Made by a program: the position numbers and the translations under genes. A stretch of 64,000 nucleotides of DNA, taken from positions 147,064,001 through 147,128,000 of the forward strand of contig OX597815.1 of NCBI GenBank assembly GCA_951406725.2, in the 5' to 3' direction. This DNA comes from Octopus vulgaris. Taxonomy: Eukaryota. Positions within the stretch are counted from its first letter, which is position 1; every line of letters begins with the position of its first letter. Positions 1 to 64,000 of the stretch are shown here, piece after piece. The notes beneath the pieces are model-generated. The model searched no databases and was not told the origin of the DNA. It saw only the letters and a list, made by a program, of their open reading frames with translations.

Positions 1-753
1 ACACACACGCAGATACACGCGCACAAGCACTCACACACACACAAGGTAGTGCGATTCGAAAAAAATCCTAGTAAGCATGATATATGTACACAGCTAGTGA
101 AGATGACAACAAGCCGAAAATATAAGACAAATGAAGTTTAGTAACTGGCGTATACTATACGCTTCGTTTCATTTAGAAATCGATGAAAATATCAGTAAGC
201 TGACAGTCACATACAACTAACGGTTTAGCGACGAAAATTACAAAACTTGCGAATAAAAATCAAACATTCATTCTTATCCTTGCGACGATGTAAACGGTTC
301 GAAGGTAATGGGGCCTGAGGATTAGCTAAACATCTTTTGTACATGTTACAATTTATGCAACACAAAGTTTGGATACGAAACATACGTAGTCAACACTCAC
401 ATACACGCACACACACACGCATATGTATGGAAAATATATGTACATTTCAGTTGTAAAAGCACTTATGGCACTTAAGTTGGTGCACCTAGTTAGGTCAGAA
501 TAATATACAAAATAACATACACACTGCAATTTGCAAATACTAGCCTTGGTATATATAAGCACCGACAGAATGAAATTCCTGTACTGCTTGCAGAAAATTA
601 GATTCAGCTGAGTATACAATCCGTTCTTGAGCTATCCGGCACGTACACTTTATTAAATGCACAGTCCGTAATAAACTTCGGAGTATGCAAAGGCCACGTT
701 CTGAGATACATGAATAGTACATAAATAATTAACAAATGAAGAACAGGTGACAA

Positions 754-839
754 TCCATTACGGCCGTTTCTAGAGACACCTTTAATTAATTAATGAGTAC
801 ATTTTTATACCTCTAAAGAAGCAGTTGTCTTCAGATGGA
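754..839 (-). ncRNA. Minimal type I hammerhead ribozyme (family A)
   Basis: Minus strand: UCCAU-CUGAAGA-[long stem II closing UAGAG/CUCUA]-GAAA-CGGCCG-UA-AUGGA; stem I UCCAU/AUGGA, palindromic stem III, GUA cleavage triplet. Confidence 0.8.
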
Positions 840-1649
840 ACCTTTACAACGAAGAACATTCCAAATAATTTATCATAGTTTAAAATTTGTTTAAATCCCC
901 GGAGCCAACATTTCCAACCTTATGCTGCTATTTCAGTTGACAGAATGAATTTACCAAAAGGAAGTTTTTAGGTTAGTAGTGTATAAGCGACCTCCAGGGA
1001 CAAAATTATATATATATATACTTTAGTTATAAGCAGCTGACGCGTTTGTATTATGTCGTGTAGAAGATATATTGTGGCGATTTTTCTTGCTCCTTAATTT
1101 AATGTGTAAACTTCAAACTGACATCTTCTTAACGTGTCGGTATTCCATAGCAAGCTTTTAGTGTAGTTTATTCCCATTAGATATTTTATCGTTTCAAGAA
1201 CCCATTTACATAGTTCTCAGCGAACTGGATTATTTCCAGATTTTGTTGCAGTTTTAAGTTGAAGTATTCAATATGCCTTAGGGAGACATTGTGACACCTG
1301 CTACTTCATAGCTATTCTAATATTTTTCAAACCGGCAAATTGAGTAAGGTAATTGCCGAACTGGCTATGTTGCTTCATTGTTATATTTCCCAAACATATT
1401 AGTGCTAAAATCTGTTAATACAGATTTTAGACCACAGTCTCCCTTAATATATGAGAAATACACTTTGTCTATATCTCCAAGCATATTGAAGTTTCCAATC
1501 ACACTAAGATATTGATGCAACAATTAGAGGACATGTACGTATAGACACATACGTGTGGTGTACATCCACACAGCCACATACACAGATACGCATGTATATA
1601 TGTGTATAAATATATAAATGGGTGTCTGTGTGCTTGTGTGTGTGTTTTT

Positions 1650-1975
1650 GGCAGGAGGCTCAGTACTTAGAACGTCGGGTTTACAATCACAAGGTACGAG
1701 TTCGTTTGCTGGACCGGGCTGTGTTGTGTTCTTGAGCAAGACACTTTATATCACGTTGCTCCAGTTCACTCAACTGCAGAAACGAGTTTTGAGGTCCCTG
1801 GTGCCGAGCTGTATCGACCTATGCTTTTTCCTTGGATAACATCAGTGACATGGAGAATGGAGCCTGGTGTGCATGAGCAACTGCTGGTCTTCCATACAGA
1901 ACCTTGCCTAGACTTGTGCCTCGGAAGGTGTCTGTCTAGCTACAACTCCATGGTCATCCGTAATCAACGTGGCTC
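1650..1975 (+). mobile_element. Decayed tRNA-derived SINE
   Basis: A/B-box-like head (ggctcagtacttag...gagttcgtttgc) and core ttgagcaagacactttatatcacgttgctccag shared with 5192-5512. Confidence 0.7.
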
Positions 1976-2256
1976 TCTCACTTTCTCTCTCTTTCTCTCT
2001 CTCTCTCAGTATATATATATATATATATATATATAAGTATAAACAAAATGAGCACTTCGTTTAGGCTCAAAATTTCGGCTGTTTCGGCTTGTCGAGTCAC
2101 ATGTCGAACCACCGGTCTCCCAGAAGGCCTTCCGCCAATGATCTGGTTGTTTTGAACACACATGTTGTAAAGAGGAATATTTACTCTCCTACGATGTACA
2201 CTACAGCGACCTGCATATTTTGCCCAGACATGTTGCATTCAAATATGCAAGTAACC

Positions 2257-2299
<43 letters not shown>

Positions 2300-2307
<8 letters not shown>

Positions 2308-3244
2308 AAAGGGCTTAGTAAAATAAATTACTTTGCCACATACTGAACTCATTAGAAATAGCAGCTAAAAAAATTTTTTTTAAACTATTTCTAATACTTA
2401 AAGAAAATCTCTCTCATATAGTGTTTGCTCAAGTCAACTCACGAAGGTATGGGGGTAAAGACATTAAAAAATCACAAATGCAAAGGTTATTTGAGAACGT
2501 ACGTTTCTAGATTAGTCAAATCGACATTTCTTTCGTCAGCTCAGAACTCCTTGATTCGGATTTGGGAACACTGAAAGTGGGAGCATACCCTTTTGGCTTA
2601 TTATCACTTCTGAAGATCTGCTCGAACTATCAGTGCTCGCAAATTCAAAATATGCAAGCGAAGAATCTCTGCTCTTCCCTTTCCACCACCGTGGGTTAAA
2701 ATTAGTAAACACTATGTTTTATCGGTAAAAACCGAAGCATTAAATAGAGAGAGATGAATTATAATTTCAACAATTGAGGGTAAAATTAATTAATTATTAA
2801 TCAATTTCACCAAGTATTCAGTATGCAAAGGGACCATTTAAGGCGAATTCAAATTATTACATTATATAAAAGGGCTTAGTAAAATAAATTACTTTGCCAC
2901 ATACTGAACTCATTAGAAATAGCAGCTAAAAAAATTTTTTTAAAACTATTTCTAATACTTAAAGAAAATCTCTCTCATATAGTGTTTGCTCAAGTCAACT
3001 CACGAAGGTATGGGGGTAAAGACATTAAAAAATCACAAATGCAAAGGTTTAAGTATTAGAAATAGTTTTAAAAAAAAATTTTTTAGCTGCTATTTCTAAT
3101 GAGTTCAGTATGTGGCAAAGTAATTTATTTTACTAAGCCCTTTTATATAATGTAATAATTTGAATTCGCCTTAAATGGTCCCTTTGCATACTGAATACTT
3201 GGTGAAATTGATTAATAATTAATTAATTTTACCCTCAATTGTTG

Positions 3245-3252
<8 letters not shown>
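2300..3252 (-). mobile_element. Non-coding Penelope-pLTR/retrozyme-like element (family B): 561-bp unit x1.33 plus inverted segment, inside (TA)n
   Basis: Direct repeat 2301-2488/2862-3049 (period 561); 3048-3252 is the reverse complement of 2760-2963; (TA)n on both sides; carries a hammerhead. Confidence 0.85.
2492..2543 (-). ncRNA. Minimal type I hammerhead ribozyme (family B)
   Basis: Minus: UGAG-CUGACGA-[stem II with GUC/GAC]-GAAA-CGUACG-UU-CUCA. Confidence 0.85.
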
Positions 3253-3301
<49 letters not shown>

Positions 3302-5191
3302 GATTGATTACAACTTAAAAGATATTTCACTTTCATGCCCTTTAGAAAATGTAGTCACTTTGACTTTGATGAATTGATGTCGTTAGATAATGTGCAATGA
3401 CCATTAGATATTCCAGTCCTGAACCGTAATGCTCTCCTCTTGCTGCGTCGGAAGTGGTGGTCATAAAACTGCTCATATCCTGCTGGTTTGAAGCTTAGCT
3501 CCTCTCTCTTTGAATCTCACATTCTAGTCGCATCTGCCTTTCTGTCTCTTCCTAACACTGCAATGGCTCTCTAGACGTTCTCCAGCCTGACTGGACACAG
3601 AATCTTCTGCAACCAAATATCCAGACATGCAACTTCTTCTTGCAACAAAGCAGAGCTTTCTAGTATTCAGCATTTTCTAATAATTAGTAGGAGACAATGA
3701 TGTCTGAATATATATCTTTTTATTTTACCGTACATATCTGATGCAGACATTATAATTAACGGAAAAGCGAGTTTAAAAAAGACAGGGCATATTAGAAGGG
3801 GTAAAGAAAAGTGTTTCGATTATACGGTCACGGTATGGGGAGTGAGTGCCAAGGAAGTAAACTGTGAGGAGTAATGTGAAACTTGGATGGCAAGGAGGGA
3901 GCAACTGTGAACGTGGTATACATGTGTCAGCAAGTGCTGCCTGTATGTTCGCATACATGTTTGAGTGTGTGTTTGTGTGTGTCTGCATGTCTGTGTGTAT
4001 GAACCTATAACGTGCGTGTATATTGTGTTTCTGCGTGTGTATATAACTGAGTGTCTCCGTTTTGTTTTCCTCTGTGTAGAGGCTATCCGATATTATGTAA
4101 GTACAAGGGCATTTGTGTATATGAAGTTATAGTGTGCGTCTGTACCATATGTGTTTGTACGTGTGTAAATGTGCGTAAGCGCTCGTGTCTGTTTGTGTGT
4201 GTGTGTGTGTGTGTGTGCGTGGTGTGCTGTTTTCTGTTTGTGCATGTGAGTATGAGGCAATTATCATATACTAAATTTCTAGAAAATATTTTCACAGTGT
4301 CAGTAATAGATTGGAGGGGTAATTTTATTATGAGTCTTTCTTGTTTGAATAACCTAGTGTTTCAAGGCAGTTAGAACATACCATCCATAGTTTTTCATAT
4401 CATGAGTAATCATACTTTCCACGACAATGCCGCTTCATATATCAGCATCCAGTATTATTCTTTCTAACAACAGCATTGTGCAGAGAACTTATGTCCTTCA
4501 CATGATACCCCATAGATAGAAAATAACGGAATGATACGTTGGGGCTGCTAAATATGATGCGAGTGACATCCTCAATGTTATTTTCACTACCAAGGTGGTG
4601 TTCCAGCACAACCACGGTCCAATGACTGAAACAAGTAAAAGGATAAAAATATATGTATACTGAGTTCTTTCGTGAACCAGGAATTTGTTGTTATTTGCTG
4701 TTCATGTATTGCAATGGTATACAATCTAAGGTGAGAACTATCTCGTTTGCTGGGTCAAGATAAATTATTCTTGTTATCAATGTAACCATCTACGAGTTTC
4801 TGTTGATAGGCATACAGTTTTTCCTCTGATGACCTGTTTTGGAAGCTCTTTTCCGTGTGGATCCGCGGCCTATCAGTCAAAACATATTCTCTTAGGAACT
4901 TCTTTCAAACCTCGTACTGTTATCTGATTCATGGACGCAACTTTAGCTATAGATACACTTTAACAATTGAAGATTAGCAGGTGGTGTTAAAGGGAAATGA
5001 AGGGATATCCAAAGATTGTTTCAATCGATGTTTAACCTCTGATACTTTGCTATCATTGTATCTATGTATGTATGTATGTGTGTATGTATGTATGTATGTA
5101 TGTATGTATGTATGTATGTATGTATGTATGTATGTATGTATGTATGTATGTATGTATGTATGTGTGAGTGTGTGTGTGTGTGTGTGTGTGA

Positions 5192-5512
5192 AGGCTCGTG
5201 GCTTAGTCGTTAGGGTAATCGTCTCACGATCGTAAATTCGTGAGTTCAATTACTGGAGGCGCGTTGTGTACTTGAACAAGACACTTTATTTCACGTTGCT
5301 CCAGTCCACTCAGCAAGTAAAAAGGTGTTGTGCCTGTAATTCAGAGGGTCGGACTTACCACATTCTGTGTCATGCTGAATATCCGTGAGAACTACGTTAA
5401 AGTTAAGCGTGTCTGAGGAGTGCTTAACCATTTTCATTTTAATTTCACAAGCAAACTCCTCCGTCGATCGGATAAACCGGAACTCTCGTCATCGTAACTG
5501 ACGGAGTACCAT
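5192..5512 (+). mobile_element. tRNA-derived SINE
   Basis: tggcttagtcgttagg A box, gagttcaattac B-box-like motif, core aagacactttatttcacgttgctccagtccactcagc; follows (CA)n. Confidence 0.75.
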
Positions 5513-6831
5513 TTCTTTTCTATGTATGTATGTGCGTAATTATGCGTCTATGAGTGTATTTATGTATGTTATGCCAGGTCAATCATATAGATACTGGTAA
5601 CATGCAATCCGCTGCAAGTCGCTTAGTTGGGCAGTCGATGACTTAACCAGCTACCCTTCCAAGCTTGGATTTTAAGAAGGGTGGCTAACGTTAGGATGAA
5701 AAATAAACATTGTCAAAGGGCGGATAACCTCACCGAGTCAACGGTCATCCAACACATGGGTGTGAGAGACTCTAAATCTTTGTTTAGACATCTTATTCGA
5801 GAAGAACTCTCATGTAATACCTGTGACATTACTTGAAGCCAGTGTTGTAAAAGAGTTCTCTCTGGGCAAATTTATACATTGTCTACAATGTGGGACCAGC
5901 TCTATGCAAGGCCTTCCCTCATTTTAAAAAGCTTCATGCGTACAGTCATTGCTTGAATTTTAACATCGCTATTATGTTACATGCTATGGCTGGCCATAGC
6001 TGAAAGAGACCAAATACTCAAGGAAAAATTCCATTGTGGAATGTTTGCATGTGTCATTGTGGGTGGTAACTTGCTGAACACAACTTGCAAGAGATGTTGG
6101 TTGTTGTCACATCTGTACCGCAGAGTGTAGGTTCCTGGAAGGACTGAAATGCCGTATCTGTGCTGCTTTAAGAGATCAATCAAGCGATGATCTGTAGCTA
6201 GCAAAACAACGAAAGCTATATTCTTATAGTTCCGTTAACAGATTGTGTTTGTTATATGTACGTTAAGTTGACTTTTCTTTTCTGAAGATCCTAGCTTTTC
6301 CAAAATGCCACTTAGGTATTTATTAACATAGTTATGTGCACAATTTGCTCTTAGTAAAATGTGAATATATAATCTGGGTATAGATGCTGCAAGTCTCGAA
6401 GTAGTTGTCCTTAGATAACTTTTTTCTCTTTGATGTATATATGAGCAAATTAATATAGCATGTTCAAGTTTGTCTTTAAAAATTGGCTTTGCAGTCATGA
6501 AACCCAGCGTTTATCCGGTTGCGTAATATCTTGTGCCAGTACCTTTTAACATAAACCTCGAGTAGACCCAAGCCTTCTCAATAAAATTTTTGGGATGGAA
6601 AAGGAATTGAAACCAGTCGGATGGGTTTGTATCTGTAACACAATAATGACCTTTATCATACGCAGTATTGGTATGGTCCCTGTAAAATGATTCCATTAGG
6701 GGTACACATATGCGTACAATACACAAACACTGAGACGATATTTCACTGAGTATTTCACCTGATGAAACAACTGAACATGTATCGTGGAAGCAAACGGATA
6801 TTCACTTACGTGCGTGTGTGTGTGTGGTATT

Positions 6832-6884
<53 letters not shown>

Positions 6885-6885
<1 letters not shown>

Positions 6886-7638
6886 CGGTGGTGACTCCGG
6901 CACTCGAGCCGTTAGAATTAGCCCGAATATAAATTTTATAAAGTGAACGTGTATTTAAAAGCTGATTTACTTTTCGGACTTCAAGTGTGCAATTTCAGCC
7001 AATACCTCGGGCTCCTTTTATTGAGACTGGTCGCAATTTATTTATTTTCATTCGGTATATGGGAGTCGACTTAGAGGTGACCATGTCAAGAAATATTATT
7101 CGTAGAAGATGTTCTCTCGACATCGTTCACGCTCGCCTGACTCGGACTCAGAAGTTACAGCCCGAGTTGTTATCTATAATTGTAACAATTAAAAGTAATT
7201 CAAATTCAATATTTTCTTGAAATAATAAATTTCTATAGAAATTAGGATTTAAATTCCAATCTATAAAAAGTTTCCGTTCTACAATATTCTTAAAGGAACG
7301 AAAAATTAACCAGTAATTCGGGCTAAAGCGAACGAGCCTGATAGGTATAAAACACTAACTGTTATCTCTTGTTAAGAGTACAGGCGACAGTCAGAATGAT
7401 GATGTTTGTGATTGCCGTTATTCTGTGCGTATGTGTGTAAAGATCAGTTGTGTTTTGCAGGGTTGCTTTATTTTTACCATTAACATAGAAATGGAGAAAT
7501 TCATTGAGCTAGATTTTAAAAATAAGCCATTTGGGCCTAGAAATATTGCGGAAAAACGTGAAATTCATCGAGCAGGCATGTGTGTTATGCGAAATCTGTG
7601 ATGAGCTCGAGTGATGCTGGTGACCTGGAGTCGCCTCT

Positions 7639-7640
<2 letters not shown>
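6885..7640. mobile_element. Decayed MITE-like DNA element in (TA)n
   Basis: Imperfect terminal inverted repeats: left tcggtggtgactccgg..cactcgagc, right (reverse complement) ccagaggcgactccagg..cactcgagc; TA tracts on both sides; no ORF. Confidence 0.55.
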
Positions 7641-7680
<40 letters not shown>

Positions 7681-7684
<4 letters not shown>

Positions 7685-7885
7685 GTGTAGAAAGAAATGG
7701 AGCTGAAAGAAGATTTAACAAAATTCCTTTTTATTATTTTCTACATATGTTTCAAAGGCTGCAAAGTCCCTAATTCGGATTGAATAAGGAGACCATTTTG
7801 CAGCCTTCTTTTCAGGAAAATCCAGGAACTTAATTCTCCAACAAAATGCACATCAAACTTTTCGACAAACGCTCGCGAGGAGCCC
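7681..7885 (-). mobile_element. Short hammerhead-bearing insert in (TA)n (family C)
   Basis: About 205 bp between TA tracts, containing the HHR at 7736-7821. Confidence 0.7.
7736..7821 (-). ncRNA. Type I hammerhead ribozyme, variant core (family C)
   Basis: Minus: AUUUUC-CUGAAAAG-[stem II AAGGCUGCAAA/UUUGCAGCCUU]-GAAA-CAUAUG-UA-GAAAAU; CUGANGA box is non-canonical. Confidence 0.75.
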
Positions 7886-8156
7886 ATATATATATAAGTT
7901 GCAATATATGGATTCAACTAATCCGGTGGTACTCATGTAAAGACCTCCTTAATGCATCGTTCAACAAGACCTACAATATATATTATGATACAGGAGGGAA
8001 ACATTACGAATATATAAAATTATAAATAACGAAATATAATATAACATGTTTGCCATTACCTCTTTATTTATAATTACTCACACGCATATACATATATGTA
8101 TATGCATAATCTATGCATATATATGAACACATATACGCACATACAATATATAATGT

Positions 8157-8199
<43 letters not shown>

Positions 8200-8437
8200 T
8201 AAGGGTAGAAATTGATATTTATCAATTAAGACCAGTGGTCTAGCATATTAAAAAAGAATCCGAAGATTAAAATATTTATATATACCAATTAAGGACTGAA
8301 CACGAAAAGTGGACAGTCAACATGCTAGATATAGACGTCAAATCGCCATTCACCACAAAAGATTATGTTCTCAGATCAAACTGAACACAAAACCATAGCA
8401 ATAAACAAGTGAAAAATATACGAAATAAAATAATTAC

Positions 8438-8502
8438 CCATGTACTAACTTAGTATCAGCTGTTATTTTCCGCAAGGAAAACTGCAGCCATCATCAGCAT
8501 GG
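8438..8502 (-). ncRNA. Hammerhead ribozyme, family D copy 1 (GAAA>GAUA mutant)
   Basis: Same as copy 2 except plus-strand tagtatcag versus tagtttcag. Confidence 0.8.
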
Positions 8503-8944
8503 TCCGTTATAAATGTAATTTGCTGGACTAGATGCAAACACGATACCGAAATATCGCGTGCATGGAGTTCAGCCTATTACATTTGAATATATCTTTCAAA
8601 TGCCTTTACTTTGGCGCGTTGAAACCCGAGAAAACTAGCCTGCAGCTAATAATTAGCAGCAGTTAATTTATCGGTTAGAGAACATATTTATTTATATAAA
8701 ATTAATTAAGGGTAGAAATTGATATTTATCAATTAAGACCAGTGGTCTAGCATATTAAAAAAGAATCCGAAGATTAAAATATTTATATATACCAATTAAG
8801 GACTGAACACGAAAAGTGGACAGTCAACATGCTAGATATAGACGTCAAATCGCCATTCACCACAAAAGATTATGTTCTCAGATCCAACTCAACACAAAAC
8901 CATAGCAATAAACAAGTGAAAAATATACGAAATAAAATAATTAC

Positions 8945-9009
8945 CCATGTACTAACTTAGTTTCAGCTGTTATTTTCCGCAAGGAAAACTGCAGCCATCA
9001 TCAGCATGG
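8945..9009 (-). ncRNA. Hammerhead ribozyme, family D copy 2 (intact core)
   Basis: Minus: CCAUG-CUGAUGA-[GGCUG..UUUUCC UUGC GGAAAA..CAGCU]-GAAA-CUAAGUUAG-UA-CAUGG. Confidence 0.9.
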
Positions 9010-9451
9010 TCCGTTATAAATGTAATTTGCTGGACTAGATGCAAACACGATACCGAAATATCGCATGCATGGAGTTCAGCCTATTACATTTGAATATATC
9101 TTTCAAATGCCTTTACTTTGGCGCGTTGAAACCCGAGAAAACTAGCCTGCAGCTAATAATTAGCAGCAGTTAATTTATCGGTTAGAGAACATATTTATTT
9201 ATATAAAATTAATTAAGGGTAGAAATTGATATTTATCAATTAAGACCAGTGGTCTAGCATATTAAAAAAGAATCCGAAGATTAAAATATTTATATATACC
9301 AATTAAGGACTGAACACGAAAAGTGGACAGTCAACATGCTAGATATAGACGTCAAATCGCCATTCACCACAATGTAATAGGCTGAACTCCATGCACGCGA
9401 TATTTCGGTATCGTGTTTGCATCTAGTCCAGCAAATTACATTTATAACGGA

Positions 9452-9516
9452 CCATGCTGATGATGGCTGCAGTTTTCCTTGCGGAAAATAACAGCTGAAA
9501 CTAAGTTAGTACATGG
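9452..9516 (+). ncRNA. Hammerhead ribozyme, family D inverted copy (intact core)
   Basis: ccatg ctgatga tggctgcagttttccttgcggaaaataacagct gaaa ctaagttag ta catgg. Confidence 0.9.
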
Positions 9517-9697
9517 GTAATTATTTTATTTCGTATATTTTTCACTTGTTTATTGCTATGGTTTTGTGTTGAGTTTGATCTGAGAACATAATCTTTTGTG
9601 GTGAATGGCGATTTGACGTCTATATCTAGCATGTTGACTGTCCACTTTTCGTGTTCAGTCCTTAATTGGTATATATATATATATATATATATATATA

Positions 9698-10025
9698 GGT
9701 GTAGGCGTGGTGGCTGTATGGTAAGAAACTTGCCTTCCCAAACATATGGTTCCAATGTCTTCTAGCCCTACCGACCAAAGCCGTGTGAGTGGATTTGCAT
9801 GTGTGTGCGTGTATATGCGTGTATGTGTTTTTGTCCCCCACAACCGTCCGATAACCGGTGATGATGAATTTACGCCCGCGTAACTTAGCAGTTCAGCAAA
9901 AGTAGTCTATGGAATAACTATCAAGACTTTAAAGAAATAAATACTGGGGTTAATTCATTCGTCTAAAAATTCTTCAAAGCGGTGCCCTCGCATCTCCACT
10001 GTCTGTTATCTTAAATAAGTAAAAG
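9698..10025 (+). mobile_element. Decayed tRNA-derived SINE (main family)
   Basis: Homologous to 10189-10567 with an internal deletion; tail ggcggtgccctcgcat. Confidence 0.75.
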
Positions 10026-10141
10026 ACTATAATATATACATACATACACACATACATACATACATACATACATACATACATACGTACATACATACATACA
10101 TACGTACATACATACATACTTACATACATACATACATATAC

Positions 10142-10175
<34 letters not shown>

Positions 10176-10188
10176 TTATATATATATA

Positions 10189-10567
10189 GGCGCAGGAGTG
10201 GCTGTGTGGTAAGTAGCTTGTCTACCAACCACATGGTTCCGGGTTCAGTCCCACTGCGTGGCACCTTGGGCAAGTGTCTTCTACTATAGCCTCGGGCCGA
10301 CCAAAGCCTTGTGAGTGGATTTGGTAGACGGAAACTGAAAGAAGCCCGTCGTATATATGTATATATATATATGCGTGTGTGTGTTTGAGTGTCTGTGTTT
10401 GTCCCCCTAACATTGCTTGACAACCGATGCAAAAGAGACCGATAGAATAAGTACTGGGCTTACAAAAGAATAAGTCCCGGGGTCGAGTTGCTCGATTAAA
10501 GGCGGTGCTCCAGCATGGCCGCAGTCAAATGACAGAAACAGGTAAAAAGAGTAAAAAGAGTAAAGAG
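10189..10567 (+). mobile_element. tRNA-derived SINE (main family, well preserved)
   Basis: A box tggctgtgtggtaag, B box ggttcagtccc, internal (TA)/(TG) tract, tail ggcggtgctccagcatggccgcag..gaaac then (taaaaga)n. Confidence 0.9.
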
Positions 10568-10868
10568 TATATATATATATATATGTATGTATGTATGTAT
10601 ATATCATTATTACTTACCATAGCTTTACTGATCTGTTGGATTGTGTACGTGTGTTTTGCTATGGTCTCGCATACATACATAATTTCTCTTTTTCGCGTGA
10701 GTGCAGTGAGTGAGTGAACGATTATTACGACGGCATATGGCAGCAGCGAATGTATATACTCTCTTGCTTGTATCTGTGGTTTCATGCGTGTGTGCACGTG
10801 GGTGCGTATTCGCAGATTGTGTCTATGTTCGCCAGTGTGAATGTCAAAGTGTGCAGTGAATTTATCTG

Positions 10869-10936
<68 letters not shown>

Positions 10937-12219
10937 TTACGAATTGGCTAAAGCAGTGTAAACAGATCCCTTTTATATCTTCCTTATATTGCAGATGATA
11001 AAATGAGAAATCCTTTCCTTTGAAATGTTGCTAGATTTTACCAATTTTGTGCCACTTCCAATAGAAATTAATAATACCAAAACTCCTTCTCTCTCTCTAT
11101 CTCTCTCTCCTACTTCCATCTCTGCGTTTTTAATTCATTTTTTCTCTCCTTGTTCTATTGCATGTATCTCTTCCACTCTTACATCACTTTCTCTTTCATT
11201 CACTATCTATATATCGACTAATCTCTCTCTTCCTGCCTATCTTTCTCTCTCTGACTTCCTGCCTCTCTACTTGGTTCTCTCTTTTAATAATACGCCTCTA
11301 CCCCCTCCCTCTCTCTTTTTCCTGTTCTCTCTCTCTCTCTCTCACTTTCTGTCTGCCTGCTTTGCTATCTGTTTGCTAGTATTACGCATTCTCTCTATAT
11401 TTCACTACCACCGACGTCCCCTGCTTTCGCTTTCTCTCTACTTAAATGTCTGGCGTACAAACCCCTTTCTCCTTAACGTACTTCCTCTCTCATTAATCAG
11501 CCAGTCCCTTTTCACCCTTCTGTTTCTCCCCCATTTTTAATCATTCAATCATGTCCTCCTGCCAATCTCTCCTTTCTTCTGTTTGCCAATCTACCTGTCT
11601 CTATTTTCTATTCCTTTTCTATTTACGTTCCTGTCTGTGTATCTGTTCACTATATTTGCATACACACTACATTTGCTTATCTTTTTATAACTGTCCATGT
11701 CACTCTCTCATTGATTTGATTCTGTCTCTCCCGTCATCTCTCATTTTGTTATTGTCTGTTGTCCGTCCCTTCATTTGTTTTTCTGTCTGTCTTTTCATTC
11801 ATGTAATCTCTCATTTTCGTTCAATTTTGTTCTTAACTTCGTCTCGGTAATAATCGCTTCCCGCAAAATAACATGTCTCGCTATCACATTATCCTTAAGT
11901 GGTTTTGTGTCACAATGCCCGATGAGCTAAAAGAAGCAGCGAGAGAGTCCTTTAAGCCACATCTTGCTGTCTTTAAAATGATACCTAAGACTATATTAGA
12001 TAATGTAGTAAGAACCAGCTTCTGTAAAATAGAAGGAATAAAAAACTATGATCATTCTTGAAATGCTGTGGTTAAGTCAGGGCTGATTTGGGGCTACACG
12101 ACTATAAAAAAAAAAAGGTACCAGGCTTTAAAAAGAATCAGCACTGGGTTTGACTCATTCGACTAAAAATTCTCCAAGGCGGTGACCCAGCATGGCCAGA
12201 TGTCCGCTATCTATTTTGT

Positions 12220-12480
12220 GAAACGAATTCTGAATCTCCTACAACACTTCTGGACGGTCTGCTTGTTTAAGTTGGTGAATGTTGCCATAATCCTTGCCTT
12301 CAGTTCATCTTTGGTGTTACATGGAGTTTTCTTGGTCTCTCGCTCAGTTGCGCTCCGCACATAATAATCAAGGGCGTTTCACTCTGAGGAGTAAGGTGGC
12401 CAGATCTTAGGGGTGATGTGGTCGCAGAAATTGTCTGACAGTCATGACTGGGCTCTCCTACTTGCGTGGTATGGTACATA
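12220..12480 (-). pseudogene. Tc1/mariner-superfamily (maT/DD37D-like) transposase C-terminal relic
   Basis: Minus translation DNFCDHITPKIWPPYSSE*NALDYYV..TERETKKTPCNTKDELKARIMATFTNLNKQTVQKCCRRFRIR resembles the WPPxSPDLNPLDY motif. Confidence 0.75.
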
Positions 12481-13762
12481 CAATACAAATCAATAAAAAT
12501 AGATAAATTGGTCGAGGCCGTAACGCTTTTTTATCCTTAGACGGTGCCTACGAAAAACATCTAAGGCTAAACAGCAATATCTCGAACATTCCATTTTTAA
12601 TCGTCGACAAATTAAAACTTATCTTGTATTACCTTTAGTTTTCTCTTTTCATTCCTTTTTGTATTTCTCTTTCTCACTCCTTCATTGCTGAAGTTAAGTT
12701 AGGATAATAATCGTGCTAATGACGTCAATCGAAGCAAAAGCACGTGCCCGCAGCTATTCTTTCCCCAGAAAATAAATGCCCTTTTCTCGAAAGGTTTGCC
12801 AACTTTTAAGAATGTTTAATGCTTGAAGTTATCTTTTATGGATTTGGTGTCAATCGTCATCTCGTAAGTGAAACGCATCTTCTGGAGACCTACACAATTA
12901 TATTGAATTAAAAATGAATGCTGTATGAATTATACTATATTCCTATATCTGTCTAAGTAATTAGGAGCTGGATATAAAATTCGCTCGGGTATTTTACTGA
13001 TCACTTGAAGATGAAAGACAGATTCCACCCGGGATTAAATTTCAACTTGGAACACAAAGACAGGCAGTTACTTATCACAACTTAGTCTATCCTAAGCGAA
13101 AACAATTTTAGCATTCATTCTCAGTTTTTCCATAGTATTCAGAAAATCACTCATATTAGTCTTCTTTTTGACCTCCCTTTTTTTCTTTTTCTATAGTCTC
13201 TCGTGTAAATTAGAAACACATGATTTTGTGCAGGCGCAATCGAGAGGAGACAAAATAATCAATTTTGTTCAATTTAGCGGTATACTGGAGTCTGAAAATT
13301 GACATGCTCACAATTTTATAGCTGTTGAGACTTACTGAAAGCTATATGGAGCCTGAAAAATACACAATTTCTTTCAGATGTGTGCAAGAAACTTTGTGTA
13401 ATTGATGCGAGCAAAAATCCTCGTGTAATTGATATTTCCTTCTTGTATGGAAATAGGAATCGTGTTAAGTTTTAGTGACACTGAAGGAAAATGGTATATA
13501 ATTTCCCGAAATTTTAAATTAATTTCACAAAATTCATCTCTCTTCTGAGAAATGTAATCAACTTCGGACATAATGCAATTGTAGATAAACTTAACTATGA
13601 AACAGAGATGTTTTGATTAATGGATAAATATAACTGTAGCGACCAACGGACAAGCGTAATACAATAGGTTTTCCTTGGCGATGAAAATTAATTTCTTGAT
13701 CGGTAGGTGCTTGTCACAGTATAGACATGTATACATACATACATACAGTCAGACAGACAGGC

Positions 13763-13830
<68 letters not shown>

Positions 13831-14505
13831 GATATATTCAAACCGCGAAGTATCAGCGATTTTTCCTGTGCATAGTGTAACGAAAGAAGTAGATAAGAAC
13901 CACACTAATGCCACCAATAGCATTATGAGAGAAGTAAAAGACAGACAAAATGAATAATATATGATGTCAAAAGTGCATAAATGTGTCACTGAAAAGCGTA
14001 GGTATATAAAGCGGGAACGCAATAATCGAAGAAGTGTATGATAAAGAAAAATACAACAATGGACGAAATAGACAAGAATCTAACATTCGAATCCAGCTCA
14101 TTATATAAGAGAAGACAATCTAATTAGAAATGACAGAAGAGCGGAAAAAGAATATATGTGCGACACAGAATTCACGACGTCTGTTTACATGGCATGTCTA
14201 GTGTAAAATGGAAACTGAGAACTGATAGGGAAGAAGAAAAAAATTGCAAATAAAATCTGAGTTACTATGTAGGTTTTTTGGGAAGTGACATATGAAGAGA
14301 AAGAGGTATAAGATGATCTTCCACACATACTTTAGGTTGTTGCGCAACTTGACGAGGTCGAGTTTGACGCCAGATTACTGAGTTATTTAAATTAACTGTT
14401 AGAGAGAGTAAGAGAGAAAGCAAGAGACTGTGCAAAGAGCAGAGAGAAAAATTAGAGCAAGGACTGAATAATGTATTGAGGGTGTGCTGTAACGAGAGCA
14501 AGAGC

Positions 14506-14572
<67 letters not shown>

Positions 14573-14829
14573 GTATTTAAATGTGTAATATTTTAACTTG
14601 CATACAGTTTGTAAATCATCTAATGTGTGTCAAGTTCTTATAAAGCACGCGTGAAGATGACCTTAGTGACACTGAATTGTTGGTTTAATAAGACTGCACT
14701 TTATTTATAATTGAGCCCAATTAAGAAATTTGTATTATGGTCTTTTAATGCAGAGTTTCTAGTGGTAACATATATACTTTTAAAATATATTGATTTCAGA
14801 CATAGGCACAAGGACAGGAATTATGTGGA

Positions 14830-14990
14830 AGGGTATAAGTCGTTTACATCGATCCCAGTGCACAACTGGTACTTATATTATCGACCCACAAAAGATGAAA
14901 GCAAATTCGACCTCAGGACTTAAAACCGGATGAAATACTGCTTTGTATTTTTCCCAGCATGATGTCTATTATGCCAGTTCGTCGCCTTTA
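14830..14990 (-). mobile_element. Decayed SINE fragment (family of 57396-57624)
   Basis: catcgatcccagtgcacaactggtactt..tcgacccacaaaagatgaaagcaaattcgacctc similarity. Confidence 0.6.
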
Positions 14991-15602
14991 TTCGTTTCAA
15001 TAATGCATTGAATGACATTTACTAATTGGTTTGCTTTGATTCTAATATTGTAGTACCTATAAAGGTAAGTTTCAATCTAATCAACTAAGTCTCTACCTGA
15101 AAATTTCTGACCTTGTACCTATAGTGGAAACGAATTGAGTATACGTATCATTTTCAACTACCTAATTTATTTTTGAGGGGAAACCTCATTTACTAGATTA
15201 ATGGAAATGCTATAATCTTTCATAAAGAAAACTATTATGGAAGGTGGTAGAATAATAAACGATCACAGTTTTATTTCAGAGGTGGTGCTGAAGTTTATCC
15301 AGGAGTTTAATTTGCGAAAGGCAATTCTTCATTTTAAACCCGAATTTTAAGTTGGAGGTTAATTCAAGGAATCACTCTCCAAAGAAGAATGTTTCCAGTG
15401 CATATGCTAAATAAGCTGTTTTGTTTGTACGATGTGTTTTTCCCCAAAAATTTTTGCTGTCGTATTGTAGGGAAATTCACCGTAAGATATAAGAGAGAGA
15501 TATTTTCCTATGTCGGTTCACAGTTCGGTTCACTGAGCATGAGTGTAAAGAATTCCAGAACAGTTTTTGGTATATAAACAGGGAAACAAGACGCAATACA
15601 TG

Positions 15603-15636
<34 letters not shown>

Positions 15637-15641
<5 letters not shown>

Positions 15642-16063
15642 ATGATAAATATCAGAGTGAGTTATCAACAGTAGCAGAAACACATCGTGATGTAAATATG
15701 CCATTTGAATATGGCTAACCCCTAAGGGTGGATGCTACTGTAGTTTTTAGCCCGAGGAAGACATCTCCTCCAGCTGGCTATAGACACACTTTCTGTGCCC
15801 TATTAGTATTTGCAAAGGGAAGCCATCATGCCCGTCTTCAACTTATGATACACACGGGCCCGAGTTTCAAGGTATTGACCTATCATCAGCGTGTGACAAT
15901 CACAGTTGTCGATAGGAAGGAGGTTCTCTTTACAAATACATATACTTTTTCCAGTGTTCAGTGACACTGATATTGAAAAAGTGAAATCAAACAATGATAA
16001 ATATCAGAGTGAGTTATCAACAGTAGCAGAAACACATCGTGATGTAAATATGCCATTTGAATA
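15637..16063 (-). mobile_element. Hammerhead-bearing element (family E), 352-bp unit with 75-bp terminal direct repeat
   Basis: 15637-15711 repeated at 15989-16063; abuts (TA)n on the left; HHR inside. Confidence 0.8.
15851..15895 (-). ncRNA. Minimal hammerhead ribozyme (family E), cleavage triplet mutated
   Basis: Minus: CACACG-CUGAUGA-U-AGGU CAAU ACCU-U-GAAA-CUCGGG-CC-CGUGUG; the U of NUH is replaced by C. Confidence 0.8.
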
Positions 16064-16285
16064 AGAATTTTTTGTGTAATAAAATATAAAACTAAGGCTG
16101 TATAGATACTAGAGCATTTATAGATAGAAGGTCTTACAGCTGTTTCTAGGATATTTATTAATAATGTCTCCGATGAAGGGATATTATTAATAAATATCTT
16201 AGAAACAGCTGTAGGACATTCTATCTATAAAGGCTCTAATACGTATACAGCCTTGATTTTATATCTTAGTACACAAAAAGTTCTT
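16064..16285. repeat. About 220-bp imperfect palindrome built from a hammerhead-bearing element (family F)
   Basis: aagaattttttgtgta..aaggctgtata..cagctgtttctaggatattt versus aaatatcttagaaacagctg..tatacagcctt..tacacaaaaagttctt. Confidence 0.85.
16163..16220 (+). ncRNA. Minimal hammerhead ribozyme (family F), CCGAUGA core variant
   Basis: aatgtct ccgatga agggatatt-attaata-aatatctta gaaa cagctg ta ggacatt. Confidence 0.75.
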
Positions 16286-16290
16286 AAATG

Positions 16291-16369
<79 letters not shown>

Positions 16370-16989
16370 AATCGACTAAAATTTAAAAAAGAAAATATAC
16401 GTATACATACATATAAATATCACATGATCACGTGATCAACCAGATTATCTGATGCCCTTATATATCGCTATCACTATGCGCTCTGCATCGTTTAGCTTTC
16501 GAATGATGCCTCCCAGGCAAAGAGGCCAACAGCGAAAAGCTATTCCATCGCAAGATTACCCATTTTCAGCTAAGTGGGTTGGAAAAACATAGAATAAAGC
16601 GTTTTCTAGAACACAGAGTGCCACGATCTAGTGATTGTGCTGACAATGCCCTAACCTTTAAACACCGCGCTTTCACACATATGCATATACGTATATATAT
16701 ATATATATGTATAATATATATAAATCCATGAATGAACGCCTAATGTCATTAGAGTCTCGCACCTATGTGTTTATAGGAAAATATGCATACATATTGTATT
16801 TCTTTTGACACAATATTCATGTGTATTCAGGCTGTATGTTCACCTTTATGTTTCCACTTATGTTAACTGATCCATGTGCATAACAGAATATACATATCTA
16901 ATTCTACAACTTTTGAAATTTTTTCCAGATGTGAATACTTTCCTTTGCGAAATATATCAGGCTTAGTGCTCAGAGTGTTATGTGTGTGC

Positions 16990-17048
<59 letters not shown>

Positions 17049-17116
17049 TAAAGATAGACACCATCGCGTACCAAGCAAGCCAGCACAATGCTGTTTGCTT
17101 TCCTATTGACGCATTC

Positions 17117-17154
17117 ATGCTCGGATAGCCCAAAAGAAAGGGCTATCCGAGCAT
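17117..17154. repeat. Perfect 15-bp hairpin just upstream of the family G hammerhead
   Basis: atgctcggatagccc-aaaagaaa-gggctatccgagcat. Confidence 0.85.
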
Positions 17155-17167
17155 TATGTATATATAT

Positions 17168-17252
17168 TTATTCCCCCTGACGACGGAGGTATTATCTGGA
17201 TGCACCCTAGTGCTTTAAACATAATACACCACTGAAATGGCCATAGGGATAA
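17168..17252 (+). ncRNA. Type I hammerhead ribozyme (family G) in an AT-rich insert (about 17043-17610)
   Basis: ttattccc(c) ctgacga c ggaggtattat..ataatacacc act gaaa tggcca ta gggataa; AUA triplet. Confidence 0.8.
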
Positions 17253-17700
17253 GTAAATATGGTTCCCTTTTTAACTATAAGGTTTCTTTTACTTGAATAA
17301 TTATTTAATAAGATTTCTAAACGATGAACTTTTATTTTATTTACATGATATATATTATATATTTTTTATATGCTCCTATATGTATATATATATATATTTT
17401 ATATATTTTTATATACCTATATATTTTTATATATTACTTTATATTATATTTTTACTTTCTAGGTGTTGTAATGTTTTTTTAAAAAAAATGTATTTTTCTG
17501 TATCGCTAAAGTATTAACTCTAAACTGTGAAAAATTTTTTTTGTCGCACCTTATTATTATTATTTGCTTGTATGCTTGTACAGATGAATTATGTTCCATC
17601 TTGCGGGATGTTTATATGTATATTATATGATTAAATGTTCGAATTATGAAGTGATATGCGGATGAGCTTGCATTTGTTCGTTCAATAACTTTAGTTTGAT

Positions 17701-17827
<127 letters not shown>

Positions 17828-17861
17828 ACTATATGATCGAACACCACGCATCCATTTCCAA

Positions 17862-17898
<37 letters not shown>

Positions 17899-18520
17899 TA
17901 TATATATAACAAACGATGGATAAGTCACAATTAATTACCTTTATTTCCAAGAAATTATTTAATTGATTAATGAGTACATTTTATCATTATAAGAGACCGT
18001 TTTCTTCAGATGGATACGCGAAGTATAGTGTTAAGAACATTTAAAATCATTTAAAGTCCACGGCATATGCATATTGTGTGATTCTAAGTACATCGCTGAT
18101 CGCAGATTATATATATAAATGTATCTGTGTGTGAGTGTGTGCGTCAGGTTATGTGTACGTGCGCGTGAGATTGTGTGTGGGATTGTATGTGTGTATACAT
18201 ACATAGATGTGTGTATGTGATTATGTGTGTGTACAAATGTGGTCTATAAACTGTAATGCATTAAAGAATCATGCTCTGCTCCAACATTTCGATATTCATC
18301 TACTTTGGGCGATAACTCATTTATCAGAACATGGAACATTTTCCATTCTATAGTCCACTCTACAGAACAAAAAGATTGAAAGTAAATTATTGTTCTAATC
18401 ATGTGACAAGCATTTCTGCACATATACGCGTGCGTACATACTTAGATAGTTAAAAATATATATATACAGAGAAAGCGACAAACTGATATGTATAAATACA
18501 AGAATATAATATAATATATA

Positions 18521-19016
18521 TGTGTGTGTGTGAATATGTATCTTCATGAATACTATTGATACAAACACACACATACACACACACACACAAACGTGGCCTT
18601 GTGTCAAGAAGCTTGCTTCCCAACCACTTGATTCCAAGTTCAGCTCTACTATAGCCTCAGGCCGACTGAATCCTTTAGAGAGGAATTGGGTGATAGAATC
18701 TGAAAGAACCCGTCGTATATATATATATATATATATGTATACATATATACATGTGCTTGAGTGTGTGTGTGTGTGTGTGATCATCCCCACCACTATCACT
18801 TGAAAACCGGTCCTCATAGAACAACTGCCAGGCCTTATAGAACAGATATATTTATCAGTGCGCGCGCACGTGTGTTGCCTGTACACCTTGTGCTGAAGAG
18901 TGACATCTCAGAGTGACGCTCTTGTGCAAGCGTCTGTTCAGCAAGGCCTGGCAGTTGTTCTATGAGCACCGGTTTTCAAGTGATAGTGGTGTGGATGATC
19001 ACACACACACAAACAC

Positions 19017-19078
<62 letters not shown>

Positions 19079-19264
19079 GACGGGTTCTTTCAGATTCTAT
19101 CACCCAAATCCTCTCTAAAGGATTCAGTCGGCCTGAGGCTATAGTAGAGCTGAACTTGGAACCAAGTGGTTGGGAAGCAAGCTTCTTAATACAAGGCTAC
19201 TTTTGTGTGTGTGTGTGTGTTTGTATCAATAGTATTCATGAAGATACATATTCACACACACACA
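18521..19264. repeat. Inverted duplication of a deleted SINE plus its flank (arms about 325 bp, spacer about 86 bp)
   Basis: 18521-18846 is the reverse complement of 18933-19264; both arms share the same internal SINE deletion and non-SINE flank. Confidence 0.9.
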
Positions 19265-19666
19265 CACACTCACACACTTACACACTTGCACACACACACA
19301 CACTTGTACACACACACACACTTGCACACGCACACACTTGCACACACACACACACACACTTATATAACACATATGCCCAGCCCTGATTATGAGCATCCAC
19401 CCATTCAGTAGTTTCAAATAAAATATCCTGATAAACTATACGCATGCGTGATTATTTTGTTTGCACCAGCTAACTGAGCGAATCTCGCAACACACTTAAA
19501 ACATTTCATGCGTATTTTGAATATCAATATTATTCCTTTCAAGTGGATGTATGTGATTGAAAATTGTCTGTGTGTGTATACATATGTGTATGTTTCTGAG
19601 TATGTTTATAAATGTTGTAGAGTGTGGATGAAGGACAATGATTATATACATCGTATGTCTAAATGT

Positions 19667-19738
<72 letters not shown>

Positions 19739-20014
19739 TATGAATCACTCGTTTAGAGTCGTGCGTCGATAAGAGTGTCTGTGGGTATAGGTCTTGTGCA
19801 GAACAAACGCAATCGATAATGACCTTCTATCCTCATGAATGTCTCTCGTGCTCAAGGATAATTATGTGTGTGGTACCAAGGAAGCTGAGTGAAATTGAGT
19901 ACACACAAAAAAGGAGGATACAACTCAGTACAACAGAATGAATATAGAGTGTAGTAAACACCGACACACATATATATAGATATCTATATATAAATACATG
20001 CATACATACATACA

Positions 20015-20042
20015 AAGAAATTGACTCTCCCCAGACACAACA

Positions 20043-20081
<39 letters not shown>

Positions 20082-20112
20082 TACTGTTGTGTCTGGGGAG
20101 AGTCAATTTCTT
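20015..20112. repeat. Inverted 34-bp element termini enclosing a (TA)n tract
   Basis: aagaaattgactctccccagacacaacagtatat (TA)n atatactgttgtgtctggggagagtcaatttctt; same terminus at 52459. Confidence 0.85.
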
Positions 20113-21358
20113 ATGTGCGTCGATAAGAGTGTGCAACATTTTCAATAGCCTTGACTCTGTCCGGTATTTACACTGCGCTCCCTTTTGTTTCTTTGTGCAC
20201 ATGTGTGTGGGTCAGTGTATGTGTGTGTGTCTGTGCCTATGCATGCATGTACGTATGTATGTGTGTATGTATGTATATATGTGTGTGTATGCATATGTAT
20301 ATATGTATGTGTGTGCATCTCTATGTATGTATCCTGCATATTTATGTGCTTGCATGTCCGTGTTTGTATATTTTCTATGTATGTGTGTGAGCATGTGTTT
20401 GTACATGTATGCACCTCTGACTCTTTGTGTGTGCATGTGTTATGCAACTATATACCATGTTTGTATATGTGGATGTGCATCTTTATATGTGAGAGTCCGT
20501 GTCTCCATATGTGTCCTAGTGTGGAGTAAAGTGTGTGTATACATGGTGATGTGTTTCAGTTTCCATTTGCGTATGTGTGCTTGTCTGTTTTTATAACCTA
20601 TGTACCTATCCGTCTGTATGTTGATCTATTTATTTTCATATATATATGCTTACAAACACAACAAATGTGCATACACACACACTCCCCCAACACACACAAC
20701 AAATGTGCATACACACACACTCCCCCAACACACATACATACATACATCTAACAGTCCACTAATTATTCTTTTCTACCTGTGTAAACTGTGGGTATGGAGG
20801 CATGGTATCTACTATGTATATTTCCTATTTAGTATTGGAGAGGTTTCATTTATAAGGACGTACTCCCGTTTTTGTATGAGTGCTGGGTCTTTTGGGTACT
20901 TGGATAAGATGCAGATGTCAAGTTGACCCAAGTCACTTCCATGGTATTCTTTGGCATGTTGGTAGAGTATGGAGGACTGTTTTCTCTCGTCATATTATAT
21001 TAGATGTTCATTTATCCGTTCCGCAACGCTCCTAAGAGCATTGCGGAAAGAATAAAACACAAACATGAACCCAGAAACGCATGAATATGTAATACATTTA
21101 ATCATACACACAAACATAGATGCATATACACACACATACACGAATCCATGCATACATATGTGTATACACATGCACACTGACGCACACACACGCGTACAAA
21201 CAAACAGATAGAACGCAGCTCTGATAACAGAGAGACTCAATGACTACTGAAAAGTTTGCAAGATCCTATGAAAATTTCAGTAAAAATAAATAACTAAATG
21301 AGAGGAAATTGAGCCGGTGAGTGTCTTAAACAATGAACACAATAGAATAAGCTTGAAG

Positions 21359-21423
<65 letters not shown>

Positions 21424-23070
21424 TGAAAAGGAAAATTTCCCTTGCATTTGAAAACTTTGGAAATATTTAAAAAAATAAAACATTTCATTTGATTTTTCCA
21501 TAATTTAATTGTTTTTCATGCCTTGCTCTAAGTTGAAAGGGTCGGAAAGTCTGAAACCGGTACTGAAATGTTCTTCAGGATAAAATTATTTTAGAATTTT
21601 CTACCTGGTCTTATTTTCCTTATATGATAAGGAATCTTCTTTTCTGTCGAGGTCTTATATGCCCCTTTATTAGACTACTTTCCTTAGTCATTGTTTTAAG
21701 CTTATATAAAAAATATTATTATTTACAGGATTGTAAACTTGGTCTCCTATAAAAAAAAACCACTGTTACCGAAATATATATATATACACACAGAAAAGCT
21801 TTGTCGACGAAAAAACACAACACTGTGTGTCGTAAACGAATTCAGAAGTTTGATGAGAAGACCATCGCAGAAGTAGGATTACAGGAAATTTTATCTTCAT
21901 AAGGATAGATATATGACGAGCGGATATGAAAAACGCAAGTCAAGATTCGTCCTGGAAATAGACTGAATGAGACAAAATCCAAGAGGACGAGAAACAGAAA
22001 CTGAAAAGAGAGAAAAAAGACCTAAAAGAGAAAAAGAAAACCTGTATGAGGGTCAATATCTATTAATTCTGATACTAAAGTTATAGATTGCTTAAGGGTG
22101 GTGACTGCTGTTTCAAATAGCAATAAATCCTTGCGTTATTTTATTCAAGATTTTTAATAGTCAAATTCTAATGAATATTCCGTTTTTTCCAACAAACATT
22201 GTCGAACAATTTGTCGCATGATAAATATATTTCGAATATTCTTATAGAAATATTTTGCTTTAATTTACGCAAATTGTATTTGTATGTATATGTATGTATA
22301 CGCACACACATATACACACACATTAAGATAGATAGGTGCATAGATAGACTGATTCTCAGATAGATAGATAATAACGAGAGCAGTATGATAGAATTGAGAG
22401 TACACACTCACACACATTCAGACATGCGCACGCACACACATATGTATGCGTGTGTCTGTATGTACTACGTATGCAAGGAGGAAAATAGTATAAACTACTT
22501 GAATTCATTACATATTCTTTCATTTCTTTCTAACTTTGTATTAGTGAAAAGCTACGTATAATGTTCTATAAAGAGGTACGTGTGCATAAATCTTCGTTGT
22601 TCAGCGACTTGAAGCCTCACCACATTAGCTGGCAACAATTCATGCAATATAGTTGTTAGCTATGCTGCTTCAAATACACACTGGAACCTATAGAAACAGT
22701 TAACGTAAATATTAATACTACGTTGATTAAAATGAACGCAGCAAAGTTTTAGACGAGTATAACTTGTGAAATAACTGATTTTCTAGAAAGGTTTATAAAT
22801 TGGAAGGTTGCCAAGAATAATTATTATATGAATTAATAAATATATTCAGCAAAATTATATCATACATAAATAAGCTCAAATTAGTGTTTCCAAAACTGCG
22901 TTTGCATGTAGGCGTGTATTTACACATTTGTAAGATTGTTGGTATTTAATGTATATATGTTTAGGCGAATATGCCTACGCATATGAAAAACTTCATGTAT
23001 ACAGTAACACAAACACTCACACGCAAATACATATATAAATACATTTTGTTTGTACATATATACATATATA

Positions 23071-23124
<54 letters not shown>

Positions 23125-23214
23125 TTGGCAGTCATATGTACATGAATGTGAACACATATTTATGTCTATATATGAATTTATATCTACATATATATTATGC
23201 AGTTACATACATAC

Positions 23215-23285
<71 letters not shown>

Positions 23286-23439
23286 TGTGTGTGTGTGTGT
23301 GTGTGTGCGTGCGTGTGTGTGTATTGAATAATACACACATAGTAACATACGTTATAATGACAATAATATTACTACGTACTTCTGAAGTTAAAATGTAGAC
23401 ATATACTTCAATATTCTGCTATAGTGATAACAAATTACT

Positions 23440-23767
23440 TTACAATACTAAACCATACTGATACGATTATTATTATTATTCAGTAGTTTTATTTTTATGG
23501 CGGGCATTCACTTCACTACCGAGCGCAGCTCTGTGTGCCTTGGGTATGTGCTGTGATTTGTTGTGATGCTCTGATGGTTATTGTATGGAAAGTGACATCC
23601 TACGCAGAACACTTTCCATACAATAACCATCAGAGCATCACAACAAATTACAGCACATACCCAAGGCACACAGAGGTGCGCTCGGTAGTGAAGTGAATCC
23701 ACTATATAAAAATAAAACTACTGAATAATAATAATAATAATCGTAACAGTATGGTTTATTATTGTAA
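23440..23767. repeat. About 330-bp palindrome made from the 3' end of an R4/Dong-like LINE, its (TAA)n tail and flank
   Basis: Arms 23440-23594 and 23610-23767, 15-nt loop; plus strand reads ILRRTLSIQ* then 3'UTR and (taa)n. Confidence 0.85.
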
Positions 23768-23769
<2 letters not shown>

Positions 23770-23814
<45 letters not shown>

Positions 23815-24117
23815 GTATTATTTCTTTTTATCACATGTTTTCTTGGAGCACCAGGAGTCTTGCATGCGTAGCGGGCTTGCTACATGCACCTTACAGTATA
23901 ATGCTGTTCGCTGTTTTTAGCTATTTAATACTTTCCTGATTATCCTGACCGCGCCAAGGAGGGAAAACGTTTGTAACATTTCTACTGGGCGCTCTATTCC
24001 AATTTTCTTGATATTTCTATTGATGACTTCTAATACTGTTCACTAGGATCCAATACTACTTGATACTTCACGTTCTTCATTGTCCATAGCCATGGTATTT
24101 CGTACTTAAGAGGGTTG

Positions 24118-24187
<70 letters not shown>

Positions 24188-24228
24188 CCTGTCTCTCTGT
24201 CTGTCTGCCTGTCTGCCTGCCTGCCTGC

Positions 24229-24266
<38 letters not shown>

Positions 24267-25120
24267 TTTCGACTTTCTTCTTGATTATTCGTTGTTGAAA
24301 GGGACATGCATCATCAAATATATAGCATATGTGGTGCATCTTGTCGACCACCACTAGGTCCGGTCTGTTATGATGTTGTGCCTGATCTATTTGGATTGGG
24401 AAATTTCCAGAGGGTCTTGCAAGTCTCCGACTCCATCACTCTTTGCTGCTTCTGCTAATACCACGTCTTGCCTCTCACTAGCTCCCACTTTTTGCACAGT
24501 TTCCAAAGTAGCACTTTCGCTACCTAATCGTGTCGCTATAACTTGTAGTGGTTTTCGGCAAGTCTAGGGAATTTGATGGTGATATGAGCAATTGTTTCAT
24601 CTACTCTGTCACAGATGCGGCACAGCGGAGACACTTGCTCATTCCAAAAATTCAACCTTCCAGTACGTTGCCACAGCTTGATCCTGCACTGCCAGTATAG
24701 TTCTCATGGTCTCCTTTTTTTAGTATTCTTTTCTACAGTAGATCCCACCTAATTTTCCAGCAAATTCTCTTGTGGCTAGATGGAATTTGTCGTGTAGTCC
24801 CTCGTTGCGTAAGACTTCTTCGTGTTCTGTTTGTACTTCCTTCGTTTTTCCTTTTTTCTGTTTACAACACTCCTTCGTTCCTAACTGACAGTAGCAAGGT
24901 TTCCTTACTCTGGGCTAGGTATCTCATTAAGCTCTCGTGTTCGATGCATACACAGTCTGCAAATACATATATAAATACATTTTGTTTGTACATATATATA
25001 TATATATTTCAGACCTTTTCCTCCAGTTTCTCTCTTCATGTATAAGTGACCAGTGTCTGCACGTGGATGATGGGCTCCATGCCTCGTTAGGAGCTTTCTT
25101 GACTTCCTGTCCATTTCCAT
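23770..25120 (-). mobile_element. 5'-truncated decayed R4/Dong-like (RLE endonuclease) LINE ending in (TAA)n
   Basis: Minus-strand peptides: MDRKSRKLLTRHGAHHPRADTGHLYMKRETGGKGL; KKET..ILAVQDQAVAT; PLCRICDRVDETIAHI; [20 protein letters not shown]; LLGAVRIIRKVLNS*; interrupted by (TATC)n at about 24115-24265. Confidence 0.85.
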
Positions 25121-25389
25121 TATTTCCTTCTCTGTCGATTCCAGGATTCCAGAGCCTTACCGAACTACTGCGACTGCGCGCAAATTTATTGCCAAAATTA
25201 TGTATCGGGCATTCAGTTTTCAAGCCAATATTTTTCGCACTCGCCGCACAGCAGTGCATGTCGTCAAAGTGATACTGGGGTGCAAATATACGAAACTCAA
25301 TCATAACTTTCCATCGAAACTACCAGACACATGCAACGAAAACATATGTGCGTAACATAGTAATCTCACATCAAGATAAACAGAGCAGG

Positions 25390-25720
25390 TGGGGGTCCAG
25401 TTATAATTTTCTTGAGGTCGAGTAGCCCGTCCTGCATGAATAAGGTTAGTTTAAAGATGATGAATAAAACATCAATGATTCCAGAGATTAATTATTCAAC
25501 CCCCAAAACTCAACATATGGCTATGATGTTTTCCCACTTCTCTTTCTCGTGATCAGAGATGCACATATCGGCAGCCATTCGGGGATGTGCTCACTTGGTT
25601 AATGTCAAGTAAATGGAATGCAAATCTGCGGTATTGAGCAGAATATTTACTGTAGCCCGTTTTTACGCGAAGTCGAAACACGTACATGATAAGACTTCCA
25701 TTCAGTTAAGATCAGTTTTT
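25390..25720 (-). repeat. Decayed copy of the 28840-29220 repeat family
   Basis: Shared ggggtccagtt..ggtcgagta..tgaataagg..ctcgtgatcagagatgc.catatc. Confidence 0.65.
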
Positions 25721-25777
25721 GTTATTGTTGTTGTTATTACTATTATCATTCTTATATTGTTGTTGTTGTTGTTGTTG

Positions 25778-25839
<62 letters not shown>

Positions 25840-26455
25840 TTTATTAATATTATTATTTTTATTATTATCCACGTGCACCAATTTATTTAGGTGTTTGATT
25901 GTAACCCTAGTTCACTTTGCCTTTTCAGCCTATAAAATCTATAAAACTCTGTAAAGATTTTGAATATTGCTGTTTTTGGCATTGTCCCCATGAAATGTAT
26001 TTCAAATCACCACAGTTCTGTATCTTATATTTCGTCATCAGTAACAACATTTCAATGCGTAATTCAATGCATCGCTGCATTCACAATGTTAGCGTGACAA
26101 TAGGATTTTCTGTGCAACGGATGCGACAGCTATACAAAACTGAATTCTTTTCTAAGCAACGTTTCACGTTTTCTCATCGTTCACTGAAACACACATATGT
26201 TTTTTTGTCTATGCACATGCATATAGAAATAATAAACAAATACATATATATAACTATAAATATATATATATACATATATATATACATATACAAACATACA
26301 CACACACACATATATATATACACACATACAAATACAAATATATACATATACAAATATAAATATATACATAAGCAAATGTGAATATCTACATATACAAATA
26401 TATATATATATATATATACACATATATATATATACATATATATATATATACATAT

Positions 26456-26516
<61 letters not shown>

Positions 26517-26517
26517 C

Positions 26518-26563
<46 letters not shown>

Positions 26564-26632
26564 GATGGTCTGTCAGAAGAATAGGGAGACCTATGCAATG
26601 TGGATGTGGATATCTTCAAGAAAGTAACTAAA

Positions 26633-27040
26633 CAGGAGTGGCTGTGTGGTAAGTAGCTTGCTTACCCGTCACATGGCTCCGGCTTCAGTCCCACCGTGAG
26701 GCATCTTGGGCAAGTGTCTTCTGCTATAGCCCCGGTCCGACCAATGCCTTGTGAATGGATTTGGTAGACGGAAACTGAAAGAAGCCTGTCGTATATATGT
26801 ATGTATATATGTGTATGTCTGTGTATATGTTTGTGTGTCTGTGTTTGTCCCCCTAGCATTGCTTGAAAACCGATGCTGGTGTGTTTACGTCTCCGTCACT
26901 TAGCGTTTAAGCAAAAAGAGACCGATAGAATTAGTACTGGGCTTACAAAGAATAAGTCCCGGGGTCGATTTGCTCGACCGTGCTCCAGCATGACCGCAGT
27001 CAATTGACTGAAACATGTAAAAGAGTAAAAGAGTAAGAGT
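26633..27040 (+). mobile_element. tRNA-derived SINE (main family)
   Basis: Colinear with 10189-10567. Confidence 0.9.
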
Positions 27041-27299
27041 ACACGTTGTCTTATCCACCATACCTGATGGACTGACATCTCGCCATAAAGTATAGATATA
27101 ATCTTTCAAAGTTCCTCATGCGAAAATAGAGCCAATAGCAGGGACAAAAGCACGTATAAGAATGATGCTATCAAATCCCGCCACCCAGAAAACAATAACA
27201 TAAGAGGACTCTGCAAAACTTACGAAGTTTGGACGCATGTAAATCTATCTATCTATATATATAATAAATACTTTTTCCTCTCCCTGTGTGTGGGTTATT

Positions 27300-27440
27300 T
27301 CGAATATTTTGTTTTGTCCGGGAGTCTCTTCTTTTAGTAGAAGAAATAGCTAAGGTTCTTTGACTGCTATTTCTAAACTTCGGTATGTGGTAAAGCAAAT
27401 CTTTGCTGAACCTTAATTATAATTATATTCGTAATTATAA

Positions 27441-27450
<10 letters not shown>
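27300..27450 (+). repeat. Diverged relative of the family B terminus next to (TA)n
   Basis: ctgctatttctaaacttcggtatgtggtaaagcaaat resembles ctgctatttctaatgagttcagtatgtggcaaagtaat at about 3087. Confidence 0.6.
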
Positions 27451-27476
<26 letters not shown>

Positions 27477-28655
27477 TATTTATCGCGATGAATCTATCAT
27501 CGTCTTTTAATAGGAAGTTTTTCCATACATTTTTAATGTCATAGATTTCTAATGTCACTCCCTCGTACGTTATTTACGAAGTTATGAAAGTATGTAAAGA
27601 AATAATGAATGTAAGACTTAATTTATGAAACAAATTTCAATAAATTTCATCATATAAATAAAATGATGCAGATTTGATGTTAAAAGGGATTATCCCCAGC
27701 CAAATGTCTCTGACAAAAAGACCAAGGCTTCCATAAAGAGAACATCATAAAGGTCGAATTCGTACTCTTCAGTAGGTAAGAAAAAATAAAAATGAACAAA
27801 AATACGTCAAAAATATACCTAGAATTTTTTCTTAGTTATTATTTAGGTATTTGTATATTCTTTCTTCCACTCACGATTATTTGGAACGAGACTAAAATAT
27901 TAAAGGAGTAGGATGTTTAAATATCTAATATTTAATTTTTTGTTTCCTTGCTATGAAATCAAATATATTTCTCTATATAGAAAAAAACTCCCTAAAGAAA
28001 ATACTGGTCCAGATGTATGTGTGTGTATGTTCAGAAATACCAAATATGGAGCAATATGCTATTTCAAATTCATATTTAAAAATGTGTTGGCCGACATCTG
28101 TCATTTCTACTATGTTTTTAAGTAAATAGGAAGTTAGTACTAGCACGTGAGCTTGATTAATAGTTTATATCGTTTTTCATTTAAGCATTTTATAAAAGTC
28201 AATAATCAATACACGATATACATATTACGTGTCGCATTAATTATTTAAGAACAGATAGATAAATGTTTAAAAATGAACCTTAGGAAATACGTATATACTC
28301 GATTAAAGATGTATTTAAAGGGGACCACTTACGCGATTGTCGTAAAATATAATAAGGTATATTTCGTATTGAAGAACATTTTTTAAAAATGATTATTTCC
28401 TCGATATATTTAGCTTATGGCGAAAAAATCGTTATGTTTTACCTGAAGAGGAAATTTTAAAAAACATATGGTATATAATTATAAGCAAGGCAGGGGAGAT
28501 AACACTTGAAGAACCATATTTAATAGCTACATTTTTCTTCTATATGAATACGTACATATACATATACTTATTTCTATACGAAAAAAAAAACAAAGCGAGT
28601 ACGATAAAACTTACTCGAGAAACACTATATGTCTATTTCGTGTTCTAATAATGTA

Positions 28656-28698
<43 letters not shown>

Positions 28699-28839
28699 GA
28701 TACGCATACACGTACATATACAACTATATTAACATATAATTGTTTAGCCAAAGGAATTATGATTCATACGGTTTTATCTGAGTCTACCTTATTCATACTT
28801 TCATTTTTTGTCACAATATCGTTGTTTCATTACTAATTT

Positions 28840-29220
28840 ATTATTGAGTGAGAGAGCAGTGCATGCCATCAAGGTGACACTGGGGTAAAATATACAAAGC
28901 CCAGTATACCCGTCTGATAAGGGTACACTAGGCACATACATCACAACCATATGTGCGTGACATGGGGATTTCGTATCAAGATAAACAGTACATGACCTTG
29001 CAGATGGGGTCCAGTTTGAATTTTTTCTGGTCGAGTAACCCATCCCGCTCAATAGGTCTCTGAATAAGGGTTGTTTAAGGATATTGAACGAACCACCCAT
29101 GTTTCCAAATGTGAATTATCCAAACCCGCAGGAATTACTTTCAACTATGGTGTTCCCCCCACTACTTCTGCTCGTGATCAGAGATGCGCATATCGTCAGC
29201 CACTAAGGGACATACATGTT
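28840..29220 (-). mobile_element. Non-coding retroposon family with (TAA)n tail
   Basis: 3' end ..gcactgctctctcactcaataat; further copies at 25390-25720 and 50679-50775. Confidence 0.65.
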
Positions 29221-30222
29221 ATGTTTGTAATGACGACCATACTGAAGACCTACGGACAAATTGTGTAAGTAAAATTATGCGGTGTCTACAAAGTGAAATT
29301 TGAATGCCACATTCAGTGAAGTTTTTTTATTTCAATGCATCATTTCTTTTGTTAAACTTTTGTTGTTTTTTAATCATATTCAATTGATTTAGACAGGAAC
29401 TTCGGATAAATGTATTTTCTTCGATCTGAACTCTGTTTCAGCAATGATTTCATCAAAACCAATTCAGCTATGTCCTTATTGTCGATTATTCCGATATCTA
29501 GAACTACATTAGACAATGCAGCTGTCCCTTTAGAAAAGGGCATGGTGCTATTTGTTGGCTATCTAATTGATATTTCAAGTAGATACATTGAAATATATGG
29601 AAACTTTCGCTCAAAAATTCATACACGCATATGTACAATAAACTGAAACGTTTCAGCTGAAGCAGATAAACTGTACAATTGTAACATCGTTTTTATGAAG
29701 TTTGTAGCATTGTAAGCATTTTAAAACATTTATTTAGTCTTATTGTGGTAACAATTTAGTATTGAACGTAGTTAACTATCGATAATGTTGTAATTTGAAA
29801 GTATTAGTATGTAAATTGAATATACTTGTAAACATAGTCACATTTATGTTTTACATATGTCTATTAAAACAATAAATGTATACACGTTATATAAAAATAA
29901 CAACTAAAGATGTATCAAAGTGAGATTAATTTGTAAAATATAATATTAATTTATAGAATCTTGGTAACATTAATGACGAACGTGATATTTCAAGCATCAG
30001 CTCGCAAAGTAAATCTCAAAGAGATGAGTTATGCATGGGCAAATGAAGTATAATGTTTATTACAGGATTAAGGTTAAGTTAAATTAAAAACATTTGTGGT
30101 GTTCAAATAAGAAGATTTATTGGTGAATAAAAAGTGGTAGTTAAATCAAAAGTTGGAAGAATAATCTTGTTGTAACCTACACTCAAACATGTGCATACGC
30201 ACATACACATGCACACATAGAT

Positions 30223-30304
<82 letters not shown>

Positions 30305-30340
30305 TTACGCTCAAACATATGCATACGCACAGACAGACAC

Positions 30341-30406
<66 letters not shown>

Positions 30407-31181
30407 GCACAGATAAATAGAAGCACAGATAAATAGATGCATAAACACGTACTCAGACGCGCACATTCATATGCAAAGCATGTTAAAGAAATATAAAGTA
30501 TACGATTTTCAATTGAATGCTTTATGCATCGTAATATACCGAATTCCATAATTTATTTATTGAGATTATTTCTATGAGTTATAATTAATTTCGAGAGAGT
30601 GCTACTTCGTAATCAAAAGTATTCTAGACTTTGTTTATAACACTTAGAGTGATAAAACACTTAAAGTGATAAAAACGCACATACAGACATATTTACTGAT
30701 AAATGTTCACATATTAAACTTTATAAACGTGTAAACATTTGAGAAAAGCAGTTACCAATGTGTTTATAATTTTCTGATTATTTAACTTAGATATTGCGAA
30801 AATACTTCTTTACATTTACACGTTGTTTCATATCTATATGCTACTTTCATCGGCTGCCTCAGTATTGGATGCGTACATAATAGATTCACAGCGTCGAACA
30901 GAGAACACTTGATATAGTAACGCAAGTATCGACAAGGTCATGAAGCTCGTAGTAAAAATGGATAATATCTAATTATTATCTTTATTTTTGGTATTTAATC
31001 TAAATTAAAATCTGCTCGAGTATGTCTAAGATCAAAGTTATTCCAAGGATGGTATCATGTTCACTTTTCATGCCTAATAGATGCAGAAATACATCACAAA
31101 AACCGGACATGCGTTTTAGGAAACCACTATTTGCGACTTAATTTAACAGCTATTTCTATCTGTTCAAATGTCTATGTAGAG

Positions 31182-31398
31182 CAGAGGTTCCCAACCGCAT
31201 CTTCAAGGTTTGCATTCGGCCCTCAAGCATCCCTATGGCGGTCCTCGAACGTCTTCCCTCTATAGATATAATCAATTTGTCTTCCCTCTATAGATATAAT
31301 CAATTGACTTGTGTTTTACTTTTTTGGTGAGGGCTCTCTAAAACAAAATAGTCAAGGTTTTGGATGTGGCCGGGCATAAAAACTATTGAGAACTACTG
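31182..31398. mobile_element. hAT-like MITE
   Basis: TIRs cagaggttcccaac / attgagaactactg; 8-bp target duplication atgtagag / atgtagaa; internal tandem duplication of tcttccctctatagatataatcaatt. Confidence 0.75.
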
Positions 31399-32559
31399 AT
31401 GTAGAACATTCTTTGGCATGTAATAAACAACTGGATAAATTGATATGCATTGGCTCAAAGCATGGAGAATCGAAAATAATGCTTTGAAGGGTACATGCCA
31501 TGCTTTAAATAGTAGATCTAATTGAATTGGAGAAAATCTCATGAGCTCAGTCTCTCTCAGTGATTAGCATTTATGTTTTCCATCAACAATTTTTATTTTT
31601 CATCAGCTGTTCTTATTTTCCATCAATTGTTCTTTTTTATTAACTTCGTTAATTTTATGCATGGTTGTTTAAGCAATTCACAATTTCATTCACACCTATC
31701 CGAATATTTTGGACGAATCATAGGATGTTGGGCCTATGAATTAACCGCCAAAAGAATCGGAATGACCGCAGCGGTCGTTTGTCTGTTGTAGCCATTTTAA
31801 ATATAAAATCATTTAATTTAAATAAAACTTAAATCAATTTAAAGCAATTCAAGTCAAATTTAAATCAATCAATATTATATCCTGAACTTCTTATCCCAAG
31901 ATTTTTGATTACACAAAATGGTGAGAGCAAGCCTCAATCTAGACGCGAATTTACTAAAATGCTGGCTGAAGGGCGTCTTGGAGACGAAGAATCTGAAGAA
32001 AGAGGAGAAAACGTAAACCACGAGAATTTTGCGGCATCTTCCCGAAAAAAGAGAAGAGAAAAAAGAGTAGAATTAGCTGTCACAAATGTCAGTTTTGTGC
32101 TTCAACTGTGTAAATTAATTTTTTGAATGCTTTGCATATATTTTTCTATGAAAATTTGACTTAGACGAGTGTAGTCACCTTCATGTGCTTATGTAACTGT
32201 CTCTCATGTTTTCTAGAGTAAACAAAGGTTTTTTACACAAATTCATCCACATGGTTGAGGTCGACGCCAGGTTAAATAAAACTTTACCTGTCAATGACTT
32301 CAATGACGCCACAGGGTAAGATGGAACCGTAGTACTTATGAATCCAAAGCGAATTCCTTCAAATTTTAGCACCTCTGTAGTGATAGTGGAAAAATATAAC
32401 GACAGAAATGATAATCTAAAAAAGACAACAACGTAACATATCAAAAATTACGGAAGAACGAATACTATAAGAAATATGATACAATATTTTAACTTATAAT
32501 TAAGACACATAATTATTACTCATTGTGTAATGATATAGGTATAGAATTATGGTTACGAA

Positions 32560-32870
32560 GATCGTTTTGTAACCACTTTCTACTGCGCGGTGCCGTAAGC
32601 TTGTGCTTCTTCTATAGCTCATCAATGACCAATTGTTTGGGATTGAATCTAATTGACGGAAACTGTGTGGAACTTTTATATATGTGTGTCTATGTGCTTT
32701 TGTGTTTATGTTTGTTCCATCCCACATCGCTTGCCAACCGCTGTTCATTTGTTTAATCTCCATAATATAGCGGTTTCGCAAAAAAAGAAAAGAGCGATAA
32801 AATAAGAACCAGAATTTTTAAAAAATAAGTAACGGGGTCGAATTGTTCGATTAAACCCATAAAAGAAGTA
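32560..32870 (+). mobile_element. Heavily decayed main-family SINE
   Basis: cttctctatagctc..gaccaa..gacggaaactgtgtggaa..ggggtcgaattgttcgattaaa. Confidence 0.55.
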
Positions 32871-33020
32871 CCTCATCCAATAAATGCTGTAACACCACCA
32901 GATTTGTGATGAACCAACTCTAAATTTACAGTCATCCATCTGCGAGAAAAATAATTATTATCATGATATAAACCCAATATGTTTCAAGATATGGTGGCAT
33001 CATACTTTTGTCATGAAATA

Positions 33021-33162
33021 TAAGGTTGTCCCAAAAAGTTCGTAGAAAGTCTTGGAAAATAATGGTCTTTATTTTGAGGAATAATTTTTGTTGTTTTTGT
33101 TAGTACTTGGCGAGTAAAAATTCAATTTTCGCAAGTGTTTACGAACTTTTGGGACAACCTAA
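33021..33162. mobile_element. Mariner-type MITE
   Basis: TIRs taaggttgtcccaaaaagttcgta / tacgaacttttgggacaacctaa, with TA on both sides. Confidence 0.85.
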
Positions 33163-33832
33163 TAATTTATCTTTGTTGAAGTTCTACTCTTTCTAGTTTC
33201 ATTATATCCCTATAGACAGCAAGCAGATACATGCTTTTGTTTCCTATTTTATATAAATTAAAACTCATTAATTAGTTTAGAACTTAAAGAAAACTTTAAT
33301 ACGTTGTTTCAATTTATGTTATAATTACAAGAAATAAGTTGTTATTTTGTGGAGGCTATTTTCTATTATTTATGTTTTTGTGATGTCTTCTTTTCTGGTT
33401 TTCCCTGGTGTTGTCGATGTTGCGGTGTCCAGCCATGCTGTATTCGTAGCAAATCTCTCCGAGGAGAAACAAGAATTCAGATGGATATGAATAAGTTCTT
33501 GAATGTTTCTTTTTTCTTTTCAATGTATTTAATGAAGAGAATAAGCAGTTATTCAAGAAAGTTGACAGTATTCTTCGCAAATGAATAATCTCCCAATTCA
33601 TGCATGCAATTGTTGACGCCGAATGTCTGTCTGTTTTTGATGCATTTATTCCAGCCTGTATGTCTGCATGTGTGCATCTATGTAAGCATGCATGTTTGTA
33701 CGTAGATGATTTGGCAGCTATATTGTATGTATATATCTATATATATTCATACATACACATATAAGCTTTATATATATATATAGGTGTGTGTGTGTGTGTG
33801 TTTGTGCGCGTGTATGTTTAATGTATACATAC

Positions 33833-33874
<42 letters not shown>

Positions 33875-34304
33875 CTTAGAAACATACCAGTATGATATCC
33901 GTAAAGAAAAGGCATTCATATTCACATGTATATATATGCTTGTGCAAATATACATACATAAATACATGCACACACACCCATATGTACGTCTTTAAATACA
34001 TAATATACTGATATACCCACAAAAGTATGTTTATGCGTGCATTTATACCAAAAAGTGACTCTCCTGTTTGATCTGAGTGTAGATAAAATGTATTGAATAT
34101 ATTATGGTGTCACTCACAACGTTTCTATTCTCAAAAGCAGCTAGGGTTGCTTTATCAGTGCACATTGCTTGTGCAAATTCACTTCGTTTTCAAATCCTAC
34201 AAGCTACATCATATCCATTTTTTATCCTAAGTTGTTGCTCAGAATCAGTAGACATCCGAATGTTATACATTGCAGTATACAAGTTCATATTCTATGTTCA
34301 AATA

Positions 34305-34537
34305 TATATTTCTTTATTGCACACAGGCTGTTAAACATAGAGGGGATAAACAAGGAGAGAAAAAAGAATTAAGCCGATTACATCGACCCCAGTGCTTAAC
34401 TGGTACTTATTTATCGATCCCGAAAGGATGAAAAGCAAAGTCGACATCGGCGGAACACAAACACAGAGCGTACCGGCACAGAAATACTGCTAAGCATTTC
34501 GTCCAGCGTGCTAACAATTGTACTAACTTGCCGCCCT
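34305..34537 (-). mobile_element. SINE (family of 57396-57624)
   Basis: Reverse complement is colinear with 57396-57624. Confidence 0.8.
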
Positions 34538-36374
34538 TACCATGTTCAACTATTTTCATAATTATATTTGGCTCTAATCATTCTTGGGTTAATAAAATAA
34601 ATTACTATCCAATTTCGAAGTGCCATTTCATGGACTAACCTCACCGAATAGTTGACTTTCTATGATAATTGCTATAATTATTTCTTCAGTTACTTAACTT
34701 TCTGATATCCATGTTCACATATTTCAAACCATCCTCTTGCTTTTCATAAAAATTTATACTGAATGCGGTTATTCACACAAAACAAGGTTTAGTTAGTAAT
34801 CCACGGACAATTCTATTTCCAGGTACTACTAAACCTTTTGGAGGTGACCATTACAATCGAAACTATGTATTGGAAAACTGGAACTCCACACCGTAACCAA
34901 GCCAATAGGCTCTAAATTATACAGATACTATTTGTTCTGTATAATAATATTCAACGGCAAGTTTCAATTCATTTGGCTGTGTCACTTGCAAGTTATTTAC
35001 CCTGGGGTCATTTACCATTGTGCAGTTTCAATACCATGATATTAACCAGCGATCTCGAAACTGTTTTCCCAGTTCTCGATTAATTTGGTGAACGGCATTC
35101 TTTTCTAATTTTTATCAATAGCAGGCCTGAAGTTACTCGGTCTTGTCTCCAGAGTATAAAATATATTCAAAGTTGTTTTTTTTTGCTGCTATCTTTTATC
35201 CTTTTCCAGACTGAGGCTGTGGTCATACTGGAGAACAACGCCAAGGCTGAGATTTGTAATCTGTTTCATGTATACGCCCAATTTTCGTGAATGTTTTTGG
35301 TATTGGTAGATGAGTTGCTTATCGCTGCCTTTAATTGTGATCAAAATTCAAAATATAATTCTCTGTAGAGAACACATGTATGATTCACACCAGATTCAAA
35401 CATTGTTTTCATGGACTTCATTAATTTATAGAAATAAGATATAAATTAGATCATATCTATGTCGCTTTCTAATAAGCTTCAGTCTCCTAGGTATTGATGT
35501 AGCGTGTCTTGTGGCTCAGATTTACCATTGAGTAATTAAAAGAGAAAATTCTTTTTAACTGACTTCTACCGTGATTATTGATACTGACTGTCAGGGGATA
35601 GTTAGGTCACATGTGCCACTGCAACGGCAGAACATACTTCTAGTCATACATAGAGCATATGTTGCACTCAGTACAAAACATTCACAAGCAGATTGATAGT
35701 CTCCCTTAACATTTTGCAATAAACTACAACATTCGGTGAAATAACCACAGAGACTCAATGATTAATACTGCAGTACATATATATCTCTAATAAATATCAG
35801 AATTATTGAGATAATGGAGAAACCTCTTGATGATCTGTTAGAAACAACTGACACATCCTTCTCAAATTGTGCCTTAATGCAGTAGGGTTTTGATAGTGAA
35901 CCATTTAAAATCGATGTATCAAACCTTTAAATTAATTTTCACTTCCTTGAATACATGTATTTATATTTTAATCGGGTTTTCATTTCATGGTATTTTAGTA
36001 TTTAAATTTTTAGGTAAATGCTTATGAATAAAAGTTTCCTAACATGATTCCACAGGAAAGATACTTCCACAGGTTCATCTTCACTAGCTTAAGGAAATTC
36101 AAAATTCAGTCTGAAAATGACAAAAATCGACTAGGATGATCAAAGATTATTGCCCTCTTGATATTCCCGTTCAGCGATTAACAGATATTAAGTAGTAACA
36201 GAAGAACAATACCCACAAGTTAGGTACTATCGACACTAAGTCTGATTATCCGATAGTTTATTCACATTTAAATAAAAATTATAAAAATTTCTTTTGTCTG
36301 TTTTACCTTACGGTGATGACACGTGATTCATTTCGTGAAAACACTGTTTTATTCAGAAATGGCAAAAGCCGTCT

Positions 36375-36555
36375 CCTATTAATACACAGAACACATCTTA
36401 TAAGTCTTATATTACTCGAAGAAGCACTTACAATTCTTACGTTAATACAAAAATCTCTTACACGTCTTATATTACCACAGGAATCTTTTACAAGTCTTAT
36501 ATAATACTTCCAGAAACTTTTATGATTCTTATTTTACTACAAGAAGCGCTTAGAT
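36375..36555. repeat. Degenerate 30-bp minisatellite, about 6 units
   Basis: Approximate consensus cttatattactacaggaatctcttacaagt. Confidence 0.7.
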
Positions 36556-39004
36556 TTCTCGTCAGTGAATTAGAATCTGTTACGTTTTGAAACCGTGTTG
36601 GATTATAAATTTCCTACGTTAGATTATAAGGAACATATAACGCAATGTTTTCCTGAGCTGGTGCAGAGAAGGAGAAAATAATTATTTAGGTATTTAATCC
36701 GACGTGCTATACAGCCTTTTGTATTGTACGAAATAATTGTAAAACTCATAATAATATCATCAAACAATGGTTGCAGAAAAGGAGGAAGAACTTCAACAGA
36801 AGACGAAGAAGAATTTCATTGATGTCCGTATTAAAAGTGTTTGCTGAAACAGCAATACCTAAACTTGGATTTATTTTTAGTGTCTTTTAATATCTAGTGA
36901 AGATTTACATATTAGGTGATTAGGTGATTCCCTGTCTAATATGTTGGTAGCATGAATCATTTTTTTTTTCAGCTGTTAGTCGATATTTAATATATAAAAT
37001 TAAATTAAATCTGTCTGTGAAAGAATAATGTATTTTAGAAATTACTCTTTCGTCTTATTTATGACACTTTTATGTAGAAGTCGATTTTGACAAGTTATTA
37101 ATAATAGATTACATTGCTTCGATTATCTCGATCGACAATCTAACATTTAAAAAAAGATAATATATATATATATATATATATATTCACACACACACAAAAT
37201 ATTCTTTTGGCCTCTGCATTTATGCAAAATTACTCGTTGTAAAACATTTTAATCAATCCCAAATTAAAACTGGAGAAGAAAAAAAAATGAAAAATATAAA
37301 ATATATATGAAAAAGAATTGTTTAAAGATTTTTAAAAATATAATAAAGGAAAACCAGGACTTGATTTCAAGATAGGGGGAAATTATATGGCTTTGAAAAA
37401 TTAATTATTTACAGACAAGTAATGGAACGTTGTAGTAAATGGAAGTAATGGTATTTTCATACAACCAGACAATAAGATAAAACAAAATAAAATAAAATTC
37501 ATTTTTTTTTATCATTGCAAGGTGTTTATATTAATTTTCCTATGGTTTCGTACTTAATTAAGAGTCGTGCCCGAGTAAACAATATGTATAACAGCATTAA
37601 TATGGGAATGATAACAGGGACATACGAGTAATGATTATATTCTATTATCAAGTAGACAATCTAGCTTCCTATATTCACAGTTAATAGCAGTAAAGAATAC
37701 AGGCTCATACGCACTCCCATATATATATTAATGCAGTAGACACACAATGATACATACATACATACATAAGTACGTATTTATACACACACATGGTGAAACA
37801 GATAAACCTCCGACATTTTACACAGCCATTACTGTATACACACACAAAGGCACACACACACAGGCACACTCACACATACAAACACACACACATTGACGTA
37901 CACACACACACACATGTTTGTGTGTATGCAAATATTCAGGAATAAACAGGAAATAACAGTATACGTACACACACACGTGTTGGTAGATACATCTTCAGAT
38001 AGATATTGAAGCGGTGACTTATAGATATTTTGCACAAATGGCATAAGTAATTGAAGGAGATGTGTACACATTTGATATTTGTGAGAACAATGGAACGATA
38101 CTTGCATGATTGGTTGAGGTTTAGAAGAACTCCTTCAGGATTTAGCCGAACGGAATAAAGTAGGTTTACGAATGGAGACTGTATCTTTAATAAGACATTT
38201 ATATAATGAGCTTAATTAATTGGCTCAGTATCTAACGGATAATTTACATCAGGTTTGTTTCCAACTAATAAGCATTCCACCATTGTTTCGAAGTAGCTGT
38301 CGTATTTCTTATATGATTTTACAGAAATATACCTTCCCGAAAGCAAATACGTACACATGCACAAGTGCTCTCACAAAAATATGCGCTTACACACACCTGT
38401 TCGTATGTAGATCTGCAGAAGTCACAGGGATGTAGGAAGTAATTACACTTGACTTAGTCTAAATAAAGAACATTTCTAATCATATTGTTAATCATATTAT
38501 TTTGGAATTAGACATGGTTAGAAGGGTACATCTACATACTCACAAACAGACACGCGCACACTTACATATATAGAAAACACAATAGGAGGAACGGCTTATA
38601 AGGCATTTTGTAACATATTACGTACATTTCATTAACATATAGTAATTATTAGTTAAATAATGCGAACTACATAATCAGTACTTATTGCCCAGTCGTCAAA
38701 CGTGTAACATTCATGTGTTGCAACACCTTAACTCAGGATCCATAATGTATTTACTTAGCTCAAACTAGTGCCATCGATGCAGAGATTATTTCTATATATA
38801 ACATTTAACGCAAAATTACTATTTGAAGCTTCACGTTTGTCTTCATATTATTGGCCAAAAGAAAGACACTCTAAAGAATAGAACAATATTTTTACAATAA
38901 AATTTTATATTTTATTTTATTTTTATTTTATTTTATCTAGTTTCAGCTCACAAGCCGTGGCCATGCTGGGGCACCGCCATTTGGTGTTGCTACATGATTT
39001 TACT

Positions 39005-40235
39005 TCACGAATGCTTTTTAGCAATTGCCATTTGGTGCATGAGAGAGTTCGATGCAGCTGCCCTCATCTGCACCTCCTGCCGTGAAGTTGGTTCATCTGG
39101 GACACCTGACAAGAAGAGATCCAGTTTTATTTTAAAGACATCTGCATCCATCCCATGCAGGTCTCTTAGGTTCTTTGGGAGGATATTGAAGAGCTGTGGG
39201 CCTCGGAAGCCCAGGTTATAACAGTATTTTGTCCTACATCTTGATGGCAAATTTGGAGTCCTTGGCACTATGCAGTGGCGCCCAGTTCTGACATTTATGT
39301 AACTCTCGATGCCAAAGTTTGGGACAAGTCCTTCTAGGATCTTCCAGATGTATATTATGGCATATCTTTCTCGCCTACGCTCTAAGGAATAGAGTCTCAA
39401 TCTCTTGAGTCTTTCCCAATAGCTTATATGCTGCACAGAGGCTATCTTCTTCGTGTAGCTTCGTTGGATCGCCTCAAGTTCTGTGATTAACTTGACACTG
39501 GATGGTGACCATAGCTGAGAGCAATAGTCAAAGTGGCTTAGGAGAAGTGTCCTCCAGAGGACCATCATGGTTACCTGGTCTCTTGCTCTAAAAGTTCTAT
39601 CCATCTATCCGGTCAGCCGCCTACATTTCATTGCCAATTTAGCAACATGCACATGAAAGATTGCATCATCACTCATGTAAATACCCAGGTCTCGCACTGA
39701 TTGTGCCTCTGGGATTGCAATCCCTCCAGGTCCTGTGTATTTATTGGATATTGCATTTAGTTTTGCATGCTGATAGCATAGAGCTTGAAACTTTTCAGCA
39801 TTGAACTGTATGCTATTCTTTTCAGCCCACTTGTATATTTTGTCCAGCTCACATTACAGGTGCTTAGTGTCTTCAGGGTTCTGTATTGCCTGTGAAACTT
39901 TTGTATCATCTGCATAACTTGTGATCGTGGCTCTCTGCGTGGCTGAGGGCATGTCTGAGATGTCCATTATGAACAGAAGTGGTCCCAAAAGTTCCCTGCG
40001 GAACACCGCTCGCTATTTGCGTGTTAATGGCTAAAACCACCTGACTTCTATCCTTCAGAACGTCATGAAGCCATTCTCCCAATGTTCCAACTATGCCAAG
40101 ATCACGCAGTTTGTGACATATCATTCCATGATCGTCTTTATCAAAGGCCTTTGCAAAGTCGAGATATATGACTTCCACATTTGAGTGGTTGAGCAGTCGT
40201 TTCAGCACCCAGTCATAGTGTTGTAGGAGCTGAGT
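39005..40235 (-). pseudogene. LINE ORF2 reverse transcriptase and C-terminus (frameshifted; RT N-terminus deleted near 40235)
   Basis: CLTQLL..VIYLDFAKAFDK..HG; SGVPQG; SYADDT at about 39902-39919; HFDYCSQLWSP..LEAIQR..YWERLKRLRLYSLERRRER. Confidence 0.92.
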
Positions 40236-40680
40236 TAAGCATTCACTCCTGTGAGTGTGCCATCCTTTTCAAGGAGTGGCCCTATCCTACGGTGCATCGT
40301 AGCTGTTTCTTTGGCATACCTGTAGAAAGCTCTGGGATTAGATTTTATGTTGTCTATAGCCCAGGCTTCTTTGTCTGCTCTTTCTTTTTCATCGGAGAGT
40401 TGCAGACATTTTTCAATTTCCAACAGTTTTATTTTCAGGCGGGAATTTTCACTGCTTTCAATTTGTTTGTTTAGGCGATTTGAAATTTTGTACGCCGTCT
40501 CATTAGAATTTTCATCTCTCTAGGGATTTTGCTTTTGTGTACTGTGGCCGTTCTCTCTGGGACACATTTGTAGCATATAGCTTGCATTACAGACATGAAT
40601 TGTTGAAGTTTCATGTGGATGTCTGGCGAGGAGAGACATTCAGGCCAGTTTTGTTTGAGGATCTCTTTCTCAATTTGTTT

Positions 40681-41410
40681 TCAGTTTGCCTTAAAGCTGG
40701 AAAGATTCTGAAAGTTTCTTGTAGGCTGCATGTCCATGCTTTCCTTTGGCCCGTACATGGTCAGCTCTACCATGTTGTTATCTGAGAGTAGTGTCGGTGT
40801 CACTTTCACATTATGGATGAGATCTATATTATTTGTGAAGCAGAGATCCAATATGTTACCTGCCCTGGTTGGTTGGATTATTACTTGCTCCATGTACAGA
40901 GTGTTGATGAGGTTCAGGAGGGACCTCGCCTGTTCTCGTTCACATCGTGTCATTCCTGGGAGATAAAGGCCCTCGGGCCATCTGACATTGGGTAGATTGA
41001 AGTCTCCCATATGAAGTACACTTACGTGTTGTTCTAATGTGGCTAGAACTTCTATTTTTATAAGGCAGTCTTCAAACTTGCCTACATGGCTTGGGGCATC
41101 TGGAGGGCGATATGTAGCACACACAACTAGATCAAGTTGCCTTATATGTACAATTAGTATGTCACACACCGAATTTGAGTATGACAAAAGGACCTGACTC
41201 CTTCATGATTCCTTTCTTTTCGGTCGGTCCGTAGTACAACATACTGTGGTATGTGTATTTCCGCATCTGCTATGTCCGGTTTCCGGTGTGTTTCCGTAGG
41301 TGCTATGTATAAGGCTTGATTGCATGCAACAAAGTCTCTCAACAACGGGATTTTGGTCCTATTACTGAGTGTTAGCAGTCTTCTGATGTTCAGTAGGAGC
41401 ATCGAGGTGA
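40681..41410 (-). pseudogene. LINE ORF2 apurinic-like endonuclease (disrupted)
   Basis: LLLNIR..TETH..YVVLRTDR; ATYRPP; MGDFNLP; PTRAGNILDLCFTN; LSDNN. Confidence 0.9.
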
Positions 41411-41514
41411 GGTGTATGCTGTTACCGGCGGTGTCCACCTTGGGTCTATTTGCTGTGGCGGTCTTGTGTATTGTGGATAGTCCCATCTGCGAGTTTGAGT
41501 TTGATGGAGCCAGG

Positions 41515-42054
41515 TTAGCTGCTGTACAATCTTTTGTGCCATGCACAAAAAAGATTCTTGTTCAGCAGCTGCCCTTTCAATAACATGTTGGCGGTTTGTA
41601 GCACGCACCACATCTGCGTACCTCCGTTTGGGGCAGGTGGTGCGTGGTCCATTCCTTTTCCTCTTGGTAGTTGGATTCTGACCTGTTTCGAGTTTATATG
41701 GCGGGGTCTTTGATGTGCAAAACGGCAGCCTGCACCTTCCTCTCCATGCCAGCAGACACCTTTCAGATAGAATCTACACATTCGTGTGCGCTGTCTGTTT
41801 CTATCCTTTTTGGTACATGGATAGTCAGGTTTGCTTCTATCCTTGGCTGTTTCATCTTTTGGTTTTGGTTGAGTTTTAGTTTTTCCTTCTTTGGCGGTTT
41901 CATCTTTTGTTTTTCTTTTAGTTTTTCCTCCTTTTATTTCTTTTTTGGCTCTTTCATCTCCATGGCTTTTGGTGCTGGTAGGAGCACTTGCACTTGGGTT
42001 TACTTCCCGGGCAGGTTTCTCACTTGAATCTTTTTCTTCCTGGGTGTCTACCAA
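41515..42054 (-). pseudogene. LINE ORF1 remnant: lysine-rich region and CCCH zinc finger
   Basis: CRFYLKGVCWHGEEGAGCRFAH immediately upstream of the APE domain. Confidence 0.75.
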
Positions 42055-42877
42055 GTGGGGGTGACATCTTTCATCAGCACCCGTGCCTCCATCCTTGCCA
42101 TCTTTACTTTGTTCGTTGTCAAAGATGGCATCAAGCGTGCCAATGTGAGATCTTATGAGTGCTTAGGAGCGTATAAACTCCTGCTTCTTTCGCTCTATCT
42201 GCGCTATCGTCCTCTTATATCCACTGCTCTTCAGCGCAGCTGTAATTATGTTGTTCGGAGTATTTCCGTTGGCGCTTCGAGAGGCCCTAAGGAACAACGC
42301 CAGTTCGTTACTTCTCCAGGTTCTGGACATTTTGGATATTTTATTTATCTATCTAATTATATTTAAAATTTAAAAGTGCGATAGCGGGTAGAGAAGATAT
42401 AGAGAAAGAAAGTGTCTAAATATTTAGAGAGAGATTGAGAGCTGAGAGAAGATAAGAAGAGAGTAAGAGAAGGAGGTTCGCGTCTATATATTTAGAAAAA
42501 TTGAGAGGCTGAGAGAGGAAAGATGGTGTGACAGAGAGAAGTGGAGAAGTGAAGAGACAAGGAAAGAGGCGTGAGGGAGAGAAGTGAAGAGACAGAGAGA
42601 GAAAGAAATGAAAGAGAGGGGTTATGCAAAAGATTGAGCGGCTTAGAGAAGATAAAAAGAGAGTGATAGAGAGTCTATATATTTAGGAAGATTGAGAGAA
42701 AGAAAAGAAAGAGAGGAGGTTACGAAGCTGAAATAGAAAATTAAAGATTATTGACAGGATGTAAATTATAAAGGTATATACCTGTCCGTAGCTACAAACG
42801 TTTTTTTCTAAACCAAACTAATTGCGACTATACTTCTAATGTTCGCATATATATATTTAGGGAGATTGAGGGGCTGA

Positions 42878-42927
<50 letters not shown>

Positions 42928-43615
42928 AGAGTAACAAATAAATATACGCCTATCTAAACTTGAATAATTTTAGAGAGATGTAACGGAGTTGAAACAGAAA
43001 TCGAAAGAGTTTTAAACAATGTAAACAGAGAATAGGCCCTTACATTGAATTACGGGAAAATAAATAAATGAAAAGGGGTACTTATCTTTTAAGAGGTAGA
43101 AGTCCCAAAATCTTCTCCCTAACGAAGAGGTTTTCTTTCAAAAAACAAAAAAAAACCGGTTCTTTTGGCTTCTAAATGTCGATTGGAAATAGACTTAAAA
43201 GATGTCACCACGTGCTTTTTTCGACGGGAAATCTGGCGTGCGTAATTAACTTTAGTGTATTATATTTGGCTTGAAGCGAGATATATTACGGTTTTTAACT
43301 AATATATCCTAGTAGACCGCTATGAGATAGCAAGTTCTACGTTTTTTATGAGTTTTCGCCGATTATTTCGTCGATTTATGCAAACCTTTTTGTTTTTTTA
43401 TCACAGAGCAAAGCAACACGTCTCTACCTTACGAAAGCCGGAAGTAATATCTTGGACATTTAAAAAAGTACCCAAAATAGAAGGGAGTATGCAGGCTGCT
43501 CTTGCAGAGTATATAACTGTCCAGTAGGAGGCATATGCGAGGCTGAAGGGTTCGTCTATGTGGCTACGTTGATACCTAGACCTGCTATCCACAATAACAG
43601 TATTGTGCCACACAC

Positions 43616-43749
<134 letters not shown>

Positions 43750-44733
43750 TATGTATGCATGTATACATACACACTCACGCGCTTGCACACTCCTTTGGAG
43801 TGGAGAAACAGAAAACATCACAATCATTTGTTATTCAATAGAAACTGGAAATGGTGTACATTGTTCTACCATCTGTAAAATACTGACACTTTCACTCTGT
43901 ATGGAGCTCTCGGTCCAAATTTGCTTAATGAATTTGTTCGTTCATCTATTTATTGTAAAGAGTCTCCTGTACCTGACTATATAATGTAAATCAAAATTAC
44001 TCTGTATTCTGCCATCGTCATGGAGACTATTAATTACGGTGTGGGAAATTGGATCAAATACACACCATACATCTTTATGGCACGTCTTACAAGAGGAAAT
44101 AGGATTAGCTTTTTTTTTATTTGAATTTTTTCACAGAGAGACAGCAGTTGATTTATGAAGTATATTAAAACATGTCAAATGAACTTAGGGGGTTACCCAG
44201 TCACTATGTGTGTCTCACTAAATGTATAGTAAAGTGCAAAAATATTCATCGATCGATAAACTATTTGCTGATATGATTTCAGCGATTTTCTTTCGTTGTC
44301 TTTTATCACATTTCTGACCTAGAAAAATATAATGTAGCAGATTCTAAAATCACACAATAGCGTCAATTATGCAAGGAGCCAACGAGTGTTGAAGCGCCTC
44401 ATATCAAATTCTCTGTAACGAATACCTTGGAAATTACCAGCCGTACTTGCATCACTCTAGGGAATCTACAAGCAACGTTAGTATTCCTATTCAACTGAAT
44501 CGACATGACATATATCATCTTCATCAACATCGCCCTCATTACCATCGTCGTCATCGAATACGTCGTTATCGTCTTCAGTTCCATTTCTTTATATATGCCG
44601 TGGCCGCTATCCCAATCATCAGTGATAATGGAAGATTGATATGAAATTATCTGAGAATAGTCAACTTTGAGATATGCAATACTGTATAAAAACCATGTCT
44701 AGATAAAAAGGTGTGGTTTCTATTCATCGTAAG

Positions 44734-44810
<77 letters not shown>

Positions 44811-44813
44811 TGT

Positions 44814-45100
44814 GGAGGTGCAATGGCCCAATAGTTAGGGCAGTGGACTCGCGGTTTTTATTCCCAGACCTGACGTTGTGAGTGTTTCTTGAGCAAAAAT
44901 ACCTAAAGCTCCACGAGGCTCCGGCAGTGGGTGGTGGCGATCTCTGGTATACTCTTTCGCCACAAGTTTATCTCACTCTTTCTTCTGTTGGCCTTCTCGC
45001 TTTGTCAGCGGGGTAGCGTCATTTGAAGGCTAAAACAATGCGAAGTGCAATGTGACCAGCGATGTGTGACAACATCTGATAGCCTGGTCGGTTACGGTCA
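44814..45100 (+). mobile_element. Decayed tRNA-derived SINE
   Basis: ggaggtgcaatggcccaatagttagggcagtggactcg head; cttgagcaaaaatacctaaagctccac core. Confidence 0.65.
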
Positions 45101-46395
45101 TATATATATATATAAGGAACCATTATTGTTTTAAAAAATTCATGTTTAACATAATCTCATAATTTTAGATTTTGGAAGAGTGATGCATTCGATGTAATCG
45201 ACTCTCAGCATATGAACATAACTGTATGGTTAAGAAGCTAACCTCGCCACCACCTAGCCTTGGGGTCAGCTAATTTTTGCACCGATTCGATCACTTTCTT
45301 GAAAATGAGTTTGGCAAACTTGTCATATATATATCACTACGTGTAAGTCTTGTTTGAGAAGGAGAGAGAGAGAGAGAAATAGAGTGACAGACGGTTTGAC
45401 GAAAAAAAAAAAAGAATTTATCCTGATCGTAAATATGTCTGACTATGATATGCAATTTTCACGTAGTAAAAAGTTTTGTTTTTTAAACGTCAACATTATT
45501 TTAACGTGAAGAAATGAAATAATAACATGAAAAGTATGAAAGATCAAATTCTCGAGATAAAAGCGCCATCAGTACTTCATCAAGGAAAGAAAGCAGAAAA
45601 GGCGGAGGAGAGGAAAATCAATTAACAGACGTGGAGATACAGAGGACGAATGACATGTTCGGCCGCGCCTTACATTCATGATCGCGAAGGCATTGTCGCA
45701 AGAATGGCCAATGAAACCTCTTGCAAAAACCACCCTAACTCGCGGGCTCATTTCTCTGACGGCTCGCAGCTATTCTGATTTTGCAGAGTAAATTAGTAAA
45801 ACGTGAGGTCACAATGTCGACCATTAGAAAGTGATAGCCGTCAGTCAAGCTCTTATATTTGTTGATTTGATATATGTATAACAGTTTTGTGTGCGTGTGT
45901 CTAGTGTCATAGATACGTGCGTATATATGTTCTCGTTAAGCTATACAACAAATATGATTGAGTAGATCTATAATCTCAAATATTCAAGTTAAAGACATAC
46001 TGTCAGTGGTTTTTTTCCTATGCGATGCGTCATTCCAATGATGGAGATTAGGCTGTTGTTTCTCACAGATCGAACAAATTTGTAAACACATTTTACATTT
46101 AGCTCGTAAGTTTCAGGGATTTCTCCAACAACTTTTTTGAACTTTCACCAGATCATTTTTAAAGAATTCATTTCTGATGTAGTTTTGCTTCACGATGACA
46201 AAATTGCAAATTAGATCTTATGTATAATCATTCACATATAGAGAATTACACACATACGTACATTTACACCCACAGAATCATAAATACACACACACATATA
46301 TAAGTCAAAGCATACGTAATAGACATTAGGTTTTTTGTTAAGTAACTCTCTCTAATAACTCTGTTATATATATATATATAAATACACACACATGC

Positions 46396-46448
<53 letters not shown>

Positions 46449-46565
46449 ACACATACACACAAACTCACACACACATGCATATATTTTATATATATATATA
46501 TATATACACACAGACACATACACACACATACATATATATATATATGTATAAATATATATATATAT

Positions 46566-46624
<59 letters not shown>

Positions 46625-46754
46625 CAGTCAGAAATACTTTCATTGTGCTCAAAAATGTACTTTAACTTAAGTTTAATCTTTAGACGACTTATTAACGAAA
46701 AGAAAAGTGATTGACAGTCTTTGTAGCTTTGTCATAGAAGACTGTCTTTTTTCT

Positions 46755-47150
46755 ATTACTTGTCTAATAGAAGACTCTCTTTCATGTTTTATTTGTCTGA
46801 GTCATTAGACTGCGTTCATGATAGAGCAACGCACGAGAAGAATTTCAGGCGACCGATTCGACACCAGTACTTATATTTTATGTCTCGTATCTATTTTATC
46901 GGTCTTCCGAAAATCTAAGTTTCGGGGACGTACACACACCAACACTTATTGTCGAGAGGTGAAGAGAAACTAAACTGACACACACATACACACATAAATA
47001 TAAATAATGTGGGCGTCTTTCTTTCTGATTCTGTCTAGCAAATGCACTCACGAGGGCTTGGGTGGACCGATGTTTTAGTAAAAGGTAATAGCAAAATGTC
47101 CCAAGCCGTTGACTGAACTTGGAGCTATGTTGTTGGCAAGTAAATTTATT
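46755..47150 (-). mobile_element. Heavily decayed main-family SINE
   Basis: gtcattagactgcgttcatgatagagca (tail, reverse) and aaatgcactcacgagggcttgggtggaccga. Confidence 0.55.
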
Positions 47151-47524
47151 AATATACAACCACTCATTCTAGAATAGTAAACAAGTAGTTTTCAATAAAT
47201 TTGGTAAGGCACCTCGCTTTCAATGTTGTCTTGAAGAGGTATCCAGCAAAAGTGATGTCAGGAAGCAACTCGAAGACAAAATCTCCTTTAGAGTAGCTCT
47301 CGTCTTCTCAAAACTGGGAAAAATGTAGTGTAATGACTGTGTGAGAGAGAAAGGGAGAAGACGGAGACGGAATTGCGAGAGTGACATGGAAGTCAAATAG
47401 AGAGAGAAAGAGAGAGTGAGAGAGAGAAGGGATCGAGAGATAGACAGGCAGTACCGAAAGAAGAAAGATAAAGTGAGATATAATGACAAACAAAACAATA
47501 GAAAAGAATATGATAGGGACAGAA

Positions 47525-47556
<32 letters not shown>

Positions 47557-47952
47557 GACAACAAAGGTAGGGAAAGAAAGGAAGAAAATAAAAGCAATTT
47601 CACATACTTATAAATATATGTGTGTGGCTTTATGTATATATATATATATATCGTTGCCTAGACGTTTTTATGTGTATGTATAGGGATATATATATAGGTG
47701 TGTGATTTAGTGTATGTATTTAGATATGGTTATATATAATTAGTTATATGTGTATGGGTGTATATATAGTTTATTTTTATTTTGTTTTATATTTAATTGT
47801 TGATAGGTTTATTTTAGTTTATATATTGATTATATATGGATTATATATAGGTTATATATAGATTATATATTTATATTTTTTCATTGATACTTTAATTATT
47901 TTAAAATTATTATTTTTTATATTTTAAAATATTGATATTTTAGATTGGAAAT

Positions 47953-47995
47953 CCACCTGAAGATTGTCGATCGGGACATGAAACAATTGTAGTGG
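47953..47995 (+). ncRNA. Canonical minimal type I hammerhead ribozyme (family H) in an AT-rich insert (about 47651-48090) flanked by (TA)n
   Basis: ccac ctgaaga t tgtc gatcgg gaca t gaaa caattg ta gtgg; all core nucleotides present. Confidence 0.92.
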
Positions 47996-48087
47996 CGGTT
48001 TTTTTTACTTTTTATTAGAATTTTACGTATTGATTAAGTCTTTCCTTGTTTGTTTTGCAAAATAGTGGTTTTGTCTCTAATTAATAT

Positions 48088-48139
<52 letters not shown>

Positions 48140-48144
48140 TATAG

Positions 48145-48335
48145 TCTGTAAATAATGATAATAGGATTTTATAAGCTTAGAGCTAATAACCGCGCAACGA
48201 CTAAAGAAAGTAGTCTAATAATGGAGCATACAAGCCCCTTTCGACGGAAAAAAGTAGCTTTCCCGTTGGCAAGGGACACGAACCCACAATTTTTTTGTTT
48301 TCGCGACAAGTGTGCTAGCCATTTACACCAACACT
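48145..48335 (-). mobile_element. tRNA-like-headed repeat ending at (TA)n; 3' part also at about 21640-21730 (+)
   Basis: Minus gttggtgtaaatggctagcacac..gtgggttcgtgtcccttgccaac; shared tattagactacttt..ttagtc..taagcttata. Confidence 0.55.
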
Positions 48336-48626
48336 TAACCTGATGCTTTCCATCAGACTTAAGAACTATAATTAGTTCGTAGTGTTGTTTTGTAAACAAA
48401 CTTTCATGTGCTTCCCAAAGCAGTAATATACATATACATACATACATACATGCATACATGCATACATGCATACATGCATACATACATACATACTTATATA
48501 CATACATACATACATACATAAATACATATATACATATATACATGCATATATATATATTTATATGATACATTCATACGGATGTGTACGCATATATTTGTAT
48601 ATATGTGTGTTTGTATATATATACAA

Positions 48627-48669
<43 letters not shown>

Positions 48670-48969
48670 TGTTAATATGTATGTTTATATATGTATATAT
48701 GTGTGTGTGTTCGTGTGTGTATATATTTAAAATTCTCTCTATCATAAGCAAAAGGCTTGACATTTTAGGGTAAGAGATTAGTCGATTATACCGACATCAC
48801 CATTTCATTTCTACTTAATTTGGTAACCCCTGTACGTGAAACGGCACGCTATGTAGTAATCCAAATACTCATATATGATATACAATATTTACATATTATA
48901 TATATGTGTGAGCGTACATGTCTGTATGAGCATGAATATGTGTATGGTTGTATGCTTGCATGTACGTAT

Positions 48970-49372
48970 GTTATTGTTCAGGCTATTGTCAATAAAGAAA
49001 AGCCGGTTTCTATCCTACATTCAAGGCTCTATCGTAGGAATTTTTTCAACATAAACATTTTTGTATGTATGTATATCTGCAGATTTGTTTTTTTTTTTTT
49101 ATGTATGTAATCTCTTTCATATACTTTCATATCTAGACACGTTCATATATAATTAAATGTTAAGCTCCTAAACAGTTCTAGTGATGGCTTGCATTTCATG
49201 CCACCGAATCAGCTTTCTCCTTTCTAGTTTTAAGAAGCCTAATTTCTCAAGATTGGTATATAAGCAGTGTGTTACATATCCAAGTGCGCCAATAATTAAA
49301 GATATAAACCTGAACTTGTAATCTGGCTTGAGTTGTTGTAGATTCCTCAATAGATGAGCATAGGTATTTTCC
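48970..49372 (-). mobile_element. 3' end of an RLE-type (R4-like) LINE in (CATA)n context
   Basis: ENTYAHLLRNLQQLKPDYKFRFISLIIGALGYVT..LEKLGF then 3'UTR ending ctgaacaataacatac. Confidence 0.7.
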
Positions 49373-49459
49373 ATGTATGTTTGTATGTATGCATGTATGT
49401 ATGCATGTAAGTATGTATGTATGTATGTATGTATGTATGTATGTATGTATGTATGTATG

Positions 49460-49496
<37 letters not shown>

Positions 49497-50373
49497 GTCT
49501 ATCTATCTCTAAAGATCGCGATTACCGTCAGAATATCGTGCCTTGTCCCGACCCTACCATCACCAAACTGGAACATATACTCTTCGTAGCCTCCGATGGT
49601 TAGGCGATCCATTTGCTGTCAGCACCAGCTAGAGGGCTGGGCGTGCCGTGGTTGATGATGCGCAGACATGCGCTTCATAGACGACGTAGAACAGGTGTGG
49701 TCGTTTGTGCAGCGCGATTTCCCGCAGCTCGTCTCTTTGGCCAAACTAAAGTCGTGGATCAAACAGAGACCGAGGCTGGGCGAGTGTCGCCTTGCTCTCC
49801 AGCAACTCTGCTGTCCGGAACCAAACTTGCCCGACTTCAATACCACAAAGACGTTCTATAGAGGATTAGTGGAGGGGTGGTGCGACGACGTTCTCGGGCA
49901 GAATCTGGGCGTCGACGGAGAACATCTAACACGCCTGTTCAGGACAACATTCGGGCCGGGACATATAGACAATGACCAGAGATCCCAGGTCTGGCAGCCC
50001 TTTCGAGAAGCGTCGTCCGTTCGGGATAAGCTCTACAGACACGGTTTGAGACACACCGGACCGACTTGCCCTAGATTCAGTCAGAGCGACAGAACCGTTC
50101 TGACCGCACTGGTGAGGTGTCCAGCCATTTAGGACCTGTGGGCTTATGCCGACCGGCTGCTGTCACGTATGGGACAAATTCAGTTGTCGGCCGAGTCTAT
50201 CGTGAAAATTTCTCCGCCACGTACCCTGAACCGGAAAGGCAAGGCAGTGTTCATAGTGGTCATGGAGAAAGAATGTGTGTGGTGGACTCGAGCGAAAAGT
50301 TTAGCGACGAACACTTTCCTACATTATTTATATTATTTACATTTGACGGATATTTGTCCTCATCTTGTTTGTT

Positions 50374-50419
50374 AACACAACGTTTAGGCTGATACAACCT
50401 CTAGCCTTCATCAGATGTC
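50374..50419 (-). ncRNA. Hammerhead ribozyme, family I inverted copy (GAAA>UAAA mutant)
   Basis: Minus: GACAU-CUGAUGA-AGGCUAG..UCAGCC-UAAA-CG-UU-GUGUU. Confidence 0.7.
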
Positions 50420-50580
50420 TTGGGTAAATTTCGAACCTGGGTTCTCATTCCTAAGGTATTTTTCGTTGGTGTTATCATTATTATTCAGGTCACTGCAATA
50501 TGCCCACGGGCATATGGCGTAGTGGTTAAGAGCGCGGGCCACTAACCCCAAGATTCCGAATTCGATTCCAGACAGTGTCT

Positions 50581-50678
<98 letters not shown>

Positions 50679-50679
<1 letters not shown>

Positions 50680-50772
50680 TACCTTTATCAGACGGGTAGT
50701 CATGATGGGTATATTGGGCTTCGTATATTTTACCCCAGTGTCACTTTGATGGCATGAACTGCTCTCTCACTC

Positions 50773-50775
<3 letters not shown>
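50679..50775 (+). mobile_element. 3' fragment of the 28840-29220 family nested in the (TAA)n of family I
   Basis: gtacctttatcagacgggta..ttttaccccagtgtcactttgatggcatgaactgctctctcactcaataat with (TAA)n on both sides. Confidence 0.8.
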
Positions 50776-50825
<50 letters not shown>

Positions 50826-50889
50826 CAACAACAACAATGACACCGAAAAATACCTTAGGTATGGGAACCCAGGTTCGAAATTTCTCCAA

Positions 50890-50936
50890 GATACCTGATG
50901 AATGCTTGGAGAGTATATCAGCCGAAACGTTGTGTT
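50890..50936 (+). ncRNA. Minimal hammerhead ribozyme, family I
   Basis: gatac ctgatga atgcttggagagtatatcagcc gaaa cg tt gtgtt; stem II partly decayed. Confidence 0.8.
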
Positions 50937-52199
50937 AACCACAAACAAGTCGAGGACAAATATCCGTCAAATGTAAATAATGTAAATAATGTGCATAATT
51001 CTTCATCTCTTAAATATAGAACTGTAGAAACACTTCCCTCTCTGGCCAATTGCTCATCAACTTTTTCAAGTTAAAAACGTAGGTCAGAAGTTTTGTCTCG
51101 TGAAAATTTCAATAAAAGGTGGGTGAATGTAGCAAAGATGGTACGCACGAATGACGAAACCACTTTGCGTACGATCCTGTAAATCGAAAAAATAAGAGAG
51201 GGAGAGAGTACTTTGCCATCATGTATTTTTTACCTCCTTGCCTGAGGTTACTGTGGTCTTTTTCGTAGGTTTTTCTTCTTTTCACGGATAAACCTAATTT
51301 GTTTTTTACATTTATGATATTTTCTGTAATTACACAATCCCTTTTGATCTGAAATTTATTTTCTTATTTTTTGTCTGTTTTCAAAAAGAAAAGTTCTACA
51401 TTGTATTTTGTCGCCTCTGTGTTCGGCCCTGTGTGGCTAATAAAAAAACTCATCCATCAAGCCAGTCTGCCATTTATTATCCACCCAACCATCCATCCAT
51501 CCATCCATCCATCCATCCATCCATCCATCCATCCATCTATCTATCTAGCTAGTTAGCTAATCATATCCCTAAGTTATCGAAACGATTTCGGCTTCGTAGT
51601 TCAGTGGTTACGCAAGCAAGCGAGAGAGAAAGGGAGAGATAGACAGTGAGAGGCGGAATAGGGAGAGAGTTAGTGAGAGAGAAGGAGGAAGAGAGAGAGA
51701 GTGAAAGAGACAGGCAGAGACAGAGTCAGAAAGAATGAGCAAAGATATAGAGATGTAAGAGAATGCTAATTACTTGAATGATATAATTTGAGGTCAATAT
51801 TTTTCAATGAATTTAATAAGGTAATTTACACTCAGTTTAAATATTAGATGACTTATTCGCCAAGAATTCGGTGATTCATAACGTCATTCAAGCGTTGTGA
51901 TAACTGCGTGGCTATTTTTATAAACAGTAAAGGAGACATGAACGTTTTTCAGTGAATTGAATAAGGTACTTCACCTTCAATGTTGACATCAGACATCTTC
52001 GTTATGAGAACAAAGATTAATATCAAACCAAAAGTGATATGACATTTGTTTTAAGTAATCGTCTGCTTAGAATACTTCAGTTGTTTTCGGATATTATCGT
52101 CTTATGCTTTGTATAATACTCTTTAGTATTTCAAGATATTTTTTTATGAACGGGGGTGGTGGTATGTGAATGAGTGTGTGTGTGTTTGTGTGTGTGTCT

Positions 52200-52241
<42 letters not shown>

Positions 52242-52458
52242 AATGGAAATGGGATGGTGAATGTTCAACGCTGAAAAGAAAAAATCAAATAGCATTTCAA
52301 CTCTATTTGAGTATATGTCTATATGTGTGTGCATGTAGAAGTGAAGTATGTGAATGTTTGTAGCCGTGAGTATTTTGTACCTTATTTATATATAAAATAC
52401 TACAATTAGCCGTAATTTTTGACGTCACGGTGTGAGCTAGTATATATATATATATATA

Positions 52459-52748
52459 TATTGTTGTGTCTGGGGAGAGTCATTTTATTTTTATGCTTTA
52501 TAATGTAACACACTCACCGGTGAAATTTCCACTTATTTCTTATTTTTATTTTTCTAAAATTTTAGTTGCGATTTGCAACCTTTCCAATAGTCTTAAGAGT
52601 CAAGACTATTGAAAAGGTTGCAGAAATTTACCGGTCAGTTTGTTACATTATAAGGCACAAAAAGAAAATGACTCTCCGCAGACACAGCAGAATATGCTTC
52701 AACACACGAACTCATATAAAGAATCTTGCAAACCAATTACAAAACGAA

Positions 52749-52750
<2 letters not shown>
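52459..52750. mobile_element. Fold-back element in (TA)n with nested inverted repeats
   Basis: Outer arms ttgttgtgtctggggagagtcatttt..accggtgaaatttc / gaaatttaccggt..aaaatgactctccgcagacacagca; inner hairpin tgcaacctttccaatagtctt/aagactattgaaaaggttgca. Confidence 0.75.
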
Positions 52751-52817
<67 letters not shown>

Positions 52818-52992
52818 AATATATATATATATATATATGTATGTATATACACATATATATATATATATACACACACAGACACACACATACATACATATAT
52901 GTATATATATATTTAGATAGATAGATAGATTGATGGATGGATGGATGGATAGATAGAAATAGATAAGTATGTGTTTGTGTGTGTGTGCGTGT

Positions 52993-53029
<37 letters not shown>

Positions 53030-53588
53030 GATGTAAGTATATATTTTCTTAATTCATTCTTTTGTTATCGCCATAGTTATTGAGTGTTCGTACGTGTAAT
53101 TGTAAATTTAGTAAAACATTGAAAGAAGGGTACTATAGAAAAATTCATGAAAGTATGAAAACAGACCTTTTAAAAGGCCTCATTCAACTTAGCATAATAC
53201 ATTTCGATGAGTTTAAGAAGGTACTTTAGCTCCAGTGTATAGTTTGACCGGCAAATTCGCGAAAACATCAGTGGCTGATAAGATCTTAAACAATAACCAT
53301 TTACACTTGAGAAAGACATCTTTCAAGTTATGTGAGAAATAGCGGGTTATGTAAAGTTTTATAAGAAATGAAGAGGAAATGAATAATTTTCAGTAAAGTT
53401 AATATATTTTACCTTCAGTGTTGACTTAAGACATCTTCGTGAACAGAGTGGGTATCCATCAATATTGATATGTTTAAGCAATTTGCTAAACTATAATACG
53501 TACGGAAAGGTGTCGTCTGGTCAGAAATGGAGAAAAGGAATACTTCGGATGTTTCCGGATAATTTCGGTTTAAAGTTTGTGAACTAAC

Positions 53589-53621
<33 letters not shown>

Positions 53622-53916
53622 CAGAGAGAGAGTGTGTGTGCGTGTTTGTATGTGTTGTGTGTGCGTGAGAGAGAGAGAGGGGGAGAGTCAGAGAGAAGAG
53701 GGAGACAAGGGTGAAAGGGTGATATGAAAGAGAAAGAGGGTAAAAGGAACAAAACTAGGGTGAGAAAAAGTGAATGACATGATGAAAACAAGGAAAGAGA
53801 GGGAAAGGGAGAGAGTCAGTGAGAGAGAGAGAGAGAGAGAGAGATACATACACACAAACAGGATGAAGAGATATAGAGACAGTGATGCTAGAGAGAGAAA
53901 GAGATAGAAAGTGAAT

Positions 53917-53947
<31 letters not shown>

Positions 53948-53982
53948 ATGCTCGAGAGATAGAGAAGGAAAGATGAAGGAGG

Positions 53983-54102
<120 letters not shown>

Positions 54103-54498
54103 GAGGGATGCTGGAGAAATATAGGGTGAGATAGAGAGTGACACTGGAGAGATACAATGTGGTAAAGTGAATATGCACCAGCAATTGAATGAGTGTGTGT
54201 CCACTGAACGACACCAGTTGTAACGTTACCAACCCTCTTCCACTCTATAGAGTTATATCCATTTCATACCAGCCCTCTGGACCATTCCTCCTAAACTTGT
54301 GTATGAGTGTGGCTATATGTCTACGTACGTATATATGTATGTGTTTTGCGTACGTGTCTATATGCATGTATACATTTATATACATACGTATATATGTATA
54401 TATGTATAATAATATATTTAGGATAGTTTATATATGCTTCTGCGTCTACATTTATATGTGAGTGCATTTTCGTATTCATTTATTTGTTTCAGCCATAT

Positions 54499-54886
54499 AA
54501 GTTTTACACATTTTTACATTTCCAATGATAGATTGGATCTGTAGTCTTCGAATTAACTTTCTCCTTTCTGGTTTTAAGAAGCCTAATTTCTCAAGACTGG
54601 TATTTAGTCAGTGGGTTACATATCCCAGGGCTCCAATAATTACAGGTATACACCTGAACTTGAATGTATGTCATTGTTCAGTGTTATTTCAAAATTTCTT
54701 GACAATAGAGAAAGTGCCGGTTTCTAATCTAGATTCAAGGCACCTCCATTGGAATTTCAACATCAAGAACAAAATATCTTTGTATGAATGTAAACGTACT
54801 CAGTTGTATGTTTTATTTTATGTATGCTTTCTCAAACATATACTTGCATATCTAGACATGCTCATATATACTTAAATGAGAAAGTT
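54499..54886 (-). mobile_element. Permuted copy of the RLE LINE 3' end seen at 48970-49372
   Basis: 3'UTR (54663-54886) lies upstream of the ORF end KFRCIPVIIGALGYVTH*LNTSLEKLGFLKPERRKLIRRLQIQSI (54499-54662). Confidence 0.75.
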
Positions 54887-55122
54887 ATGCGACAATAGCG
54901 TCATTCAAGTTATGTGATAAATAGCAGATTACGTAGAATTTTATAAGGAATGGCTGAACTATGGTGTACTTCGTTTCTTGATAGTAGTTCTGTTCTTTTA
55001 TTTAATATACCATAAAATGTAATCGCGTGCTTACCCTATATCAGGACTCTAATTATGGCTTCAGCCATTTTAGATATTCTAATACACACATACCTGTGTT
55101 CATATATACGTGTATATATATG

Positions 55123-55155
<33 letters not shown>

Positions 55156-55235
55156 TTGCGTGCGTGCATATACAGGGGACTTGCAATCTATGTAGGCAAA
55201 GTAGGCAGTCCATACCTTGAATAAAATAGATCGAT

Positions 55236-55412
55236 ACTCTTTTACTCTTTCTCTTGTTCAGGTATTTGACTGCGACCATGCTGGAGTACCGCCTTTAGTC
55301 GAGCAAATCGACCTCAGGACTTATTTTATTGGTCTCTTTTGCCGAACCGCTAGGTTACAGGGACGTCAACACACCAGCATCGGTTGTCAAGCGATGTTGG
55401 GTAGACAAACAA

Positions 55413-55494
<82 letters not shown>

Positions 55495-55671
55495 GTATAC
55501 ATATATACGACGGGCTTCTTTCAGTTTCCGTCTCCCAAATCCACTTACAAGGCTTTGATCGGCCCGAGGCTATAATAGAAGACACTTGCCCAAGGTGGCA
55601 CGCAGTGGGATAGAACTTGGTACTATGTGATTGGTAAGCAAGTTACTTACTACACAGGCTTTCCTGCGCCT
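55236..55671 (-). mobile_element. tRNA-derived SINE (main family)
   Basis: Reverse complement is colinear with 10189-10567. Confidence 0.9.
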
Positions 55672-56092
55672 GCGACATTTTAATTTCATTGCAAAATATG
55701 GGCCTAATAACATAAAATCATGAAGGTTACTCTGATTACTATGCATAAAATGCAAACATTTAAAATTTTTTGCTGAGTAGGTAGGCATAATTCGTCCATG
55801 ATTTTCAATCTCAGTATTTAAGCGATGCACAGTACTGCTGTAGCACAACAGCATTTTCTTTACGTGCTATAAGGGCAGAGGTATTTCACTTAATTTTGTG
55901 TGTTTTAATACCTGAAGGGCACCAGTTGCCCACCTTGGCAGCTGCTGCTATCTGTCTATCTGTCTATCTGTCTATCTGTCTGTCTGTCTGTCTGTCCCTA
56001 TCTATATGCATATATATGTATATATGTATATATATTTATATGTATATATATGTGTATATATCTATGCGTGTAGTTATATATGTATATACATG

Positions 56093-56166
<74 letters not shown>

Positions 56167-56888
56167 TATGTGTAATGCCACACTTCCATTTCCAAGTATG
56201 TTTTATCTTAATACATCTGATGCGCACTCTACAACTATCTCTATTATTCTTCTTTCCGTTTTTCTCCTACTCCCCTTCACTGTTCTCTTTCTCTCCCTCT
56301 CTCTCCCTCACACTTCCTTCTTGACTCTTTTGTTGCTCACACCTGACCAGCTGCTATCTTCCTTTTTTCTCATGCTTTACAAGAGACGACAGGATTTTGT
56401 CTGTCTCTGTCAAAGCTCGATCTCCAGCCTTCACCACTTCGCATCGTTATGGCTTAACAGCCATTACCGTTTGTTTTTACAGTTTTTTTTATTACTGTCC
56501 TGTTTTTATTACCACTTTAACCCTCGGCAAAACCCAAATTTTATTAAATTTGCTTTGTGAGAACAATTCTTTTAGCAAAGTCGCGTCTTTCCGGGATTTT
56601 TGAAAAAAAATTATCTAGTGAATTTTTAATTATATGGGATCCGTTTCCGTCGTGACTCTTCTGCTATGGTATTAAAGACAGCTGGACCGGTTGACGTAGG
56701 TTAATTGTGACGTAATGTTGTAACGTATCTAGAATTGGATTTTTGTAGTGAGTGGATAGCACGTGGACCAAGTCTTGGATTGATTTTGAAATTGATGCCA
56801 ACATCATTTGTGCAATATTGATGGAATATTTTCCACATCACACAAATGAGGTAACGCTCTGAGCTGAAACAAGTAAAGCGAAAAACGA

Positions 56889-56988
<100 letters not shown>

Positions 56989-57395
56989 GTATATATATTT
57001 ATGTATGCATATAAAAAATTTGTTTGCTTGTTATCAGTCGTAAGACACTGTTGTTTTCACCGTTAATGCTTCTGTATTTCATGTTTCTGTATTCCATTAT
57101 TGTTTTTTGTTTTTTATATCTGTCCCTTTTGCTGTCCTGGTGTTCGTATGCATTCGATCCTTCTTCCAGGAAATCTACGCTTCCAGCTTAGTTTTTCTAA
57201 TGCTCGTTGCTTGGTTTTTCTTGGAGGGCTGGCCGTGATCTAGTAATCTCAAGATTAATCAGCCGAAATTACTACGATGATCCGGTTCTTGACTGAAGAC
57301 TGAGGGTTTCGAATGTCCTGTCCGTGTTTATTGTGTCGTCTTCTAAGAGTTATACGTTCTTGTCCATGTTGTATTTTTCTACATACCTTAATATA

Positions 57396-57620
57396 GGCGG
57401 CGAGCTGGCAGAAACGTTAGCGCCCCGGGCGAAATGCTTAGCGGTATTTCGTCTGACGTTATGTTCTGAGTTCAAATTCCGCCGAGGTAGACTTTGCCTT
57501 TCATCCTTTCGGGGTAGATAAATAAAGTACCAGTTTCGCACTGGGGTCGAGTAATCGACTTAATCCATTTGTCTGTCCTTGTTTGTCCCCTCTATATTTA
57601 GCCCCTTGTGGGTAGTAAAG

Positions 57621-57624
<4 letters not shown>
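57396..57624 (+). mobile_element. tRNA-derived SINE (second abundant family)
   Basis: ggcggcgagctggcagaaacgttagc head, gagttcaaattcc B box, ctttgcctttcatcctttcgggg core. Confidence 0.85.
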
Positions 57625-57657
<33 letters not shown>

Positions 57658-58712
57658 TGTAGTTACACCCACCCGCCCACCCACACACAAACACACACAC
57701 ACACACACATATATGTATATATATAAAAAATAGGGACCCTCTCTGTCTTCCATTCGTTTGTGCCTTCAATATAAGCAGGTGATTATCTGTCGTTGTTTAT
57801 TTACAACGAAACTTTTTCAGTTATTAAGTAACGGCACGCACGTACACCCGACATTTTTAAGAGTAAGTACACACACACAAACACACACATCCAAACATAT
57901 ACATGTATACCTATACATGAATAAACGCACATTTTATATGTGCTTTTGTATTTATGAGGGAGTGTGGTTGATGGGTGCATAAGTCTACATCTTTGATGAC
58001 ACTCACATCCGATTAATGAAACTACATTGGAAAACACTTTTGAGCTTGTCGTCCAAATAAGGTTAAGAAACGCATTCTTTCCTGCACGTTTTCTATTCTT
58101 TTCATAATCTACGTTATGCGGAACGAAGACTTATGGAATGCAACGGAACTGTCAAGAACGCATGTATAAGCATTCACGAAAATATTTAACACTGATCAGA
58201 AAAGAATATTATCGAATATATAATACCTCTACACACACACAGAAACACACACGCACACACACACACACACATCCATACACATACACACACACATGCACGC
58301 ACAAAAGTACTCACACAAACACACGCACAAACACATACACCTATATATATATATATATGAACGTATATACATACGCAGGTAAACGTCTTTCAAGATTTAG
58401 ATATTAACATCTTAACATCATACGCAGTATTTTGCCTCTCAACTGCAAACTCCACACGCTCACGGTTACATATGAACGTACATATATCCATACACACACA
58501 TACATACATACATACATACATACATACATACATACATACATACATACATACATACATACATACATACATACATACATACATACATACATACATACATACT
58601 TACTTACATATATATATGCATTCATTCATGCCTATATGCACGCGTTATGAGTACATATGTGCATGTATATGTATAGAAATATACATATTTGTGTGGGTGA
58701 GTGTGTTTGCGC

Positions 58713-58771
<59 letters not shown>

Positions 58772-59759
58772 CATACATGCAAACACAGGCAAACACACGC
58801 AAACATATATAGGTATATATATATATGTATGTATATATATATAATGATGTGTCATAATACTATTCCACATGTACCAAAACAGCCATACCAACAATCCAAC
58901 ATACCTCCATTATCAGCTGCCCCACGAATACCATCATGATTTCGACACCTGGGCAGTAGCATTCAATTTGGCGGTGTCAATATCGCTAAAATAAGTGTAG
59001 TTTAGGGACAAGCATACCAAAGACACCACAGCTGTCAAACACATTTACCCTTTGTACAACCGCATCGGAAATAAATTCAATAAGTAAATTGCAATCAACT
59101 CCTAAATACGTAATTAAACAGCGACAAAGTTATACAAAATTTATATTCCCTACGGTCTTCCATAAAAGTGAATCAAAAGTCAGTCAAATTATAGCAAGGA
59201 TTAACAACAAACTTTAATAAAACTACAACAAGGAAACATATAAACCGATGTAAATCTATCTGTATTATTAGTAAACTTGCAGTAACCAAATTGTATGCTA
59301 AATCGCGACCAAGCTTTAAGTCCATACAAATAATAATCCTACCAGTTTTCCATTGTTACTACTAAAATTAAATTAAAGCTTAATAAAAATCTCTCCAAAA
59401 CAAAATAAACACGATTCAATATAATATAAATAATAATATAATACATTATTTCATCATTCAAAAGTTAATAACAAAATACTACATACACATTAATATATCA
59501 CCACTGCAAGTTATAATATTAAATTACCAGTGACTAATAGAAGGATTAAATTTTATTAAATACGAACTACTAACTGTATTTGTAATTAACTATTAGTGTA
59601 AAACTTTGCTATGTTTAAAACTAATGAATACTGTTTAAAAGATAGCAAAACTACAAGTATTAACACTTACATGTTCTATCAGACACGCGGTTCCAACACC
59701 AAGTATTTAAAAATACTATCTTAACTATTGATGACGTAGTGCAACCATGTGCATGTGAT

Positions 59760-60492
59760 CGGAAAATAAAAAAAAAAAGCTCGACAAATAAATATCAGAA
59801 AATGCGCAGTTATGAAATTTACTCGTCGCTTCTTCGTAACCAGACCGATCCGTTTCTCAACCGTATTTTAACTTGCGATGAAAAGTGGAATCTGTACAAT
59901 AATAAAAATCGTTCTTCACAGTAGTTGGGCCAAAATGAAGCACCGAGAAACCTCCCAAAACCCGAGCTCTTCAAAAAGAAGACTATAGTGAATGTTTGGT
60001 GGTGTAATGCTGGATTTATCCATTATAGCTTCTGAAGCCCGGAAAAAAAAAGCATTATTGCAGTAACATATTGCCATGAAATTTCAAAAATAAGCGAAAA
60101 ACTGGAACTCCTCCGTCTCAGACTGGTCAACAGAAGAGGGTCAGTCATTCCTCATGACAATGCTCGACCACACATTTCACTAATGGCGCTCCGGAAGTTG
60201 AAATAACTTGGCTACGAAGTTCTTTCCGACACAGCTTATTCACCAGGCATTTGCCCTACCGACTACCATTTTTTCAAGTACCTTGATGGTTTTCTGCTGA
60301 AAGCACGTTAAAAGAGTTCATCAGCTCCAGAACTCCAGATTTTTGTGTTACTGGAAGAAACAAACTTGTAAACTTGTTGGTAAAAATGTGTTGATTGTAA
60401 TGGTACTTTGATGAATAAAATGTCCGCATTGTTGAAATATACTGTGATGAAATTCATGTTTGAAAACGTTGCTTACTTTTTTACTCAACCTG
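59760..60492 (+). pseudogene. Mariner (DD34D) transposase relic with right end
   Basis: PFLNRILTCDEKW; VWW; HDNARPH; YSPGICPTDYHFF; stops and frameshifts; TIR-like ..ttacttttttactcaacctga. Confidence 0.92.
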
Positions 60493-60499
60493 ATGTGTT

Positions 60500-60612
<113 letters not shown>

Positions 60613-60811
60613 GTTTAGAATTGCAAGCTAACAATCATGGGAGTGTACCTGTTATAATTTTTCAAAACAAACCTAGACACAAGAAGACAACGAGGCCCCA
60701 CGTACACAAACACAAACATACACACACATACAGCATACAAAGCTAATCACATATGCACATTTAAAGATACTCACATACACCCACATGCACATACACAATA
60801 TATATATATAA

Positions 60812-60875
<64 letters not shown>

Positions 60876-62292
60876 GCACACATACACACACACACACATA
60901 TATAATTCTACGTAAACCGAAGTGTACAGCCACTATAACGACCACAAAAGCACAAAAAATAAAAAAAAAGTCGAATCACTACACTTATCGATATACACTC
61001 GGACCATTAATTGATGTATAGTGATATATTTAACGATGGTAGAGACGAGAAGGTGGGGATAATGACTTGCCGATACTTCAAAGCTGAACATTCGTTTTAA
61101 CAAATAAAACAGTGACACACTATACATATGTTACAACACATTTATATCTTGCAAGGCGATATGGCAGACATTGTGGTTACTTTACGACAGACATAAATTT
61201 TGCGTAAGAGTTACATTATATCAATTGAAGGCAGGCTCCGAGAAAATAACAGTGTCCGCTTCATATAATGAAGTAGTATTCGATAGATATGTGGACCAAT
61301 AATCTATAGCTATATAGATGTGTATATATACATATATGTGTGTGTGTGCGCGCGCGCGCGCGTGTGTATCAGTGTTTGTATTTATATATGTGTGTGTGTA
61401 TATGAACATACATATAAATGTATATGTATGCATGTACGCACACATATGTGAATATGTGTGTTTGTATAAATATATAAGTATAAATATATATGTGTATGTG
61501 TGTGTGCGTGTGTGTATGTGTATGTATATATACTCACACCCATATATATGCATATTATATTTGTGTATATATATATATATATATATATACGAATATATAT
61601 ATGTGTGTGTGTGCATATATATATATATATATATACACACACAAAGCTATTTATATATATACTTGCAGATGTACATATATTTATATAAACATACATATAT
61701 ATATATATATTTGTGTGTATGTATATATATATATTTCTATATATTTAGATATATATATGAACATAAACATATATGTATATACATAAATAAACGCACTGTG
61801 ATATTATTCACATGTGTGCATGTGTGTATATCTGTGTGTATACATGTCTGTTACTACAGGTGTGTATGATTGTGTGTGTGTGCCTAGGTAAATAAAATAT
61901 TATGACGAAGATTATCCCTCACCAATTCCGGAGTGTTATACAATTGATAGCTTAACTTCACTCAGATATCTACATTTCCATATTTTAAAGAAACCGTTCT
62001 TAAAATTCTAGGCATATAAAATATCATCGCATTCCTTTTATTGGATTTCCGGCCGTCTCTGCAGACCAACTAAGAAGCTAAGAATATAAAAGTCCATTTC
62101 TGATCATTTCATATTAAGAGCAGAAAAGGAGGTGTAGAAAATAAAACAGAATTTATTGCCGTCAATTTGTAATGAGATCATCGATGCAGTCCTATAGAAT
62201 TTTCTCTTACAGATCTGTAAATTATAGACATATATGTGAGCTAAATTATTATCATGTTTTATGTTATTCTTCTTCTTCTTCTTCTTCTTCTT

Positions 62293-62400
<108 letters not shown>

Positions 62401-63364
62401 TTCTTTTTTGTCTTTGCATTATTGCTGTTGATCGTCTTCTTACTTTTCATGTTAGTATTCTTATTATTTTCCAGAAGTGTTATGTTATTTTGAGTTTTCA
62501 ACAACAGTGTTCTCGTTTACTTTAGCTACTTGCAGTTTTGTGTTTGTTCACACCTATGTGGAAGTTGCGCTATATAGAATAATGTTCAGTGTCTAATATT
62601 GCCAGGTTCCGTATGTTTTGTATGTGTTTGTTTATATATCCAAACACACATCCGCATGCGTATATATGTTATGCATATACACACATAGTAAACGAATAAT
62701 AACGGACAGTTCAAAACATCATTACACACGTTTCAATAGCGTGTTTAATTATTTTTTCAACAATGTATACTACATAGCGTAATATTGCTAATTTCATATC
62801 ATTGCATAACTATACCTTTCAACGGGTAATGGTCAGCTAATATCGGTGAAATACGATCAGTTTATGAGGGTAGGGGTAATAGTGAACAAATTATGTGAAA
62901 AGCAAGATTTCCAAGCAATGCTCTGTTTCTAAAATGGCAAAGAGATGTTAAGTCTTACAACAAATAAAACCATCACATTTGCTGTAAAGTAGTGGCGAAA
63001 AGACCATATCACTTTTCAGATGCTTGATGAACATCTACATCGTTCCAAAAATAATGCGATTGTTAGCATGGACATTTTGTAGACTGCCTTAAGTAAACAT
63101 AGGTTTGTGTCAATACAATGATTGTGTCAATACCAAAGTTCACCTCGATGGTATTTGAACTGAAAGCGCATCAGTCAAAAGAAATGCTGCTGTTTTCTCT
63201 GACGCATTAACGATTCTGCCACCTCCCGGTCTCAATAACGATATGTAATATCTATGTACCAATCCTTACAATTTGTGGAAAGAGACACTGTGAGAAATTT
63301 TAAAATGGGCACTTTTCCGCTCTCACAAAACTAACTAGAACAACTAAAATCGAGCGCTCTCAGA

Positions 63365-64000
63365 AGTTAAATAATAAATCGCCGATACCAGCTCCTATCC
63401 GAGCATTGGGTTCGTCACTTTCTATCCAGTTCCTCGGCAGACGTTTGTGCTGAATATGACTGTGGAGTCCAAGTTGGTAGTGACACAGTTGTGGGCAGAA
63501 TACGCACAGAACGGTCGGTGCGGGTCGAGGATGTTGAAGACACTCTTTTCTTCTCCTGCGTTTAACCTCCTCATTCTGTTGTCTATTCTGCTCGAAGGAG
63601 CTGGCTGCATTGCGAATGGCAGTCTCCCAGATTCTCCTATCCTTAGCAATCAGTTCCCATGAGCATGACTGTATGTTAGTTTGAGTCAGGGTCCGTTTGA
63701 GCTGGTCTTTAAAACGGAATTTTGGGCCTCCTCTGGGTCTTGTTCCGATTGCAAGTTCTCCGTAGAACATGATCCTCGGGAGACGAGAGGGTTCCATACG
63801 TTGAACGTGACCTGCCCAGCGGAAAAGATAGCAAAGAATGGTGGCTTCAATGCTTGGCAGCGAGGCGCGACGAAGAGAGTCGGTATCGGTAATGTCATAT
63901 TCCCATCGAATATTGAGCTTGGATTGCTGGTTGCATTCAAGGCACTTGAATTCACGGCGGTACAGTGTCCAAGTCTCACAAGCGTAGAGAAGTGTTGACA
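63365..64000 (-). mobile_element. RTE-clade LINE 3' portion (continues beyond the window)
   Basis: LLYACETWTLYR; RWAGHVQRMEPSRLPRIMFYGEL..RPRGGPKFRFKDQLK; terminal CxxC..GLHSH finger. Confidence 0.9.

Follow-up and report, generated by a model that had tools for sequence, protein, structure and literature searches.

Two fixed ends shared by a hammerhead retrozyme and a co-active, probably Hydra-clade PLE in Octopus vulgaris

The window (the whole 64,000-nt stretch of Octopus vulgaris DNA analysed here) contains a 507-bp tandem array with an inverted arm, which we consider probably to be one insertion of an ORF-less, non-autonomous hammerhead retroelement (a non-LTR retrozyme) mobilised in trans by the reverse transcriptase/endonuclease of a Hydra-clade Penelope-like element (PLE). 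The initial annotation had read the array as a young multimer consistent with the copying of a circular or multimeric RNA. Beyond that reading, the inverted arm proved to be the norm of the family, the outer ends fall at two fixed sites that are predicted to prime reverse transcription, and the genome contains a likely driver.

The locus and its ribozyme

When the locus was compared with itself at a lag of 507, 4 mismatches were counted over 675 bases, whereas identity at the next best lag was 37%. The 507-bp periodicity spans 8186-9372 (1187 bp, 2.34 units) and meets, with a 2-nt overlap, an inverted arm of 307 bp at 9371-9677, the whole lying in (TA)n. These lengths bear out the earlier description of 2.33 head-to-tail units plus a 300-bp inverted arm. 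GC content over 8001-10000 was 0.34. Unit positions are numbered on the minus strand from the predicted ribozyme cut, and the features of the locus are as follows.

8146-8191, no strand: left (TA)n target tract, its final bases overlapping the element end
8186-9372, minus strand: long arm of 2.34 units, the minus strand being RNA-sense; its inner end lies at position 85 and its outer end at site B (position 257)
8186-8442, minus strand: terminal part-unit, positions 1-257, terminating at the ATA|AAT of site B
8438-8502, minus strand: type I hammerhead of copy 1, core broken (GAUA for GAAA)
8443-8949, minus strand: the one full cut-to-cut 507-nt unit, the predicted monomer phase
8945-9009, minus strand: intact type I hammerhead, predicted cut between 8950 and 8949; stem III near-palindromic
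9371-9372, no strand: central head-to-head junction with 2-nt overlap, joining unit positions 85 and 367
9371-9677, plus strand: short inverted arm comprising unit positions 367-507 followed by 1-166; the ATA|AAT of site A forms its outer end
9452-9516, plus strand: intact type I hammerhead inside the inverted arm, predicted cut between 9511 and 9512
9670-9697, no strand: right (TA)n target tract, its initial bases overlapping the element end

Private changes were found in copy 1 (8383 and 8455) and in copy 2 (8885 and 9065), and at all four sites the inverted arm carries the family-majority base, just as had been claimed. The locus has no pair of intact tandem ribozymes, with one intact copy on each strand. 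Such a locus would be a poor source of a circle, and we regard it as a member of the retrozyme family that is probably not itself a source.

Each unit carries one type I hammerhead, with the core strands CUGAUGA and GAAA, a GUA cut triplet, a stem I of 5 bp, a long stem II interrupted by an internal loop, and a near-palindromic stem III. A motif scan of the unit found no CUGANGA core on the opposite polarity. The observation that intact hammerheads occur on both strands is correct for the copies themselves but overstated as regards the unit, which bears the core in one polarity only; the plus-strand ribozyme is present because its arm is inverted, and copy 1 is broken. A viroid-like RNA with ribozymes of both polarities was rejected on the same ground, other ribozyme classes having been checked by Rfam alone. 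Rfam returned 0 matches at gathering thresholds over the whole window; the hammerhead assignment, being below the Rfam threshold, rests on the motif, the stems and covariation. In an alignment of 11 sequences, the window copy and 10 older-subfamily copies picked by motif, stems I and III were paired in 99/99 cells and 4 of the 9 pairs were altered on both sides across subfamilies, although these are related sequences and so represent few events. Stem III remains near-palindromic through differing sequences, including those of the older subfamily. This feature has been associated with dimeric ribozymes (PMC4209133) and suggests that the active form may be a dimer. The motif predicts self-cleavage of the unit RNA, and the predicted fold of the unit has a z-score of -6.1. 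Inherited variants within the ribozyme (3 of 44, against 5.8 expected) are too few for use.

Other repeats were observed in the window. A 186-bp inverted repeat (99% identity, 121-bp spacer) lies beside (TA)n at 2760-3252; its ends are alike, it has no match to the unit and it is possibly a MITE. An inverted pair of 184 bp at 94% occupies 18569-19224, which we take to be SINE-like repeats, and broken frames on the minus strand at 39005-42162 presumably derive from a LINE endonuclease and reverse transcriptase, which they resemble.

The retrozyme family, its end sites and a candidate driver

An exact 26-27-nt ribozyme-half pattern gave 415 matches in the genome compared with 0 for a reversed control. 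The first 100 matches fall in 43 loci, which by extrapolation places the family at about 180 loci. We assembled 70 young loci, namely the window locus, the 37 best full-unit matches and 32 from the pattern list. Substitutions confined to a single unit amount to 0.17% (139 in 84,107 bases), indicating that the family is young. Both flanks are (TA)n in 55 of the 70 loci, and two intact tandem ribozymes, the activity criterion of the 2026 preprint, were present in 33, the window locus not being among them. A 505-bp subfamily with its own fixed variants (L118, L120, L123, L141 and L143) is co-active with 506- and 507-bp forms. An older subfamily is approximately 70% identical and co-linear across the whole unit, with at least 47 matches from the best 40 of 4940 candidates; 25 of its loci were examined.

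Frames that start with Met reach 44 codons at most in the unit. Attachment of the arrays to a Penelope ORF, as in ordinary terminal repeats, would have contradicted the initial annotation, and it was not seen: no PLE ORF leads into the unit in any of the 70 young or 25 old loci. Matches to PLE protein were found in 4 of the 69 young loci besides the window, none being an ORF that runs into the unit; the match at L149 (96%) is in opposite orientation and lies past a TA tract. PLE fragments in 3 of the 25 older loci are apparently separate from the retrozyme. Conversely, unit matches near the old PLE loci L077 and L087 were dismissed as separate old retrozyme copies in TA tracts. On the features tested (hammerhead, repeats, GC and non-coding character) the window element is a metazoan non-LTR retrozyme, and the earlier suggestion of a retrozyme-like multimer is upheld in part, as a young, ORF-less, hammerhead-bearing single insertion whose circular RNA is putative.

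None of the sequence runs that contain the unit is recorded as RNA, although 14 of them are presumed to be. In four of these 14, two contigs of 451 and 364 nt span the ribozyme junction; as contigs reveal neither strand nor ends nor circularity, they weigh neither for nor against the proposal. Separately, runs labelled as four organisms (A-D) contain up to 0.84 of the words sampled from the unit at 8698-9204, reflecting either related species or mislabelling. A contig of organism B matches the unit over 240 nt with one difference.

The family is characterised by a strict rule at its ends. Two arms were scored in 54 of the 70 loci, the other 16 being scored as single-armed, some with a tiny or complex second arm. 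Outer ends fall at unit position 166 (site A) or 257 (site B), 91 nt apart. One end of each kind was found in 48 of the 54 two-armed loci, in either order (25 versus 23); the remainder comprised one B+B locus whose right end lies outside TA, no A+A locus and five with one non-canonical end. Hence A+B holds in 48 of the 49 loci with both ends canonical (p=9e-14), and these 48 display the PLE-type layout of an inverted, 5'-truncated arm and a tail at one end. Arm junctions, by comparison, are scattered along the unit with overlaps mostly of 0-9 nt. The predicted ribozyme cut is crossed by 86 of 96 arms, at least twice in 36 and at most six times, and shows no significant excess of inner ends (5 of 108, p=0.22), which indicates that the templates were not mainly cut linear monomers.

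A candidate driver was reached from within the window. An old Hydra-type endonuclease fragment with a cysteine linker, at 43464-43619 and adjoining a long (TA)n tract, led via two protein searches to a young PLE family whose 2590-nt unit contains an open frame of 717 codons. Its translation contains RWK, DKT, a CxCx5C linker, CxxC, CxH and a C-terminal endonuclease, it is shorter than 3 kb and it targets (TA)n; these motifs match the feature list given for the Hydra clade (PMC8557442). The Pfam GIY-YIG match (E=0.014) lies below the cut-off. Driver insertions are head-to-head in (TA)n and end at positions 40 and 107 past the cut site of the driver; all 32 loci in which both ends are canonical have one of each. 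Twelve of these loci belong to the first set, in which 13 were complete and two-armed (the thirteenth having a non-canonical end). The other 20 are inverted pairs taken from the pattern list, where all 20 followed the rule as judged by alignment ends.

The motif ATA|AAT is present at all four end sites, that is, retrozyme A and B and the autonomous pair. In the 2590-nt autonomous unit this 6-mer occurs just four times, two of them at the ends. The 507-nt unit has three further copies that are not regular end sites, and the older retrozyme subfamily has not kept the motif at its site A. Predicted folds revealed no common structure around the four sites. Beyond ATA|AAT and AT-rich 25-mers, no nucleotide similarity was detected between the 507-nt unit and the driver. 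This terminal-repeat comparison covered a single young PLE family, and other young families may be hidden, since the best 150 scored protein candidates were all filled by the driver family. With the site A motif absent from the older subfamily and the searches saturated by one family, a different driver is a possible candidate.

The driver belongs to a very young burst (L100-L117 and L175-L194, for example G000:C11:13692300-13705500) with thousands of ribozyme matches, many intact 717-codon frames and arrays whose arms reach four or five units of 2.6 kb, 99-100% identical. Its ribozyme pattern gave 3859 genome matches. Position 4 of the hammerhead core is C in place of U in 3756 exact matches (for example L101:3780-3840), compared with 843 canonical matches, and such a ribozyme may cut poorly. 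In several driver loci (L176, L177, L181, L183, L184, L185 and L190), pairs selected for closeness, both arms often end at unit positions 2510-2532, just upstream of the ribozyme; this zone is possibly the RNA 5' end or a stall point. In older retrozyme copies (L158:1449-1525 and others), stem III and distal stem II resemble those of Hydra-1_oBim (supplement of PMC8557442), a short match that is only a lead towards a Hydra origin. Short motifs of the unit and of the driver were not found in one supplement file of the same paper.

Template and formation of the two arms

The preferred reading can be stated as a series of steps. The PLE enzyme would cut both strands of a (TA)n tract, and each DNA 3' end would pair with AUA at site A (166) or site B (257), downstream of the ribozyme cut, and prime reverse transcription. 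The copies would then run upstream, usually over the ribozyme junction and up to six times, before the two were joined by microhomology or snap-back into head-to-head arms, one ending at A and the other at B. Precedent exists in a PLE protein that cuts and extends both strands, has two internal start sites and is a predicted dimer (PMC11167929). The strict A+B rule fits the assignment of a site to each DNA end at the start.

As template, a ligated monomer circle is somewhat favoured over an uncut linear multimer. At positions covered by at least three units, 59 variants were present in all units, 14 in some and 111 in one. Among 82 multi-unit variants at positions represented in both arms, 75 are found in both; of 11 locus-private variants present in all units, 10 are. 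This sharing of variants throughout a locus, with differences between loci, argues for the circle, as do the free passage of arms across the cut site and the conservation of the ribozyme. Furthermore, a monomer circle holds each site once and would yield the A+B rule without further assumption. Circular RNAs have been demonstrated for coral, mussel and axolotl retrozymes (PMC7229834). Against this, uniform parents would yield uniform daughters through linear RNA too, and the locus-private variants may reside in unsampled loci.

The strongest competitor, which we judge less probable although by no means negligible, retains the same element and driver and takes as template the uncut, linear read-through multimer of a parent array, with unit duplication at the DNA level maintaining array length, such that insertion would need no circle. 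The autonomous locus L114 (3400-4700) repeats an identical inversion junction in both arms, suggesting that a read-through transcript of an earlier two-armed copy served as a linear template. Together with the 14 mosaic variants (for example L065 position 286 and L051 position 319) and the non-canonical core of the driver's ribozyme, this junction weakens the case for an obligatory circle, and ribozyme mutations were without effect on insertion in vitro (PMC11167929). A multimer, however, offers several A and B sites, yet no A+A insertion was seen; nor does it sit well with arrays that are uniform inside a locus and different between loci, or with a ribozyme kept through compensatory changes over approximately 30% divergence. 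A more specific version of the circle model is put forward tentatively, at less than even odds. It holds that a PLE dimer binds one circular RNA bearing each start site once, primes both cut DNA ends and rolls, the 507-nt circle being a parasite that shares just the two start signals with the driver and has no detectable terminal-repeat likeness to it. If true, one mechanism would account for tandem units, inverted arm and one-sided tail alike.

The joining of the arms raises an alternative that we think unlikely, in which a single end is RNA-primed, the first cDNA folds back and primes its own copy to give the second arm, and endonuclease cutting determines the second end. Both snap-back or self-priming (PMC3846280) and endonuclease resolution of the tail (PMC8557442) have been proposed. 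Inner ends lie at most 35 nt apart in 18 of 54 retrozyme loci (p=3e-4), and near-palindromic junctions within 15 nt occur in 10 of 31 autonomous loci, 20 of the 31 having been chosen as close inverted pairs. Arm lengths that pure fold-back cannot produce are fewer in the retrozyme than expected from shuffling (6 versus 11.4, P=0.02, in a partly length-selected set). Nevertheless such lengths do exist, in 6 of 48 retrozyme loci (two at hairpins) and 11 of 31 autonomous loci (a count that leaves out L102 and L114), and these 17 loci, at least, need two separate runs on RNA. The single-unit cases L130, L145, L175, L178, L186 and L192 lie beyond explanation by gain or loss of units, and fold-back leaves unexplained why the second end is always at the other site. 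Arm lengths were not significantly correlated (rho 0.19, p=0.20). The deficit, together with the coinciding inner ends, indicates that the joining of two primed copies probably involves some snap-back, or a shared stop on one RNA. The view of the arrays as 5'-truncated terminal repeats of an undetected, ordinary autonomous PLE is improbable and largely refuted. An inverted arm with a one-end tail is the textbook PLE layout, and other PLE families may, as noted, lie beyond the best 150 scored protein candidates; the 507-nt unit, however, closes on itself, its arms pass up to six junctions without an ORF, and both the missing joined ORF (0/70 young, 0/25 old) and the 44-codon limit speak against it. 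Least probable by far is a satellite or assembly artefact, whether local tandem amplification or mis-assembly. Some adjacent units do share variants, as local duplication would produce; every unit, however, has private changes, and copies lie on many contigs with distinct flanks and identical ends. The proposal of one insertion followed by independent mutation, as opposed to assembly error, is sustained on these grounds.

Comparison with known systems

The window family shares with metazoan non-LTR retrozymes (Cervera and de la Pena 2020, PMC7229834; Li et al. 2026, 10.64898/2026.07.22.740005) a tandem repeat that is AT-rich and free of ORFs, a single type I hammerhead in every unit, a rod-like predicted fold and a co-occurring PLE. 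Such retrozymes are further characterised by the lack of a PBS or PPT and by target duplications that are long where they occur; in the window family any duplication would be hidden within (TA)n. Its 507-nt unit compares with repeats of 150-450 bp (PMC7229834) and 51-972 (10.64898/2026.07.22.740005). It differs in being two-armed and head-to-head with two fixed ends in (TA)n, an arrangement for which no description was found for retrozymes in the available parts of these two sources. It also has no detected homology to the terminal repeat of the co-active PLE, and its circular RNA is a prediction.

Hydra-clade PLEs (Craig et al. 2021, PMC8557442) have in common with the family the (TA)n target, tandem and inverted arms, a tail at one end and a ribozyme just upstream of the ends; inverted arms with a one-sided tail were thus already known for PLEs. 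By contrast, the window element encodes no protein, and the tails of 91 nt (retrozyme) and 67 nt (driver) exceed the 30-40 bp described for the clade. Hydra-1_Obim appears in the supplement of that paper, and the driver's ribozyme is unlike the one given there for Hydra-1_oBim. A 2026 octopus repeat annotation (PMC13282606) reports recently active Penelope-like families, and its main text contains neither 'ribozyme' nor 'Hydra'. In the literature covered, which excluded most subscription papers and Repbase, we found no published account of a strict two-site rule, nor of one common to a retrozyme and a co-active PLE.

In both octopus families the two ends correspond to two predicted start sites on the RNA. 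L1 twin priming likewise primes from both target ends and joins the copies by microhomology, generating an inversion; the window family differs in its two fixed sites and in arms that overlap in sequence, often by whole units. The Poseidon PLE of the green anole (Frangieh et al. 2024, PMC11167929) also defines its tail by two internal reverse-transcription starts past the ribozyme cut, and both strands of an AT-rich target are cut and extended. Poseidon belongs to another clade, with adjacent starts and non-homology priming, whereas each end here matches the TA target over 3-8 nt. Chlamys non-autonomous elements such as MRC1 (PMC8557442) are, like the retrozyme, non-autonomous PLE partners with multicopy head-to-tail insertions, but generally resemble the autonomous 3' end and are mostly without canonical hammerheads.

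The route by which PLEs arrive at tandem, inverted and tailed insertions is a stated open question (PMC8557442), and a natural candidate enzyme, a 507-nt substrate and two predicted start positions are now available for a direct in vitro test. A PLE origin of retrozymes has been argued (10.64898/2026.07.22.740005), and co-occurrence and phylogeny have led to the proposal that PLEs mobilise animal retrozymes (PMC7229834; 10.64898/2026.07.22.740005). In the octopus genome a retrozyme and a PLE, both young and the latter with intact frames, bear the same strict two-end signature, which is genomic evidence for trans-mobilisation and for priming at both DNA ends.
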